Source: an uncultured bacterium (GTDB lineage Bacteria; Chloroflexota; UBA5177; JANWHV01). From it: a stretch of 64,000 nt of DNA. Made by a program: the position numbers and the translations under genes. Positions 1-64,000 of this stretch are shown in pieces. Numbering within the stretch: position 1 is the stretch's first letter; every line of letters begins with the position of its first letter. The stretch lies in the NCBI GenBank assembly GCA_963729625.1, contig CAVSOU010000008.1:576001-640000 (forward strand), written 5' to 3'. The notes beneath the pieces are model-generated. The model ran no database searches. It worked only from the letters and a program-made list of their open reading frames with translations, and was not told where the DNA came from.

Positions 1-3000
1 GCCGGCCTCGTACTCGGCTTAATCGTGCCGGCGGCAAACGGCACATCCCAGGCATCAGCCGCCTCGGCCGGCGCCGGTGTCTCCGACCGTTCGACGGTTG
101 TCGACAGCGCCACCGGGCGGATGTATATCGTCTATGGCAATGTGCTGCACCTGGTGTCCACCCCTCAGGTGTTGACAGTGCTGGGCATCGCGGCATCGTC
201 CGCCGTGAAGCTCGACAGCACGCAGTTGGCGCAGCTGCAGGAAGGCGCACCGCTGACGCTGCGGGAGACCAACGGACAGACCGATCCGCTGTCGCCGGTG
301 GCGTCAGGCACGGCGTCGCTGACGCTCAGCACGGCGAGCGTGCCTGCCGGCGAGCCGTTCTCGGTGCAAGGGGCGGGATTCACGCCCTCAGAGCCGGTTC
401 AGCTCGTCTTCGACTTTGGGCAGGTAAGCAGCACGCTGCACGCGGATGCCACGGGCGTCTTCAGCGGGACGTTCGTCATGCCTGTCTCGGTAACGCCGGC
501 AATCATCCGCGTCTTTGCCTTTGGCGGGCTGAGCAAGATCATGGAAATCGAGCCGATTGCCGTACTCGAGAAAGAAGGTCCGCCGCACCTCACGGCAAGC
601 GCTGCCAAGCTCTACCCCGGGGACGGCGTCGGCGTGGCGGGAACCGGTTTTCAGCCGTACGAAACCGTCTCCATCTACTTCACCGCGGGCGGCACTTCCG
701 TGGAGACGGCCGCGGACGTGCGTGGCGCATTCACGGCGCAAACTGTGACCGCGCCGGCGACGATCTCGCCGGGCAGTCACAGCATCACGGCGAGCGGGAA
801 GACCAGCCATCACTCCACGAAGGTCTATGTCACGATTGTCGCGCGGCCGATCGTGAAAGCAAGCCTGGTCGTAAGCCCGGCCGAGACGCGTGCCGGGCAG
901 CCGATTGTGCTGAGCGGCGCTGGTTTCCTGGCCAATGAACTGGTGCACGTGCGGATTGGCGCGGCGCAGGCCTTCGACCTCCGTGCCGACGGCAACGGCG
1001 CGTTTCAGAATGTGCGGGTTTCGCTGAGCCAAAGTCTGGCGGCGGGAAAGGCCACCGTCAGCGCGACAGGCACGTCATCGCAGCGCAGCAGCATCGCCAC
1101 CCTGTCCATCGTGGCGCCGCTGCAGACGAACGCGATTCCGGCTGACGGCTCGCTCATCCGCGATCAGTCGACCGGCAGAGTCTACTTCATCTGGGGAAGC
1201 GTGCGCCACTGGATCGACAGCCCGGCTGTGCTTCAGACTCTCGGCTTCAGCAGCGCGAGTCCGGTGGATCTGCCTTCCGCGGCAGTGACTGCGATCAAGA
1301 ACGGCGCCACGTTAGGGCTGACGCTTGTCGACGGTCTCGTGTTCCCGCTTGCGCCCGTCAGCAACAGCGGTGCATCGCTCCGGCTATCGGAGCCATCCGA
1401 CACGCCCGGGAAAGTGTTTACCATTACCGGCTCGCGTTTCGCGCACTTCGAGGCCGTGCAGATCGTGTTCGCGGGAGCGGCGCAGGTCGTCGCTACCGAC
1501 GGCAGCGGCAACCTCACAGCGTCGCTCGTCGTCCCGGGCTCCGCGCAGCCAAACAGCGTGTTGCAGGTGATCGTGTTGGGCCAGGCCAGTCACGTATTCG
1601 CTATGGAACCGTTCAACGTGATCAACGCGCCGGCCACGGCGAGCCTCATCTCGCAGACGCCGAGCGTGCTCCAGGGCGCGCACGCAATCGTGAGCGGCAG
1701 TGGCTTTTTGCCAAACGAACAGGTGAACCTGTTCCTGGGCCAGACCGCATCGGCTGCGCCGGCGCAGGCGGATCAAAACGGTATCTTCTCGTCCGGCGCG
1801 CTGGTAGTGCCGCCATCACTGAGCGTGGGTTCGCACAGCCTCATGGCCTACGGCCTGTCCAGCAAGCGATTTGCTCAGGGCACCATTACTATCGTGAAAC
1901 CGTCGCTGAGCCCTCCTACGCTCTCTACGGATCGTACCAGCGTCAACCCGGGCAGCCTCGTGCAGGTGCGCGGCTACAACTTCGCGGCGCACGAGACCGT
2001 CCACGTGAGCTTCGGCTCGACACTGGTCCTCTCGTTGCAGAGCGGATCCAGCGGCCAGTTCGGTCCCGTGGGCATCACTATTCCCACCACCACGCCCGCC
2101 GGCAGCTACACACTCAGCGGCACTGGCGGCACATCTAATTCGACCGCGACGGTGACGCTGACGATCGTGGCCTACAACCCATCTATCAGCATCTCTCCGG
2201 TGTATGCGATTCCCGGCACGAGAATCGCCGTGGGCGGGAACGGCTACGCCGCGGGCGAAATCGTGACGCTGGCCCTGAACGGGCAGGCTCTGGCGACAAG
2301 CCCCGGCCAGATCAAGACCGGCCCAGCCGGCGCCTTCTCCGCGAGCTTCATCGTGCCGCCCACGGCGCTTGCCGGGGCGAACACCGTGGCGGCGTCGGGC
2401 GCCACGAGCCGAGCCTCGGCCACGATGGGTCTTGCCGTGAGTCTGCCGGTGCAGTCCACGTGGTATTTCGCGGGCGGGAACACGGCACCCGGATTCGACA
2501 CGGAGATCGCGCTGGTCAACCCAAATGGCGCGCCTACCAACGTCACCTTCTCGTTCATGTTTACGAGCGGGAGCCCCATGCCGTATTCGATGGTCGTGGG
2601 CGCCGATAGCCGGGCCACGGTCAACGTGGGCTCCATCGTGGGAGCGGGCCGTGCCGTCTTCACCATGCTGACCGCCGATCGCAAGATTGGCGCCTCGGAA
2701 ACGGTCTTCCGAAACGGCCAGGACTTCAGCTCGACGAGCGGCGCCAGCGCACCGTTGCGCACGTGGTATCTCGCAGAGGGCTATACGGGCCTCAGTTTCC
2801 ATGAGTACATCCGCATCTTCAATCCAGGCATCGGCCAGGCGCATGTCGACTTGCGCCTGCTGCCGTTCAATGGCCGTCCCGCCACCTCGCTCATCGAGCT
2901 GCTAGCGGCCCAGACGGGGACCATCGTCGACGTCAACGCGATCGAGTCTGGTCTCTCGCTGTCGGCGATCGTCAGCAGCGACCAGCCTGTCGTCGTGGAG

Positions 3001-3708
3001 CGGCTGATGACCTTCGGGCCTGGCGGCTACGGCGCCACCGAGCAGGTTGGCGCGTCGGCGCCATCCAGCACCTGGCTGTTTGCCGAAGGCTCTACAGTGA
3101 ACAACTTCGAGACGTATTACACGATTCTCAACCCGAGCTCATCGCAGCTCGCCGCGGTCACGGCGACGTTCTTTGACCAGGCCGGCAACGTGTTGGCGAA
3201 CACGACAGTGCTGATCAATCCGCTGCGACGCGGCAACATCAAGGTCAACGATCTGCTGCGCTCGAGCGGTATCGCCACGATCCTCACCTCAAACATCCCG
3301 GTGGTGGCAGAGCGGCCCCTCTACTTCGGATCGCCGAATTCGTCCACCGCTGGGTCGGGGGGCAGTGACGTATTCGGACGCAACGGCGGCGGCGTGAGTT
3401 GGCTTTTCCCCGAGGGGAATACCAGCGCAGGGTACACGGAGTTTCTTCTCCTCCAGAATCCCAGCGCGCGGCCTGCGCCGGTGACCGTCCGCTTCTTCGA
3501 AACCAACGGCCAGACCGTCGACTACGGCGTGACGCTGCCCGGGAAGAGCCGGACCACCGTCGACGTGCTGCGGAATGTTCCCACGCTGCCGCCAGGATTG
3601 CACGGATCGATCGTGCAGTCGACGAACGGCGTGCCGATCATCGCGGAACAGAGCATCTATAGCGACAACTTCACAAAAGGTGATGGCGAAGCTGGAATCT
3701 CACAATAG
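1..3708 (+). CDS. Large secreted/surface protein with ~7 Ig-like (IPT/TIG-like) repeats and C-terminal WYxAEG (DUF5719-like) repeats; 5' end lies outside the window
   Basis: Frame is open from base 1 (AGLVLGLIVP, signal-peptide-like). Seven G-x-G-F/Y-xxx-E-x-V repeats and four C-terminal W(Y/L)(F/L)(A/P)(E/G)G repeats. Confidence 0.8.
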   Translation, partial: AGLVLGLIVPAANGTSQASAASAGAGVSDRSTVVDSATGRMYIVYGNVLHLVSTPQVLTVLGIAASSAVKLDSTQLAQLQEGAPLTLRETNGQTDPLSPVASGTASLTLSTASVPAGEPFSVQGAGFTPSEPVQLVFDFGQVSSTLHADATGVFSGTFVMPVSVTPAIIRVFAFGGLSKIMEIEPIAVLEKEGPPHLTASAAKLYPGDGVGVAGTGFQPYETVSIYFTAGGTSVETAADVRGAFTAQTVTAPATISPGSHSITASGKTSHHSTKVYVTIVARPIVKASLVVSPAETRAGQPIVLSGAGFLANELVHVRIGAAQAFDLRADGNGAFQNVRVSLSQSLAAGKATVSATGTSSQRSSIATLSIVAPLQTNAIPADGSLIRDQSTGRVYFIWGSVRHWIDSPAVLQTLGFSSASPVDLPSAAVTAIKNGATLGLTLVDGLVFPLAPVSNSGASLRLSEPSDTPGKVFTITGSRFAHFEAVQIVFAGAAQVVATDGSGNLTASLVVPGSAQPNSVLQVIVLGQASHVFAMEPFNVINAPATASLISQTPSVLQGAHAIVSGSGFLPNEQVNLFLGQTASAAPAQADQNGIFSSGALVVPPSLSVGSHSLMAYGLSSKRFAQGTITIVKPSLSPPTLSTDRTSVNPGSLVQVRGYNFAAHETVHVSFGSTLVLSLQSGSSGQFGPVGITIPTTTPAGSYTLSGTGGTSNSTATVTLTIVAYNPSISISPVYAIPGTRIAVGGNGYAAGEIVTLALNGQALATSPGQIKTGPAGAFSASFIVPPTALAGANTVAASGATSRASATMGLAVSLPVQSTWYFAGGNTAPGFDTEIALVNPNGAPTNVTFSFMFTSGSPMPYSMVVGADSRATVNVGSIVGAGRAVFTMLTADRKIGASETVFRNGQDFSSTSGASAPLRTWYLAEGYTGLSFHEYIRIFNPGIGQAHVDLRLLPFNGRPATSLIELLAAQTGTIVDVNAIESGLSLSAIVSSDQPVVVERLMTFGPGGYGATEQVGASAPSSTWLFAEGSTVNNFETYYTILNPSSSQLAAVTATFFDQAGNVLANTTVLINPLRRGNIKVNDLLRSSGIATILTSNIPVVAERPLYFGSPNSSTAGSGGSDVFGRNGGGVSWLFPEGNTSAGYTEFLLLQNPSARPAPVTVRFFETNGQTVDYGVTLPGKSRTTVDVLRNVPTLPPGLHGSIVQSTNGVPIIAEQSIYSDNFTKGDGEAGISQ

Positions 3709-3728
3709 ACCTAGCGAAGGGACCACGG

Positions 3729-6689
3729 ATGCATCAATCGCCGACCGTGTGGCTGCGCATCGCCGCGCTGGCAGCAGTCTGCACGCTGCCCTGTATGGAC
3801 CCGGCGAAGGCCGCATCGGCATTCGCACAAGCTCAGCCTGCCGCGGCTGTCGTGACTGTGACGACAAGCGCCCCGGCGGGACGCTACACGGTCGGCCAGC
3901 CGATCTCTGTCACCGTCTTGGAAAGCAATCCCAGCCAGTCCGAGCGCATCTACAGTCGCACCGAGTACCTGCTGGACTACTTTGGCAATGCTACCACCGT
4001 CGTCTCCGATACCATCGCCCTGGCAGCCGGCGAGAACTTGTCCAGCCCGGTCTCCGTTCCGATCGCGGGCTCCGGGTACTACGAGTATCACGTGACCCTC
4101 ACCGACCAGGCCACGCAGCAGCAGGTCACCGCCTTCGCGCCCATCGGCATAACTCGGCCGCAACCGGCAGGACTTGACCCGCAGTCGGCGTTCGGGATCA
4201 ACGGTACTCTGACCGAGGCCTATGGGACGAACGCCGCTGCCATGGCAAGCACGGCACAACTCATGGCGCAAGCGGGCATACGCTACGATCGCGAAGAGCT
4301 GCGCTGGGATCGCATCGAGCCGCACGCGGGCAGCGGTCAGTTCAACTTCGCGGCGACGGACGCGGCGATTGCAGCCGCGCACAACGCCGGCATTCAGGTG
4401 CTGGGATTGATCGACTACTGGGGCAGTCTGCCGCAGCCTGACACGACCGTCACCGTCACCGGCAGTTACACCATCACCGGTTGCAGCAAGACTCCAGCCT
4501 GCGCGTATACGCCGGCGGGTGACGCCATGTTCGCGAATTACGCGGCCGCCGTCGTCCATCGCTATATGCCCGGCGGCGCCCTCGCCACCCAGCAGGGCTG
4601 GGGAAACAGCTACGGTATCACGAATTGGGAAGTCTGGAACGAGCCTTCCACGCAGGCGTTCTGGCGGCACGATCTCACGGACTATGTCGCGCTCTTCGGC
4701 GGCCTCTACAAGGCCGCTTCGGTCGCCGTCCGGCAGGCCGATCCGAGCGCCAACGCGACGTATGACGAGAGCGGAACCGCCATCGACGCCGCGGTCAAGG
4801 CCGCGGGAGGAGTCTCGCAAATCCTGAGCGTGCACAGCTACAGTGGAGGGCTCGATCCCGACGCCGCGCTCAGCTCGCCCACGCTTCCCCGCGGCGGGCA
4901 GGGCACGGCGCCGGCGGCGATCGGCGCTATTGTCGCCCAGGGCTTGCCCGTGTGGATCACGGAGACCGGGTATCCGACCGACGGTACCGTGACCGCGCGC
5001 CAGCAGGCAGAGTACCTGGTGCGATCGTACGTGGACTTCCAGGCGCAGGGCGTCAAGAAGACCTTTTGGTTCAAGTTCCGTGAGGATGCCCCCGGGGGTG
5101 ACAACCTCTACGGAATAACCAGCCAGAACGGCGCTCTCAAGCCCGCATACGTGGCGTACTCCACCATGGCCCAGCACTTGCAGGACGCGACGTTCGTCTC
5201 CTCGGCCCAGGTTGGCACCGCGGTCCGCGCGTATCTTTACAGCCTGGTCGACGGTTCGACGGAAGCAGTGCTGTGGAGCACCGCGGAGAACGGCGCCATG
5301 ACCATTCCAGCCGGCAGTGGGGCCGCGATGAGCGCCGACGACATCATGGACAATCCGACCGGGCAGCTGACCGCGGCCGGGCTGACGTTGCCGCTCTCCG
5401 GCGACCCGGTGTTTCTCACCGTCAAGGGTATGGCGGCGGCCCAGATCAAGAACGCGCTCGAGCAGGCGCAGGTCACCGGCATCAACCCGGTCGGCTCCGT
5501 CGTGAGCATGGCGCCCGGACTGAGCAATGGTTTGCCGAACCTCAATGTGACGGTGTCCGCTCGCATCGACGTAGCGATTTCCGGCACGGTCGCGCTCAGC
5601 TTGCCGGTCGGCTGGGTCGCGCCGGTGGTGAGCAAGCGATTCGCCCTGCTGCAGCCCGGCCAGTCCACGTCGCTGAGCTTTCGCCTGAATGCGGAGGTTA
5701 ACCACCCGGACGACCATGTTGGCGCGACGGCTATCGCAACCACCGGCATCTCGAATACCGCCCGCATACCGGTGGCAGAGTATGCATTGACCTATGGCCA
5801 TCCGGCCATTGACGGCACGCTGGCGACCTGGGCCACGGCGTCGGAGGCCAGCTTGATCGAGCTGCGGCCCGACCAGATTGTGGGCATTCCCGGCTGGACG
5901 CCACAGAATCTCTCGGCGCGGATTTACACCATGTGGGACGAGCAGCACTTCTACTTCGCGGCCGACGTGAAGGACGAGACGTTCGACTATGCCCCGATCG
6001 GTTTCAACATGTACAAGGGCGACTCGATCCAGTTTGGCTGGGCAATGGATCCCGATGCCTGGCTGCGCAACGCGGGCAAGGGCAGGACAAACGTGGCGGT
6101 CGGCCTCACGCACCAGGGCCCGGCCAACTTTCAGTACAACCTCCTCGGTCCCTGGGTGGACATGAAGCAACAGATCGAGCCCGATCCTGCCAGCGGCGAT
6201 CTCATCTACACGGTAGCGGTCCCTTGGAGCCGCCTGGCCAAGTACGTACCGAAGATCGGCAAGCAGTTCGCCTTCGACGCGATCATCAACCAGAACGAAC
6301 ACGGGGTCCGGATCGGCTGGATACAGGTTACGCCTGGTATGGGCATCGGCTTCTATCCCTCGCAGTTTCCCCTGTGGAGCATAATCGGAAGCAACCCGGC
6401 TGCCGGTCTGCGGCTCGGCGGGCTGGTGGCGCCGGACCAGGGCGCGACCTCGTTCACGCTGCCCACGGCGCACGGCCAGCTGGTGATTCACAATGGAGGC
6501 ATGCGGACGATCTCGCTGCAGATCGACGGCGCGCCGCTCGTTCTCGGTCCCGCTGGGATCACGCTGGCGCCATCGGGCGATACCAGCGTGGACATTTCGC
6601 GCTACGTGCATGCCGGCACGAACACGGTGAGCGCCAGCGCCGTGGGCGTCACGAGAGCAGGGGCGGCGGTGCTCGCATTCTTCCAGTAG
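3729..6689 (+). CDS. Secreted clan GH-A glycoside hydrolase (GH39/GH5-like) with NEW3-like and CBM9-like domains
   Basis: Signal peptide ending AKA-A; acid/base VWNEP; nucleophile VWITETG; CBM9-like IDG..W / WDEQHFYFAADVKD / GDSIQF / YTVAVPW. Confidence 0.8.
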   Translation: MHQSPTVWLRIAALAAVCTLPCMDPAKAASAFAQAQPAAAVVTVTTSAPAGRYTVGQPISVTVLESNPSQSERIYSRTEYLLDYFGNATTVVSDTIALAAGENLSSPVSVPIAGSGYYEYHVTLTDQATQQQVTAFAPIGITRPQPAGLDPQSAFGINGTLTEAYGTNAAAMASTAQLMAQAGIRYDREELRWDRIEPHAGSGQFNFAATDAAIAAAHNAGIQVLGLIDYWGSLPQPDTTVTVTGSYTITGCSKTPACAYTPAGDAMFANYAAAVVHRYMPGGALATQQGWGNSYGITNWEVWNEPSTQAFWRHDLTDYVALFGGLYKAASVAVRQADPSANATYDESGTAIDAAVKAAGGVSQILSVHSYSGGLDPDAALSSPTLPRGGQGTAPAAIGAIVAQGLPVWITETGYPTDGTVTARQQAEYLVRSYVDFQAQGVKKTFWFKFREDAPGGDNLYGITSQNGALKPAYVAYSTMAQHLQDATFVSSAQVGTAVRAYLYSLVDGSTEAVLWSTAENGAMTIPAGSGAAMSADDIMDNPTGQLTAAGLTLPLSGDPVFLTVKGMAAAQIKNALEQAQVTGINPVGSVVSMAPGLSNGLPNLNVTVSARIDVAISGTVALSLPVGWVAPVVSKRFALLQPGQSTSLSFRLNAEVNHPDDHVGATAIATTGISNTARIPVAEYALTYGHPAIDGTLATWATASEASLIELRPDQIVGIPGWTPQNLSARIYTMWDEQHFYFAADVKDETFDYAPIGFNMYKGDSIQFGWAMDPDAWLRNAGKGRTNVAVGLTHQGPANFQYNLLGPWVDMKQQIEPDPASGDLIYTVAVPWSRLAKYVPKIGKQFAFDAIINQNEHGVRIGWIQVTPGMGIGFYPSQFPLWSIIGSNPAAGLRLGGLVAPDQGATSFTLPTAHGQLVIHNGGMRTISLQIDGAPLVLGPAGITLAPSGDTSVDISRYVHAGTNTVSASAVGVTRAGAAVLAFFQ

Positions 6690-6790
6690 GGGACGGGTGG
6701 CTGCTCCCAGCTTGGTCGGCCCGGCGTGCTAGAATGTGCTTGGGATCAGTGCAATTGCAAGTGCTCGCATCAGAGCCTGAGAGCCGTGGA

Positions 6791-9181
6791 ATGGGTATAC
6801 GCGCGCAGCCTGCCACCTTCGCGGACCTGCTCCAGCGCTACCGTCGGGCGGCAGGTCTGACGCAGGAGGAGCTGGCGGAGCGCGCACACCTGAGTGCCCG
6901 CGGCATCAGTAATCTGGAGCGCGGCGTGCGCCGCCTGCCGCGGCGAGATACCGTCCGCCTGTTGATCGAGGCGCTGTCGCTGCCGGCCGAGGAACGTGCG
7001 TTTCTGGAAGGCGCATCGCGTAGCCTGGGTGAGCCGGCGATCGTGTCGCTGCCGGCCGATCATGACGAACACACTGCTGTCGCCGTTCCAACCAATCTGC
7101 CGCTCGCACTTACCAGTTTCGTCGGGCGTGAGCGAGAACTGGCAGCGATATGGCGCCTGCTTGGCGAGACCCGGCTGCTCACCTTGACCGGCGCCGGAGG
7201 ATGTGGCAAGACTCGGCTCGCCCTGGAGGCGGCGCGAGAGCTGACTCGCCAACCGAACCCTGGGTCGACGTACGCTGACGGCATCTGGCTGGTCGAGCTG
7301 GCCCCTCTGAGCTCGGCGGCCGCGGCCTTATTGGCAGTCGCGTCAGTGTTGGGCGTACGAGAGAGGCCCGGACGGCCCCTGTTGGAGAGCCTGTCCGCCT
7401 TCCTTTGTTCCAAGCAGGTTCTCCTGATCCTGGACAACTGTGAGCACCTGCTGGACGCCTGCGCCGCGCTGGCCGAAGGCGTGCTGCGCGTATGCCCGCA
7501 GCTGACGATCCTGGCCACCAGCCGGGAAGCGCTGGGCATCGGAGGCGAGCAGACCCTGCGAGTGCCCTCGCTCCGCTTGCCCGACTCCAGTGTGCGGCCC
7601 AGTACCGAACAGGCACTGGCGTGCGAAGCAGTGCGACTGTTCGTGCAGCGGGCGCACGTGGCGCGCTCGGAGCTCACGCTGACCGCGCAGCATGTCGCGA
7701 TGATCGAGGAGATCTGCCGGAGGCTGGATGGCATTCCACTCGCGCTCGAGCTGGCGGCCGCTCGGCTCTCAGCCCTCTCGATCGACCAGCTGTCGACGCG
7801 GCTGCATGACCGGTTTCACCTGCTGACCGGCGGCAGCCGCACCGCGTTGCCGCGCCAGCAGACGCTCAGGGCCACGCTCGACTGGAGCTATGATTTGCTG
7901 AGCAGGCCGGAACGCCTGCTCTTCCGGCGCCTCTCGGTGTTCGCCGGCGGCTGGACGCTCGAAGCGGCGGAGGCGATCTGTGAAGACCGCGACCTCCTGC
8001 AGGAGCAGACACTGGATCTGCTAGCAGGGCTGGTCGCAAAATCGATCGTGCTGCTGGACGATGCCAACGCAGGTGCGCGCTACCAGCTGCTGGAGACGGT
8101 GCGGCAGTACGGGCACGAGAGGCTGGCGGCGGCAGGGGAAGCGCCGAGACAGATGAGCCGCCATCTAGATTGGTACGCACACCTGGCGGAGCTGGCTGCG
8201 CAGGGAATGGGTGGGGCAGCGCGAGAGCAGTGGCTGGAACGGCTCGAGGTGGAACTGGAAAACCTCAGGACCGCCCTGCTCTGGAGCAGGCTCGACGAGG
8301 GTCGTTATGAAGCAGGATTGCGGCTGGTCGCGTCGCTTGAGGACTTCTGGTACCAGCGCGGGTACGCAAGTGAGGGCCGGCGGTGGCTGGAGGATCTGCT
8401 GGCACGTGCGAGTTCGGCTTCGATGGCCTTACGGGCACGCGCGCTCGAAGTGTTAGGTTTGCTGACCCACTACCAGGGCGAGGAGTCTCAGGCACTGGCA
8501 CTCTTCGAGTCGGCATATATCCTGCACAGCTCCGCTGGGAACGAGCGCGGAGCGGCATGGGCCCTTTCTCACCAGGGGCTGGCGGCGATCTACCTGGGCG
8601 ATCTCGAGTGCGCGAAGGCGCTCCTTGAACAGGCTCTGCCCGCGCATCAGGCGCACGGCGACCGGCATGGCGTCGCCTGGATACTGAACTACCAGGCGCA
8701 GATTCAGCAGCTACAGGGCCATTACACGCGCTCGGCCGCCCTCTATGAGGAGAGCCTGCAGGTGTTCCGTGTTTTGGGCGACAGGTTCGGTATCAGCGAC
8801 CAGCTTGGTCATCTGGGCAACGTCGCGCGGGAGCTGGGCGACTTCCCTGAGGCAAAGCGGCTCTTTCAGGAGAGCCTCCAGGTACTTCGCGCCATCATGG
8901 ACAAGCCGGGCTTTGCCAAATGCTTCGAGGGCCTGGCAATGACAGCAGCGGCCGAGGGGCAGCCGGAGCGCGCTGCACGGCTCATGGCCGCCGCGCATTG
9001 CCTGCGCGAGGCCATCGGGACGCCCATGGAAGTAGTAGACCGTATAGCCTGCGAGCGCACCCTGGCCGATGTCCATGCCTCGTTGGGCGAGGAAGCGTTC
9101 GCGGCCGCGTGGGCGGAGGGAGAGGCGACAACGCTGGAGGAGGCCACGGCAGAGGCGCTGGAGCTCGAGGCAGGCCTGTGA
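6791..9181 (+). CDS. XRE-HTH / STAND (AfsR-like NB-ARC) ATPase / TPR regulator
   Basis: FADLLQRYRRAAGLTQEELAERA HTH; Walker A GAGGCGKT; Walker B LLILDNCEH; GIPLALELAA; TPRs. Start taken at ATG 6791 rather than 5933. Confidence 0.88.
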   Translation: MGIRAQPATFADLLQRYRRAAGLTQEELAERAHLSARGISNLERGVRRLPRRDTVRLLIEALSLPAEERAFLEGASRSLGEPAIVSLPADHDEHTAVAVPTNLPLALTSFVGRERELAAIWRLLGETRLLTLTGAGGCGKTRLALEAARELTRQPNPGSTYADGIWLVELAPLSSAAAALLAVASVLGVRERPGRPLLESLSAFLCSKQVLLILDNCEHLLDACAALAEGVLRVCPQLTILATSREALGIGGEQTLRVPSLRLPDSSVRPSTEQALACEAVRLFVQRAHVARSELTLTAQHVAMIEEICRRLDGIPLALELAAARLSALSIDQLSTRLHDRFHLLTGGSRTALPRQQTLRATLDWSYDLLSRPERLLFRRLSVFAGGWTLEAAEAICEDRDLLQEQTLDLLAGLVAKSIVLLDDANAGARYQLLETVRQYGHERLAAAGEAPRQMSRHLDWYAHLAELAAQGMGGAAREQWLERLEVELENLRTALLWSRLDEGRYEAGLRLVASLEDFWYQRGYASEGRRWLEDLLARASSASMALRARALEVLGLLTHYQGEESQALALFESAYILHSSAGNERGAAWALSHQGLAAIYLGDLECAKALLEQALPAHQAHGDRHGVAWILNYQAQIQQLQGHYTRSAALYEESLQVFRVLGDRFGISDQLGHLGNVARELGDFPEAKRLFQESLQVLRAIMDKPGFAKCFEGLAMTAAAEGQPERAARLMAAAHCLREAIGTPMEVVDRIACERTLADVHASLGEEAFAAAWAEGEATTLEEATAEALELEAGL

Positions 9182-9258
9182 CGTGCCTGAAACGCCGGCA
9201 TATTCCATGTAAACCGCGCGACATCACTGCATGAAGGGAGCAGAAACAGCCGGCCTGA

Positions 9259-9726
9259 TTACCCGTGCAACTGCCTTGCCAGCTGGGCGCAGTGGATCGT
9301 GTCATGAGCGACGATGTGGATAGTAAGGCCGGCGATGGTAATCGTCCCCTGCTCCGCGTGGCACCCCGTCCTGGCCCACCCCGACGCATCGAGCGCGGCA
9401 AGGTCGGCGGTGTACTCGGCGCGAAGGCGGATGAAGGTCCGCAGCGCCTCGTGCAGATCGGCCTGCCGGTAGTTCCGGTCGCGTGCCCACTGCTCCTGGT
9501 CGTAGCCGGCCAAGAACGGGTCATCCTGGTCGCGCATGGCGCGCATGCGCTCGATGGTGCGCTCCTCCGCATCCCGGAGGTGACAGACGACCTCGACGAC
9601 CGACCAGCCCTCGTCTCCGCCCCGCGATGCGCGGGCGCGATCCTGTGTTACGCCACGCAGCAAACCTTCCAGGCAGGCCGGCGCGGCCTGCAGCGCGTCA
9701 ATCAGGTCCCTCGATTGGTCATACAT
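9259..9726 (-). CDS. DinB family protein
   Basis: WSVVEVVCHLRDAE and HDTIHCAQL His motifs. Confidence 0.85.
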   Translation of the reverse strand: MYDQSRDLIDALQAAPACLEGLLRGVTQDRARASRGGDEGWSVVEVVCHLRDAEERTIERMRAMRDQDDPFLAGYDQEQWARDRNYRQADLHEALRTFIRLRAEYTADLAALDASGWARTGCHAEQGTITIAGLTIHIVAHDTIHCAQLARQLHG

Positions 9727-9999
9727 CGCTGGTCGCTCCTAGCACACTGGCGGCCCGTCTCGACGCGCATCCGCGCGCCCGCAAGGACACCCACATTGTA
9801 GAACGGCAAGACCATATCGGTCTCGCTTGCTCATGGTGGCCGCCACGAGATCAGATGCGCGACCGTCCGTTTTCAGCTGTTTACGCCGCTGCAGTATCAC
9901 CAGTATGCTAGGGATAGAGGATGGGTGATAGGTATCGACACCGTCCATCTCGGCAGGTGAAGCCGGGGGCATGCAGCCTAGAGAAAAGGGGGAAAGACA

Positions 10000-11496
10000 A
10001 TGGTGTGTCCATCCCTGGGTACCTGGCTGGGGCACGTCCTGCGCGGTCTTGCGGTCTGCTCGTTTGTCGCCTGCGGCGCCATCACTGAGGGGAGTATCGC
10101 TGCGCCTGCGGGGAACGCGGCAGCGCAGCGGCCCAACATCGTCTTCATCCTGACGGACGACCTTTCCTGGAACCTGGTGCAGTACATGCCGCACGTGCTG
10201 CAGCTTGAGAGCCAGGGAGTCACGTTTGACCACTACATCGTCACGGACTCGCTGTGCTGCCCGTCGCGCTCGTCCATCTTCACCGGCCTCTTCCCTCACG
10301 ACACCGGCGTCTTTGGAAACACGGGGTCAGCTGGCGGGTACTACGCGTTCCTCGCTAACGGCGACGAGGGCAAGACGTTCGCGATCGCGGCCCAATCGAG
10401 CGGCTACCGCACGTCGATGATGGGTAAGTACCTCAACGGCTACGAGCCGTCGAGCCTGTTCATTCCGGTGGGTTGGAGCGACTGGCATGTGGCCGGCGAG
10501 GGCTACCCGGAGTTCAATTACGGCCTCAACGAGAACGGCAAAGTCGTGCACTACGGGGGCCCGAGTAACCCGAGCAACTATCTGACTGACGTGCTCGCCG
10601 ACCGGGGCGCAGCATTCATCAACGAGGCTGCCGACGCGCACCAGCCGTTCCTGCTGGAAGTTGCGACGTTTGCGCCCCATGCACCGTATACGCCCGCTCC
10701 ACGCGACGCCGGCCACTTTCCCGGACTGACGGCGCCGCGAACAGCCGCATTTGATCAGAACAACGTCAACCCTCCCACGTGGCTCGGCCCGCGGCCTCCC
10801 TTGACGCGCAAGCAGATCAACACAATTAACGTTGGGTTCCGACGGCGCGCCCAGTCCGTGCAGGCGGTTGATGATTTGCTTGTCCGGGTGGAAGCCACGC
10901 TCAAAGCCCGTGGCCTGGACACGAATACCTATATCGTCTTCAGCTCTGACAACGGCTACCACATGGGCGAGCACCGGCTCCTGCCCGGCAAGATGACCGC
11001 GTTCGATTCGGACATCCGGGTGCCGTTGATCGTCGCCGGTCCGGGCGTGCCGCGCGGACGTACCCTCTCACAACTGGCGGAGAACATCGACCTCAACCCC
11101 ACGTTCATCCAGCTTGCCGGCGGCACACCAAACCCGTCCGTCGACGGGCACAGTCTCGTGCCGCTGATCCTGGGCCAGTCGGTGCCGAGCTGGCGGACCG
11201 CCGCGCTGGTCGAACACCACGGGCCGGATACGGACGTCACGGATATCGATTACGAGAACGGCGCGCTGGGGGGTAATCCCACGACCTATAAGGCGATCCG
11301 GCTGCCGAACGCTGTGTATGTCGAGTACGCCAACGGCGAGCACGAGTACTACCGCATCGATCAGGATCCGGAGGAGCTGGTCAATGTGTACGGTCACCTC
11401 AGCGCGTCTGAGCAAGCCCAATTGCACGCGACCGTGGCCGCACTCTCGACGTGCCATGACGCGAGCAACTGCTGGGCGGCCGGCCTCCCGCGCTGA
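10000..11496 (+). CDS. Secreted sulfatase (N-acetylglucosamine-6-sulfatase-like)
   Basis: PNIVFILTDD, CCPSR (CxPxR formylglycine motif), GKYLNGY, SDNGYH. Confidence 0.92.
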   Translation: MVCPSLGTWLGHVLRGLAVCSFVACGAITEGSIAAPAGNAAAQRPNIVFILTDDLSWNLVQYMPHVLQLESQGVTFDHYIVTDSLCCPSRSSIFTGLFPHDTGVFGNTGSAGGYYAFLANGDEGKTFAIAAQSSGYRTSMMGKYLNGYEPSSLFIPVGWSDWHVAGEGYPEFNYGLNENGKVVHYGGPSNPSNYLTDVLADRGAAFINEAADAHQPFLLEVATFAPHAPYTPAPRDAGHFPGLTAPRTAAFDQNNVNPPTWLGPRPPLTRKQINTINVGFRRRAQSVQAVDDLLVRVEATLKARGLDTNTYIVFSSDNGYHMGEHRLLPGKMTAFDSDIRVPLIVAGPGVPRGRTLSQLAENIDLNPTFIQLAGGTPNPSVDGHSLVPLILGQSVPSWRTAALVEHHGPDTDVTDIDYENGALGGNPTTYKAIRLPNAVYVEYANGEHEYYRIDQDPEELVNVYGHLSASEQAQLHATVAALSTCHDASNCWAAGLPR

Positions 11497-11561
11497 TCGC
11501 GCCTTGGCCGGACCTGATACCGTGACAGCGCTCCGGGCTGTTGTGTTCGCCATGTGAGCTT

Positions 11562-11605
11562 TCGCCACTCATGCGGCACCAGGTACTGTGCCGCGTGAGT
11601 GGCGA
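11562..11605. terminator. 18-bp GC-rich stem-loop between convergent genes (terminator-like or REP-like)
   Basis: tcgccactcatgcggcac / gtgccgcgtgagtggcga, one G-U pair; no clear U-tract. Confidence 0.55.
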
Positions 11606-11632
11606 GCCCTGGTCGCCGTGATACCAGCGAGC

Positions 11633-12116
11633 TAACCGGCTTCGATGCCTGCACCTTCACTCGGCGCGCGCCGCACGAGCTCGGTAAAGCCTGCATAGGC
11701 GCGAAGGCGCTGCGCTTCAACGGCCCTGGCTCCAGGAAACGTCAACGTGAGGACCGCAGTCCGCGGTCGGCCGCCTGCATCGAACACACACGCTCCAGAT
11801 AGCCGCGGAACCCTGTCCAGGCGTTCTCCGCCTGCAACGCCTCCTCGACCGCGTTCGCATAGGCCGTCATGGCGTGCTCAAAGCTCGCGGCAATCAGGTC
11901 TTCACGGGTGGGGAAACGGCGATAGAGCGTGGCGATGCCCACCCCCGCGCGGTGGGCGATCTCCTCCAGCGGCGCGTCCAGCCCGTCTTCCGCGAACACG
12001 ACGCGCGCCGCTTCCAGCAGGCACTCGCGATTGCGCGCGGCGTCGACACGCAACGGCGCGCGCTCGACGGTACTCGACGGCACAGGCTCCGGCGCAGAGT
12101 CACTGTACGACGGCAC
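11633..12116 (-). pseudogene. TetR family regulator, frameshifted and C-terminally truncated
   Basis: TetR HTH IAHRAGVGIATLYRRFPTREDL; ORF stops at 11742, but a shifted frame continues VLTLTFPGARAVEAQRLRAYAGFTELVRRA, typical of this TetR subfamily. Confidence 0.75.
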
Positions 12117-12132
12117 GCCTCAAGCATAGCAT

Positions 12133-12154
12133 AAATGGAGGGCATTCTCCATTT
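12133..12154. promoter_or_regulatory. Palindromic TetR-type operator AAATGGAG-N6-CTCCATTT
   Basis: Perfect 8-bp inverted repeat between the divergent tetR and oxidoreductase genes. Confidence 0.65.
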
Positions 12155-12264
12155 GTACCACAATGTGTTATGCTCGATTCAAGTGGACACAAGTCCCCAG
12201 TTTTCAGGCGACAGCCAGAAATGGTCCGCCGTCGACGCACTATTGTAGAGAGAAGACTGCATCC

Positions 12265-12477
12265 ATGCGTGCTATTGCTGTAGAAGACTTTGGCGCCGTG
12301 CCTGCCCTGCGCGATCTCCCCATTCCCGAGCCCGGGCCGGACGAGGTTTTGGTCCGTGTCCACGCGGCTTCGCTCAACGGCTTCGACCTGGCCGTCGCCG
12401 CGGGCAGGCTCAAGGGGATTATGGAGCACCGCTTCCCTGTGGTGCTCGGCAAGGGCTTCGCCGGAGGGAACCTGTGA
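12265..12477 (+). pseudogene. N-terminal fragment (~70 aa) of an NADPH:quinone oxidoreductase / MDR-family protein
   Basis: MRAIAVEDFG...PEPGPDEVLVRVHAASLN...FPVVLGKGFAG then stop; the Rossmann domain is absent. Confidence 0.8.
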
Positions 12478-13064
12478 TCCGAATCGCTGTGATCCTCGGC
12501 ACCACCCGTCCGGGCCGCTTCGGCGAGAAGCCGGCCGCCTGGATCGCCAATCGCCTTGCCGCGCGTGGTGACGTGGACGTCGCGCTGCTCGACCTGCGCG
12601 AGTACCCGCTCCCGTTTTATGAGGAGCTCATGTCGCCTGCACGCACCGGGCGAGAGTACCGCACGCCGGAGGTAGCGCGCTGGGCGCAGGCGGTGGATGC
12701 GGCGGACGGCTATGTGATCGTCGCCGGCGAATACAACCACGGCTACCCGGCAGTGCTCAAGAACGCCATCGACCACACATTCGTGCAGTGGCATCGCAAG
12801 CCGGTAGCCTTCGTGGGCTACGGCAACGCCGGTGGCGCGCGGGCCATCGAGCAGTTGCGGCTGGTGGCGGTCGAGCTCGAGATGGCGCCGCTGCGCCACG
12901 CTGTGCATATCCTGCCCGATGTGATGCGCCCCGCGATGGCGGCGCCGTCGCCCGTGGACCCGGCTGTCTTCGCGGAGCTGGAGCCGCGCGCCGATCTGCT
13001 CGTCGAGGACCTCGTCTGGTGGGCGCGGGCTCTGCAGTCAGCCCGCGCCTTGCCGCAGCCGTAG
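12474..13064 (+). CDS. NADPH-dependent FMN reductase
   Basis: ILGTTRPGRFG, EYNHGYPAVLKNAID, GGARAIEQLR; GGAGG RBS. Confidence 0.92.
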   Translation: MIRIAVILGTTRPGRFGEKPAAWIANRLAARGDVDVALLDLREYPLPFYEELMSPARTGREYRTPEVARWAQAVDAADGYVIVAGEYNHGYPAVLKNAIDHTFVQWHRKPVAFVGYGNAGGARAIEQLRLVAVELEMAPLRHAVHILPDVMRPAMAAPSPVDPAVFAELEPRADLLVEDLVWWARALQSARALPQP

Positions 13065-13132
13065 CACTCTTACTGCGACGCAGTTGTTGGGGAAGAACGG
13101 CAACACCATGGTACTGCGAGAGGACGGACCTC

Positions 13133-15076
13133 TCACGATGCCACGGCCTGGAACGCCGGTCCGGGCCGTGCTTCTTCCTCCTCCAGGTTCGCGCCCCTGA
13201 ACTGGCTGTTGTAGAGATCGGCGTAGAAGCCGCCCTTCTCCAGCAGCTCGCGGTGTGTGCCATGCTCGATGATGCTGCCGTGATTCATCACCAGAATCAT
13301 CTCGGCATCCCGAATGGTCGACAGCCGGTGGGCAATGACGAAGCTCGTTCTTCCCGCCATCAGCACGGCCATGGCCTTCTGGATCAGGACTTCGGTACGG
13401 GAGTCGACGTTGCTGGTGGCCTCGTCCAGGATGAGAATCGCCGGATCGGCAAGGATGGCGCGCGCGATCGTCAGCAGTTGCCGCTGGCCCTGAGAGATGT
13501 TCGACGCCTCCTCGTTGATTACGGTGTCGTAGCCCTCAGGCAAGGTTCTGACGAAGTGATCGGCATGGGCAGCCTTCGCCGCGCGCATGATTTCTTCCTC
13601 CGTGGCGCCCTTGCGGCCGTAGGCGATGTTTTCACGAATGGTGCCTGAGAACAGCCAGGTGTCCTGCAGCACCATGCCGAACATGTGGCGCAGCGCCTCG
13701 CGCGGCATCTCGCGAATGTCCACGCCGTCGACCAGGATCCTGCCACGGTCGACGTCATAGAAGCGCATCAGCAGGTTCACCAGCGTGGTCTTCCCGGCAC
13801 CGGTCGGTCCTACGATGGCGACGGTGTGGCCCGGTTCGACGTCGAGATTCATGCCCGTGATCAGCGGTTTGTCGGCGACGTACCTGAAGTCGACATCCTC
13901 AAACCGGACCACCCCTTGCGGTGACGTTATGACCCTTGCGTCGGCACTCTCAGGAATCTCCTCCGTCTCGTCGAGCAGCTCGAAGACGCGCTCGGCCGAG
14001 GCAACCGTCGACTGAATGACGTTCGCGATGTTGGCCGTTTGCACGATGGGCTGGGTGAACTGCTGGGAGTACTGGATGAACGCCTGCACGTCGCCGATGG
14101 CGATCTTGCCCTTGGTGACGAAGATGCCGCCGACGACACAGACGATTACGTAACCGATGTTGCTGATAAACTGCATGACCGGCATCAGAATGCCGGACAC
14201 GAATTGCGCGCGCCAGGCGGCGCCGTAAAGCCGCTCGTTGATCCCCGTGAACCGCTCAATGGCGTCGCGCTCCCGCCCGAATGCTTTGACGATCGTATGG
14301 CCGGTATACATCTCCTCGACGTGCCCGCTCAGCTCACCCAGCTCCTTCTGCTGCGCCGCGAAATACTTCTGCGAGCGTTTCGCGATCTGCATGGTGGCCA
14401 GCACATAAATGGGGATAGTCACGATCACCACAAGCGTCAGCACCACGTTGATCGACAACATCATGATCACAACGCCAAGAAGCGTGACGACAGACGTGAG
14501 CAGCTGCGTCAGATTCTGTTGCAGCGTGGTCGCGATGTTGTCGATATCGTTGGTGACACGGCTCAGAATCTCACCGTGTGTCCGCGTATCGAAGAACTTG
14601 AGGGGCAGGCGCGTGAGCTTGTCGTTTACATCCTTGCGCATCTGATAGACGATTCTCTGCGCGATCCCGGCCATCATGTACTGCTGGATATAGCTGCAGA
14701 TTGCGCTGATGAGGTAGAGCCCGATGAGCAGCAGGATAATATGCCCGATGTAGTCGAAGTCCAGGCTAGGCATCGGCTTACCCTGGCGCAAGGCCGTGTA
14801 CTTCGCGATCAATCCCTCGAATATCTTGGTCGTGGCATTGCCCAAGATCTTGGGACTGACAATCATGAAGGCCGTGCTCAGAATGGCGAACACCAGCACG
14901 ATAGCCAGTCGCAGCCGGTGGGGCTGCAGATAGCGCAACAGGCGCTTGAGCGTACCCTTGAAATCCTTCGCCTTCTCGGCCGGCCGCATGAGGCCGCCCA
15001 TCGGGCCGCCTCGGCCACTGCCAGGGCCAAATCCCGGACGGTCGGGCGGCCGCTGCGCTGGACGCTGCTCGTTCAT
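13133..15076 (-). CDS. Heterodimeric ABC exporter, permease/ATPase subunit (consensus site)
   Basis: TM domain; GPTGAGKT, ISQGQRQ, LILDEAT, IAHRL. Confidence 0.95.
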   Translation of the reverse strand: MNEQRPAQRPPDRPGFGPGSGRGGPMGGLMRPAEKAKDFKGTLKRLLRYLQPHRLRLAIVLVFAILSTAFMIVSPKILGNATTKIFEGLIAKYTALRQGKPMPSLDFDYIGHIILLLIGLYLISAICSYIQQYMMAGIAQRIVYQMRKDVNDKLTRLPLKFFDTRTHGEILSRVTNDIDNIATTLQQNLTQLLTSVVTLLGVVIMMLSINVVLTLVVIVTIPIYVLATMQIAKRSQKYFAAQQKELGELSGHVEEMYTGHTIVKAFGRERDAIERFTGINERLYGAAWRAQFVSGILMPVMQFISNIGYVIVCVVGGIFVTKGKIAIGDVQAFIQYSQQFTQPIVQTANIANVIQSTVASAERVFELLDETEEIPESADARVITSPQGVVRFEDVDFRYVADKPLITGMNLDVEPGHTVAIVGPTGAGKTTLVNLLMRFYDVDRGRILVDGVDIREMPREALRHMFGMVLQDTWLFSGTIRENIAYGRKGATEEEIMRAAKAAHADHFVRTLPEGYDTVINEEASNISQGQRQLLTIARAILADPAILILDEATSNVDSRTEVLIQKAMAVLMAGRTSFVIAHRLSTIRDAEMILVMNHGSIIEHGTHRELLEKGGFYADLYNSQFRGANLEEEEARPGPAFQAVAS

Positions 15077-16800
15077 GCTACTTCCTCTTCCGACAGCTGC
15101 GACGAGACGATCTCGCGGTAGACTTCACATGCGGTGAGCAGCTCCCGGTGCGTGCCGATGCCCGCGATCCGGCCTTCGTCCAGCACGATGATTCGATCGG
15201 CGTCCATCACCGTTGCCACACGCTGCGCGATCAGGAGGACCGTGGCGTCGGCCGTCTCCTGCTTGAGCGCGGCACGCAGGCGGGCGTCCGTCTTGAAGTC
15301 GAGCGCGGAGAAGCTGTCATCGAAGATGTAGATCTCCGGGCGCTTGGCCATCACGCGCGCTATGGACAGCCGCTGCTTCTGCCCGCCGGACACATTCGTG
15401 CCGCCCTGCGTCACGCCCGCGTCGAAGCCGCCGTCCATGGCCTCGATGAACTCCAAGCCCTGGGCCACATCCGCGGCGTGCCGCACTTCTTCGTCCGTGG
15501 CGTCGTCGTTGCCGAATCGGATGTTCTCTGCAATCGTGCCGCTGAACAGCACCGTCTTCTGCGGCACATAGCCGATCTTGGCCCTGAGATCCGCCTGCGC
15601 CATTTCCCTGATATCGACGCCGTCGACGAGCACGGCGCCGCTGTTCACGTCGTAGAAGCGGGGAATGAGGTTGATCAAGGTGGACTTGCCCGCGCCCGTG
15701 CTGCCGATGATCGCGGTCAGCTCGCCGGGCTTCGCGCTGAACGAGATATTGCTGATCGCCGGCTGCTCCGCCCCCGGATAGCTGAACGTCACATCGCGGA
15801 ACTCCACGTAGCCCCTCTCGGCATCGGCCCGCTCGGCCTGCTGGGGATCCCTGATCTCCGGCGCCGTATCCAGCACCTCGTTGATCCTGTCCGCCGCTGC
15901 TGCGGCCCGAGGCACCATCACGAACATCATGGAGACCATCAGGAAAGCGAACATTATCTGCATGGCGTACTGTATGAACGCGATCAGTGAGCCGATCTGC
16001 ATGTCGCCGTGGTCGATGCGGATGGCGCCGAACCATACGATGGCGAGGCTTGTCAGGCTCATAACCAACATCAGCACCGGCATCAGAAACGCCATGATCC
16101 GGTTGACGGCGATGGCGTTATTCGTCAGGTCCTCGTTGGCGTTCTCGAACCGCTCCTTTTCGTCGTCGATACGGTTGAAGGCGCGAATGACCCGAATGCC
16201 GATCAGGTGCTCGCGCAGCACCAGGTTCACTTTGTCGATCTTGATCTGCATGAGCCTGAAAAGCGGAATCCCCTTCCGGGCAATCAGCACAATAGCCGCG
16301 ATGAGCACCGGGACCGATACCGCGAGTACCAGGGTCAGCGGCTTGTCGAGCGACAGTGCCATGATGATGCCGCCAACGGCCATGATCGGTGCCATGATCA
16401 TCAGGCGCATGATGATCATGGTGACCATCTGCACCTGCGTCACGTCGTTGGTCGTACGCGTGATCAGGGTCGCGGTGCCGAATTTGTCAAACTCATGCAG
16501 CGAGAAGCTCTCCACTCGCTGGAAGATCTCATCGCGCACAATGCGGCCGAAACCCATGGCGGCTTTCGCCGACAGGAAGCTGGCGATGACGGCGCACACC
16601 ATGCCGCCCGCGGCGATCGCCAGCATCACGCCGCCGACCTGCACGATGTAGGTAATGTTGTTCGGGACGATGCCGTTGTCCACGATATCGGACATGAGCG
16701 TGGGCAGGTAGAGGCTGGCAATCGCCTGGCAGGCCACCAGCACGATGACGGCAAAGATGGGCACCCTATACGGGCGAAGGAAGCGGAAGAGCTTGATCAT
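15073..16800 (-). CDS. Heterodimeric ABC exporter, permease/ATPase subunit (degenerate site)
   Basis: GSTGAGKS, VSGGQKQ, IFDDSFSALD, IAQR; 4-bp overlaps with neighbours. Confidence 0.95.
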   Translation of the reverse strand: MIKLFRFLRPYRVPIFAVIVLVACQAIASLYLPTLMSDIVDNGIVPNNITYIVQVGGVMLAIAAGGMVCAVIASFLSAKAAMGFGRIVRDEIFQRVESFSLHEFDKFGTATLITRTTNDVTQVQMVTMIIMRLMIMAPIMAVGGIIMALSLDKPLTLVLAVSVPVLIAAIVLIARKGIPLFRLMQIKIDKVNLVLREHLIGIRVIRAFNRIDDEKERFENANEDLTNNAIAVNRIMAFLMPVLMLVMSLTSLAIVWFGAIRIDHGDMQIGSLIAFIQYAMQIMFAFLMVSMMFVMVPRAAAAADRINEVLDTAPEIRDPQQAERADAERGYVEFRDVTFSYPGAEQPAISNISFSAKPGELTAIIGSTGAGKSTLINLIPRFYDVNSGAVLVDGVDIREMAQADLRAKIGYVPQKTVLFSGTIAENIRFGNDDATDEEVRHAADVAQGLEFIEAMDGGFDAGVTQGGTNVSGGQKQRLSIARVMAKRPEIYIFDDSFSALDFKTDARLRAALKQETADATVLLIAQRVATVMDADRIIVLDEGRIAGIGTHRELLTACEVYREIVSSQLSEEEVA

Positions 16801-17507
16801 GTGTGGTTCACTCCGGCTAGCGGTGTTGTTTCCGTGGCCGCTGAAACAGGGCGCACGCGTCCGTGGGAGTACGCATTGTCACCTGGGAATCGACATATGC
16901 CGTGGAAATACAGCCGCACCGCGTAAGCGGCCAACTCCTCGCGGCTTACCGCGAAATCGCTCCGCAACTCCGGCCTGCTGTGTGTCCGCGTGAGGGACAG
17001 CAGAAAGCGCGCAGCTACCGGCGCGGGAATCGCCGTGTCCAACTCACCCGTCGCCTGCCCCTGCCGGATGATCGCGACGAGCTCGTCGAGCATACGCGTG
17101 ACGGCTTCATGCAGCCCCGGTTGGTCGTGGAACGCCGCGGAGAGCGCATGCCGCTGCGGACCCGCGAGTGCCGAAATCCACGCCTGCTGTTTCGCGATGG
17201 CCGAGGTCAGAATGATGCTTAGGCGTTCGACAGCCGGTCGCTCAGCATCAGCGAGACGCTCCCGGATGCGCGCTTCGGCGTATTCCACGCCGCGCCTGAC
17301 AATCGCGCCGACAAGATCCTCTTTCCTGGCAAAGTGCTGATACAGGGTACCCTTGCTTACGCCCACGCGCTCGGCAAGCTCGTCCATAACGAGCCCCTCA
17401 TAGCCCTGCTCATTGAGGATTCGCTCTGCCTCCTCCAGAATGAGCAGCTCCCGTTGCGCACGTTGACGCTCCCGCAATGACACCTGGGCGCGCGCCCTGT
17501 CGTTCAT
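16797..17507 (-). CDS. TetR family regulator
   Basis: MDELAERVGVSKGTLYQHF HTH. Confidence 0.92.
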   Translation of the reverse strand: MNDRARAQVSLRERQRAQRELLILEEAERILNEQGYEGLVMDELAERVGVSKGTLYQHFARKEDLVGAIVRRGVEYAEARIRERLADAERPAVERLSIILTSAIAKQQAWISALAGPQRHALSAAFHDQPGLHEAVTRMLDELVAIIRQGQATGELDTAIPAPVAARFLLSLTRTHSRPELRSDFAVSREELAAYAVRLYFHGICRFPGDNAYSHGRVRPVSAATETTPLAGVNHT

Positions 17508-17561
17508 TCCAGCTCCTCACCCGATTGGTTTGCGGACTACCCGACCATAAGCGATCATGAC

Positions 17562-17622
17562 GGAGTATACTCCTTGGTCATATTTTATACCTTAGGGTCA
17601 ATGTCTATCAATAGAGTCACGA
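17562..17622. promoter_or_regulatory. Repeated (T/G)AC-N6-GTCA operator-like sites upstream of the tetR-ABC operon
   Basis: tac-tccttg-gtca, tac-cttagg-gtca, atagagtcacga; GGAGTATACTCC palindrome. Confidence 0.5.
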
Positions 17623-17801
17623 GTCGAGCTAAGCGGTTCTCGGAAGCGCTCGAGACGAGGGGCTGCCAAGGTGAAGAGCATGGACCCCCAGCCGCCAGGG
17701 TGGAAGATCGGCACCGCCTCCGGCTGCGGCCGGATGGAAGAGGGGCCTCGGCTGCGGCTGGCTGGTCCTCGGGCCGTCTTCATCATCACCAATTGCCGGG
17801 T

Positions 17802-19580
17802 CTACGCCTCGACCGGCTCCTCCATGCCGTGAATGAAGCGCTTGCCGCGCATGAGGGAAGCGACGGCCGCCACGATCGAGAAGACCGCGGAGACATAGAA
17901 GGCTGCGTGCAGGCTGTCGATGAAGGCGGGCATGATCAGGTGCGGAAAGAAGGTCTTGCCGAACAAGGTAGCCTGCGCCTGGGCGCCGAGATGGGCAGCC
18001 ACGGATGGGGGTACCAGCGAGTGCATGGGATTGTAACCCAGGAAGGCAGCGAAGAGCACGCTGATGGGCGGCAAGCCGGCGATTTGATGAGCTACTCTCA
18101 CGGGCAGACCATTCTGCGTTAGCCCGGCCGACATCACGGTAGGGAGCGAGGAGGCCAGACCAGCCGTCAAGATGGTGAAGAACAAGGCCATGCTCACCAT
18201 CATGCCGGCGTTCTGAAACGTGCCACGCATCCCGGAGGCCACGCCCCGGTCCTCTGCCGGCACGGAGTTCATGATGCTGGTGGTGTTCGGCGCGGCGAAC
18301 AGGCCCATCCCGGCGCCCATGAGCAACAGGACGGCAAAGAACGCCCAGCGATTGAAATCCCCGGGCAAGAGATTCAGCAGCAGGAAGCCGACGGCGGTGA
18401 TAGCCATGCCGCCAGTGGCAAAGGCGCGCGCGCCGTAGCGGTCGGACAGCCAGCCGGAGACCGGGCCAAAACCGATGAAGCCGAGCATCATCGGCATCGT
18501 GTAGATGCCGGCCCAGAGCGGCGTGTCCTCGAATGAGACGCCGTGCAGCGGGAGCCAGATGCCCTGGAGCCAGATGATCAGCATGAACTGCAGACCGCCG
18601 CGCGCCAGGGAGCTGAGAAAGCCGCTCAGGTTTCCGGCCGCGAACATACGGATCTTGAACAGCCTGAGGTGGAACAACGGATCGGGGGCGCGCGTCTCAA
18701 GCCAGAGAAACGCGGCAAGCAGCAGCACGCCGATCACCAGGGCGGCAATCACCCAAGGGTTGGTCCAGCCCAGCGCACTTGTGCCGTATGGCTCGATGCC
18801 GTACGTGACGCCGACGAGAAGGACGGTCAGCCCGACCAAGAAGGTGAGATTGCCGGGGATATCGAGGTGCTGGCCGGTGCGGATGGTGGCGATCTCGTGC
18901 AGGCGGAGGTACGCCCACACGGTGCCGAAGAGGCCAAACGGTACGCTGACCAGGAAGACCAGACGCCAGTCGACGGTGGCGAGCCAGCCGCCGACCAGCA
19001 AGCCGCCCAGGGAGCCGGAGATACCGGCAATCTGATTGATGCCCATGGCCAGGCCTCGCTCATGCGGCGGGAATGCATCGGTCAACAAGGCCGGGCTGTT
19101 GGCAAACAGGAATGCGCCCCCGACTCCCTGCACTACCCGAAAAGCCAGCAGCTCGATGCCGGCCTGCGTGCCGGTACCGGGCGTGAAGACCAGGAGCAGC
19201 GACCCCAGCGTGAAGATGGCAAAGCCCAGGTTGTACATACGGACCCGCCCGAACATGTCTGAGATGCGGCCGAAGGTCACCAGGAGCGTCGCGGTGACGA
19301 TCATGTACCCCATCAAGATCCAGAGCAAGAACCCGGAGTTGCCCGGCGCCATCGGATTGAGGGCGATACCGCGGAAGATGGCCGGCAGCGAGATCATCAT
19401 GATGCTGCCGTTGATGGTGGCCACCAGCATCCCGATTGTCGTGTTGGAGAGCACGATCCACTTGTACAGGTCGCCGCGGCGCGTGGCTATGGGTCTCGTA
19501 CTTGGTGGGCCATTATCTCCAAGCGCGACCGCTCCACCAGGACTCAGGACATTCGTGCGCCCCTCTGTGGGCGTGAGCAC
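17802..19580 (-). CDS. MFS drug:H+ antiporter (DHA2/EmrB-like, 14 TM); start uncertain
   Basis: FGRISDMFGR, FRVVQGVGGA, GWLSDRYGAR MFS motifs; in-frame GTG at 19580. Confidence 0.88.
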   Translation of the reverse strand: MLTPTEGRTNVLSPGGAVALGDNGPPSTRPIATRRGDLYKWIVLSNTTIGMLVATINGSIMMISLPAIFRGIALNPMAPGNSGFLLWILMGYMIVTATLLVTFGRISDMFGRVRMYNLGFAIFTLGSLLLVFTPGTGTQAGIELLAFRVVQGVGGAFLFANSPALLTDAFPPHERGLAMGINQIAGISGSLGGLLVGGWLATVDWRLVFLVSVPFGLFGTVWAYLRLHEIATIRTGQHLDIPGNLTFLVGLTVLLVGVTYGIEPYGTSALGWTNPWVIAALVIGVLLLAAFLWLETRAPDPLFHLRLFKIRMFAAGNLSGFLSSLARGGLQFMLIIWLQGIWLPLHGVSFEDTPLWAGIYTMPMMLGFIGFGPVSGWLSDRYGARAFATGGMAITAVGFLLLNLLPGDFNRWAFFAVLLLMGAGMGLFAAPNTTSIMNSVPAEDRGVASGMRGTFQNAGMMVSMALFFTILTAGLASSLPTVMSAGLTQNGLPVRVAHQIAGLPPISVLFAAFLGYNPMHSLVPPSVAAHLGAQAQATLFGKTFFPHLIMPAFIDSLHAAFYVSAVFSIVAAVASLMRGKRFIHGMEEPVEA

Positions 19581-19593
19581 ACCTGCCACAAAG

Positions 19594-20526
19594 CTACCGT
19601 TTTCGCGGCGGAGGCTCATCAGCCTCCCCGGGGCGTTCATGCACGTCGCCCGCGCCGCCCTGCACGACGTGCAGCCGCGGGCCGGTGGCGCCACCAGTGC
19701 GCACGAGCAGCACGGCCGCTGCCTTCTGGTGGACCACGCGCTCGGCCACCGTGCTGGGGAGCCAATGCAGGAGCGACATATGCGCATGCGTGGCCATGAC
19801 GATCATGTGCTCCGTTCCGGCCAGCTCACGTATGGCCGACTCCGGACAGCCCACCACTACTCGCCGGTCCACGATCTGTAGGCCCTGCCGCCCCAGTTGC
19901 TCCGCGACGCCGGCCAGGTAGCACTCGCCCCCGGGCCGCTGGCTTTCGTCCTGCACTACCCGCAAGAGACTCACGCGATGCACCACGGTAGGCGCCAGGG
20001 CTGCCAGCACCCGCAGCACGTCCTCGTGCGCGGCCGATCCATCCAGAGGCACCACGGCGTGCGCCAGGCACACTGGGTCAACGCAGCCATCCAGCAGCAG
20101 CAGTGGCGCCGTCCCGTGGCGCAGCAGGTGGGTGACCACGGACCCAAGGGTCAGTCGAGCCGGGCCGGCATGGCCGTGCAGACCCAGCACCACCAGGTCT
20201 ATCCAGTGTTCACGCTCGTAGAGCAGCAGCTGAGGCGCCACGTCTCCGAGGAGCGTGGTGGTAGATGCGCTGAGGCCGCCTGCCACCAAGCGCGCGCTGG
20301 CAGCCTCGAGCGAGGCCAGGGCCGCGTCCTCGTCGGCACGCAGCGCGACATCGTAGGCCGATTGCGGCAGGTAGGCGCCCATCACCGCCCAGGGCGGCAT
20401 GGGCAAGCGAACGACACGCACCAGATGAACCGTGGCATGGGTAGCCAGGGCCAGCGTCCGTGCGACCGGCAGCGCCTGTTCCGCCGCCCGCGAGCCGTCC
20501 AGGGGAACCAATACTTGACGGAACAT
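19594..20526 (-). CDS. Tandem universal stress protein
   Basis: Two VPLDGS motifs, DLVVLG..G...LGSV; AGGAGGTG RBS before ATG 20526. Confidence 0.9.
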   Translation of the reverse strand: MFRQVLVPLDGSRAAEQALPVARTLALATHATVHLVRVVRLPMPPWAVMGAYLPQSAYDVALRADEDAALASLEAASARLVAGGLSASTTTLLGDVAPQLLLYEREHWIDLVVLGLHGHAGPARLTLGSVVTHLLRHGTAPLLLLDGCVDPVCLAHAVVPLDGSAAHEDVLRVLAALAPTVVHRVSLLRVVQDESQRPGGECYLAGVAEQLGRQGLQIVDRRVVVGCPESAIRELAGTEHMIVMATHAHMSLLHWLPSTVAERVVHQKAAAVLLVRTGGATGPRLHVVQGGAGDVHERPGEADEPPPRKR

Positions 20527-20594
20527 TCCGCTCACCTCCTGCCCACAGCACGCCAGGCACACCGACCCGCGCACCCTGACCAGGGCACTATCGA

Positions 20595-20628
20595 TTGTAC
20601 TATACAACCAGATAGGTGTACCATGCAA
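20595..20628. promoter_or_regulatory. Two MarR-type operators, TTGTA-N3-TACAA and GTGTA-N3-TGCAA
   Basis: Perfect palindrome plus a degenerate copy 21 bp away, between divergent usp and marR. Confidence 0.6.
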
Positions 20629-20697
20629 GCAAGTCCACCGGCAAGACGGCAGGCTGCTGGTGCATGGCAAGCCCCGGTGCACAGGAGGGGAGGACTG

Positions 20698-21207
20698 ATG
20701 GCCCGAGTAGATGCAGCATGCGACCATGATTTCATAGACCTGGTCGCACACGAGACCGCGGTGCTCATTCGCCGGGGGGAGTCCGCGCGCAAGCGGGCGC
20801 AGACTCTGGACCGGTCTGCCTACCTGCTGCTGGATGCCGTCGCGGCGCACAACCCGCTGGCGCTCGGCTGCCTGGCGGAGCGCTTCCAGCTGGATATCTC
20901 CACAGTCAGCCGGCAGGTGGCGATGCTGGAAGCTAAGGGCCTGGTGGCGCGCGAAACCGACCCGCGTGACGGTCGGGTCAGCCTGCTGGCGGTCACCGAG
21001 ACCGGGATGAGCCAGTTGCAGGCCACCCGCGCCGCGCGGCGCGCTTTCTTCGCCGGGTTGCTGGCGGACTGGAGCGACGAGGACTGCCGGGCCCTTGGCA
21101 CCATCTTGCGCCGACTCAACCAGGCCATTGCCAGACGCGACCGCAGCAGGCGAACGAGCGTCGTGCAACGGTCAGCCGGCGCTGTCGTTCGCGTGGAAGC
21201 CCAGTAG
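20698..21207 (+). CDS. MarR family regulator
   Basis: LDISTVSRQVAMLEAKGLV, DPRDGRV; GGAGG RBS. Confidence 0.9.
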   Translation: MARVDAACDHDFIDLVAHETAVLIRRGESARKRAQTLDRSAYLLLDAVAAHNPLALGCLAERFQLDISTVSRQVAMLEAKGLVARETDPRDGRVSLLAVTETGMSQLQATRAARRAFFAGLLADWSDEDCRALGTILRRLNQAIARRDRSRRTSVVQRSAGAVVRVEAQ

Positions 21208-21234
21208 GCAGGTCAAGTCAGAGGCAACGCGCCA

Positions 21235-23574
21235 TCAGGCAATCTCGCTCGCGGCCACCGATTCCTCGGCTGCGTCCGCATTTCCTTGTCGGGCCAGCGC
21301 CGATGGCCACCAGTTCCACCGCCCGATCAGCACCACCAGCGAGGGGATCAGCAGCGTGCGGATCAGGAAGGTGTCCATCAGGATTCCGGCGGCGATGCCC
21401 AGGCCGATCTGCTGGATCTGCCCTCCACCCGCCACGGTGAGCACCGCGAAGGAGCCTGCGAGGATCAGACCAGCGGAGATCACCGTGCTGCCCGTGGCGT
21501 TAATGGCCCGTGCGACCGCGGGGGCGAGCGCCCCGTCGTGCGCTTCCTCCCTAATGCGCGTCATCACCAGGATGTTGTAGTCCGATCCCAAGGCCATCAG
21601 AAAGATGAACATGAAGAACGGCAATATGAAGTTCAGCCCAGAGCCACCGCCGATGACCATGAACACGACCACCCCCAGTCCCAGGGCGGCCAGGTACGAG
21701 AGCCCAACGCTGGCGATCAGATACCAGGGAGCTACCAGGCTGCGCAGCACCAGCGCCAGCAGAAGCGCGATCACCGCCATGACCGCCGGCACCACGTGCT
21801 GGAGATCGCTGTTCGAGATAGCGCTGATGTCGGCGGCAAATGCCACCTCACCCGCTACTCCGTTCGTCGTGGCGCCCGTGGCCGCCGCGACCTGGCTGAG
21901 TGCCTGGCGCACGGTGGGGAGTGCCTGCATCGCGGCTGTGCTCGTCGGGTCACCCGCGGCGAGCGTGGCGTAGAACTGTACCGTCTTGCCATCGGCGCTG
22001 ATGAATTGTGCCGTGGCGCGATAGGCGTTGTAGAGCCCGGAAGAGACGGAGACACCGGCTGGCAGCTCAGGCGGCAATTTGATTGCCGGGCCGAGCGCCA
22101 TGTGCAACCGCATCAGCTGAGCCGGTGACAACGGGAAGCCATTCGGGTTTAAGGGCCCGCTGATCGCGGAAAAAGCTCGTTCCGCTCGCAGGGCTTGATC
22201 GGCCCGCGCCAGCAATGCCGGCTGCTGCCAGACGGACACAGAGTACCGCAGTAGCAGGTTGGTAGGGTTGGCCTGGGCGGCCGGGAAATGCGCGCTCAGC
22301 ACCGCCGTACCTGTTGCCGACTGGCTCGTGGTGCTCGTCGAGCCATTGTCGGTGAAGCCGGCCGGCGCGTAGTGCAGGACCGCCAGAGCCAAGCAGCCGA
22401 ACACGATCAGCCCGACCGCCAGTGTGCGCGCCGGGCGACGAATAATCTGGCCGGCGATCCGGCCCCACAACCCGACACGCAGCTCCCCAATCCGCACATT
22501 GGTCGGCCAGAACACCGCGGTGCCGAAGATCGCCAAGAGCGCGGGCGTCAGGGTGAGGCCGGCGAGCAGCATGATGGCGATACCGATTGCCAGCGCCGGA
22601 CCAAGCCCCTGGTAGAAGCCCAGGCTGGCCAGCAACAGACAGAGCAGGGCGCCGATTACCGTGCCCGCGGAAAAGGTAATGGTCTCTCCCACGCGCCACA
22701 GGCTCTGCACGACGGCGGCTTGCGGCGCCAGGCCGCGGCCTATCTCTTCGCGGACGCGGAAGACCAGGAAGATGCCATAGTCGGTGCCCGCGCCCAAGAT
22801 CAGGATCACCAGAATGATCTGCGTGATTGGGGAGATCTGCACCCCAATCTTGTGCGCCTCGGCGATGATCGGTCCTGACAGCACGACGACGAGGCCGGCC
22901 GGCAGGAGCGTCAGCAAGGGGGCCAGGAGAGCGCGGTAGATGACGAAGAGCAGCAGCAGGATGAACACCACACTCAGCAGCTCAGTCACCGCCAGAGTGT
23001 GGTTGCTGGCCTTCTGGTTGTCCACATTAGTAGCCAGCTGGCCTGTGAGATAGAGCGAGAGACCGGCCGGGGCGCCCACCGCGCCGAAGGTGGAGCGGAT
23101 GGCGTCGACCGCGGTCTGGCTGCCCGAACCACCCTGGGCGGTCCGAGCCGCTAGCTCCACCAGGGCCTTGCGAGCGGTCCCGTCGGCGGACACCCCCTGG
23201 TCGCGCACGACGGCCACGTCGGCCACCCTTCGTACGGCAGCCTCTGCCCTATCAATGGCAGCTTGGTCCGCGATCGTGAGTGGCCCGCCACTGCGCGCGG
23301 CGACAAGAAGTGCCGTCGGCAGAGTACCTTGCTGGAAAGGAGAGGCGAGCAGTGCAGCCTGCATGCTGGGGCTGTTGCTGGGCAGGAAGGAGCTGTTGTT
23401 GTTGTTCGAGACGCTGGATAGGCTTGGGAGTACCCTACCGGCGAGTATCGTGGCGATAACCCAGACCCCAACGATCAGGAAGCGATGCCGCACGGTGAAC
23501 CGGCCAAGCAGAGCAAACGGCGCGCGGTCAGGCGCGCCGTCGGGGGCGCGGCCAGTGGTATTCGGAAAGTGCAT
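21235..23574 (-). CDS. MMPL/RND family transporter
   Basis: GAGTDYGIFLVFRVREE and ALGSDYNILVMTRIREE. Confidence 0.93.
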   Translation of the reverse strand: MHFPNTTGRAPDGAPDRAPFALLGRFTVRHRFLIVGVWVIATILAGRVLPSLSSVSNNNNSSFLPSNSPSMQAALLASPFQQGTLPTALLVAARSGGPLTIADQAAIDRAEAAVRRVADVAVVRDQGVSADGTARKALVELAARTAQGGSGSQTAVDAIRSTFGAVGAPAGLSLYLTGQLATNVDNQKASNHTLAVTELLSVVFILLLLFVIYRALLAPLLTLLPAGLVVVLSGPIIAEAHKIGVQISPITQIILVILILGAGTDYGIFLVFRVREEIGRGLAPQAAVVQSLWRVGETITFSAGTVIGALLCLLLASLGFYQGLGPALAIGIAIMLLAGLTLTPALLAIFGTAVFWPTNVRIGELRVGLWGRIAGQIIRRPARTLAVGLIVFGCLALAVLHYAPAGFTDNGSTSTTSQSATGTAVLSAHFPAAQANPTNLLLRYSVSVWQQPALLARADQALRAERAFSAISGPLNPNGFPLSPAQLMRLHMALGPAIKLPPELPAGVSVSSGLYNAYRATAQFISADGKTVQFYATLAAGDPTSTAAMQALPTVRQALSQVAAATGATTNGVAGEVAFAADISAISNSDLQHVVPAVMAVIALLLALVLRSLVAPWYLIASVGLSYLAALGLGVVVFMVIGGGSGLNFILPFFMFIFLMALGSDYNILVMTRIREEAHDGALAPAVARAINATGSTVISAGLILAGSFAVLTVAGGGQIQQIGLGIAAGILMDTFLIRTLLIPSLVVLIGRWNWWPSALARQGNADAAEESVAASEIA

Positions 23575-23690
23575 TGCTATCAGAACCTCTCTCTGAAGTG
23601 CGAGGGCGTCGCGTCACGAGAACGAGTGCAGGCACCTTCGATACCTGGCAACGCCAGCTGAGAACTCGACGCCTGCAAAGCCGGCGGGCG

Positions 23691-24371
23691 TCAATGGTCC
23701 GTGTAGTTGCCATGCGTGGTTCTCCCGCTGATCTGATCGCGTCGGAGCAAGCCATTGAAGAACAGGCGGATCACGCTGCGACTCATATCGTCCATGTCGA
23801 TGGGAACAGGCAGGGCGAGTGACGCGTGCGTGATCACGCGTACGGCCCCGAACAGGGCGAGCGCCACTGTCTCGGGCTGCGCTTCCGGGTCGATCTCGCC
23901 GGCCCGCTTGCCCTCCTCGATGATCGCCCCCACGCAGGCAAAGAGCCGCGCGATGCTGGCGGAGAGTTGACCGTTCGTGCGCAACGTCTCTTTGAGTTTG
24001 TGCGGATCGACCCCTTGGAGAAACTCCACCCAGCCGGCGTGGCCCTCGATCATTTGCCGCATGATCGCCTCGATTCGTGCCTGGGCTGTCAGTCCCGGTG
24101 AGGCCGCTATTCCTTCGAGGATCGCGATCAACCGATCGATGCCTCGGCCTATCACGGCTGCAAGCAGGTCCTCTTTCGAGGGGAAATGCAGGTAGATCGT
24201 GCCTTTCGCAATACCCACCCGTTCGGCCAGCGCGTCGAGCGACAGGGTGCCCGCACCCACTTCGCCAAGCATGCGCTCGGCTTCGACCAAGATCAGTTCC
24301 TCGCGCTCCCGGCGCTGACGCTCGCGGAGGCTCGTTGGTGGATGGGCCGTGCCCGGCGTGACGCCTTCCAT
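23691..24371 (-). CDS. TetR family regulator (paralogue of 16797-17507)
   Basis: SLRERQRR...LAERVGIAKGTIYLHF. Confidence 0.92.
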   Translation of the reverse strand: MEGVTPGTAHPPTSLRERQRREREELILVEAERMLGEVGAGTLSLDALAERVGIAKGTIYLHFPSKEDLLAAVIGRGIDRLIAILEGIAASPGLTAQARIEAIMRQMIEGHAGWVEFLQGVDPHKLKETLRTNGQLSASIARLFACVGAIIEEGKRAGEIDPEAQPETVALALFGAVRVITHASLALPVPIDMDDMSRSVIRLFFNGLLRRDQISGRTTHGNYTDH

Positions 24372-24394
24372 CGCGCATCACTCCCTTCCAGACC

Positions 24395-24458
24395 CGTGAC
24401 TTTATAGACTATTCGTGACTCTATGGTCAAAATATAGCAGTGCGGTCACCAAGTGTCA
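24395..24458. promoter_or_regulatory. TGAC-N6-GTCA operator cluster upstream of tetR-mmpL
   Basis: TGACTCTATGGTCA at 24416-24429 plus degenerate copies (cgtgactttat, tcaccaagtgtca). Confidence 0.55.
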
Positions 24459-24748
24459 ATGCGGTCTCGCATGCGCGGTACTGCTTGTCGCCGGTCCGCA
24501 TGAAGCGTGATGCAAAGCATACGCTGGCCACGAAAAGCGACTCAGCCTGCCGCTCCTGGCGGTTGGTGTTACCGACGCCGATGTCATACATGAGGTTGGT
24601 GGGCGGTTCGGTAGTGCGAAGCCGCAAGCGTCGCCGACTCTGGTCTTGGTAGCAACTCCGACATCCTGGTCTATCACGCGCGATGTATGATACGTCCGGG
24701 CTTCCGTCGTTCCGTGGAGTTCGATGGATGCAGGATGGAGGCGACACC

Positions 24749-25513
24749 GTGAAGCCAAATGCAGTGAAGCGGAAGCTGGCCGCCGGCGAGACAGTGCTGG
24801 GTCTGTTTCTCGGATCGGACAGCCCGGACCTCGTGGAGATCTTCGGCTATGCCGGCCTCGACTTCGTGATGATCGACGCCGAGCACGGCACGATCGATCC
24901 GCACCATGCCGAGAACCTGGTGCGCGCGGCCGAGTGCTCGGGCATTACGCCGCTGGCGCGCGTCACGCAGAGCACGCCGCAGACCATCCTTCGCTTTCTT
25001 GATGCAGGTGCGCAGGGCGTGATGATCCCTTGGTGCCAGTCCGCCGGCGAAGCGCGAGCGGCTGTACAGGCGGTGAAGTACTATCCCACAGGCAGGCGCG
25101 GTTTGGCCGGCGCGCGCGCCGCGGCGTTCGGCATGCAAATGCCGCTGCCCGACTACGTGCCCCTGGCCAACGCCGAGACCATGGTGATAACGCAAATCGA
25201 GACGGTCGGCACGCTCGACGCGCTTCCAGAGATGTTGCAAGTACCGGACATCGATGTATTCTTCATCGGCCCGACCGACCTTTCGCGGTCGATGGGGTAT
25301 CCCGGGCGCACACACGAACCGGCGGTGCAAGAAGTGATTGAGCGTACTATCGCCCAGATACTCGCGGCCGGCAAGAACGCGGGCATCCACACGCGAGATG
25401 CGGAGGATCTCAAACGCAATCGCGACCGGGGCGTGCAATTCCTCAGCGCCGGCGCCTACGGGGTCGTTGCTCGTGCAGTGCGCGAGTTTGTGGCCTCAGG
25501 CAGGCAGCCATAG
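24749..25513 (+). CDS. HpcH/HpaI aldolase family protein
   Basis: IDAEHG, LDAGAQGVMIP, QIET, FIGPTDLS. Confidence 0.92.
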   Translation: MKPNAVKRKLAAGETVLGLFLGSDSPDLVEIFGYAGLDFVMIDAEHGTIDPHHAENLVRAAECSGITPLARVTQSTPQTILRFLDAGAQGVMIPWCQSAGEARAAVQAVKYYPTGRRGLAGARAAAFGMQMPLPDYVPLANAETMVITQIETVGTLDALPEMLQVPDIDVFFIGPTDLSRSMGYPGRTHEPAVQEVIERTIAQILAAGKNAGIHTRDAEDLKRNRDRGVQFLSAGAYGVVARAVREFVASGRQP

Positions 25514-25570
25514 CCGCGGCCAGAGATCCGCGGGCGCCTCTTTGGTCAGGACCTGGTGCGAGATAGTGTG

Positions 25571-27991
25571 CTACTTGCTCCAGAAATCGGCGATCTTGGC
25601 ATCAGCCACCACGGGAACGAGCGTGATAAGCTTCTCACCTGCCTTCACCATTTCGTGTTCCACGATCTTGCAGACGGCGTCTGCCTGGTCTTCAATGGCT
25701 TCCACCACGATCTCGTCGTGCACGGTGTTCACGACGCGTGCATCGTAGCCCTGCAAGGCTTCATTCAATCCGACCAGTGCCAGCTTTGTCATGTCAGCGT
25801 TTGCGCCTTGTATCGGCGAGTTCTTGCCCTGGCGTTCGATGCTGGCGCGCTTCTTGTTGTACTCGGGATCGTTCTGATCCAGCGGTGGATAGTAGCGTTT
25901 GCGGCCAAGGAGTGTGATGCTGTAACCTTTGCGAACGGCGTCTCGTCCCGCTTTGTCCAGCCAGCGCTGGATGCCGGCATAGGCCTTGAAGTACTGGTCG
26001 ATCAAGCGCCTTGCTTCCTCCGTGGAGACGCCGAGCTGGACGCCGAGGGCAGTCGGACCGCGGCCATACGCCAGGCCGAAATTGATCACCTTGGCGGCAC
26101 TGCGCTGCTGCTTGTCCACCAGGTCGGGCGGCACCTGGAACATCTGGCTGGCTGTCAGCCGATGCAGGTCTCCGCCGGACTGGAAGGCTTCGACGAACGC
26201 GGGATCCTCGCTGAGCTGGGCCAGAATGCGCAGCTCAGCCTGACTGTAGTCGCAGGTGATCAACTTGTAGCCGGGGGGCGGCACGAAGCATCCGCGAAAA
26301 TCGCTGGTAGCCGGGATCTGCTGGATGTTGGGATTTGTGCATGAGAAACGGCCGGTATCGGCGCCGATTTGGTTGAAGTCCGGGTGGATACGACCCGTCC
26401 TTTTATGAATCAGGTCGAGGAACTTCTCGCCGAACGCGGACAGCAGCTTCTCAAAACCGCGATACTCCAGCAGCTTCTTGATGGCAGGATGTTCGAACTT
26501 CATGAGGGTCGATTCCATCGTGTCCGGCAGGTTGATCCCCATGCGAGCAAATGTCTCCAGCAACTGGGCATTGCTGTTCAAGTTGATCGCCGGTCCACCG
26601 AAAAGTGATTGCTGGGGTACAGCATCGGCTACCAGCAGGCCCAGCTCATTGGCACAACGGTCGCGCTCGGCTTGGGCGGAATCGATGATCTTGCGCCAGC
26701 GATCCTGATCGATCAGGCAGCCTGCCAGCTCCATCTCGCCGACGGCGACCAGCGTCTTGAACTCGAGGGCAGCGACGTTCACCAGGAATTCACGGCGAAG
26801 GGCATCCCGTTGCTGCTTGTAGATAGTGAACAGCACGAGCGCGTCGCGCGCGGCATAGCGAAGCTGTTCCTCCGAGAACGCGCCGGACTTATCAACAAAG
26901 CTGGACCGCACGGATTTGTCCAGGGTGATGCCGGCATATTTCTGGGCCAGAGATACCAGCCCAATCTCACGGCTGATACCGGCCGTCAGGACGCGCTCGG
27001 CTAACATGGTGTCGTAGATACGCCGCGTGGTGATGCCGACCTGGCTGCGCAGCATCTTGTAGTCGAACTTGGCGTTCTGCATCAGCTTGAGCGTGCGGTC
27101 ATCCTCGAGAATGCGGCGGAGCGGACGCGGGTCAACCCTTCGCGCATCGACCAGATAGGCGCGGTCGGGCGTTGCCACCTGAACCAAGAGCAGTGCGTTC
27201 TCGGCGAACGGGTCCAGGCCCGTGGTTTCGGTATCCACGGCGACGATGGGCTCACCGGAGAGCAAAGCAATGACTTCTGCCAGCCGCGTCGGCTCGATGA
27301 TCAGCTCGAATTCGGCATTGACTGTTGCGACGCTGCCGGTATCGGGCCCACTATCCACGTCGAACAACGCTCCGGCATCATCGACCGTCACAACGTGCAC
27401 CGACGGCGCAGGCGCTGGCCCTTGCGGCGACGCGGGATCTTCTTGCACGGCTACGGGCTTGTCTTCGACAATGATCGGAGCCTCGACCGAGAGCTCGGGC
27501 AGATCGGCGAGCGCCAGCGCCGACGCCCGCTTGGCGAAGCCATTGCCGCGGCCATTCCCGTTGGTTGCACGTCTGGCTGGGGCAGGATCCTCGGGTTCCG
27601 GGTCGGCCCCCGCACGCAGTTGCGCCACCGGCGCGCGCTGTGCGGGGGGGTGCTTGACCGCATTCATGCTGCTCGCGTTTGGCTGCTCCGCAGTATGTTG
27701 CTCTACAACTGGGGCCACAGCCAGGCGGGCAAGGGCGAGCGCCTCGACCACCACGCGGTTGGGAATCTTGTAGACCACGCTGTCGAACGCCGCGTCGGGC
27801 GGGCGCTCGCCGCAAATCGGGCAAGCGGGAAGATCGGGATTGAAGGCAACCTCACAGGAGACGCAGGGCAGATACCGCTTCACGCGCGCGCCACACAAGG
27901 CGCAGGAGACGTCTTGACCGAACGGCAGCGTGTCCGGCAGGGCGGTCACCATGAGACAAATGGGGCACGTGACCTTACCGGCGGCGATCAT
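25571..27991 (-). CDS. Family A DNA polymerase (3'-5' exonuclease + polymerase, no 5'-3' nuclease) with an N-terminal 4xCxxC zinc-ribbon domain
   Basis: ExoI DTETTG, ExoII NAKFD, ExoIII YAARDA; motif A DYSQAELR, B RSAAKVINFGLAYG, C VHDE; N-terminal CPIC/CALC/CVSC/CPIC. Confidence 0.92.
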   Translation of the reverse strand: MIAAGKVTCPICLMVTALPDTLPFGQDVSCALCGARVKRYLPCVSCEVAFNPDLPACPICGERPPDAAFDSVVYKIPNRVVVEALALARLAVAPVVEQHTAEQPNASSMNAVKHPPAQRAPVAQLRAGADPEPEDPAPARRATNGNGRGNGFAKRASALALADLPELSVEAPIIVEDKPVAVQEDPASPQGPAPAPSVHVVTVDDAGALFDVDSGPDTGSVATVNAEFELIIEPTRLAEVIALLSGEPIVAVDTETTGLDPFAENALLLVQVATPDRAYLVDARRVDPRPLRRILEDDRTLKLMQNAKFDYKMLRSQVGITTRRIYDTMLAERVLTAGISREIGLVSLAQKYAGITLDKSVRSSFVDKSGAFSEEQLRYAARDALVLFTIYKQQRDALRREFLVNVAALEFKTLVAVGEMELAGCLIDQDRWRKIIDSAQAERDRCANELGLLVADAVPQQSLFGGPAINLNSNAQLLETFARMGINLPDTMESTLMKFEHPAIKKLLEYRGFEKLLSAFGEKFLDLIHKRTGRIHPDFNQIGADTGRFSCTNPNIQQIPATSDFRGCFVPPPGYKLITCDYSQAELRILAQLSEDPAFVEAFQSGGDLHRLTASQMFQVPPDLVDKQQRSAAKVINFGLAYGRGPTALGVQLGVSTEEARRLIDQYFKAYAGIQRWLDKAGRDAVRKGYSITLLGRKRYYPPLDQNDPEYNKKRASIERQGKNSPIQGANADMTKLALVGLNEALQGYDARVVNTVHDEIVVEAIEDQADAVCKIVEHEMVKAGEKLITLVPVVADAKIADFWSK

Positions 27992-28330
27992 GATTGTGAG
28001 GGCTCCCCGAGGAACAGTTATGGTGCAACGCGGACTCGACCGCCCGCACAACACATTGTACGAGCTAACACGGAACCCGTGGGTGGGCTTCTCCCCCTAC
28101 GTGGCAGTCTCCTCGGCGCGATCCTCGAGATTGCAGTTCTGTCACCGGGTGTCGACGGTTCGTGCATGATCACCTCCGAGCGCATTGCTACGCCAGGTCC
28201 ATGAGCGTAACGTGCGGTTGATTGCGAATATCGTGTGCTATGCTGGCATGAGAGCCGGACCGGAGGGGTCGCGCAACGCCGGCAAGCCCGCCGCGAACGC
28301 GGCGCTGCATCGAACGCGGGGAGTCGATCG

Positions 28331-29035
28331 ATGGGAAGTATGTTGGCACGGATGAACCAGCCCGATATGCGCTGGCCGCCCGATGACACCGAGGAGAGCG
28401 TCGTGGGTACGGATTGGCATCAGACGACGATTATGAACCTTCGCTGGGGGATCAACGAGATAGCGCGCGCGGACGCGGTCTCAGGTGAGCCTCTGCCGTG
28501 GCAGGCATCGGGGCAGATACTGATCACGGGATTCATCCGGCATGATAGCAGCCGGTACTCGGTGTTGCCTGATGTCTTCGTGTACCGCAAGCCGTTCGAG
28601 CGGGAACGCCAGTCTCTTTCGCTGCGGCGAAATGGGGTGCCGGCATTGATCGTCGAAGTGGCCAGCGAGTCGACCTGTGATGCCGATCTCGATCTGGCAA
28701 CGGGCAAGGGGTGGGCCTACGCGCACGCCGGCGTGCAGGAGTACCTGGTGGTCGATCCGTCCGGCCTCTACATGGAGGAACCGCTGTGCGCCTGGTATCT
28801 GGTCGAAGGCCAGTACCAAGAAGCGACGCTGGACTCCGACGGCATCTGGTGGAGCCGGGAGCTGCGCCTGGGTATCGGGTTTCCCGATGGGCAGGCCGCG
28901 GTCTACGATCGGGCTCGCCAGCGCCAGCTGCGAGAAGGCGAGATCTCCACATATATAGCACAGCAGCAGGCGGAGATCGTTCAGCAGCAGGCGGAGATCG
29001 CGGACCTGCGGCGTCGCCTCGACGAGCTCAAGTGA
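28331..29035 (+). CDS. Uma2 (DUF820) PD-(D/E)XK-like endonuclease with C-terminal coiled coil
   Basis: PDVFV, LIVEVASEST, YAHAGVQEYLVVDP. Confidence 0.88.
   Translation: MGSMLARMNQPDMRWPPDDTEESVVGTDWHQTTIMNLRWGINEIARADAVSGEPLPWQASGQILITGFIRHDSSRYSVLPDVFVYRKPFERERQSLSLRRNGVPALIVEVASESTCDADLDLATGKGWAYAHAGVQEYLVVDPSGLYMEEPLCAWYLVEGQYQEATLDSDGIWWSRELRLGIGFPDGQAAVYDRARQRQLREGEISTYIAQQQAEIVQQQAEIADLRRRLDELK
28961..29001 (+). repeat. 21-bp tandem duplication encoding QQQAEI(V/A)
   Basis: cagcagcaggcggagatcg occurs twice. Confidence 0.8.
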
Positions 29036-29066
29036 CGATTTCCGACAATCAGACAAGAGTGGTGTC

Positions 29067-29216
29067 GCCGCCGCCGCCGCCTACGAGCGGCATATACAGG
29101 CGCTGCTCCAAGATCGTGCCAGGATCGCCGAAGCAACAAAGGAGGTAGTTCCTCTCAGCATTGCGGACGGGCAGCAAGCCGTCAGGCTGGTGCGCGAGCG
29201 TGCACCAGAGTGGAGC
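29067..29216 (+). pseudogene. Remnant of an alpha/beta-hydrolase (xylan-esterase-like)
   Basis: Start-less frame reads ...EVVPLSIADGQQAVRLVRERAPEW, the segment that precedes the GFSAG nucleophile elbow in such esterases. Confidence 0.55.
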
Positions 29217-29328
29217 GGCCAGCCCTTGGCGTACGTGGAGGCTCTGTCATTGGAGCCGGGGGCCGCGTTTTGCTCCGGGCGCCGTCTGGCACGTATGATT
29301 TCGAGATTGCCAGGCTAGAGGGAACCAC

Positions 29329-30018
29329 ATGACGCTACAGCAACCTTCGCGCGCCGCGGAAGTGCGGGGCGGCACGACGGTAGAAAGTCTGCGTATCGAT
29401 CACCTGCGTGAGATCCTGGGGATAGGCGCCCGTCGGCCCCGCCTGTCCTGGACGGTAGCGACAACTGCCGCTGGATGGCATGCTCTCGGCGCGGTGGCAG
29501 ACTGGCTACATCGCACGGTAGCCGGCCTGGCGCCGCCGGCGCCAGGGTATCGGCGCCTGGACATCCATCCCATTCCTGGCACCGGCCTCACCGCCGCGCG
29601 AGCCCGGCACCTCACGCCATACGGCATCGCCGAGTCGTCCTGGACCTGGGATGCCGGACAGCTCACCGTAGCAGTGGTCATTCCGCCAAACACGACCGCG
29701 CAGGTCACCTTACCCGGTTCCAGCAGCGGTCCGGTCGAGGTCGGGTCCGGGCGCCACTCCTGGACGCTGGCATACAACCTGCCCATGGCATTGCCTCGCG
29801 ACCCAGCGACGAGATTGGACGAGGTGCTCAGCGGGCAGGACATGCTCCACGTCCTGCGGACGCTCCTGCAGGATTGTGCACCGACCACTGCGGCACGAAT
29901 TACGACGACCGCGATGATGCACTCGAGCCGAGACAGGACGCTTCGCGAAATTGTTGCCTCCCTACCGGGCGGACCGGCAGTGCTCGAGCGCATTGGGACC
30001 GGCGCGCGGTGCGCGTGA
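29329..30018 (+). pseudogene. Alpha-L-rhamnosidase (GH78) with a large in-frame internal deletion
   Basis: N-terminal LGIGARRPRLSW is joined directly to C-terminal HALGAVADWLHRTVAGL...TPYG...IPPNTTAQVTLP; the catalytic barrel is missing. Confidence 0.75.
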
Positions 30019-30109
30019 CCCCGCGCCTCAGCGCAGGAGACCATGCACTGCCGACGTTGTCTGCCGGCACTAGAATCATGTATGGGGAAGAGCATATACG
30101 ACCAAAGCA

Positions 30110-30193
30110 GTGGAAACGTTGCTGGAGATCTACGCTCTGCCGTTTACCAGCGCCATGAGCGACGGCCATGCCGGAGCCGTCATGGCGGCATAC
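30110..30193 (+). pseudogene. Short remnant of a GH3 beta-glucosidase
   Basis: ETLLEIYALPFTSAMSDGHAGAVMAAY resembles the GH3 consensus L-E-I-Y-L-P-F...G-x-V-M-x-A-Y. Confidence 0.5.
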
Positions 30194-30203
30194 CGCACCT
30201 TCA

Positions 30204-30256
30204 TCATCCAACTGTCATATCAGGATCATATGGCCATCATGGTGGTGGCCTATGCT
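30204..30256 (+). promoter_or_regulatory. Four TCAT direct repeats at 11-bp pitch followed by a TATGCT -10-like box (OmpR/PhoB-type promoter)
   Basis: TCATCC 30204, TCATAT 30215, TCATAT 30226, TCATGG 30237; TATGCT 30251. Confidence 0.55.
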
Positions 30257-30335
30257 GGACCTGTGCCGATGCAGGTAAGAAACGCCCGGTCAGGCGCCCT
30301 GCATCGGCCCAGCACTGATGTATCAGGGGAGATTG

Positions 30336-30731
30336 ATGATTACGGCAACGGAACGGCCCGCGCAGCCGGGCGCCGCCGGCGATATGGTGGCCCGGCCACG
30401 CGGCGACGTCGGCAAATCGACGCAACCTCGCGCGAGCGGTGGCGCTGCCGAGCAGCAGTTGCGCAGGAGCCAGGCGCTGCAGCGGCTGCCCGGCCTCAAG
30501 CAGAACATCGCCATGCTCAGCGTGGCGGCCTTCAGTGTCTTCAGCCTGCTGGTCGGCAGCCATCAAATCGGGAACGGCAGCGCGAGCGCGGCGACATCCG
30601 CGAGCCAGAATGGGAACGGCGCACAAGCGCAATCAAGCCAGGGAACCTCGGGGTACCTCAGTCAGAATCAAGGAGGCTATAGCTTTGGCTCAGGCGGTTC
30701 ATCGCCCGTTGCCGGATCCGGAACCTCCTGA
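30336..30731 (+). CDS. Small single-TM protein with Ser/Gly/Gln-rich tail ending SGTS (candidate ApbE substrate)
   Basis: GGGGAG RBS; hydrophobic IAMLSVAAFSVFSLLVG; low-complexity tail; first gene of the apbE operon. Confidence 0.7.
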   Translation: MITATERPAQPGAAGDMVARPRGDVGKSTQPRASGGAAEQQLRRSQALQRLPGLKQNIAMLSVAAFSVFSLLVGSHQIGNGSASAATSASQNGNGAQAQSSQGTSGYLSQNQGGYSFGSGGSSPVAGSGTS

Positions 30732-30750
30732 TCTGGATACACCTGCCGGC

Positions 30751-31734
30751 GTGGCGCGCGAGCGCTTCCACGCCATGGGCACGACGGTGTCGCTCCTGCT
30801 GCCGGAGGCGCGGGCAGGCGACGGCAGGCGGGCCGTCCAGGCGCTCTTCGAGGAGTGGGAGGAGACGCTCAGCCGCTTTCGACCCGACAGCGAGCTGTCG
30901 CGCCTCAATCGGAGCGCCGGCACGACGGTCGCGGTGAGCCCGCTGCTGTACCACGTGCTGCAGACGGCCCTGTCGGCAGCCGAAGCGACAGGAGGCGCCT
31001 ACGATCCGACACTGCAGCGCCAGATCGCGGAACTTGGCTACGACCGCACGTTCGACGATCTCATCACAACGCTGGAAGATGGCGGCAGCCTGCCTGAGCG
31101 CGTGACCGCGGAGGCAGCCCGGCCTCGGCCAGGCGGCGGCTGGCGCCGGATCAGGCTCGACCGGGAACGCGGCCGGGTCACGCTGCCCGAGGACGTCGGC
31201 GTGGATTTCGGAGGCATCGCCAAAGGGCTGGCGGTAGATGAGTCGCTCGTGCGGCTGAAGCTGATCGGCATCGAGGCGGCGATGGTCAACGCGGGTGGCG
31301 ACCTCGCCGTGCGCGGGCTGCCTCCACAGGCTGATTGCTGGCCCGTCGTGGTACAGGGTATCGGCCGTGCCTGGACCATCCCGCTGCGCAACGGCGCCAT
31401 TGCCACGTCGGGCGTCGCGCGCCGGCACTGGCGACGGGGAGGCAGCGAGCGCCATCACTTGCTCGATCCGGAAACCGGAATGCCGGCGGCGAGTGCGATG
31501 TGGGCCGTGACGGCAGTAGCCGGCGTCTGCGGTCAGGCCGAAGTGGCGGCGAAGACGGCATTCATCCGCGGCCCTGTCGGCGGTCGCGCGTTCCTCGAAT
31601 CGCACGGCTTGGCCGGGCTGCTGGTGCGGAGTGACGGCAGCTGGATCGTGGTCGGCAATTTGCTGCTTACCGATCTGGAGGAAGTTGGCTTACCGGGGCC
31701 AGGGTGGGGAGAATGGCGGATTGGAATCAGGTGA
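30751..31734 (+). CDS. apbE: FAD:protein FMN transferase, no signal peptide
   Basis: AMGT, LSRFRPDSELSRLN, DFGGIAKG, VNAGGD, IATSG, HHLLDPETG. Confidence 0.92.
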   Translation: MARERFHAMGTTVSLLLPEARAGDGRRAVQALFEEWEETLSRFRPDSELSRLNRSAGTTVAVSPLLYHVLQTALSAAEATGGAYDPTLQRQIAELGYDRTFDDLITTLEDGGSLPERVTAEAARPRPGGGWRRIRLDRERGRVTLPEDVGVDFGGIAKGLAVDESLVRLKLIGIEAAMVNAGGDLAVRGLPPQADCWPVVVQGIGRAWTIPLRNGAIATSGVARRHWRRGGSERHHLLDPETGMPAASAMWAVTAVAGVCGQAEVAAKTAFIRGPVGGRAFLESHGLAGLLVRSDGSWIVVGNLLLTDLEEVGLPGPGWGEWRIGIR

Positions 31735-32333
31735 CGTGGACAGTGGCCCGCGCCGGCGGTATGACGGCGTATGCGCTGGTCACCGCCTCGGTGGTGCTCG
31801 GCCTCGCGCTTTCAATGCGCTGGCAGCGGCCAAACTGGCCGCGCCTGATTACCAAAGAGCTGCACTCGTTCGTCACGCTGCTCAGCCTGGTGTTCGTGAT
31901 CGTGCATGTCGGCGCCGTGTGGATCGACCCGTACCTGAATTTCAGCTGGAACGAGGTGTTCGTGCCCTTTGCCAGTCACTATCGCCCCCTGTGGACGGCC
32001 TTGGGCATCGTATCGCTCTACTTGCTGCTCGCGGTGCGTATCAGCACGCAGATCCGACCGCTGATCGGACAGCCCTGGTGGCGACGGCTGCACGGCCTGG
32101 CCTTCGCCGTGTTCGCATTCTCTACTGTTCATGGTATGACAGCGGGAAGCGATATGCGCACGCCGTGGGCTATCGCCATGTACTGCACCGCCGTGCTGCT
32201 GGTGGGCGGGCTTCTGCAGGTGCGTCTCTTGACGCCGATCGGCGCGCGCGGTCGCACGTATCCGAACCTCGCCGCCGGAGCGCTGGTGTTCACATTGGGC
32301 TGCCTGGTGTGGACGCTGACCGCGCCCCTCTGA
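31713..32333 (+). CDS. Ferric-reductase-like (MsrQ-like) di-heme transmembrane protein
   Basis: WTVARAGG, four TM His (LH, VH, WRRLH, VH), GSD; no FAD/NAD domain. Confidence 0.88.
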   Translation: MADWNQVTWTVARAGGMTAYALVTASVVLGLALSMRWQRPNWPRLITKELHSFVTLLSLVFVIVHVGAVWIDPYLNFSWNEVFVPFASHYRPLWTALGIVSLYLLLAVRISTQIRPLIGQPWWRRLHGLAFAVFAFSTVHGMTAGSDMRTPWAIAMYCTAVLLVGGLLQVRLLTPIGARGRTYPNLAAGALVFTLGCLVWTLTAPL

Positions 32334-32437
32334 GGCGGAACTGTAGCGGAGAGTGAAGCCGAGGGCATGTGTCGGGCCGGAGAGCACGCCATGCCTCGGC
32401 CAGTGCGGAGCTCAGCCCCTCACCAGCCTGAAAACGG

Positions 32438-32986
32438 GTGTCCCTATCGTTCCCGTGGAGTTCGGTATACCGCCGAGGCAGTGCGCTGGGCGCGCATAGG
32501 GGATTGGCCACGCGTGAACGCCCGTTCAACGGAATGCGGCAGGCCGGCTATGGTACAGTGGAGCCGCATGGGTACGAGAGCGCAACGAGGGGCCGCGAGT
32601 GTGATTTCCTATGCAAGCGTGATCAAGTACTGCACTCAGACGCCCACCGGTTGGAGATCGACCTGCTGCGCGCCGGCACCCGGGCGCCGGACATACCGCA
32701 TGGCGCCGCTCACGCGGCGGTGTTGCATCGTGCAGGAACCCTCATGCTCGAGACCTTGATCGGAACGCTACGCGAGCCCCTGCCGACGATCGCCGTACCC
32801 TTGCGTGCACCGGTGGCCGATGTGCCGCTCGACCTGCAGGAACTGGTGGAGACCGTCTACGACCGCTATCGCTACGACGCGAGCGTCGAGTACGGAGACG
32901 ACCCGCCGCCACCCCAGTTGCCGGAACCGGATATCCGCTGGCTTCGGGAGCGCGTCGAAGCGTGGCAGCAGCCACGGAGCCCCTGA
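32438..32986 (+). pseudogene. DUF4058-like protein, N-terminally truncated or degenerate
   Basis: KR..VL.SD.H.LEIDLLRAG and LREPLPTIAVPLR...LDLQ...Y match the C-terminal half; no recognisable MPSPFPGMDP-type N-terminus. Confidence 0.6.
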
Positions 32987-33246
32987 CGCCCACTGGCTGG
33001 CTCCGGCGATGCCGCGCCTCAATACTGCACCCGCTTAACTTTGCGGATACCGCCGAGGCACTATGCCCCAAAGTGCCGCGGTGAGAGTTTTTGAGAGCCC
33101 CAACCCTGCACGTGATAGCGTGCGGTGACCTACAGTGGCAACAGATCGAGCGCACGGCAGCAATCCCTGAATTCGGGTACGGTGTCTCGAATCGGGATGT
33201 CAGGGATGCAGCGGCACGCGTCGCTCCGCAGTGAGAGGAGAGGGAC

Positions 33247-35073
33247 ATGCTCTCGTTGTTCACTGGCCTTGCAGTGATCGTCGCGGTTGCCGCTATCCTG
33301 GCCTGTGCTCGCCCATCTCTCGCGCCGATGCCGCGCGTCGCCTGGCTGCCTCCGCGGGCAGTCACCTACTTTCTGGCTCTCGCCGCCTTGCTGACCATCC
33401 TGTTTGCCGCTGCCACCCTGCTCGCCGTTGGCGCCGCCCTGGTCACCGGACAAGTCGGCGACACTATCAGTCCGGGTGATGCCCGCGATCGTGCCAGTCT
33501 GGCCATCGCCGCCCTCATCGTCGCCCTGCCACTCTGGCTGGTGTTCTGGGCCGCAGCCAAACGCCGTCTGGCCCTTTCGCCGTCGGAGCAGGACGCCAAG
33601 GAGCGGCGCCTGTTCCTGGCCGCGGTCTTCGTCGTCACATCGGTGGTGGCGCTCTTTGCCCTTCAGTTTGTGCTGCAATCCGTGTTCACTTTGCCGGCTC
33701 CAGAGAATCAGCGCCCGACACTTGCCGGAGCAATCGACGCCGCTTCGCGCCTGGTGGTCTACGGGGCGGCCTGGCTCGCGTTCGCCCGTCTGGGTTGGCG
33801 CGAGCGGGCGCCGCGATCAGTCGATGCGTTCCACGACCTCGCGCTGGCCACGCTGGCCCTGTTTTCGCTCGGCTTCCTCTGGCACGGCCTCTTCGATGCC
33901 CTTCAGCAGATGCTTGGCGGCCTGGTCGGGCGGTCCTCCACCGGAGACTGGAGCGATCTTGTCCGGTCCAACTGGTCCATTTGGGGAGAGATCGCGGCGT
34001 GGATCCTGTCCGGCGCCACTGTCTGGACAGCGTACCTTGGCTACGATCTATCCCTGGGCGGACGGCGCCAGATACGGGTGCTGTACCTCTACGCGGTTGT
34101 GCTGTTCGCCGGCTGGGTGACCGTGATTATGGCCACTGTGACGACGTTCGAGCTCTTCCAGCGCCTGTTTGGCTACCGCCCACCATTCGGTGACCTGTGG
34201 GCATTTCTCGCCGATCAATTACCGTGGTTATTGCCCGCCGGCCTGATCTGGGCCGTGCACTGGCTCATCATTCGCCGGCAGGGGACCATCGACGGGCAGC
34301 CGCGGGAATTCGCCCGCGGGATCACCTGGCCCCGGCGGCCGGCCCTGGCTATCCAGGTCTTCTGCGGCCTGGGCATGGCAGGCGCAGGCATGCTCACCAT
34401 GATCTGGCTCGCCATCGATGCCCTATGGGGCCCTGGCGTTCCATACAGGGCGCCAGATTGGTGGCGAGAGCAACTGTGCTCTGGGCTCGCCGCGACATGT
34501 GTTGGACTTGCGCTCTGGCTGCCGGCGTGGCTGCTCTTGCAACGAGCCGCGGCGGCTTTGCCCATGCAGGAGCGTCCTGCGCGCTCCCGACGCGTACTGC
34601 TCAGTGGCATCGTCGTGACGACGGGTCTTGCCGCGCTTGGCTTCGCTATCGCCGCGCTCTGGCTGCTTATCCGCGCCGTGCTCGGCGAGGGGCTGGACGC
34701 AGCGGCGCGCGTGGAAACGCTGCAATACCTGTGCACGGCGCTGGCTGCCGGCTCCGTGTGCGCCGCACACGGCCTTGTCCTGCGCGAGGATCGGCGCTGG
34801 CAGATCCGGCGAGTTTCGCGCCTGCGTGTCTCAGTCCTGGTGGAGAATGGCGCCGGGGACATGCTTTCAGCCCTCAGTGCGCTGCCTGCAGTCAGGGTGG
34901 AGATCGTGGGTCATCTCGGCGAAGCGCAGGTCTTGCCCGGCCAGGATTTCCACGCTCTGGCCGCGCTCCTGGCTGAGCTACCCGATCACGACGGCCCGGA
35001 TGGCGCCGTCCTTGTGCTCGGGCGCACTGCCAGCACTTACTATCCCTATACTAAGGAAGCCGGCGCTCGTTAG
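33247..35073 (+). CDS. Multi-pass membrane protein with repeated DUF5671-like units
   Basis: Many TM helices in repeats, RRLFL / RVLYLY / RRVLL, PLWLVFW; GAGGAG RBS. Confidence 0.72.
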   Translation: MLSLFTGLAVIVAVAAILACARPSLAPMPRVAWLPPRAVTYFLALAALLTILFAAATLLAVGAALVTGQVGDTISPGDARDRASLAIAALIVALPLWLVFWAAAKRRLALSPSEQDAKERRLFLAAVFVVTSVVALFALQFVLQSVFTLPAPENQRPTLAGAIDAASRLVVYGAAWLAFARLGWRERAPRSVDAFHDLALATLALFSLGFLWHGLFDALQQMLGGLVGRSSTGDWSDLVRSNWSIWGEIAAWILSGATVWTAYLGYDLSLGGRRQIRVLYLYAVVLFAGWVTVIMATVTTFELFQRLFGYRPPFGDLWAFLADQLPWLLPAGLIWAVHWLIIRRQGTIDGQPREFARGITWPRRPALAIQVFCGLGMAGAGMLTMIWLAIDALWGPGVPYRAPDWWREQLCSGLAATCVGLALWLPAWLLLQRAAAALPMQERPARSRRVLLSGIVVTTGLAALGFAIAALWLLIRAVLGEGLDAAARVETLQYLCTALAAGSVCAAHGLVLREDRRWQIRRVSRLRVSVLVENGAGDMLSALSALPAVRVEIVGHLGEAQVLPGQDFHALAALLAELPDHDGPDGAVLVLGRTASTYYPYTKEAGAR

Positions 35074-35960
35074 CGCAATCCGGCCAGGAGATCTCGCTCG
35101 GGTAGAGGCGCATCGACGGTAGAGCACACGCGCACGTACTCTTCGTCATCGAATGCGCGCAGCACGACCTCCGGTCGCACGCCGAACAGAAAGAATTCGG
35201 GCGCTATCTGCGTGCGATGGCAGCGAAGCGCCGCCAGCTTGCGTTCGGCGAAGCTCAGCGTGTCGATGCGCGTGGTGATGCGCTCGTCAGGAATGCCGCG
35301 GCGTGGCGAGCCAGGAGGCGGAGGAGTGCGCAGCCAGGGGATGTTGAGGTCGAGCTCCTCGGCCATCGCCCGCCAGCGATCGATCTGGGCCACGCTGCGT
35401 CCGCACATGTAGAGCTTCTTCGGCTGCCACGGCTCGCCGGCGTCCGAGTACTTCGACGCATCGCCCGCGGCGTCGAAGGTCCGGCCGGTGATCTGATAGG
35501 CCTTGATATGGTCGGGGTGTCCATAGCTGCCGTTTTCGTCATAGCTGACCAGGACGTGAGGGCGATACTTGCGGACGAGCCGCACCAGCCGGCCGGTGGC
35601 TTCCTCGGGGTCGGACATGTGGAAGCAATCCGGGTTCTGATTGGCCTCCGTGCCGGCCATGCCGGAATCTCGATACCCAAGGTACTCGAGCGTCTCGATG
35701 CCCAGGACGCGCGCGGCAGCCTCGAGCTCGCCTCTGCGCACGTCGCGAAGGCGAGAGCGTATGTCGGCCGTATTCAGGGCCGGATCGACGATCTCGCCCT
35801 CTTCGCCGCCCGTACAGCACACATTGATGGTATGGACACCCTGCTCCGCATATTGGGCCAGCATGCCGCCTGTCGCGAACACTTCGTCGTCGGGGTGGGC
35901 GTGCACGGTCATCACGGCCAGACGTTCAAACACTCTACCTGCCATGGTCCAATCACTCAT
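35070..35960 (-). CDS. PIG-L family deacetylase (Mca/MshB-like)
   Basis: HAHPDDE, TGGEEGE, YRDSGM, YGHPDH, HRTQ. Confidence 0.9.
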   Translation of the reverse strand: MSDWTMAGRVFERLAVMTVHAHPDDEVFATGGMLAQYAEQGVHTINVCCTGGEEGEIVDPALNTADIRSRLRDVRRGELEAAARVLGIETLEYLGYRDSGMAGTEANQNPDCFHMSDPEEATGRLVRLVRKYRPHVLVSYDENGSYGHPDHIKAYQITGRTFDAAGDASKYSDAGEPWQPKKLYMCGRSVAQIDRWRAMAEELDLNIPWLRTPPPPGSPRRGIPDERITTRIDTLSFAERKLAALRCHRTQIAPEFFLFGVRPEVVLRAFDDEEYVRVCSTVDAPLPERDLLAGLR

Positions 35961-36124
35961 CTGCGATAACGGATCTCATCTGAATAAAGTGTGCCTGCTG
36001 GTGCTCTTTAGCGCCAGATTGCGGACCATCACCCGCCCAAAAGCCACGCATCGTGCATTGAGCAGGCATGCACGCACGTTCTTCCTCGTGCATGCCGGGC
36101 GTCCCACATCGTGTGTGGCGCGTG

Positions 36125-36715
36125 CTAGAAGCCGCGCTCGATCCATTCGGCAAGACGCGGCTTCTCGGCGCCGATTGTCGTGCTGCGGCCATGGCCTGGA
36201 TAGACAATGGTCGCGTCGGGAAGCGTGAACAGCTTGGCGCGAATGCTCTCGATGATCAATGCGAAGTCCCCACCCGGACGCTTGGTCAGGCCGGGCCCGC
36301 CGGGAAAAAGCGTATCCCCTGCGATGAGGAATGGCGCGGCATGGAGGCAGATACTGCCTGGCGTGTGCCCGGGAGTATGCAGCACCCTGAGCTCGGCCTC
36401 TCCGACGCGAACGACGTCGCCGTCAAGCAGCAAGCCGTCGACGGGTCGTCCATCCAGCAGATGCACGTCGTCGGGATGCATGGCCACAGGGGCACCGGTT
36501 GCTGCTCGTACCTCGTCAAGCGCCAGGAAGTGATCGCGGTCGCCATGGGTGATGACGATGAGCTCCAGCTCACGCGTGCCCAGCGCATCGAGAATCGCCT
36601 CCGCGTCGTTGGCCGGATCGACGAGCAGGCGCTTTCCGGTTGAGGAGCACGTGAGAATGTACACATTGTTGTCCATCGTGCCAACGGAGATGGATCTGAC
36701 GTCGAGCGCGCTCAT
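36125..36715 (-). CDS. MBL-fold metallohydrolase (glyoxalase II-like) with variant HxDxDH motif
   Basis: THGDRDH, HTPGHTPGS, GDTLFPGG, YPGHG. Confidence 0.9.
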   Translation of the reverse strand: MSALDVRSISVGTMDNNVYILTCSSTGKRLLVDPANDAEAILDALGTRELELIVITHGDRDHFLALDEVRAATGAPVAMHPDDVHLLDGRPVDGLLLDGDVVRVGEAELRVLHTPGHTPGSICLHAAPFLIAGDTLFPGGPGLTKRPGGDFALIIESIRAKLFTLPDATIVYPGHGRSTTIGAEKPRLAEWIERGF

Positions 36716-37005
36716 ACAGCCTCTATGGTGCTCGTAAGCCCGTAGATCTGCTCGAATCGCTCGCGATAGTGCTCGGCCGGTTCCTTCGGGCACGTCGTAG
36801 CAATAGCCTGGCCGGTTGTGTCGACCAGCGTGGCGATTTCCCAGCCATCGTGAAAGGTCTTGCCCGGAATGACATGCTGCACCGCTTTCGCCACGTCGTC
36901 GTACGTATGAATCGGGTCGTCATGGATGATCACGTGGTATGGGCGAGTCAGTTTTACCTTGAGCCGCTCAAGCAACTCCTGATCCGGGACGGTGGATACG
37001 CTCAT
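36712..37005 (-). CDS. clpS: ATP-dependent Clp protease adaptor ClpS-like (variant pocket)
   Basis: PYHVIIHDDPIHTYDDV, TGQAI..TCPKEPAEHY, GLTSTIE. Confidence 0.8.
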   Translation of the reverse strand: MSVSTVPDQELLERLKVKLTRPYHVIIHDDPIHTYDDVAKAVQHVIPGKTFHDGWEIATLVDTTGQAIATTCPKEPAEHYRERFEQIYGLTSTIEAV

Positions 37006-37129
37006 CGATGCCCCCGCTTCCATGCTGCGTGCGGATATCTCTCCCTTGACCCTCGTCAGCCCGAGGGGCTGAGCTGTGCTGCACTTCCTGCCGTACGCCC
37101 AACCCAGGAGAAACGGCAGACTGAGCGTG

Positions 37130-38308
37130 CTACGCGTGCGTGATCACTGCCGCACCGTCGGTTGCCCGGCAGCGATAGATTACAGCATCCCTACCGATAT
37201 GTTCCCGATACCCGGCAGACGTGGCCTCGGCGAAACGGTCAAACTTGGTTTCATCCACCAGGGCGATCGCGCAACCGCCAAAGCCGCCGCCCATCATACG
37301 GGCGCCGTAGCAGCCAGGCGCATTTTCGGCTGCGTCTACCATTGTGTCAAGCTCCTTGCAGCTTACCTCGTAGTCATCCCGAAGGCTGGCATGAGAGGCG
37401 CGCACGAGGGCGCCGGCTTTTGTCAGGTCATTGTTCCGGAACGCGGCGACACATTCAAGCGTCCGTACGTTTTCGCTTACCACATGATGGGCGCGGCGAT
37501 AGAGCATCTCTGGGAGGAATAACTTGAGATCAGTCAGCCACGCGGGATCGACGTCCCGCAGTGTGCGAATTCCCCCGACGTGGGGCCGCAACAGCGTAAC
37601 GGCCTCTTCGCACGAGCGTCGCCGATCGTTGTAGGCTGAGCCGGCAAGCGCCCTGCGAACCCTGGTGTCGCACAATCCGAGAACCAACCCTGCCGGAAGG
37701 GGCACCAGTTCGTGTGTTTGCGACCGGCAATCGAGCAACAAGGCGTGGTCTGCCTTGCCGTTGCGCGACGCATACTGATCCATGATTCCGACACGCACGC
37801 CCAGGTACTCATTCTCCACCCATTGGGAGATCAGCACGCTGGTGAGCGCGTCGACCGGAAACTCGGCGAGAGCCGAGATGAGCAGCACGGAGCCCACGCA
37901 TAGGGCAGCCGACGAGCTCATACCTGCCCCAGAGGGCACGTCGCCGGTGACGGCGACTTCCATGCCCGGCAGAATGGCGCCTCGTGCGCGCAAACCCGTG
38001 GCCACACCCGCGATGTATTTCATCCACTGATCGGCCGGCTTGGTGTCGCTAATCTCCCAGCTAGCCGACTGATCGAGGGTCTTCGTATAGGCCGCTATTG
38101 TCTGCCCCGGCACAATGCGGCCGGCGAGAAGCACGGCGCGATCGACCGCGGCAGGAAGCACGAAGCCTGCATTGTAGTCCGTGTGCTCACCAATGATATT
38201 CACTCGTCCCGGCGCCCGCACCACGATTGTCTTCGATTCGCGGGGGCCGAAGTGCTCATCGAGCAGTGTTGTCAAACGCAGCTCGGTAGGCTCGTCGGTT
38301 GCCTGCAT
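37130..38308 (-). CDS. galK: Galactokinase
   Basis: APGRVNIIGEHTDYN, GAGMSSSAA, GARMMGGGFGG. Confidence 0.95.
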   Translation of the reverse strand: MQATDEPTELRLTTLLDEHFGPRESKTIVVRAPGRVNIIGEHTDYNAGFVLPAAVDRAVLLAGRIVPGQTIAAYTKTLDQSASWEISDTKPADQWMKYIAGVATGLRARGAILPGMEVAVTGDVPSGAGMSSSAALCVGSVLLISALAEFPVDALTSVLISQWVENEYLGVRVGIMDQYASRNGKADHALLLDCRSQTHELVPLPAGLVLGLCDTRVRRALAGSAYNDRRRSCEEAVTLLRPHVGGIRTLRDVDPAWLTDLKLFLPEMLYRRAHHVVSENVRTLECVAAFRNNDLTKAGALVRASHASLRDDYEVSCKELDTMVDAAENAPGCYGARMMGGGFGGCAIALVDETKFDRFAEATSAGYREHIGRDAVIYRCRATDGAAVITHA

Positions 38309-38366
38309 TGCACTGTCTCCTCCCAGCTCGCCGGGACAATCCAAAACGATCCGCAGTGAGCCCTGT

Positions 38367-39146
38367 CTATTCTACATAGTAGTCCAGGCGCCTGACGGAT
38401 GATGCCAATCCGGTCTCGGTATTAATCTCCACTATGACAGAGTTTACGTCTACTGGACCTTCGGCGGGCTGCGCGTGATGGGACATGAGTGTCGTGAAGC
38501 CCGAGATCACCGGCTCGACAGCCATGCCGATAACCGACTGCCGGACGCCGACCATGCCGACGTCGGTCACGTAGGCCGTACCCCGTGGCAGGATCTGCAC
38601 ATCGGCGGTCGGGACATGCGTGTGCGTTCCCAGCACGGCGCTGACACGCCCATCGAGGTAGAACCCCATGGCCCGCTTTTCACTGGTTGCCTCGGCGTGA
38701 AAATCGACGATCACGACCCTCGTCCTGCCGCCGACTGTCGCCAACGCCTCGTCTACGGCACGAAACGGGTCGTCGATCGGACGCATGAACAATCGGCCGA
38801 GTGCGTTAAGCACGAGCACCGGCACAGGCCCGACCTGGAGCACCACGGCGCCTCTTCCAGGGACACTCGAGGGGTAATTGAGCGGGCGAAGCACACGAGA
38901 GTCCCGGTTGAGCAGGTCGGATGCTTCACGGCGATGCCAGACATGGTTGCCGGAGGTGATCGCGTCGACTCCCGCCTGAAAGAGGCTGTTGGCGCCGGAC
39001 ATCGTTACGCCGGCGCCGTGGGAGACGTTCTCGCCGTTCGCAATCACCAGGTCGATGGACTCGCGGCGCCGCAGTTCCGGCAGCGTGGCGGATATCGCCT
39101 CGCGACCGGGTCGCCCGAACACATCCCCAATGAACAAGAGGCGCAC
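38367..39146 (-). CDS. ymdB: TIGR00282-type metallophosphoesterase
   Basis: GDVFG, NGEN, SGNH, DFHAEATSEK, GTHTH; downstream of rny. Confidence 0.93.
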   Translation of the reverse strand: MRLLFIGDVFGRPGREAISATLPELRRRESIDLVIANGENVSHGAGVTMSGANSLFQAGVDAITSGNHVWHRREASDLLNRDSRVLRPLNYPSSVPGRGAVVLQVGPVPVLVLNALGRLFMRPIDDPFRAVDEALATVGGRTRVVIVDFHAEATSEKRAMGFYLDGRVSAVLGTHTHVPTADVQILPRGTAYVTDVGMVGVRQSVIGMAVEPVISGFTTLMSHHAQPAEGPVDVNSVIVEINTETGLASSVRRLDYYVE

Positions 39147-39180
39147 CTGCCGTTACCCTTCCGACCGGGCGTGACGCCAA

Positions 39181-39224
39181 CGTACACGGCCCGTGTCTGG
39201 CGCTTCAGACGCGGGCGGTGTACG
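39181..39224. other. 19-bp stem-loop in the rny-ymdB intergenic region
   Basis: cgtacacggcccgtgtctg / cagacgcgggcggtgtacg. Confidence 0.65.
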
Positions 39225-39253
39225 GGCGCGACTCCGGGTACAGGTGAAGAAGC

Positions 39254-40777
39254 CTAGCGCGCGATCTCGACAACGCGCTTCTCGCGGATCACCATGACCT
39301 TGATCTGCCCCGGGTAATCGAGATTCTCCTCGATCCGCTTTGCCACGTCGCGTGCCACACGCAGCGAGCCCAGATCGTCTACTTCGTCAGGCTTGACCGC
39401 GATTCGGAGCTCCCGGCCGGCTTGGATTGCGAAGCTTCGCTCCACGCCTGGGAAGCTGTTAGCAATCTCTTCGAGCGCCTCGAGGCGCTTGATATAGGTG
39501 CTGACGGTCTCGCGTCGCGCGCCTGGTCGCGCAGCCGAGATGGCATCGCCCGCGGCCACGATGAACGCTTCGATCGATTGCAGCTCTTCCTCTGCATGGT
39601 GCGCGGCGATGGCGTGCACGATCTTGGGCGACTTGCCCAGCCGCTTGCAAATGTCGGCGCCGATGATAGCGTGCGGCCCTTCGATATCGTGGTCGACGGC
39701 CTTGCCGATGTCGTGGAGCAGGCCAGCCTCCTTGCATATGTAGGGGTCGGCGCCAACTTCCGCCGCCATGGCCGCGCAGAGGATAGCCACTTCAACCGCG
39801 TGGTTGAGCACGTTCTGCCCATAGCTGGTGCGGAACTTCAGGCGGCCCAGCAGCTTCACCAGATCGGGATGAAGGCTGTGGACACCCGCATCAAACGCGG
39901 CACGTTCCCCTGCCTCGCGGATGGTGACGTCCACCTCGGCGCGAGCCTTGGCCACCACCTCCTCGATGCGGGCAGGGTGAATGCGGCCGTCGGCGATGAG
40001 CTTGGTCAACGACACGCGTGCCACCTCACGCCGAACGGGATCAAAACCGGAGAGGATCACGGCTTCAGGCGTATCGTCGATAATCAGATCGATGCCGGTA
40101 GCCGCTTCGAGTGCCCGGATGTTTCGACCCTCGCGGCCGATAATCCGTCCCTTCATCTCTTCATTCGGCAGATTGACGACCGAGACCGTGGTCTCAGCTA
40201 CCACGTCCGCGGCGCACCGCTGAATGGCGAGTCCGATGATCTTGTGCGCTCGCCGCTCCGACTCGAGCTTGGCTTCCGCCTCCAGATCGCGCACGCGCCG
40301 CTCGATGTCCGCTTTCACCTCGCTTTCGACCTGGGCGATGAGCAGTTGCCGGGCTTCTTCGCGAGGCAGCCCCGCGATACGCTCCAGGACGGCCATTTGC
40401 TCGGTCTTGAGCGCCTCAAGCTTCTCCTTGGCTGTATCCAGATCCTGCTCCTTCGTGGCGAGAACGCGTTCGCGCCGCTCCAGGCTTTCGGACCTGCGAT
40501 CGAGGCTCTCCTCCTTCTGTTGAATTCGGCGTTCCTGCCGCTGCGCGTCGGCACGACGTTCGCGGCTGTCAGCCTCAGCCTCCGATCGCAGGGCGAGAGC
40601 CTCGTCTTTGGCGACGAGCAGGATTTCTTTCTGTTTTGCTTCTGCCTCGAGCAGCACCTTCTCGGCACGGCTCTCCACGCCGTGCAGGCGCGCCCGCGGC
40701 AGGTAGTAGTAGAGAACGTATGCGACGACAAAGCCGACGATCAGGGCGATCACGGCGACAAGTACGGCGATCACCAT
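39254..40777 (-). CDS. rny: Ribonuclease Y
   Basis: N-terminal TM, coiled coil, [24 protein letters not shown]. Confidence 0.97.
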
Positions 40778-40839
40778 GTGCGGTACACCTCCCCCAAATG
40801 ACCAGACTGTGTACCGGAAGACAAGCGAGCGATCGTGAT

Positions 40840-42279
40840 CTAGCCTGTTTTCTCCAGAGCTATTGCTAGGCGCTTGAGACAGACGTCATGACCGAGGAGC
40901 TCCATACTTTCGAACAATGGAGGTCCAGCTTTGCTTCCGGTAATAGGCACGCGCGCCACCTCCGCCAGTTGGCGCATCTTGACAGCCGCGGTCTCCGCAA
41001 GAGCGCGGAACTCGATCTCGAGCGTTGCGTGGTCCCAGGTGGCAACGCGGCTGCACAGTTCAAAGGCCTGACACAATAGAGAACGACTGCCTTCGGGCCC
41101 AAGCTTCTTTTCGACCAGCGCGTCGCGCTCGTACTCCGGCTCGTGAAAGAAGAACCCCGCCAACGACGAGAACTCCGAGAGCCGATTGAGACGCGATTGA
41201 ACGAGCGGAACCACGGCCTGCACTAAGGCTTGGTCCGCATCCGCAGGAAGAAACGGCTGCAGCGCGTCCACGAACTCGCCCTCAGATAGCATCCTGATGT
41301 ACTGACCGTTGAGATCGTCGAGGCGGTGCATGTCGAAGATTGGGCCCCCCGCCACCACCCGGTCCCAGGCGAAAGCGGCGATGAATTCATCCAGCGAAAA
41401 GGTCTCGCGGCCATCAGGCATGGACCAGCCTTGAAGGGCGAGATAGTTCAGCAACGCCGCGGGCAGAAATCCCTGTCCGCGGTACCACTCCAACGAGGTG
41501 TTGTTCTTACGTTTAGAAATCTTGCTCTTGTCGACGTTCCGCATCAGCGGCATATGGATAAAAGCAGGCAACTCCCAACCCAGAGCGTTGTAGAGCACCA
41601 CGTGTTTCGGCGTGCTGGAGATCCACTCCTCGCCCCGCACAACATGCGTAATGCCCATCAGATGGTCGTCTACCACGACCGCCAGGTGGTATGTGGGGAA
41701 TCCGTCCGCCTTCAGCACCACGGGATCATCCTGCAGGTCGTTCCGGAATGACACCTGGCCACGAACGAGATCCGTAAATGTCGTCTCGCCGCTATCAGGC
41801 ATCTGGAGCCGAACTACGTGTGGAATACCCGCCCGCAGGTTCTCGGCCACGATTCCCGGATCGTGGTGCAGGCAGTGCCTGTCGTACTTTGGCGGAAGCT
41901 TGGCTGCTTCCTGCTCCTTGCGCATGGCATCCAGCCGCTCGCGCGTGCAGAAGCAATAGTAGGCACACCCATTCGCTCTGAGCTGTTCTGCATACCGGGC
42001 ATAGAGAGGGAGGCGCTCCGACTGACGGTACGGTGCGCACGGACCGCCTACATCCGGGCCTTCATCCCAATATAGGCCAAGCCAACGCAGAGCCTCGAAG
42101 ATTCTCCGTTCGGAGGCTTCGTCATAGCGCGCGCGATCCGTGTCCTCAATGCGCAGCACGAACCTGCCGTCGTTCTGGCGCACAAACGCGAAGTCGAACA
42201 GCGCCATGTAGGCCGTACCTATATGCGGATCGCCGGTAGGGCTTGGAGCAATACGAAGGCGAGGTCGAGCAGACGACAC
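40840..42279 (-). CDS. gltX: Glutamate--tRNA ligase
   Basis: [41 protein letters not shown]. Confidence 0.96.
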
Positions 42280-42521
42280 GCAGCAGTCACACTTCTACAG
42301 CATCAAGCTACAGAGCTCTCATTGGATGTCACGGAACGTAGCAGTCCCGGCCAAAGCTCGTCAAGGAACCTGTACGTTAACCATACACGAAACCACGGGA
42401 GCATGGGGCGGGCCGCGCTTTTGAGCTCAATGTGGGCGAGTAGTTTGGCTCAGAATCCGAGTTGGCACACGCATGTATGCTGCACCCTATAACGGGTCAT
42501 AGGCTGTTGTAGAGACAGTTG

Positions 42522-42827
42522 CTAGAAGAACCCAAGCTCCAGCTTGGCGTCTTCACTCATCATGCTGGGATTCCAGAGCGGCTCCCACGAGAGCTTGGGA
42601 ATCACGGTCTGAATATCGGGCATGTGTCTCTTGAGCACTTCATCCATCTCGGCATCGATGTATTCATTCAGCGGGCAGGCCGGCGTGGTAAGCGTATAGG
42701 TGACGGTTACCGAGCGCTCGTCGACATCGACGCCACGAATCAGGCCCAAGTCCACCAGGTTGATTCCCAGCTCCGGGTCGTTGACCTCGCGCAGGAACTC
42801 CATTACTTCGTCTTCGGTGTGTGCCAT
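42522..42827 (-). CDS. sufT: DUF59 / SufT-like Fe-S assembly factor
   Basis: DPELGINLVDLGLI, TLTTPACP. Confidence 0.88.
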   Translation of the reverse strand: MAHTEDEVMEFLREVNDPELGINLVDLGLIRGVDVDERSVTVTYTLTTPACPLNEYIDAEMDEVLKRHMPDIQTVIPKLSWEPLWNPSMMSEDAKLELGFF

Positions 42828-42956
42828 GGTATCTTCTCCTCCCTTGAGCCGCGTGAGAAAGGAAGGCGGCCCGAAGGCCGCTGCTTGGCGGCGACCCGCT
42901 GCGGTGTGCTTTGCACCCCTGGAGACTCGCCGGGCTCAAGCCCGGGGCATCCATTA

Positions 42957-43265
42957 CTACGTTTCTATGAAGATGCCGTCGCCTTCGACGTGCACCGGGT
43001 ATGTGCGCACGGGCGTGGTGGCGGGCAGGCAGAGCGCTGCGCCGGTCGTGACGTCGAATATCGCGCCGTGCAGCGGGCACGTGATCTCCGTGCCCTCCAG
43101 CCATCCGTCAGACAGAGATGCTTCCTCATGGGTACAGGTGTCGTCCATCGCATAGTACGTGCCGTCACAGTTGAAAAGCGCGATAGTGTCGCCGCCCGTC
43201 CGCACGCATTTGCTTTCCCCGGGCGCCAGGTCAGAGGTCGACGCGACTCGATGTATCGTACTCAC
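42957..43265 (-). CDS. Rieske [2Fe-2S] ferredoxin
   Basis: CTHE and CPLHG motifs; start taken at GTG 43265. Confidence 0.9.
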   Translation of the reverse strand: MSTIHRVASTSDLAPGESKCVRTGGDTIALFNCDGTYYAMDDTCTHEEASLSDGWLEGTEITCPLHGAIFDVTTGAALCLPATTPVRTYPVHVEGDGIFIET

Positions 43266-43567
43266 CGATATATTCACTCCGATTGAAGGCTCAACGCATC
43301 GTAACATCCGAATGTGCGGGTCTGATTCGCCAAGTGTTGCGCCGTGTCGTTTGTGTTTGGCTTGAAGTGCCGGTCGCGGCACGGGGTATTTCGTTTCCTT
43401 CACCACGGTATCGCCGCCGCGCCGCGCCCGGGTCGGGCCATGCTCGAGAAACCTGGTGCTCGGTTCGGCACGTATCGCGCGAAGCAGGAATTTGCCGCAC
43501 GCCGTTCGGCCGTGCCGCGGCACGTGACCGCATTCTCGGGCAATCGGTGCAGCAGCCTAGCCTGTGC

Positions 43568-43969
43568 CTACGCGGACGTTTCCAGGCGCTTGACTGCATC
43601 CGGCACGCCATAGAGCGCAGCCATCATTACTTTGTAGCCGAGCAATGCGCATTTGACGCGCGCCGGACTGAGCGGAACACCCAGCTCATCAAGGATTTCA
43701 TCGCGCGTGATGGCCAGCGCCTCACTCTTGGTCCGGCCGACTACCATGTCCGTAAGCATGGACGTCGCGGCCTGGCTGATGGCGCATCCATTTCCACGGA
43801 ATCGCACTTCCGCAACGCGATCTCCGTCGTACCGCACATCCACGGCCACAACATCGCCGCACAGCGGGTTCGTGTCTTCATAGGTGGCGTCCGGACCCTC
43901 GATCGTTCCGTAATTGTGCGGATTGCGATAGTGGTCCAGTATCTCTTCTTGGTAAATGTCGCTGTTCAT
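43568..43969 (-). CDS. sufU: SUF system NifU-like protein
   Basis: ILDHYRNPHN, NPLCGD, GCAISQA, RVKCALL. Confidence 0.93.
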   Translation of the reverse strand: MNSDIYQEEILDHYRNPHNYGTIEGPDATYEDTNPLCGDVVAVDVRYDGDRVAEVRFRGNGCAISQAATSMLTDMVVGRTKSEALAITRDEILDELGVPLSPARVKCALLGYKVMMAALYGVPDAVKRLETSA

Positions 43970-44034
43970 TTTCGATGTTGCTCCTTGCCGTCGGGACCCC
44001 ATCAAGCCGGCGCCTGCAAGCGGCTGCCGCATGG

Positions 44035-45318
44035 CTACACGCTGAACACTTTGCGCACCCGCTCGAGTCCGCGCGCCAACGTGTCGATCTCCTCAATTGT
44101 ATTGTAGAAATAGACGCTCGCGCGTGTCGTCGCGTTGACATCCAGCACGCGCATCAGCGGCTGGCAGCAATGGTGACCTGCTCGCACTGCAATGTTGTCC
44201 TGATCGAGGATCGAGGCCACGTCGTGCGGGTGCACGCCGCGGACGCCAAATGACGCCACGCCGCCACGTTCGTCCGCGGACGGCCCGTACACGGTGACAT
44301 TCGGGATGGAGGACAGTGTCCGCAGGAGATAGTCCGTGAGCACATGCTCGCGCTCGCGCACCCGCTGCATGCCCAGGGCGGTCAGGTAGCGCACGGCCAC
44401 GGCGAATCCGACTGCCTCGGCGATGGCCGGAGTTCCCGCTTCGAACCGCTGTGGGATATCGGCATAGGTCGACGAGTCGATAACCACCTTGCGGATCATC
44501 GATCCACCGCCCATGAACGGTGGCATGGCGTCGAGCACATCGTAGCGCCCATAGAGGGCGCCGATACCTGTCGGTCCGAGCATCTTGTGCGCGGAAAACG
44601 CCAGGAAATCGCAGTCCAGCGCCTGTACATCGACCGGGAAGTGCGGCACGCTCTGCGCCGCATCGACCAGTACCAGGGCCCCGTGCGCGTGAGCGCGACG
44701 CACGATCTCGGCCACCGGATTGATGGTTCCCACCACGTTGCTCATATGGCTAATGGCCACAAGCTTGACACCTTGTGCGAGGAGCGCATCGAGGTCGCTC
44801 AGATCCAGCCGCCCGCGCCCATCGACCGGCAGCGCGAGTATGCGCGCGCCGCGATCCTCGGCCATCAGGTGCCAGGGCACCAGGTTGCTGTGATGCTCCA
44901 TGGCGCTGGTGAGTATCGCATCGCCCGGCCGGATATTCCGCCGGCCCCAGGCGTAGGCGACCAGGTTGATCGCTTCCGTGGTGTTGCGGACGAAGACGAC
45001 GCTATCGGCGGTGGGAGCGTTGATGAAGCCGGCGACGCTGTTCCGCGCCTCCTCGTAGGCCTCGGTGGCCCGCTCGCTGATCTCATAGACACCGCGATGC
45101 ACGTTGGCATTGAATGTGGTGTAGTAGCTGGACATGGCGTCGATAACGGCCTGCGGCTTCTGCGACGTCGCTGCGTTGTCCAGGTACGTCAACGGCTTGC
45201 CGTTCCGGCTTGTGGCGAGAATGGGAAAGTCTGCCCTCACGATCGACGGTTCCAGGGGAGTGGATGTTGCCGGAGGTGAAGAGACGGACTCGAGCGTTGC
45301 CCTGTCGATGCTCAGCAC
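44035..45318 (-). CDS. sufS: Cysteine desulfurase
   Basis: YLDNAATSQKP, SAHKMLGPTG, RAGHHC. Confidence 0.96.
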   Translation of the reverse strand: MLSIDRATLESVSSPPATSTPLEPSIVRADFPILATSRNGKPLTYLDNAATSQKPQAVIDAMSSYYTTFNANVHRGVYEISERATEAYEEARNSVAGFINAPTADSVVFVRNTTEAINLVAYAWGRRNIRPGDAILTSAMEHHSNLVPWHLMAEDRGARILALPVDGRGRLDLSDLDALLAQGVKLVAISHMSNVVGTINPVAEIVRRAHAHGALVLVDAAQSVPHFPVDVQALDCDFLAFSAHKMLGPTGIGALYGRYDVLDAMPPFMGGGSMIRKVVIDSSTYADIPQRFEAGTPAIAEAVGFAVAVRYLTALGMQRVREREHVLTDYLLRTLSSIPNVTVYGPSADERGGVASFGVRGVHPHDVASILDQDNIAVRAGHHCCQPLMRVLDVNATTRASVYFYNTIEEIDTLARGLERVRKVFSV

Positions 45319-45413
45319 AGAGGATCCTCTCTTTCATTGATATCGTCGGAGCCAGGCTCACATCCACGGGCATCCAGTTGATATCGCGCTCCGCCCGTCC
45401 TGATCGTTACCAT

Positions 45414-46748
45414 CTACGTTCTGTCCGATGCTCCGGCAGCCATCTTCGCGTCGACCTGGGCTGTGAGACGCTCTCGCACGTCTTCAAGCGGAATGCGCTC
45501 GATCAACGGTGCCAGGAAGCCGTTGACGATCAACCGCTCTGCCTCTCCGCGCGAGAGCCCGCGACTCATCAAGTAGAAGAGGTGGTCCTCAGAGACCTTG
45601 CCTGCCGTGGCGCCGTGCGAGCAACGCACGTCGTTTGCGGCGATCTCCAGATTCGGAATAGAGTCCGCGCGTGCCGACGGGCTGAGAATCAGGTTATTGT
45701 TCTTCTGATACGCATCCGTCTTTTGCGCGCCTTCGCGCACGCGGATCAGACCGGAATAGACGAGGCGCGAGGAGTCCTTCAACACGCCTTTGAAGAGAAG
45801 GTTGCTCGTGGCGTTAGGCGAAATATGATCCTGCAGCGTATGGTAGTCGAGGAACTCACTACCGGAGACGAAGTAGAGGCCAAGAATCTCACTCGTGGAG
45901 CCGGGCCCCCGCATCTCCGTATCGATGTTGAGCTTCACGAACTGGCCACCCATGGTCGCCGTGATCCAGGTGAGGCTGCTGTTCTTGTGCTGGATGGCGC
46001 GATGTACGCCTACCTGGCGCACGCTGTCGTCCAGTTCTTGCAGCGTCACGAAAGTGAGCTTCGCTCCTTCATGCAGGATAAGCTCGACTACCGGCACGCT
46101 CAGTGTCTCATCGGCGCCACGGGACCCAGTTTCGTCGACGAAGGTTGCTTCGCTATTCCGGTCCATCACGACGAGTGTGTGGGGGAACGTTGCCAGACCA
46201 GGCTGGTCCAACCACGTGCTGGCCTGCAGCGGCAAGGCGACTTTCACGCCGGCCGGCACGTAGACGAACGTGCCGCCGCCCCAGAGAGCGCCGTTCAGGG
46301 CGGCGAACTTGCTGAACTCCGGCTTGACCGCCTCGGCCATGAAGGCGGCCCGCACGAGATCGCCGTGTTCGCGTACCGCCGTGTCCATATCGGTGAGGAT
46401 CACGCCCTTTGCCGCAAGGTCGTCCGCGAGCGTGCGAAGCGCCGGAGTCGCGACATGCGAGACCAGGAACCCGGCACGCGAACGCAGCGCTTCTTCGTTC
46501 GGCTGCCAGGCGGCCGGCAGCGGAACGGCGCCGTTGGGTTCCGGCATGTGCAGCGCGTCGAAATTGATCCTGCGCAGCTGTGGCTGCGTGCGGCGCCACT
46601 CCTCGTCGGTGATTGCCGGCATCGGGGTGGCCTCATAGGTCTCCCACGCGCTCTGGCGCAGGTCACGCATCCACTGCGGCTCACCGTTGCGCTGGGCGAG
46701 CATCTGGACGGTATCTAGCGAAAGGTCGGGCTTTAGCTCTGCAGTCAT
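45414..46748 (-). CDS. sufD: Fe-S assembly protein SufD
   Basis: EEWRRT, PNLEIAANDVRCSHGAT, FYLMSRGL. Confidence 0.93.
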   Translation of the reverse strand: MTAELKPDLSLDTVQMLAQRNGEPQWMRDLRQSAWETYEATPMPAITDEEWRRTQPQLRRINFDALHMPEPNGAVPLPAAWQPNEEALRSRAGFLVSHVATPALRTLADDLAAKGVILTDMDTAVREHGDLVRAAFMAEAVKPEFSKFAALNGALWGGGTFVYVPAGVKVALPLQASTWLDQPGLATFPHTLVVMDRNSEATFVDETGSRGADETLSVPVVELILHEGAKLTFVTLQELDDSVRQVGVHRAIQHKNSSLTWITATMGGQFVKLNIDTEMRGPGSTSEILGLYFVSGSEFLDYHTLQDHISPNATSNLLFKGVLKDSSRLVYSGLIRVREGAQKTDAYQKNNNLILSPSARADSIPNLEIAANDVRCSHGATAGKVSEDHLFYLMSRGLSRGEAERLIVNGFLAPLIERIPLEDVRERLTAQVDAKMAAGASDRT

Positions 46749-46749
46749 A

Positions 46750-48153
46750 CTAGCCGACACTGCCTTCCATTTCCAGCTGGATGAGCCGGTTGAGCTCGAC
46801 CGCGTATTCGAGGGGCAGTTCCTTGGCAATCGGCTCAATGAACCCGCGCACGATCATGGACGTGGCATCTGCCTCGGAGAGCCCACGGCTCTTGAGGTAG
46901 AACAGCTGCTCCTCGCCGACCTTGGTAACGGTCGCTTCGTGCGCCGTCTCGACATCATCCTCTTCAATCTCGATATAGGGATAGGTATCCGTGCGGCTGC
47001 TCTCGTCGAGCAGCAGCGCATCGCAGACCACGGTCGACTTCGAGCCTTTCGCACCCTTATGCATCTTGAGCAGGCCTCGATAGCTGGCGCGTCCGGTACC
47101 CTTGCTGATCGACTTCGAGGTGATCACCGACGAGGTATGCGGCGCCATGTGCACCACCTTGCCGCCGGCGTCGAGGTGCTGGCCGTCCGTGGCGAAGGCG
47201 ATGGAGAGGACTTCGCCGCGAGCACCCGGCTCCATAAGCCAAATAGCCGGGTACTTCATGGTGACTTTCGAGCCCAGATTGCCGTCGACCCACTCCATGG
47301 TGGCGTCTTGATAGGCCACGGCCCGCTTGGTCACCAGGTTGTAGACGTTCTTCGACCAGTTCTGGATGGTCGTGTAACGGCAGCGGCCGCCCTTCTTGAC
47401 GATAATCTCGACCACCGCGCTGTGCAGCGAATCCGAGCTATACGTCGGCGCCGTACAGCCTTCGACGTAGTGCACGTAGGCGCCTTCGTCGACGATGATC
47501 AGGGTGCGCTCGAACTGACCCATGTTCTCGGCATTGATACGGAAATAGGCCTGCAGAGGCAGGTCCACGTGGACGCCCTTCGGCACGTAGATGAAGCTGC
47601 CGCCACTCCATACTGCGCTGTTGAGTGCGGCGAACTTGTTGTCGTTTGGGGGAATGATGGTGCTGAAGTACTGCTTGAACAGGTCCGGCTGCTCCTTCAG
47701 GGCGACGCCCGTGTCGAGGAAGACCACACCCTGTTTGGAGAGGTCCTCGCGCAGCTTGTGATAGATCGTCTCCGACTCGTATTGGGCGCCCACCCCGGCC
47801 AGGAACTTCTTCTCCGCTTCGGGGATGCCCAGCCGGTCAAACGTATTCTTGATGCCCTCTGGTACTTCTTCCCAGCTGCGCCCGGCGCGCTCCGATGGCT
47901 TGACATAGTAGAAGATGTTGTCGAAGTCAATAGCCGAGAGATCGGCGCCCCAGCTCGGCATCGGGCGGCGGTTGAAGAACTCCAGCGCCTTGAGCCGGAA
48001 CTTGAGCATCCATTCGGGCTCGTCCTTCATCTCGGAGATCTTACGAACGACTTCCGGTGTGAGGCCACGGCCCGACTTGAAGACGTAGTCTTCCGGATCG
48101 CTGAACCCGTACTGGTAGTCGGTGTTGACTTGCTCAATCGCGTTCACTGCCAT
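46750..48153 (-). CDS. sufB: Fe-S assembly protein SufB
   Basis: [22 protein letters not shown]; no intein. Confidence 0.97.
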
Positions 48154-48154
48154 G

Positions 48155-48928
48155 TCAGGCCGCCTCTCCGCTCTCTCCGAATTGCTGTTCCACCCACTCG
48201 TAGCCGCGGAGCTCAAGGTCCTTGGCCAGCTCTTTGTCGCCGGTAGTGACGATCTTTCCGGCCAGCATCACGTGGACGTAGTCCGGCACGATATAGTCGA
48301 GCAGCCGCTGGTAGTGCGTTATGACCAGCGTGCCGAGGTTGGGGCCGCGTTGCGCGTTCACGCCTTCCGAGACGATCCGCATGGCGTCGATGTCGAGCCC
48401 CGAGTCGGTCTCATCAAGAACGGCGAACTTGGGCTGCAGCACGGCCATCTGCAGAATCTCGGCACGCTTCTTTTCGCCTCCGGAGAAGCCGTCGTTCAAG
48501 TATCGTTTGAGGAAGTCCTCATCCATCTTCAGCAGTGCCAGCTTCTCGACCAGGGCTTTGCGGAATTCGCGCACGGCCAGCGGTTTTCCGCCTACGGGCG
48601 TGTGCACGGCGTTATAGGCCATGCGCAGGAAGTTGAACATCGGCACGCCCGGCACCGAGCTCGGGTATTGGAACGCCAGGAACAGGCCGCGTTTTGCCCG
48701 CTCATCCGGGCCGAGCCCCAGAATGCTCTCGCCGTCGAGTAAGACATCGCCGCCGACCACCTCGTAGCTCGGGTGGCCCATGAGCGTGCTGGCCAGCGTG
48801 CTCTTGCCCGAGCCGTTCTTGCCCATCAGCGCGTGCGTCTCGCCCATACGCACGGTCAGGTTGATCCCTCTGAGGATCTCCGTTCCCTCGACGCACACTC
48901 GCAGGTCCTTAATTACCAGATTGCTCAT
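48155..48928 (-). CDS. sufC: Fe-S assembly ATPase SufC
   Basis: [26 protein letters not shown]. Confidence 0.97.
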
Positions 48929-48964
48929 TCGTTCCCATCCTCTCTCAAACCATACCGATCGTGG

Positions 48965-49483
48965 CTACCCGACAACCGGGCCAGGCGACACCGTCGTCTC
49001 GCCGTTGCCGGACCACGTGCCGGCAAGCATTGGTAAGGGGGTCAAGTCTTTGTGCAGCTTCACGAACGGAACGCGCTCGGGCATCAGCTCCGCCAGAGTC
49101 GTCGCGCGCAGCGTTTCGGCCACCGCGTCGCGTACACGGCGCCACAGTTCTTTGCTCCCGCACATGCTTTCGCGACCGCACAGCTTGGTGGCGCCGTCTA
49201 GGGGGGCGCAGAGCATCAGCGCCATGGTCCCTTCGAGCACGTCGATGACGTCGCTCATCGCGATGTCGGACGGCGCGCGACTCAGCTCGTAGCCGCCGTG
49301 AACACCCTGATGGCTGATGACGAGGCCGGCGCGTCGCAGCAACACGACAATCTGCTCGAGGTACGGCAAAGGCATGTCCTGGTCGCGGGCGATCTCGGTG
49401 AGCGAGAGCGGCCCGAAGCCGTAGTGAATGGCCAGTTCGGTCAACACCCTCACGCCGTATTCGCTGCGTTTAGAGAATTGCAT
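48965..49483 (-). CDS. Rrf2 family (IscR-like) regulator with three Cys ligands
   Basis: YLEQI, GVHGGYEL, CAPLDGATKLCGRESMC; heads the suf operon. Confidence 0.92.
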   Translation of the reverse strand: MQFSKRSEYGVRVLTELAIHYGFGPLSLTEIARDQDMPLPYLEQIVVLLRRAGLVISHQGVHGGYELSRAPSDIAMSDVIDVLEGTMALMLCAPLDGATKLCGRESMCGSKELWRRVRDAVAETLRATTLAELMPERVPFVKLHKDLTPLPMLAGTWSGNGETTVSPGPVVG

Positions 49484-49500
49484 CTCGTGCCTCGCGGAAA

Positions 49501-49579
49501 AACTCTTACTACGCTACTCAGACTTTATCGTAGCACCCGGATTTGCGCCCGTCAAACTCCGACGTGGGCAGTAGGGTAT
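49501..49579 (-). promoter_or_regulatory. Sigma70 promoter of the suf operon flanked by two IscR-type 25-bp operators
   Basis: Minus strand TTGACG (49555-49550) -17 bp- TACGAT (49532-49527) with extended TG; ATACCCTAC-N7-GTCGGAGTT (49579-49555) and AAGTCTGAG-N7-GTAAGAGTT (49525-49501). Confidence 0.7.
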
Positions 49580-49597
49580 TCGGCAGGTATCCTATGA

Positions 49598-52519
49598 ATG
49601 TCTGCGGAAGGCCTCTCGATGAGCGATCTGCGTTATGATGTGTTCCTGTCCTACAACAGCAAGGACCGCCCCGCCGTGGCGGCCATCGCTCACGCTCTGC
49701 GGAACGAGGGTCTGGAGCCCTGGCTCGATCAGTGGCGCCTGACTCCCGGCGGCGACTGGCAGGCGGAGCTGGCGGCCGGGATGCGTGCCAGTCGCTCCTG
49801 TGCCGTATTCGTCGGCCCGCACAGCATCGGCGCCTGGTCCGCGATGGAAGTCCGGCTGGCACTCGATCGGGTGGCCAAGGATCCGGTGTTTCGCTGCTTC
49901 CCTGTGCTGCTGCCGGGGGTGCCGGAGCCCTTCGATCCCGACCTGTTGCCGCCCTTCCTCGGCGCCTTCAGCTGGGTCAACTTCTCCGCCGGCGCCGACG
50001 ATCCGGCTGCACTCCAGCACTTACTTGGCGCCATCCGTGGATTGCCCTTCGGCGTGGCCGCTCCGGCGGCAGAAACGTCGCCTGTGTCGCGTGTGGCTCC
50101 GCCTGATGCGCCTCCATCACCGAACGTGCCGGCTGCTGCCTGTGTGCCGTCGGGCCTGCCGCCGGTCGCTCCGACTCCTTCAAATCTGCCCGCGGCGGTC
50201 ACGAGCTTCATCGGTCGCGAGCAGGAGCAGGCTGAGCTGACCGCGCTGCTGGAGGGAGATATCGCGGCGGGCGGCTGCCGCCTGCTGACGCTGGTCGGAC
50301 CCGGAGGATGCGGGAAGACCCGCCTCGCGCTGGCAGTAGCGAAGTCGGTGCAGAGTCGCTTTCCCGACGGCGTGTGGCTGGCCGGTCTGGCGGCGATCGG
50401 CGATCCTGCACTGGTGCCGGCGGAAGTTGCAGGCGTTCTGAGCTTGCGGGAGGAGCAGGGTCGATCGGTACAGGCGATCATAGCCGAGCACGTGAAGTCC
50501 AGGACGCTGCTGCTGGTGCTGGACAACTGCGAGCATGTGATCGAGGCCGGCGCGCGGCTGACGACTGCGCTGTTGGTGGCAGCGCCGCAGCTGCGCATCA
50601 TTGCCACCAGCCGGGAGCCGCTTGGAGTGGCGGGCGAGCAAACATATCGCGTGCCATCGCTGCAAACTCCGGAAGCCATCGCGCCCACCGCGGAGTCGAT
50701 CGGCGGTTATCCGGCGGTACGGCTGTTCGTGGAGCGCGGGCGTGCAGCCAAGCATGATTTCGTCTTGACAGACCAGAATGCTCCTCCTGTGGCGGCGATA
50801 TGCGCCCGACTCGACGGTCTGCCGCTCGCTCTGGAGCTCGCCGCGGCGCGCCTGAGCGCGCTCGCTCCTGAAGCTATCGCCGCGCGCCTGAGCGACCGGT
50901 TCAAGCTACTGACCGGCGGCCCGCGCACGGCGCTTCCGCGCCAGCGGACCCTGCGAGCGGCTCTGGACTGGAGCTACGATCTGCTGTCCGAGCCCGAGCG
51001 CTTGCTGATGCGCAGTCTGAGCGTGTTCGCGGGCGGCTGCACGCTGGAAGCTGCCGAAACGGTCTGTGCCTCCGCCAGCGTGGAGAGTTGGGCGGTGCTG
51101 GACCTGCTGACGGCACTCGTCAACAAGTCGCTGGTGCAGGCAGTCGAGGTCGCGGAAGAAACGCGCTACCGGATGCTGGAGACCGTGCGCCAGTACAGCG
51201 CTGAGCGGCAAGACATGGCTGGCGAGGGACCGTCGCCGCCGAACCGGTTGCTGGCATGGTGCGTGGCGCTGGCGCAACAGGCCGAGCCGGCATTGCGCGG
51301 TCCTGATCAAGCCCATTGGCTAGCCCGCCTGGAGAGCGAGCTCGACAACCTGCGCGCGGCTCTCGGCTGGAGCATGGACGACCCGGAACGGGCACACGAC
51401 GGGCTAGCGCTGGCTGGGCTGCTAAGTGACTTCTGGACAGTGCGCGGGCATTTTTCCGAGGGACGGCGCTGGCTGGAGAAAGGTCTGGCGGCTGTTCCGG
51501 CCTCGAGCGATGTTCGGGCACGCGCCGCCGCCGGCAAGCTTGCTCATAGCATGGGGGACTACGCCGCTGCTCGCGGTCATTATGAGGCAGCGCTGGCAGC
51601 GCAGCGGCAGCGCGGTGACGAGGCAGGCGCCGCGGACACGCTTCGCCAGCTGGGCAACGTGGCGAAGCGGCAGAGCCATTTCGACGATGCCGCGGCATTC
51701 TACCGGCAAAGCCTTGAGATCTGTACGGCACTGGGCGATCGCTGGGGCACGGCCGCGGCCCATAACAGCTTGGGCATGGTTGCAGGCACAAACGGCGATT
51801 TCGCGGAAGCCGCGCGTCAATATGCCGACGCGCTAGAGGTATTCCGCGCCGAGCAAGATCACGGGACCGTGGCGTCGGTGCTCAACAATCTAGGCCTGCT
51901 ATCTCGCGAGCAGGGCGAATTCGAGCGCGCGACGACCCTTCTCACCGAAGCGCTGGGTATCCTGCGCGCGCTGGGCGACAAGCCAGGGACAGCAGCGACG
52001 ATGAACAATCTGGCTCTGGTTGCGTTCGATGAGGGTGACACCGCCAGGGCGCGGGCGATCTACGAGGAGAGTCTGGCGGTCAGCCGGGCGATGGGAAACA
52101 AAGCGATGGTTGCCGCGTCGTGCCAGAATCTCGCCGAAACGCTGCAGGCCAAGGGCGACTACAACGAAGCTCTCCCCTACTTCCTTGAGGCGCTCGCGCT
52201 GCGCGAATCCCTCGGCGACAATCTGGGCCTGGCTGCAGTCCTCGAAGGCGTGGCGAAGGCCCTCGCCGCCGGAGCGCGCCATACTGCCACGGCGACCTTA
52301 CTCGGTGCTGCTTCTTGCTTGCGCCACGAGATGCACGCTCCGCTAGCGTCCTCCCACCGTGCCATGCACGAGCAGCTCATGGCTGAAACGAAGTCGGCGC
52401 TCGGCTCGGAGCGCTTCGATGCAGCCTGGCACGCGGGGCGCGCGATGAGCGCGGTGGAGGCTGCCGCTCACGCCCGCGAGCAGATGGACCTGATGGGGGA
52501 GACCTCGCGCGGCACATGA
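49598..52519 (+). CDS. TIR / STAND ATPase / TPR protein (NLR-like architecture); start 49598 or 49619
   Basis: YDVFLSYNSKD...WSAMEV TIR; GPGGCGKT; LLVLDNCEH; GLPLALELAA; multiple TPRs. Confidence 0.9.
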   Translation: MSAEGLSMSDLRYDVFLSYNSKDRPAVAAIAHALRNEGLEPWLDQWRLTPGGDWQAELAAGMRASRSCAVFVGPHSIGAWSAMEVRLALDRVAKDPVFRCFPVLLPGVPEPFDPDLLPPFLGAFSWVNFSAGADDPAALQHLLGAIRGLPFGVAAPAAETSPVSRVAPPDAPPSPNVPAAACVPSGLPPVAPTPSNLPAAVTSFIGREQEQAELTALLEGDIAAGGCRLLTLVGPGGCGKTRLALAVAKSVQSRFPDGVWLAGLAAIGDPALVPAEVAGVLSLREEQGRSVQAIIAEHVKSRTLLLVLDNCEHVIEAGARLTTALLVAAPQLRIIATSREPLGVAGEQTYRVPSLQTPEAIAPTAESIGGYPAVRLFVERGRAAKHDFVLTDQNAPPVAAICARLDGLPLALELAAARLSALAPEAIAARLSDRFKLLTGGPRTALPRQRTLRAALDWSYDLLSEPERLLMRSLSVFAGGCTLEAAETVCASASVESWAVLDLLTALVNKSLVQAVEVAEETRYRMLETVRQYSAERQDMAGEGPSPPNRLLAWCVALAQQAEPALRGPDQAHWLARLESELDNLRAALGWSMDDPERAHDGLALAGLLSDFWTVRGHFSEGRRWLEKGLAAVPASSDVRARAAAGKLAHSMGDYAAARGHYEAALAAQRQRGDEAGAADTLRQLGNVAKRQSHFDDAAAFYRQSLEICTALGDRWGTAAAHNSLGMVAGTNGDFAEAARQYADALEVFRAEQDHGTVASVLNNLGLLSREQGEFERATTLLTEALGILRALGDKPGTAATMNNLALVAFDEGDTARARAIYEESLAVSRAMGNKAMVAASCQNLAETLQAKGDYNEALPYFLEALALRESLGDNLGLAAVLEGVAKALAAGARHTATATLLGAASCLRHEMHAPLASSHRAMHEQLMAETKSALGSERFDAAWHAGRAMSAVEAAAHAREQMDLMGETSRGT

Positions 52520-52631
52520 CTCGAGACGCGGTGTACGCCCTGCGCCTGGGGGCTCGGCGGCCTCAGGTCGCGCCGGTCAACTCGACGTATGGCGCGCGAC
52601 GTGCATGCCTGGACTCAAGCACGATCATGTC

Positions 52632-55067
52632 TCACGAGGCAGCAGCCAGGCTGAGCAACAGCGAGTCTGCTTCCTGCCGGTCCATGAGCGTTGCCGTGGG
52701 GTCGGCCAGACGGGCAATGGTCACCTCCACCTGTTTTCCGGCGGCGAGCAAGGCAAAACCTTCGGCACGATACGAATGGTGGGCAGGAAGCACGCTGACC
52801 ACCACGCCGCTCAGGGAAGGCAGCACAGCGGGACTGACGCCCATGCCGGCGAACGGAGCGCTCGCGTGCAGCGCGCGGACTGCATCCGCTTGCAGTTGGG
52901 CGGGCGTGGGAGCCTGCCCATAGTGTCGTGCTGCCAGTGTTATCGTGAGCCGCCCGTCGCGCGAGCTGAATGTGCCTGCAGTGGCTGCATTGTGCCACGA
53001 CAACGGCAGGTCGAAATGCACGTGGGGCAGAGATGCCGGCTTGCTCGGGATGTGCATCGCGGCGATGTCGATCTGCTCGCCCACCATGGTAACGAGGCCA
53101 CCCTGCACGCCAGGCAGCAGGCGCGACAAGGTGCCCAGGGTGACCTGGGCACTGGCGCTGGGGATGGCGAAGCCCAGCGCTGTGGTCGTCGGGCAGACGC
53201 TCTGCGGATCGAGCCTCACGGTGTTAATCCCGATAACCCGGCCCTGCGCATCGAGGAGCGGGCCGCCGCTGTTGCCGTGGGTGATCGATGCGTCGTGCTG
53301 GATCCAGCCCGCGCCGCCACACTTGCCAAGATTACGCCCCGTGGCGTCGATGGTGCCGGTCGTGATCGATGGCGGTCCAAGCAAATCGAAGGCATCGCCG
53401 TAACCGATAGCGACCACCTGTTGCAGCGGGTGAAGCTTCGTGGAATCGCCCCAGCGCAATGGCCGCAAGTTCGTCGGCTGGATCAGAACAAGCGCCAGGT
53501 CGTGCACGGTGCCGTCGCCGGCGCCCGTGCTGAGTAAGCCCACCACCTTGTAGTGCGTGTGGCCGTCGGGAAGGTAGACCGTGAGCATGTCCTTGGTGAC
53601 ACCATCGACGACGTGTTTATTCGTGGCGAGGTAGGTACCGGTAGCGTCGGAGCGAATGACGAACGCGCTGCCTTGCTCGGCCAGGCCGCCGGGCAACAGC
53701 TTCACGACGCGGAGCACGCTCGGCTCGACGCACTGGTCCAACGTGTCGATGGTGACGACCGCGCACGTCGACCCCGGTGGGCTGGGTGCGCGGCCAGGGG
53801 TCGGCGTGGCGCCGAGCGGCGGCAGTACAATTGAACCCGTGGGGGACCCCACGATCGCCATGCTCTTACCATAGCCGGCCCCAATCGCCTGAACCTTACC
53901 AAGTCCGGACACACGCTGCGGGGTGGCATGGCTCGTGGTTGTGGTGTCGCCAAGCTGACCATACTGGTTGTCGCCCCAGGCCCAGACCGAGCCGTCCGCA
54001 GTCAGCGCCAGGCTGTAATCCGTGCCGGCCGCGATCGCCTTCACGCTGCTCAGGCCGGCAATCTGCTGCGGGGTGCTCCGCCGGTAGCCGCCGCTATTGG
54101 GCTCGACGCCAAGCTGGCCCGATTGATTATTGCCCCAGGCCCAGACGTGGCCGCTCATCGTGAGCGCGAGTGCGTGGCCCGCGCCGGCTGCGATTGATCT
54201 CGCACCGCTCAGCCCCGGCACGAGCAGGGGCTTGCTCACGCTGCTACCGGTAATATTGGTGTCCTCACCCAGGTCTCCGTATACATTGTCGCCCCAGGCC
54301 CAGACCGAGCCGTCCGTTGCCACGGCCAGACTGAAGCTGTCGCCGGCCGCGATTGCTCGCACCGCGGGAAGCCCGGCTACTTGCCGCGGGCTGCTGCGCC
54401 TGTTGATCGTGGCGTTTGGGACGCCAAGCTCGCCGTATTCGTTGTCGCCCCAGGCCCAGACCGTACCGTCGAGCTTGAGCGCCAGGCCAAAGCCGGTACC
54501 GGCTGCTATGGCCCGGACGCCGTTCAGCCCGGGTATGCGCTGGGGGCTGGTTATCCTGTATGCGGTCGTGGGGTCGACGCCTATCTGGCCATTTTGGTTC
54601 TCCCCCCAGGCCCAAACCAAGCCATCCGCAGTCAGCGCCAGGTTGAACAGGTCGCCGGCGGCGACTGCGCGCACGTTTTTCGGACCGGGCACCTGCTGTG
54701 GAACGCCAAATCCGCTGACATTAGCGCCGAGACCCAGTTGACCATAGCTATTGTTGCCCCAGGTCCACACTGAGCCGTCTGCGGTGAGCGCCAGGCTGTG
54801 ACTGCTGCCGGCAGTGATGGCGCGCACGCCGCTCAGGCCAGGCACATGCCACGGGCTGAGCCGGCTGGTGGTGGTCCCGTCGGCGAGCTCGCCGCTGCCG
54901 TTGTATCCCCACACCCATGCGGTCGCCCCGGGTGCCGCCTGGCCAACGGAGCGCGTGGCCGACGCCTGTGCCGCGCCGGTGAGCGGCGGAGCAGCCGGCG
55001 CCAGCAGGATCAGCGCGCAGAGCGACGCAATACGTGCGAGAAACGCGGGACGACGTGATCTTCGCAT
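52632..55067 (-). CDS. Secreted RCC1-repeat protein fused to a trypsin-like serine protease
   Basis: Signal peptide; ~7 VWAWGxNxxG(Q/E)LG repeats; triad TNKHV / DLAL / GNSGGPL. Confidence 0.9.
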   Translation of the reverse strand: MRRSRRPAFLARIASLCALILLAPAAPPLTGAAQASATRSVGQAAPGATAWVWGYNGSGELADGTTTSRLSPWHVPGLSGVRAITAGSSHSLALTADGSVWTWGNNSYGQLGLGANVSGFGVPQQVPGPKNVRAVAAGDLFNLALTADGLVWAWGENQNGQIGVDPTTAYRITSPQRIPGLNGVRAIAAGTGFGLALKLDGTVWAWGDNEYGELGVPNATINRRSSPRQVAGLPAVRAIAAGDSFSLAVATDGSVWAWGDNVYGDLGEDTNITGSSVSKPLLVPGLSGARSIAAGAGHALALTMSGHVWAWGNNQSGQLGVEPNSGGYRRSTPQQIAGLSSVKAIAAGTDYSLALTADGSVWAWGDNQYGQLGDTTTTSHATPQRVSGLGKVQAIGAGYGKSMAIVGSPTGSIVLPPLGATPTPGRAPSPPGSTCAVVTIDTLDQCVEPSVLRVVKLLPGGLAEQGSAFVIRSDATGTYLATNKHVVDGVTKDMLTVYLPDGHTHYKVVGLLSTGAGDGTVHDLALVLIQPTNLRPLRWGDSTKLHPLQQVVAIGYGDAFDLLGPPSITTGTIDATGRNLGKCGGAGWIQHDASITHGNSGGPLLDAQGRVIGINTVRLDPQSVCPTTTALGFAIPSASAQVTLGTLSRLLPGVQGGLVTMVGEQIDIAAMHIPSKPASLPHVHFDLPLSWHNAATAGTFSSRDGRLTITLAARHYGQAPTPAQLQADAVRALHASAPFAGMGVSPAVLPSLSGVVVSVLPAHHSYRAEGFALLAAGKQVEVTIARLADPTATLMDRQEADSLLLSLAAAS

Positions 55068-55541
55068 GGCAGCACACCTTTCAGCCGGCACGCACTGGTT
55101 GCAGACGACGTTGCCGAGGGTTGCGCGATTTCGATCGCTCGCACGGACGAGGATGCTCGTAGTTCCGCGTATCGCTGTTGAGAAGGTATCGTTCGCAAGA
55201 GTCTCCCCTCATTATGTTTCGCACGTACTTACTTGTAAAGCTGTGCCAGCTGGCCGGGCAGGGTCTGCGCATAACCAAGGAGCCTTCGCTTGAAAGCGGA
55301 TCGCAGGGTGCTCGCCGGATGAATCCGGCTGCGGCGGTTGCCGGTTTGTGGCAATGAGCGCTCAATCCCCATCGCTTTGGCGCATCCACTACAGGCGTAG
55401 GACTTCACTCAGCACGTAAGGCTACTGGATTTCGAAGACGCTCTCTCGACATAACAGGGCCGTTTGCCGCAGCATAGGTGTGCCCAGGACAATACGATCA
55501 CGGACTGGTAGAAAGCGCGACGACTGGAGGCCACGTCTTCA

Positions 55542-56390
55542 ATGGATTTCTCCGATGTGACCGCGTACATCCCGGGCTGGCGAGGATGGCTGCGCAGGCA
55601 TGCCGGCGCGGTGCGAGAACTGCCGGTTGGCGCCCGCCTGTTCCCCGCGCACCCTTTCCTGCGCATCGCTCATCGCGGTGCGGCCGCGCTCGAGCCGGAG
55701 AACAGCCTGCGCGGAATCGAGGCGGCGCTTCGCTACGGAGTGGAGATGGTAGAGGTCGACGTACGGCCCTGCGCCGATGGCACGCTCGTGCTCAGCCACG
55801 ATGACGACCTCCAGCGGATGACCCGACACCGCGGAAGCGTGGGCGCCAGCACGCTCGCAGCATTGAAGACCCTGGATATCGGCAAGGGAGAACGTATACC
55901 GACGCTCGAAGAGGCCCTCGACCTCATGCACGGACGTGTATTGGTCAACCTCGACCTGAAACGGGACAGCGCGGGACCGAGGCTGCTGAGCGCCATTGAT
56001 CGGGCAGGAAGTCGCGAGGAGACGATGCTCTCGGGCGGCGCCAGGCGAGCGTTCGCGGCGTTTCGCGAGCTGGCTCCGTCCATTCACAGCGCCTGCAGCC
56101 TCGACGCAACCTGGTCCGACCTCCCTTGCCGCGTCCTCGGACGCTACACGCCTGCTGGCGCCCGGGGTCAGGCCGGCTGGATCTTGCGTGCCACGCGCGC
56201 GGCGAACGCGGACAGCGCCACGCTCGACTGGCATCTTGCCGCGCCGGCCGTCGTGGATCTCCTGCATCGCGCGGACTTGCCGGTTCTCACGTGGACAGTT
56301 GACGACCTGCCCACGTTGAAGGCGCTACGCCTGGCCGGCGTGGACGGTGTGACGAGCAATCGGCCGGATCTGCTGGCGCAACTCGCATAA
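55542..56390 (+). CDS. Glycerophosphodiester phosphodiesterase family protein
   Basis: IAHRG, PENS, EVDV, HD, WTVDD, GVDGVTSNRP. Confidence 0.92.
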   Translation: MDFSDVTAYIPGWRGWLRRHAGAVRELPVGARLFPAHPFLRIAHRGAAALEPENSLRGIEAALRYGVEMVEVDVRPCADGTLVLSHDDDLQRMTRHRGSVGASTLAALKTLDIGKGERIPTLEEALDLMHGRVLVNLDLKRDSAGPRLLSAIDRAGSREETMLSGGARRAFAAFRELAPSIHSACSLDATWSDLPCRVLGRYTPAGARGQAGWILRATRAANADSATLDWHLAAPAVVDLLHRADLPVLTWTVDDLPTLKALRLAGVDGVTSNRPDLLAQLA

Positions 56391-56529
56391 GGTGCATGTC
56401 CGAAAACCGCTAGCCTGGGTGCGGGATGGGGCCTACACTCATAGTAGTGGCTCCGAGCCAAGCTCGAGGATGTCGAGCTCGTTCGACGGGGTTGCACCCG
56501 GTCCTAGTTCCAGCAAAGGCGGCGAGCGC

Positions 56530-58014
56530 ATGCTCCTAGATTTTGATGCGTGCTACAGGGCGATGTGTAGCCGCGATTCACGCTTCGACGGCCGGTTCTT
56601 CACCGGCGTCACCACGACCGGCATCTACTGCAGGCCGATTTGCCCAGCCCAGACGCCAAAAGCCGCTAACGTGCAGTTCTACATCTGCGCCGCCGCGGCA
56701 GAGGCCGCGGGATTCCGCGCCTGCAGACGGTGCCGCCCGGAGACGAGTCCCGGATCGCCTGACTGGAACGTTCGCGCAGATCTTGTGGCCAGGGCGCTGC
56801 GCTTGATTGCCGGGGGCGTGGCCGACACGGAGGGTGTCGACGGGCTCGCAAAGAGGTTGGCGGTCAGTCCCCGCCATCTCCACCGTGAACTGCTGGCGGA
56901 AGTCGGCGCGGGTCCGCTAGCGCTCGCCAGAACGAGGCGCGCGCAGACCGCGCGCCTGCTCATAGATCAGACCACGCTGCCGCTCACGACGGTGGCGTTC
57001 TCAGCAGGCTTCGACAGCATCCGCCAGTTCAATGACACCATGCGGGCTTCGTTCGGCTGCACGCCGTCGGAGCTGCGCAAGCAGGCACGTCCCGCGCTGG
57101 CGGGCGCAGGTGAGATCGTTCTGCGCTTGCGCTACCGCCCGCCTGTTGGCGCCGAAGCGCTGCTTGCGTTCCTCGGTGCACGAGCGATCCCTGGAGTCGA
57201 GGCGGTAACGGACGGCACATATCGGAGGACACTGATCATGCCGCGCACGCGTGGCGTCGTAACCCTGGAGCCTTTGCCCAAGGCGAATATGGTGGCGCTG
57301 CGGCTCGGCTTCGAGGACCTCACTGAACTGCCGCTGATCGTACAACGAAGCCGGCAGCTATTCGATCTGGACGCCGATCCGGCGGCAATCGGAGATGTGC
57401 TTGGCTCGGATCCAGTGCTCCGGCCCCTGGTCGCCGCGCAGCCGGGGCTACGGGTGCCGGGCACAATGGATGGGTTCGAACTGGCAGTACGCGCCGTTCT
57501 TGGCCAACAGATCTCGGTGCCTGGCGCGCGTACGCTGGCGGCACGACTCACTGTTCGGCTGGGAGAACCGTTACCAGCCCCGGTCGGGGTGCTCACCCAC
57601 TACTTCCCCAGTGCCGCGGCAGTGGCGGACGGCGATCTCCTGGGACTCGGTCTCACTGAAGCCCGTATCGCCAGCCTGCGCGCGCTTGGTCGCGCCGTCG
57701 CCATGGGCGAGATCGTGCTCGATCACGGCGCCGATCGCACGCAGACAATTGGACGGCTGATGGCACTGCCCGGGGTCGGGCCGTGGACCGCATCCTACAT
57801 CGCGCTGCGCGCCCTCGGCGACCCCGACGCGTTTCCTGCCACCGACCTGGGCCTGCGCCATGCGGTGGAGCGGCTGGGGAGACCCACCGATCCCAGGAGC
57901 ATGGCTGGCATAGCCGAAGCATGGCGCCCGTGGCGAGGCTATGCGGCGCTCCATCTGTGGAGCAGCCTCACGAGCTCTCGTATTGAAACACCAGACAGAC
58001 AGAGGGACAAATGA
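56530..58014 (+). CDS. alkA: Ada-AlkA fusion (Ada Zn sensor, AraC HTH, 3-methyladenine glycosylase II)
   Basis: GIYCRPICP, FRACRRCRP, LGQQIS, LPGVGPWTA, WRPWRGYA. Confidence 0.93.
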   Translation: MLLDFDACYRAMCSRDSRFDGRFFTGVTTTGIYCRPICPAQTPKAANVQFYICAAAAEAAGFRACRRCRPETSPGSPDWNVRADLVARALRLIAGGVADTEGVDGLAKRLAVSPRHLHRELLAEVGAGPLALARTRRAQTARLLIDQTTLPLTTVAFSAGFDSIRQFNDTMRASFGCTPSELRKQARPALAGAGEIVLRLRYRPPVGAEALLAFLGARAIPGVEAVTDGTYRRTLIMPRTRGVVTLEPLPKANMVALRLGFEDLTELPLIVQRSRQLFDLDADPAAIGDVLGSDPVLRPLVAAQPGLRVPGTMDGFELAVRAVLGQQISVPGARTLAARLTVRLGEPLPAPVGVLTHYFPSAAAVADGDLLGLGLTEARIASLRALGRAVAMGEIVLDHGADRTQTIGRLMALPGVGPWTASYIALRALGDPDAFPATDLGLRHAVERLGRPTDPRSMAGIAEAWRPWRGYAALHLWSSLTSSRIETPDRQRDK

Positions 58015-58523
58015 CGATGAACAGACTCTATAGTGCCACACTCTCGACACCCGTTGGACCGTTCATGATGCTTGCCGGCGACGACGGCGTGTACGCCGCG
58101 GGCTTCACCGATAGCGCTGCGGAGCTACTCCCCCTGATCGGCAACGGGCACTTGGCAGGTGACATTCCTGCCTTGCATGACCTGAGCGAGCACTCGCGCG
58201 CGGTGAAGGCATACTTGGACGGCGATCTCGGCGCCATCGATGCGATCCCCGTCGTACAACACGGCTCGCCCTACCTGTTAGCGGCCTGGAGCACGCTCCG
58301 GACGATTCCAGCCGGCTCCGCGATCACCTACCGCGCGCTGGCCGCCCGCCTGGGCAACGCCGCGGCACCCCGCGCCGCCGGGTCCGCCTGCGGGCGAAAC
58401 GCAGTCGCGCTGATCGTGCCCTGCCACCGCGTCGTCCGCTCGAACGGCGGTCTCGGCGGCTTCGCCTGGGGCTTGCCACGGAAGCGCTGGCTGCTCGACC
58501 ATGAAAAGAGAACCTCGAGCTAG
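58011..58523 (+). CDS. ogt: Methylated-DNA--protein-cysteine methyltransferase
   Basis: VPCHRV active site; ATGA-coupled to alkA. Confidence 0.94.
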   Translation: MTMNRLYSATLSTPVGPFMMLAGDDGVYAAGFTDSAAELLPLIGNGHLAGDIPALHDLSEHSRAVKAYLDGDLGAIDAIPVVQHGSPYLLAAWSTLRTIPAGSAITYRALAARLGNAAAPRAAGSACGRNAVALIVPCHRVVRSNGGLGGFAWGLPRKRWLLDHEKRTSS

Positions 58524-58679
58524 CACATCCTCCTTGAACCGTGCGCGCTCAGCGGATACGCTGGCCAATGGTGCTCGCCCCGGTTGCCTTCTGACCGGGC
58601 GGTTCCGGGCTCGTGCAGTGTGTCCACGGCACGGATCGCGTGCCGTCGAGGCTTCTCGGTAGTGTGACCCAGGTGCGAC

Positions 58680-59948
58680 GTGGACATGCACGCTCTCGGG
58701 GTCGGATCCGACGAACTCAGGCTTGACGAGGATCTGCCATCACGGCGGCAGGTACTGCTGGCTGCCTATTGGTTCTCGTTGAGCTTTCAGGGTGGAGCGC
58801 TGCTCGGGCTTGCCGTTCCGCAGCAGCTCACCGATCTCAGCACGGCGGCACAGGCCACGACACTGCTGGCGCTACTGGGCGGGGCGGCAGGCCTGGTGAT
58901 CATGGTTGTACAGCCGATAGCCGGCGCCCTGAGCGATCTGTCGTCGAGCACGTGGGGCAGGCGACGTCCCTTTGTGATCGGGGGCGCCCTGATCGACGTG
59001 GTCGGGCTCCTTGCCATGGCCCAGGCGGCGAACCTGCCGGCACTCTTCATCGGTTTTATGCTGGCGGGCTTCGGCGCTGCGGTGAGCGGTGCGGCCTATC
59101 AAGCGTACATTCCCGATCACGTGCCGCCACGGCAATATGGAGAAGCCTCGGGTTATCTGGGCGCCATGAGCATGCTTGGTACGATTACCAGCTTTGGCTT
59201 TGCCGCCATCATTATCACGCCGCAGCACGAAGCCGGCTTCTACGTGCTCAATGCGACGCTGATTGCTGCGGGAGCCTCGCTCACCGCGTGGCGATTGCCC
59301 GACCCGTTGCCCAGTACGAGCGCGAGGCCGGTCGTGCATAACTGGCGCGCGCTGTGGTTGGAGCCGTGGCGCAACCCCGACTTCTCGTGGGTGTTTGCTA
59401 CGCGCACGATGATGATGATCGCGCTCTACACCCTCTTTACGTTCGTCGCGTTCTACGTGCGGGACGTCGTGCACGTGACAGCATTCGTGGAGGGTGCGGC
59501 GATTCTCGCGGGCGTGGCCACCGTGGCAGCCCTGTTCAGCGGCATCGTGACGGGCATCCTGTCCGATCGCATCGGCCGGCGTGTTTTGGTAAGCATTGCC
59601 AGTGTCTTGATGTCCAGCGCTCTATGCGGTCTCGCGTTCCTGCACGATCTCAACATGGTGCTGGCGTTGGGTGTCGTCTTTGGCTTTGCGCTCGGTACGT
59701 ACATGGCGGTGGACTGGGCCCTGGCAGTCGACGTATTGCCACACGAGGGGTTCGCGGCAAAAGACCTCGGCCTGTGGGGACTCTCGACCAATCTGCCGCA
59801 GACCGTGGCGCCGTTTCTCGGTGGCGCCGTCTTGCTGGCCTTCTCGCCCCTTGGAAAAGCGGGCAGCTACGGCATTTTGTTCCTCGGCGCTTCCGTGTGC
59901 GCGGCGGCGAGCGGTGTCTTTGTCTGGCAGGTCCGCGGTGTCCGCTAG
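58680..59948 (+). CDS. MFS transporter
   Basis: GALSD...WGRRRPF, GILSDRIGRR; about 12 TM. Confidence 0.9.
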   Translation: MDMHALGVGSDELRLDEDLPSRRQVLLAAYWFSLSFQGGALLGLAVPQQLTDLSTAAQATTLLALLGGAAGLVIMVVQPIAGALSDLSSSTWGRRRPFVIGGALIDVVGLLAMAQAANLPALFIGFMLAGFGAAVSGAAYQAYIPDHVPPRQYGEASGYLGAMSMLGTITSFGFAAIIITPQHEAGFYVLNATLIAAGASLTAWRLPDPLPSTSARPVVHNWRALWLEPWRNPDFSWVFATRTMMMIALYTLFTFVAFYVRDVVHVTAFVEGAAILAGVATVAALFSGIVTGILSDRIGRRVLVSIASVLMSSALCGLAFLHDLNMVLALGVVFGFALGTYMAVDWALAVDVLPHEGFAAKDLGLWGLSTNLPQTVAPFLGGAVLLAFSPLGKAGSYGILFLGASVCAAASGVFVWQVRGVR

Positions 59949-60690
59949 CAGTGCAACGAAGCGTGTTGTCGTTTCGATCCACGATGTTGCGCCCTCGCAC
60001 GTCGACGACCTCCGCTATCTGCTGGACGCCTGCGATGCAGCCGGTGCGCGGCCCCGCGTGCTGAAGGTGATCCCAAATGAAGGTGGCCGCCAGGACATTC
60101 GCGCGCATCCCAAGTTTGTCGATCTGCTGCGCGCCGAGGCACGGGCCGGATCCGAGATCGTGCTGCACGGCTACACCCACGTTGCGGCGGGAACGATCGC
60201 GGGCTGGAGGCCAGCCAGCGTGCGCGCTCGTCTGTTCGCGCCGACAGCGGCCGAGTTCTTCACTATCGACGGCCCCGAGATGGCGGCGCGTCTGACGGCG
60301 GGGCGGCGCATCCTGTCGGAGGCCGGTCTCGAGGTGCGTGGCTTCTGCGCGCCGGCGTGGCTGGCAACATCAGAGCTTCCGCTTCAGCTCCGGCGCTGTG
60401 AATTCCACTACCTTGTCTCCATGGCATGGGTGCGCGATGTCGTCTCGGGCAAGCGTCTGTTCACGTCCTGGCAAGGATACATGGGCGCGGGCAGCGGGCA
60501 GGAGAGCCTTATCAGGCTGGGAAGCTGGGGCTGCATGCGACTGCCTTCGCGCGCCGGGGCAGTCAAGGTGTTCCTGCATCCCCAGGGCGCGCGCACGTCC
60601 GCGGACTGCCGGCGAACGTTGCGAGACATGGGTGCGCTAGTACAGCGGCGCACGTGCGTCACTTTTAGGGATCTCGTTGATACGCTGTGA
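59938..60690 (+). CDS. DUF2334 / polysaccharide deacetylase-like protein
   Basis: VSIHDVAP, LHGYTH, AEF, GFCAPAW, LHP; GTG overlaps the MFS stop. Confidence 0.8.
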   Translation: MSASSATKRVVVSIHDVAPSHVDDLRYLLDACDAAGARPRVLKVIPNEGGRQDIRAHPKFVDLLRAEARAGSEIVLHGYTHVAAGTIAGWRPASVRARLFAPTAAEFFTIDGPEMAARLTAGRRILSEAGLEVRGFCAPAWLATSELPLQLRRCEFHYLVSMAWVRDVVSGKRLFTSWQGYMGAGSGQESLIRLGSWGCMRLPSRAGAVKVFLHPQGARTSADCRRTLRDMGALVQRRTCVTFRDLVDTL

Positions 60691-60842
60691 CCTGATCGGC
60701 ACCCCGCCACCGTTCCGCGACACGTGCGTCCCCGATGAAGCCCGCTCCTCCACTTGTCAGGATGTCGCGGTGGGATCGTTATCGGAGTGCAGAATCCCAG
60801 AGATCGTGTACGTGGGAAGGGCGCGCACGTGGAGCAGACAAA

Positions 60843-61763
60843 CTACGCGCTGCCGAGCAGGTCCGGTTTATGCGGGCGTATGCACGTGAGCTGGCGCGGA
60901 GGACCCCAGCCGGGACGAGCGCCGACGAAGGCGATCTTCGGCCAGCGCAAGAGTAACAGCGCGATGAGGAAAGCCAGAACCGTTATCACCAATGCCGCCA
61001 GGCAGTCGAACATGTAGTGATTACCGGTGACCATGACGGAGATGGCCATCAGGAACGGATGTGCGAGGCCGAATAGGCGAATGATCGGTTGTCTGGCGAC
61101 GAAGGCCACGGTAAGACCGGCGATGAGTGCCCAGACAATATGGAGGCTTGGCACGGCAGCGTACCGGTCGAAGCTGAGGTTGACTCCCCCGGACGAAAAG
61201 ACCGTATCCACGAAGTGGAAGGGACGGCCGTCGAAGCTCAGACTGGTCGCCAGGCGGGGCGGAGCGGTAGGGAAGATGTTGTAGGTCAGCACCGAGAGTG
61301 CTGTGGCTATCGCGAAGATGTTGCGCACGAATGGATAAAGCTGCGGCCGGCGCCAGTAGAGCCATGCGACGACCAGCGCGGTCACCAGGCCGTGAGCGAT
61401 GCCGTAGAGTGAGTTGAATACGACGACGACATGCGGCCAGGTGATGGCCAGGCCGAGAACGTGGTGGGTTTGCTCAAAGAAGCGCTGCAGTGACGGCTCT
61501 ACCCACAGGCCGTGATCCTGCTCGAAGTCCATCACCCACACGGCATGCGCCTGCGTCGGGCCGGTGGCGCGCGGAAAGACCAAGCCGCGCAGCAGGTCGT
61601 CGCTCACCTCGATGCAACTTACGAGCACTACCTGGATCAGGAGGAACGACCATTCCTTCCAGGTTGGAAAAGCAGGACGGCTGGCAGGGGGTAGGAGCGC
61701 CGGTCGCACGGGCGCGTCCGGTGTGGGTCCGGGAAGGCTGTCGGGTCGCAGTGAAGGGCGCAT
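60843..61763 (-). CDS. PAP2-superfamily (AUR1/inositol-phosphorylceramide-synthase-like) membrane protein
   Basis: FPTAPPRL, YAAVPSLHIVWA, VTGNHYMFD. Confidence 0.85.
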   Translation of the reverse strand: MRPSLRPDSLPGPTPDAPVRPALLPPASRPAFPTWKEWSFLLIQVVLVSCIEVSDDLLRGLVFPRATGPTQAHAVWVMDFEQDHGLWVEPSLQRFFEQTHHVLGLAITWPHVVVVFNSLYGIAHGLVTALVVAWLYWRRPQLYPFVRNIFAIATALSVLTYNIFPTAPPRLATSLSFDGRPFHFVDTVFSSGGVNLSFDRYAAVPSLHIVWALIAGLTVAFVARQPIIRLFGLAHPFLMAISVMVTGNHYMFDCLAALVITVLAFLIALLLLRWPKIAFVGARPGWGPPRQLTCIRPHKPDLLGSA

Positions 61764-62029
61764 GAGGTCCCGGCTAACAAGAACTTCATCGTATCAGTAT
61801 GGCGAGAACCATGCTCCGCTATTGTATCAGCGTTCCCGTTTAGAGTTTCGCGTGACGCAGGCGTATTTCCGACCATGCGCGTCACAAAGGTTGTGAGACA
61901 AGGTTTAATCCTGCCCAGTGGGCGGAATGCAGAAAAGAGCGGTAACCTAGGTACGAGCTGAAGAGATACCGTGACTCCTCCAGTTCCGTTTTGACGCTGG
62001 ATAGATAACGTTTGGGGTGAGCTCAAGAA

Positions 62030-64000
62030 ATGCGGCGGTCCGACGTCGGGATCTGGTGGCTTCGTTCCAGTTGCGGCATTGTAGTGTCGCTCACTCTTCT
62101 GCTGTTTGTTGGGGTTGGCGCGCGAGGCGCCGCACCGATGGTGCCTGCCGCTGCCGCGACCACTCCGGTGACCGCTACGTTGGTCACGGCGACAGTGGTG
62201 ACGCCTGTGGCGGCAGCGACCACTCCGGTGACCGCTACGTTGGTCACGGCGACAGTGGTGACGCCTGTGGCGGCAGCGACTACACCGGTGACCGCTACTC
62301 TGGTCACGGCGACTCCGGTGACACCTGTCGCGGTCACGGCGACACCGGTAACAGCTACTACACCGGTCACGGCTGTCGTTATTCCGCTCAAGGTTGGTGA
62401 TATGGTGACATATCTCGGTTCGAATGCCAGGACAAGTTTCGATGCCGTGGAGAAGCGGATCACCGTGGCACGCGCGCCGAATCTCGTGGAGTCCTGGAGC
62501 CTTGACGGTAGAGGAAGCTACGTTTCTACACAACCCATTGTCGTCAACGGTGTCGTGTACTGGGGTGACTACAACGGGTACGAACATGCGACGAGCGCGG
62601 CGACCGGCAAGGACCTTTGGTCGCGGTACTTGGGAAGCTACTACGCTGGCTCCTCGGGCAACCCCACCTACTGCACTCCGGATCAGATGGGCGTCGTCGG
62701 CTCGCCGGCGGTAGCTGATGTCAGCGGCCGGGTTCTGTTGTTCGTGCCTGGCGGGGGCTCAATGAGCGGCACGAGCGGGGCTCTCTACTTCTTCGCCCTC
62801 GACGCCTCGACCGGCCAGGTTGTATGGCAGACAGGGGTGGGAAACGCTCCGGCCGACACTCTCTGGAGCTCTCCGGCCCTCTATAAAGGCAGCATCTATG
62901 AAGGCGTGGCTGGTCAAGGCGGCTGCCCAAATCACACGGCGAGCCGGCTGCTGAAGCTCGACGCAGCCACGGGAGCCAGCCAGGCCAGCCTTACGCTCGT
63001 GCCTGATGGCTGCACGGGCGGCGATGTGTGGGGATCACCCACGATCGACGAGGCTGCGGGCACGGTGTACATTGCAACCGGCGACCAGGACAACAGGTGC
63101 TTGGGGAAAGAGCCCGACGCGCAAGCGGTCGTGGAAGTCAGCGCCGCCGATTTCAAGTATATCGGGTCCTGGCACCTGTTTGAGGCGTCCGACATGGACC
63201 ACGACTTCGGTTCCACGCCAACGCTCTTCACCGGCGGCGGCCGGCCCCTGGTGGGCGTTGTCAATAAGAACGGCATATTCTACGCGTTCGCTCGCGATCA
63301 CCTGTCAGCAGGACCGGTATGGACCTACAAGGTCGCCTCCCCGGGCCTGGCCAGCCCAGAGGTGGGGGATGGGTCCGTATCCCCCGCGGCCTGGGATGGC
63401 GCCACGCTCTACGTGGCGGGAGGCACCAGCGTCAACAAGAAATGCCAGGGCACGCTTGAGGCGCTGCATCCGGACACAGGAAAGGTGAAGTGGTCCGATT
63501 GCCTGCCCGGCTTCGTGCTTCCTGCCGTTGTGGCGGCGCCGGGCATCGTGGTTGTCGGCGCGAGCTCCCATCTGATGGTGATCAATGCAAATACAGGCGC
63601 CGTACTCTGGAAGTGGCTGGATCCGCGTGGGACGCCATTCTGGTCTGCTCCGACGATCGCCAACGGCGTGCTCTACGCCGCAAACTCGGGATGGGCGGAG
63701 CCGGGTCGATCGTGGGGACCAGGCCGCTTGTATGCATTCACCGTCGGCAGCCATCCGGTGCCTACGCCGACCGCTGTCCCCAGCGTTTGCCCTCGTGGCT
63801 GGAGCTGCTTGGATATCGGCAGCCCGAGCGTGCCGGCGAGTGACGTGCTCCGAAACGGAACCTGGACGGTGATCAGCGGCGGCGGCGACATCTGGGGCAC
63901 CGGCGATCAGTTCCACTTTGATTACACAACGGTGCGAGGTGATACCGACGTGAGCGCCCAGGTCAGTGCACAGAGCTACAGCGATCCCTGGGCTAAGGCG
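62030..64000 (+). CDS. Secreted PQQ-like beta-propeller protein with Thr/Pro/Val repeat stalk and C-terminal lectin-like domain; runs off the window
   Basis: Open frame from ATG 62030 with no stop (absent from the ORF track); signal peptide; ALDASTGQVVW, WSSP, DFGSTP, WSAPTIANGVLY; GGDIWGTGDQFHF. Confidence 0.85.
   Translation, partial: MRRSDVGIWWLRSSCGIVVSLTLLLFVGVGARGAAPMVPAAAATTPVTATLVTATVVTPVAAATTPVTATLVTATVVTPVAAATTPVTATLVTATPVTPVAVTATPVTATTPVTAVVIPLKVGDMVTYLGSNARTSFDAVEKRITVARAPNLVESWSLDGRGSYVSTQPIVVNGVVYWGDYNGYEHATSAATGKDLWSRYLGSYYAGSSGNPTYCTPDQMGVVGSPAVADVSGRVLLFVPGGGSMSGTSGALYFFALDASTGQVVWQTGVGNAPADTLWSSPALYKGSIYEGVAGQGGCPNHTASRLLKLDAATGASQASLTLVPDGCTGGDVWGSPTIDEAAGTVYIATGDQDNRCLGKEPDAQAVVEVSAADFKYIGSWHLFEASDMDHDFGSTPTLFTGGGRPLVGVVNKNGIFYAFARDHLSAGPVWTYKVASPGLASPEVGDGSVSPAAWDGATLYVAGGTSVNKKCQGTLEALHPDTGKVKWSDCLPGFVLPAVVAAPGIVVVGASSHLMVINANTGAVLWKWLDPRGTPFWSAPTIANGVLYAANSGWAEPGRSWGPGRLYAFTVGSHPVPTPTAVPSVCPRGWSCLDIGSPSVPASDVLRNGTWTVISGGGDIWGTGDQFHFDYTTVRGDTDVSAQVSAQSYSDPWAKA
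62156..62340 (+). repeat. 60-bp tandem repeat (2 identical copies + 1 degenerate) encoding TTPVTATLVTATVVTPVAAA
   Basis: Bases 62161-62220 and 62221-62280 are identical. Confidence 0.95.

Follow-up and report, generated by a model that had tools for sequence, protein, structure and literature searches.

A disordered membrane tail with an invariant terminal serine as a candidate ApbE acceptor beside a di-heme cytochrome b in Chloroflexota

Within the window, i.e., the whole stretch of 64,000 nucleotides analyzed here, positions 30336-32333 of the forward strand hold three coupled genes, which encode a small single-pass membrane protein, a protein of the ApbE family (FAD:protein FMN transferases), and a membrane protein with six transmembrane (TM) segments and four characteristic histidines. 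The module is conserved across Chloroflexota, and the small protein carries an invariant Ser at its very C-terminus. On balance, we favor the interpretation that this Ser represents a new, domain-less acceptor of ApbE, which would replace the FMN-binding (FMN_bind) subunit of MsrQ-like systems; the proposal draws on comparative sequence analysis and predicted structure.

The three-gene module and its conservation

The small membrane protein gene (30336..30731) encodes 131 aa when read from ATG 30336, which has GGGGAG 4 nt on its 5' side, although translation may begin later, e.g., at TTG 30459. The protein has a single hydrophobic segment, residues 51-76 (30486..30563; Kyte-Doolittle maximum 1.82), and AF2, run on a 55-row alignment, placed helices at residues 37-49 and 51-76, the latter with pLDDT about 90, while the tail formed by residues 77-131 (30564..30728) was given no secondary structure (pLDDT about 50-55). 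Residues 1-57 contain nine K/R; the tail is composed of S/G/Q/N and contains neither K/R nor D/E. Over 61 related loci, the mean K/R count is 7.7 before the TM segment and 1.3 in the tail, and these positive-inside statistics, together with charge count and AF2, predict a cytoplasmic, K/R-rich N-terminus and a disordered, extracytoplasmic tail. The original prediction of a 131-aa single-TM protein with a disordered tail ending in PVAGSGTS and a stop was thus borne out by hydropathy, AF2 and the sequence itself. The Tat signal that had been suspected in a weak RR (LRRSQAL) was rejected, since the family consensus there is R-M-P-K-A-x-A-L, with RK or SK in the closest relatives.

The GC3 of the small ORF (0.80 over 30459-30684) matches that of the neighboring genes (0.80 and 0.82), and its homologues in synteny share 65% (G001) and 48% (G002) identity with it. 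The protein matched no Pfam or NCBIfam family. A search of the ESM Atlas returned unnamed clusters only. Among the 55 aligned sequences, F66 and L72 are nearly invariant, and the TM helix ends at a widely conserved His (VGSHQIG). The tail carries the short motifs SGYL and QGGYSFG ahead of its C-terminal motif, and is otherwise highly variable, with a mean column identity of 22% (alignment A3).

The third gene (31704/31713..32333, with ATG 31713 as the likelier start) encodes a short-form ferric-reductase-like (MsrQ-like) cytochrome b of 206-209 aa with six hydrophobic segments. Its four histidines, His54, His68, His130 and His143 (codons at 31863, 31905, 32091 and 32130), are invariant in 55/55 aligned relatives and form two pairs on two helices, 13-14 residues apart, a sequence pattern that suits two b hemes, which are predicted. 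Pfam revealed neither a FAD/NAD nor a FMN_bind domain in this protein, and the only hit was a weak one to Ni_hydr_CYTB, with no PF01794 match at E up to 0.01; however, relatives at 46-47% identity reach PF01794 (Ferric_reduct) with 31.7-36.2 bits (cut-off 28), as does a cousin cytochrome at locus G035 (35.2 bits). The protein is, as anticipated, a four-His ferric-reductase-like membrane protein devoid of FAD/NAD or FMN-binding domains, its ferric-reductase assignment being made via these relatives. Moreover, when alignment A5 was inspected by eye, neither the cytochrome nor the C-terminal domain of its long-form relatives showed a flavinylation motif. The AF2 model of one long-form relative has six TM helices, and Foldseek found nothing at E <= 0.001 when this model was compared with the PDB; a weak row to STEAP2 (probability 0.69, E 0.096) is a lead only.

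Related loci, 80 in total, were collected with a 6-sequence alignment. In 65 of these 80 loci, the gene immediately upstream of the cytochrome is apbE, and a TM ORF ends 17-160 nt ahead of the ApbE domain in all 61 loci with a complete ApbE start. The small ORF of each of the 61 loci was picked by eye from a list of candidate TM ORFs, and in two of them (L058 and L090) it is split or has no in-frame TM segment. The same arrangement was found in four more distant loci (G032, G035 twice, and G037) and in three loci of family f3 (G007, G015 and G016), the small proteins of which end in SGGS, SGAS, TGSS or SHVS. In addition, of 15 paralogous cytochrome loci that have no apbE, 12 retain both the small protein and the motif, e.g., in Ktedonobacter racemifer, and two or three have no clear small ORF (L085 and L104; that of L087 ends in Ser within a different motif). 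These results show a conserved partnership between the small protein and the di-heme cytochrome b, in which the gene of the former directly precedes that of the latter, whether or not apbE intervenes. Since dozens of genomes carry the module, the three-gene arrangement is far beyond chance, and every element of the predicted operon (small TM protein, ApbE and four-His protein) is present where it had been placed. Neither a sigma-70-like promoter nor an intrinsic terminator was found in the scanned region, 29900-32700.

The C-terminal serine motif

The small protein of the window ends in PVAGSGTS (30705..30728), in which Ser131 is encoded by TCC (30726-30728), followed by TGA (30729-30731). When 62 small proteins (from the 61 related loci and the window) are compared, their C-termini follow the consensus P-[VA]-[ST]-G-[ST]-x-[VTA]-S-COOH. 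The last residue is Ser in 62/62, it is the sole invariant column of the family alignment A3 (55 sequences), and 30/30 independently called database homologues also terminate in Ser. Position -3 is S or T in 61/62 (Ser in the window), and Pro occupies -7 in 52/62 and Gly -4 in 45/62. Gly is found at -2 in 14/62, the window among them; position -1 is V in 24, T in 19 (as in the window) and Ala in 11; and the commonest residues at -6, namely V (31), A (11), S (7), F (4) and M (4), make up 57/62 and do not include Asp. Members of the window's genus have the SGxS form, as do several deep lineages (SGAS and SGGS).

Conservation of the last eight residues as a by-product of an overlapping apbE frame, or of the apbE Shine-Dalgarno (SD) sequence and start, was considered and rejected. 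At 17 loci apbE does not overlap the small ORF and has its own start, in any of the three frames, an in-frame stop forcing this downstream start in 6 of the 17; since these 17 loci retain the motif, the constraint acts on the protein. The 62 C-termini comprise 52 distinct octamers, every one of the four TCN codons is used for the terminal Ser, and all three stop codons occur, the commonest ending being TCC TGA (TCC in 35/62, TGA in 44/62). For the upstream QGG..FG motif, an origin as a by-product of the apbE overlap is possible, yet the GFG motif is also kept in non-overlapping loci.

Compared with the ApbE motif, D-x-x-[ST]-G-A-[ST], the acceptor position and the [ST] at -3 are matched across the family, whereas conservation does not extend to Gly(-2) and Ala(-1), and Asp(-6) is absent. 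By the counts over the syntenic homologues, the original prediction, in which the terminal Ser was a non-canonical acceptor within SG[A/G/T]S, survives its own refutation test in altered form: the terminal Ser and the S/T at -3 stand, but the strict SGxS form does not, the conserved Gly lying at -4. As described in a review (PMC12052999), ApbE needs only a 7-residue linear motif and works best at a terminus, and it tolerates D-to-A, G-to-A and A-to-V changes in the motif, with D-to-A having only a minor effect.

This partial match is also what would be expected if the small protein were a non-flavinylated accessory or assembly subunit, with ApbE flavinylating FMN_bind proteins encoded elsewhere that dock on the cytochrome. 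The genome does encode five secreted FMN_bind proteins at other loci, all of them bearing a canonical [VI]SGAT motif, against only two ApbE genes, either of which might serve them; the claim that no folded substrate is present is therefore correct for the locus, as Pfam detected no FMN_bind gene in the operon, but does not extend to the genome. Moreover, at loci with no apbE the small protein and the cytochrome are still found together, although the persistence of the motif in 12 of the 15 apbE-less pairs equally means that the tail belongs functionally to the cytochrome and that the acceptor could be served in trans. Nevertheless, FMN_bind-type genes are absent from the module neighborhood and from the 16 listed clusters recurring in the 80 related loci, and an accessory subunit explains neither why the sole invariant residue is the very last one of an otherwise drifting tail, nor why apbE is placed exactly between both genes, and coupled, in 65/80 loci. 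We regard this alternative as unlikely, though far from negligible.

The C-terminus could, instead, be modified otherwise than with FMN, or be a docking or processing element that, for example, inserts in the outer face of the cytochrome or in the beta-barrel of the long forms. Both P-V-S-G-S-x-V-S and the upstream GGFF and GFG resemble short linear binding motifs, and an 8-strand barrel of the ligand-binding type is present on the extracytoplasmic side of long-form cytochromes. However, short-form systems such as that of the window keep the C-terminal Ser motif despite being barrel-less, and the only enzyme consistently co-encoded is ApbE, which acts on Ser/Thr hydroxyls, so that a docking role is, in our view, improbable.

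The ApbE of the module

The window ApbE belongs to PF02424 (E 1.4e-56; 192 bits, cut-off 25.6) and is matched by 13 solved ApbE/Ftp chains of the PDB, with E from 1.7e-24 to 1.3e-13. It is not an equivalog of the E. coli type, as NCBIfam NF007774 gave 64 bits against a cut-off of 498. The most likely start of apbE (30685..31734, 349 aa) is the TTG at 30685-30687, 8 nt after the SD sequence AAGGAGG (30670-30676), which places the start within the small-gene codons for Q-G-G...F-G (30670..30687) and gives apbE, read in the +1 frame, a 47-nt overlap with the small ORF. An SD-N5-11-start pattern is present 47-68 nt ahead of the small-ORF stop in 25/62 loci, and apbE is translationally coupled to the small gene. 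The enzyme has no hydrophobic N-terminus or signal peptide, in agreement with the original prediction (best 19-aa window within the first 60 residues, 0.59), and an in-frame stop leaves no room for an N-terminal extension at six loci. This is no peculiarity of the operon, since the genome's other ApbE, encoded beside a secreted canonical FMN_bind protein, is also without a signal peptide; a signal peptide or lipobox is usual in the family without being general, and cytoplasmic ApbEs are mentioned in the review cited above (PMC12052999). An ApbE without an export signal facing a tail that is predicted to point outward is an observation that counts against an acceptor role of that tail.

The active site was examined on a gap-free HMMER alignment with Ftp_Tp (4ifu). 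Ser240, Arg245 and His256 of Ftp_Tp have conserved equivalents in the window ApbE, and the HH motif maps to 31453-31458. Glu244 is replaced by Arg, and, in the Mg-binding pair, Asp284 by Glu and Thr288 by Lys290 (codon 31552-31554); E/D-x-x-x-K is found at this site in 65/65 module ApbEs. According to PMC4436053, Asp284 and Thr288 form the Mg-binding pair of Ftp_Tp, and T288A abolishes its activity. Because the module clade has Lys in place of Thr288, its chemistry may differ from that of Ftp_Tp. Pairing of Lys290 with the terminal carboxylate of the substrate was also considered, and is weakened by two of the 11 more distant module ApbEs, which carry Thr at this site and still occur with SGGS-ended proteins.

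The altered metal site in all 65 enzymes, together with the FAD pyrophosphatase activity reported for Ftp-type enzymes (PMC4436053), could suggest that the clade is a flavin-trafficking or FAD-hydrolyzing enzyme that supplies flavin, rather than a protein flavin transferase. Yet the equivalents of His256, Ser240 and Arg245 are retained, the two Thr-bearing enzymes keep the same kind of partner, and a cytoplasmic FAD hydrolase would leave the invariant Ser unexplained; we consider such a function highly improbable. Finally, a fusion of small ORF and apbE into one gene by +1 frameshifting at UCC-UGA, yielding a membrane-anchored extracytoplasmic ApbE, would remove the problem of the missing signal peptide and fits the +1 frame of ApbE at most loci and the prevalence of the TCC TGA ending, but it is largely refuted, with a vanishingly small chance left to it, by the strong apbE SD sequence and start inside the small ORF in 25/62 loci, by the 17 loci with an independently started downstream apbE in any of three frames, and by the small proteins encoded without apbE beside paralogous cytochromes.

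A putative electron conduit and its known counterparts

If the terminal Ser is an ApbE acceptor, the three genes would constitute a trans-membrane electron conduit of minimal composition, with the tail substituting for the usual folded flavin subunit. ApbE would move FMN from FAD onto the hydroxyl of the last Ser, with [ST]-x-[VTA]-S-COOH representing a diverged, terminal version of [ST]-G-A-[ST]. The TM helix of the small protein would pack on the cytochrome, N-terminus inside and tail outside, and electrons would pass from quinol or a cytoplasmic donor, which in the cousin operon may be a NuoF-like protein plus ferredoxin, to the inner heme (His54/His130), the outer heme (His68/His143) and the tethered FMN, which would then reduce an extracytoplasmic acceptor. 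In the short-form system, no folded pocket is evident that could tune the flavin or shield it. Either the tail would be modified in the cytoplasm before translocation, or ApbE would reach the outside.

A more specific scenario may be imagined, which we offer tentatively and hold to be rather doubtful. The leaderless ApbE, whose synthesis starts inside the gene of its own substrate, might attach FMN to the tail's last residue in the cytoplasm, and the flavin end might then be threaded across the membrane; the leash of 55-95 residues would swing the flavin between the outer heme and acceptors within the cell wall or past it, working as a protein-tethered "diffusible" electron shuttle. By our own arithmetic, a 55-residue tail has a contour length of about 20 nm.

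Should the terminal Ser indeed be flavinylated, the small proteins would form a new class of ApbE substrates, a natural "flavin-tag" with no flavin-binding fold, and would explain ApbE genes that have no recognizable partner. The module would also be the smallest natural trans-membrane electron-export unit, with two hemes and one tethered flavin, and it would raise the concrete question of how the membrane is crossed, whether by a chain end bearing flavin or by an ApbE with no leader. As cultured and harmless hosts, namely Ktedonobacter racemifer and Dictyobacter species, carry the module, the claim is directly testable. A literature search, outside of which the cluster tables of PMC8238504 lie, found no description of a tail-type ApbE acceptor. 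As their methods are described, published surveys (PMC8238504, PMC11334425) sought FMN_bind, DUF2271, DUF3570, FMN_red or flavodoxin domains and dropped ApbE and FMN-bind genes without signal peptides; a domain-based search with such a filter would miss the module.

The closest counterparts are the MsrQ-like clusters described by Meheust et al. (2021, PMC8238504), in which apbE is likewise found with a six-helix, two-heme protein of the PF01794 type, proposed to carry electrons outward to flavin. The third component of those clusters is an FMN-binding protein, whereas the module has a domain-less tail protein where the gene for the FMN-binding domain stands. By comparison with the clusters as presented there, the window cytochrome is also without a NAD-binding domain, and the module ApbE is leaderless, the survey having dropped genes with no signal peptide; moreover, the clusters are reported mainly from Actinobacteria, and the module from Chloroflexota. 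The NuoF-like subtype of that survey has its likeness at the cousin locus G035, where a NuoF-like protein and ferredoxin (Complex1_51K, PF10589, Fer4_15) are accompanied by an SGGS-ended small protein in the place of the FMN-binding component. Within the genome itself, a canonical FMN_bind (PF04205)/ApbE pair on contig C7 shares with the module the substrate-then-ApbE order, a leaderless ApbE and an exported or anchored substrate; however, its substrate has a folded domain and an internal [VI]SGAT[YM]TS, and its ApbE keeps D-x-x-x-T, the canonical form of the metal site.

An acceptor on an unstructured C-terminal extension has a precedent in the Lactococcus FMN_red protein (Huang et al. 2024, PMC11334425), but there, as reported, the tail folds back on the flavin-binding site of the same protein, and the small protein of the window has no such domain. 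Similarly, the engineered flavin-tag (Tong et al. 2021, as summarized in PMC12052999) is a short linear peptide that is flavinylated by ApbE in the absence of any folded flavin domain, and best at a terminus. That tag is man-made and of the form D-x-x-[ST]-G-A-[ST], while the candidate described here is natural and diverged (P-V-S-G-S-x-V-S), and its putative acceptor is the very last residue of a disordered tail tethered to the membrane.

Organization of the three-gene operon

The module consists of three tightly packed, head-to-tail genes on the plus strand of the window. The first one (30336-30731, +) encodes a small protein of 131 residues, ending in PVAGSGTS directly before a TGA stop, for which no family was found in Pfam or NCBIfam. 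Its residues 1-57 are rich in Lys and Arg (9 K/R), a single hydrophobic helix spans residues 51-76, and the 55-residue tail contains no charged residues. An AlphaFold2 model based on a 55-row alignment confidently places helices 37-49 and 51-76 and leaves the tail without secondary structure, with a pLDDT of about 50; in the analysis of GC by codon position, GC3 is 0.80 in 30459-30684, in line with the neighbouring genes. The second gene, apbE, has its best start at TTG 30685 (+), 8 nt after AAGGAGG, and its product belongs to PF02424 (E 1.4e-56) and is related to solved flavin transferases (E 1.7e-24 to 1.3e-13). A hydrophobic N-terminus was looked for in this ApbE and none was found. The first 15 codons of apbE run in the +1 frame over the 3' end of the small gene, with the Shine-Dalgarno (SD) sequence and TTG start lying, in the dual-coding stretch 30670-30687, within the small gene's Q-G-G...F-G codons. 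The third gene begins before apbE has ended (31704 or 31713 to 32333, +) and encodes a six-helix protein with four His, the putative cytochrome of the module, which remains below every Pfam threshold; PF01794 (Ferric_reduct) is reached by relatives at 46-47% identity.

The operon flanks (28235-30018 and 32438-32986) contain apparent gene remnants, namely a 229-aa ORF in which two pieces of an alpha-L-rhamnosidase, the N-terminal Ig one and the C-terminal one, are joined without the rest, a DUF4058 ORF covering just profile positions 132-253 of 254, and a Uma2-family ORF. Further away, an 827-aa ORF (25571-28054, -) resembles, judging its translation by eye, a DNA polymerase I-type enzyme with a long linker of low complexity and, at its N-terminus, a Cys-rich extension resembling a zinc ribbon.

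Distribution of the module and conservation of its C-terminal ending

Genomes, one per species, were scanned with the cytochrome alignment, and the best 80 of 135 relatives were retained. Labels place 78 of these 80 loci in Chloroflexota (Ktedonobacterales, Ktedonobacter, Dictyobacter, Limnocylindria and unnamed Chloroflexia), the other two labels being vague or doubtful. Among these best 80 of 135, 65 have ApbE immediately before the cytochrome; as four of these 65 are cut by a contig end, 61 were left for inspection of the upstream small ORF, which was chosen by eye. In all 61, the ApbE domain is preceded, at a distance of 17-160 nt, by the end of an ORF that encodes a hydrophobic segment; this ORF is split, or its helix out of frame, in loci L058 and L090. 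The same gene order is common to more distant members of the phylum, with endings SGAS or SGGS in genomes G007, G015 and G016, and SGGS, SGGS, SHVS and TGSS in G032, G035 (two loci) and G037. Overall, the observation of the module is real and strongly non-random. None of the conclusions depends on the unpublished genome G018. Recurrent neighbours are of only two kinds, OmpR-type regulators (27/80 loci) and histidine kinases (25/80).

Locus L042, from the near-complete genome G028, has a small gene seemingly split over two frames (3460-3798 and 3590-3790), with the TM helix in one and a tail ending in LRSHGS in the other, which may represent a frameshift or an assembly error; comparable breaks occur in L058 and L090. 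In several paralog loci (among L047-L126), a small His/Gly-rich TM protein is found 3' of the cytochrome.

We then analyzed the C-terminal residues of the window protein and its 61 counterparts (n=62, 52 distinct octamers), numbering from the last residue. The terminal position (0) is Ser in 62/62, encoded by TCC (35), TCG (16), TCA (6) or TCT (5) and followed by TGA (44), TAG (11) or TAA (7), against a Ser background of 22% in the tails. Upstream of it, position -1 is V (24), T (19), A (11) or G (5); position -2 is unconstrained (S 18, G 14, R 12, H 9 and others); S/T occupies -3 in 61/62 and -5 in 46, Gly -4 in 45, V (31) or A (11) -6, Pro -7 in 52 and Gln -9 in 37. No column of the 55-sequence alignment other than the terminal Ser is invariant, mean column identity being 22%. 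Moreover, a 5.8-billion-protein collection searched by profile yielded 31 matches, all of them "hypothetical" and none with a Pfam family; the 30 retrieved all end in Ser. The original prediction took the terminal SGTS for a non-canonical ApbE acceptor. Checked against the syntenic homologues for a conserved SG[A/G/T]S C-terminus, it stands as regards the final Ser and the S/T three residues before it, but not as regards the exact SGxS spelling, which was seen only in the genus of the window (SGTS, SGAS) and in several lineages that branch deeply (SGGS, SGAS).

Function and partner of the small protein

The most economical reading, towards which we lean modestly, is that the small protein is a new, fold-less ApbE substrate partnering a di-haem cytochrome b, presumably for electron export. 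The main rival, which we regard as rather unlikely, is that the small protein works as a non-flavinylated accessory subunit and ApbE acts in trans. Fifteen loci out of the 80 lack apbE and represent paralogous cytochromes. In 12 of these 15, the cytochrome gene is still immediately preceded by one for a small protein that ends in the same way (e.g., PSSGSGVS, or PVSGSHVS in three genomes of Ktedonobacter, which contain the triple as well). The small protein is therefore a companion of the cytochrome, with apbE inserted between the two in most copies. Among the apbE-less loci, L087 has a Ser-ended protein with a different motif, and L085 and L104 have no clear small-protein copy upstream of the cytochrome.

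The ApbE itself bears on how canonical the chemistry may be. Gap-free mapping of the window protein on Ftp_Tp, the T. pallidum flavin transferase (4ifu), showed that Ser240, Arg245 and His256 are kept, and that Glu244 is replaced by Arg, Asp284 by Glu and Thr288 by Lys (Lys290 in the window protein; 31552-31554, +). In Ftp_Tp, first-sphere coordination at the two Mg sites involves both Asp284 and Thr288, and the enzyme loses its activity with either D284A or T288A (PMC4436053). E/D-x-x-x-K occurs in 65/65 module ApbEs; of 11 more distant module ApbEs, nine share it and two have Thr; the second ApbE of G000, the window's genome, has the canonical D-x-x-x-T. This altered metal site is a clade feature, which lowers the certainty of canonical chemistry.

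Regarding the overlap with apbE, 25/62 loci have a strong SD (GGAGG or longer; AGGAG in one locus) 5-11 nt before an ATG or TTG located 47-68 nt upstream of the small-ORF stop. As SD and start form part of the tail's Q-G-G...F-G codons in these 25 loci, this upstream motif may partly reflect a nucleotide-level constraint. In 17 loci, apbE lies wholly downstream of the small-ORF stop with its own start, in six of them forced by an in-frame stop at or after the small-ORF stop; since the [ST]-x-[VTAF]-S ending is kept in 17/17, the terminal motif is under selection at the protein level. A +1 frameshift fusion of the small ORF and apbE is largely ruled out by these same data.

The small protein is predicted to have its N-terminus inside and its tail outside, as K/R residues average 7.7 in the 40 residues before the helix versus 1.3 in the tail (mean 68 residues; 61 loci). 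Positive charges in loops 1, 3 and 5 of the window cytochrome, assigned by eye, predict an N-out/C-out protein, with inner haem His54/His130 and outer haem His68/His143. About half of the cytochrome relatives are long forms (350-412 aa), the window having the form without the extra part. This C-terminal part, predicted outside after TM6, was modelled for L050 (4001-5125) as an 8-stranded barrel (residues 250-366, without Pfam family; pLDDT 83 overall). Its best structural neighbours are 2q03, an uncharacterised Shewanella protein (Z 9.4), pyocyanin demethylase 5k21 (Z 8.8), Diels-Alderase barrels and avidins, with Z values only modestly higher than those that unmatched models reach. We read the barrel as of small-ligand type, nothing further; it may represent a pocket for a planar ligand, e.g., a tethered flavin.

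In addition, at least two ApbE genes are present in G000 (5.4 Mb, 87% complete). The second one (contig C7, L127 5540-6833, -) is also leaderless, and the gene immediately preceding it encodes a secreted FMN_bind protein whose SGAT motif is canonical. In each of the five FMN_bind proteins of G000, the motif [VI]SGAT[YM]TS is accompanied by a signal or anchor at the N-terminus. As both ApbEs are leaderless and these substrates look exported, the missing signal peptide is a genome-wide puzzle over the site of flavinylation, not peculiar to the module, and whatever route lets leaderless ApbEs reach exported substrates would serve the tail too.

Comparison with known systems

Class IIb microcins offer an analogy, as they are modified at a conserved Ser that ends a tail rich in Ser and Gly. 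The literature searched yielded no account of a natural ApbE acceptor that is domain-less. ApbE is reviewed as requiring just a 7-residue motif, being most efficient at termini and accepting substitutions of the Asp, Gly and Ala (PMC12052999), and in the Lactococcus FMN_red protein the site is on an unstructured C-terminal extension (PMC11334425). The sole mention of Ktedonobacter in the latter concerns an Nqr/Rnf-like complex. MsrQ-like clusters bring together apbE and the genes of an FMN-binding and a PF01794 protein, in many cases along with a NAD-binding domain or a NuoF-like protein, and were found mostly in Actinobacteria, in a survey that excluded genes without a signal peptide (PMC8238504). 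One G035 locus, encoding a histidine kinase, a small SGGS-ended protein, ApbE, a PF01794 protein, a Complex1_51K/PF10589 protein and a Fer4_15 ferredoxin, matches exactly in type the NuoF-like subtype as described there (PMC8238504), with the small SGGS-ended protein occupying the place of the FMN-binding gene.
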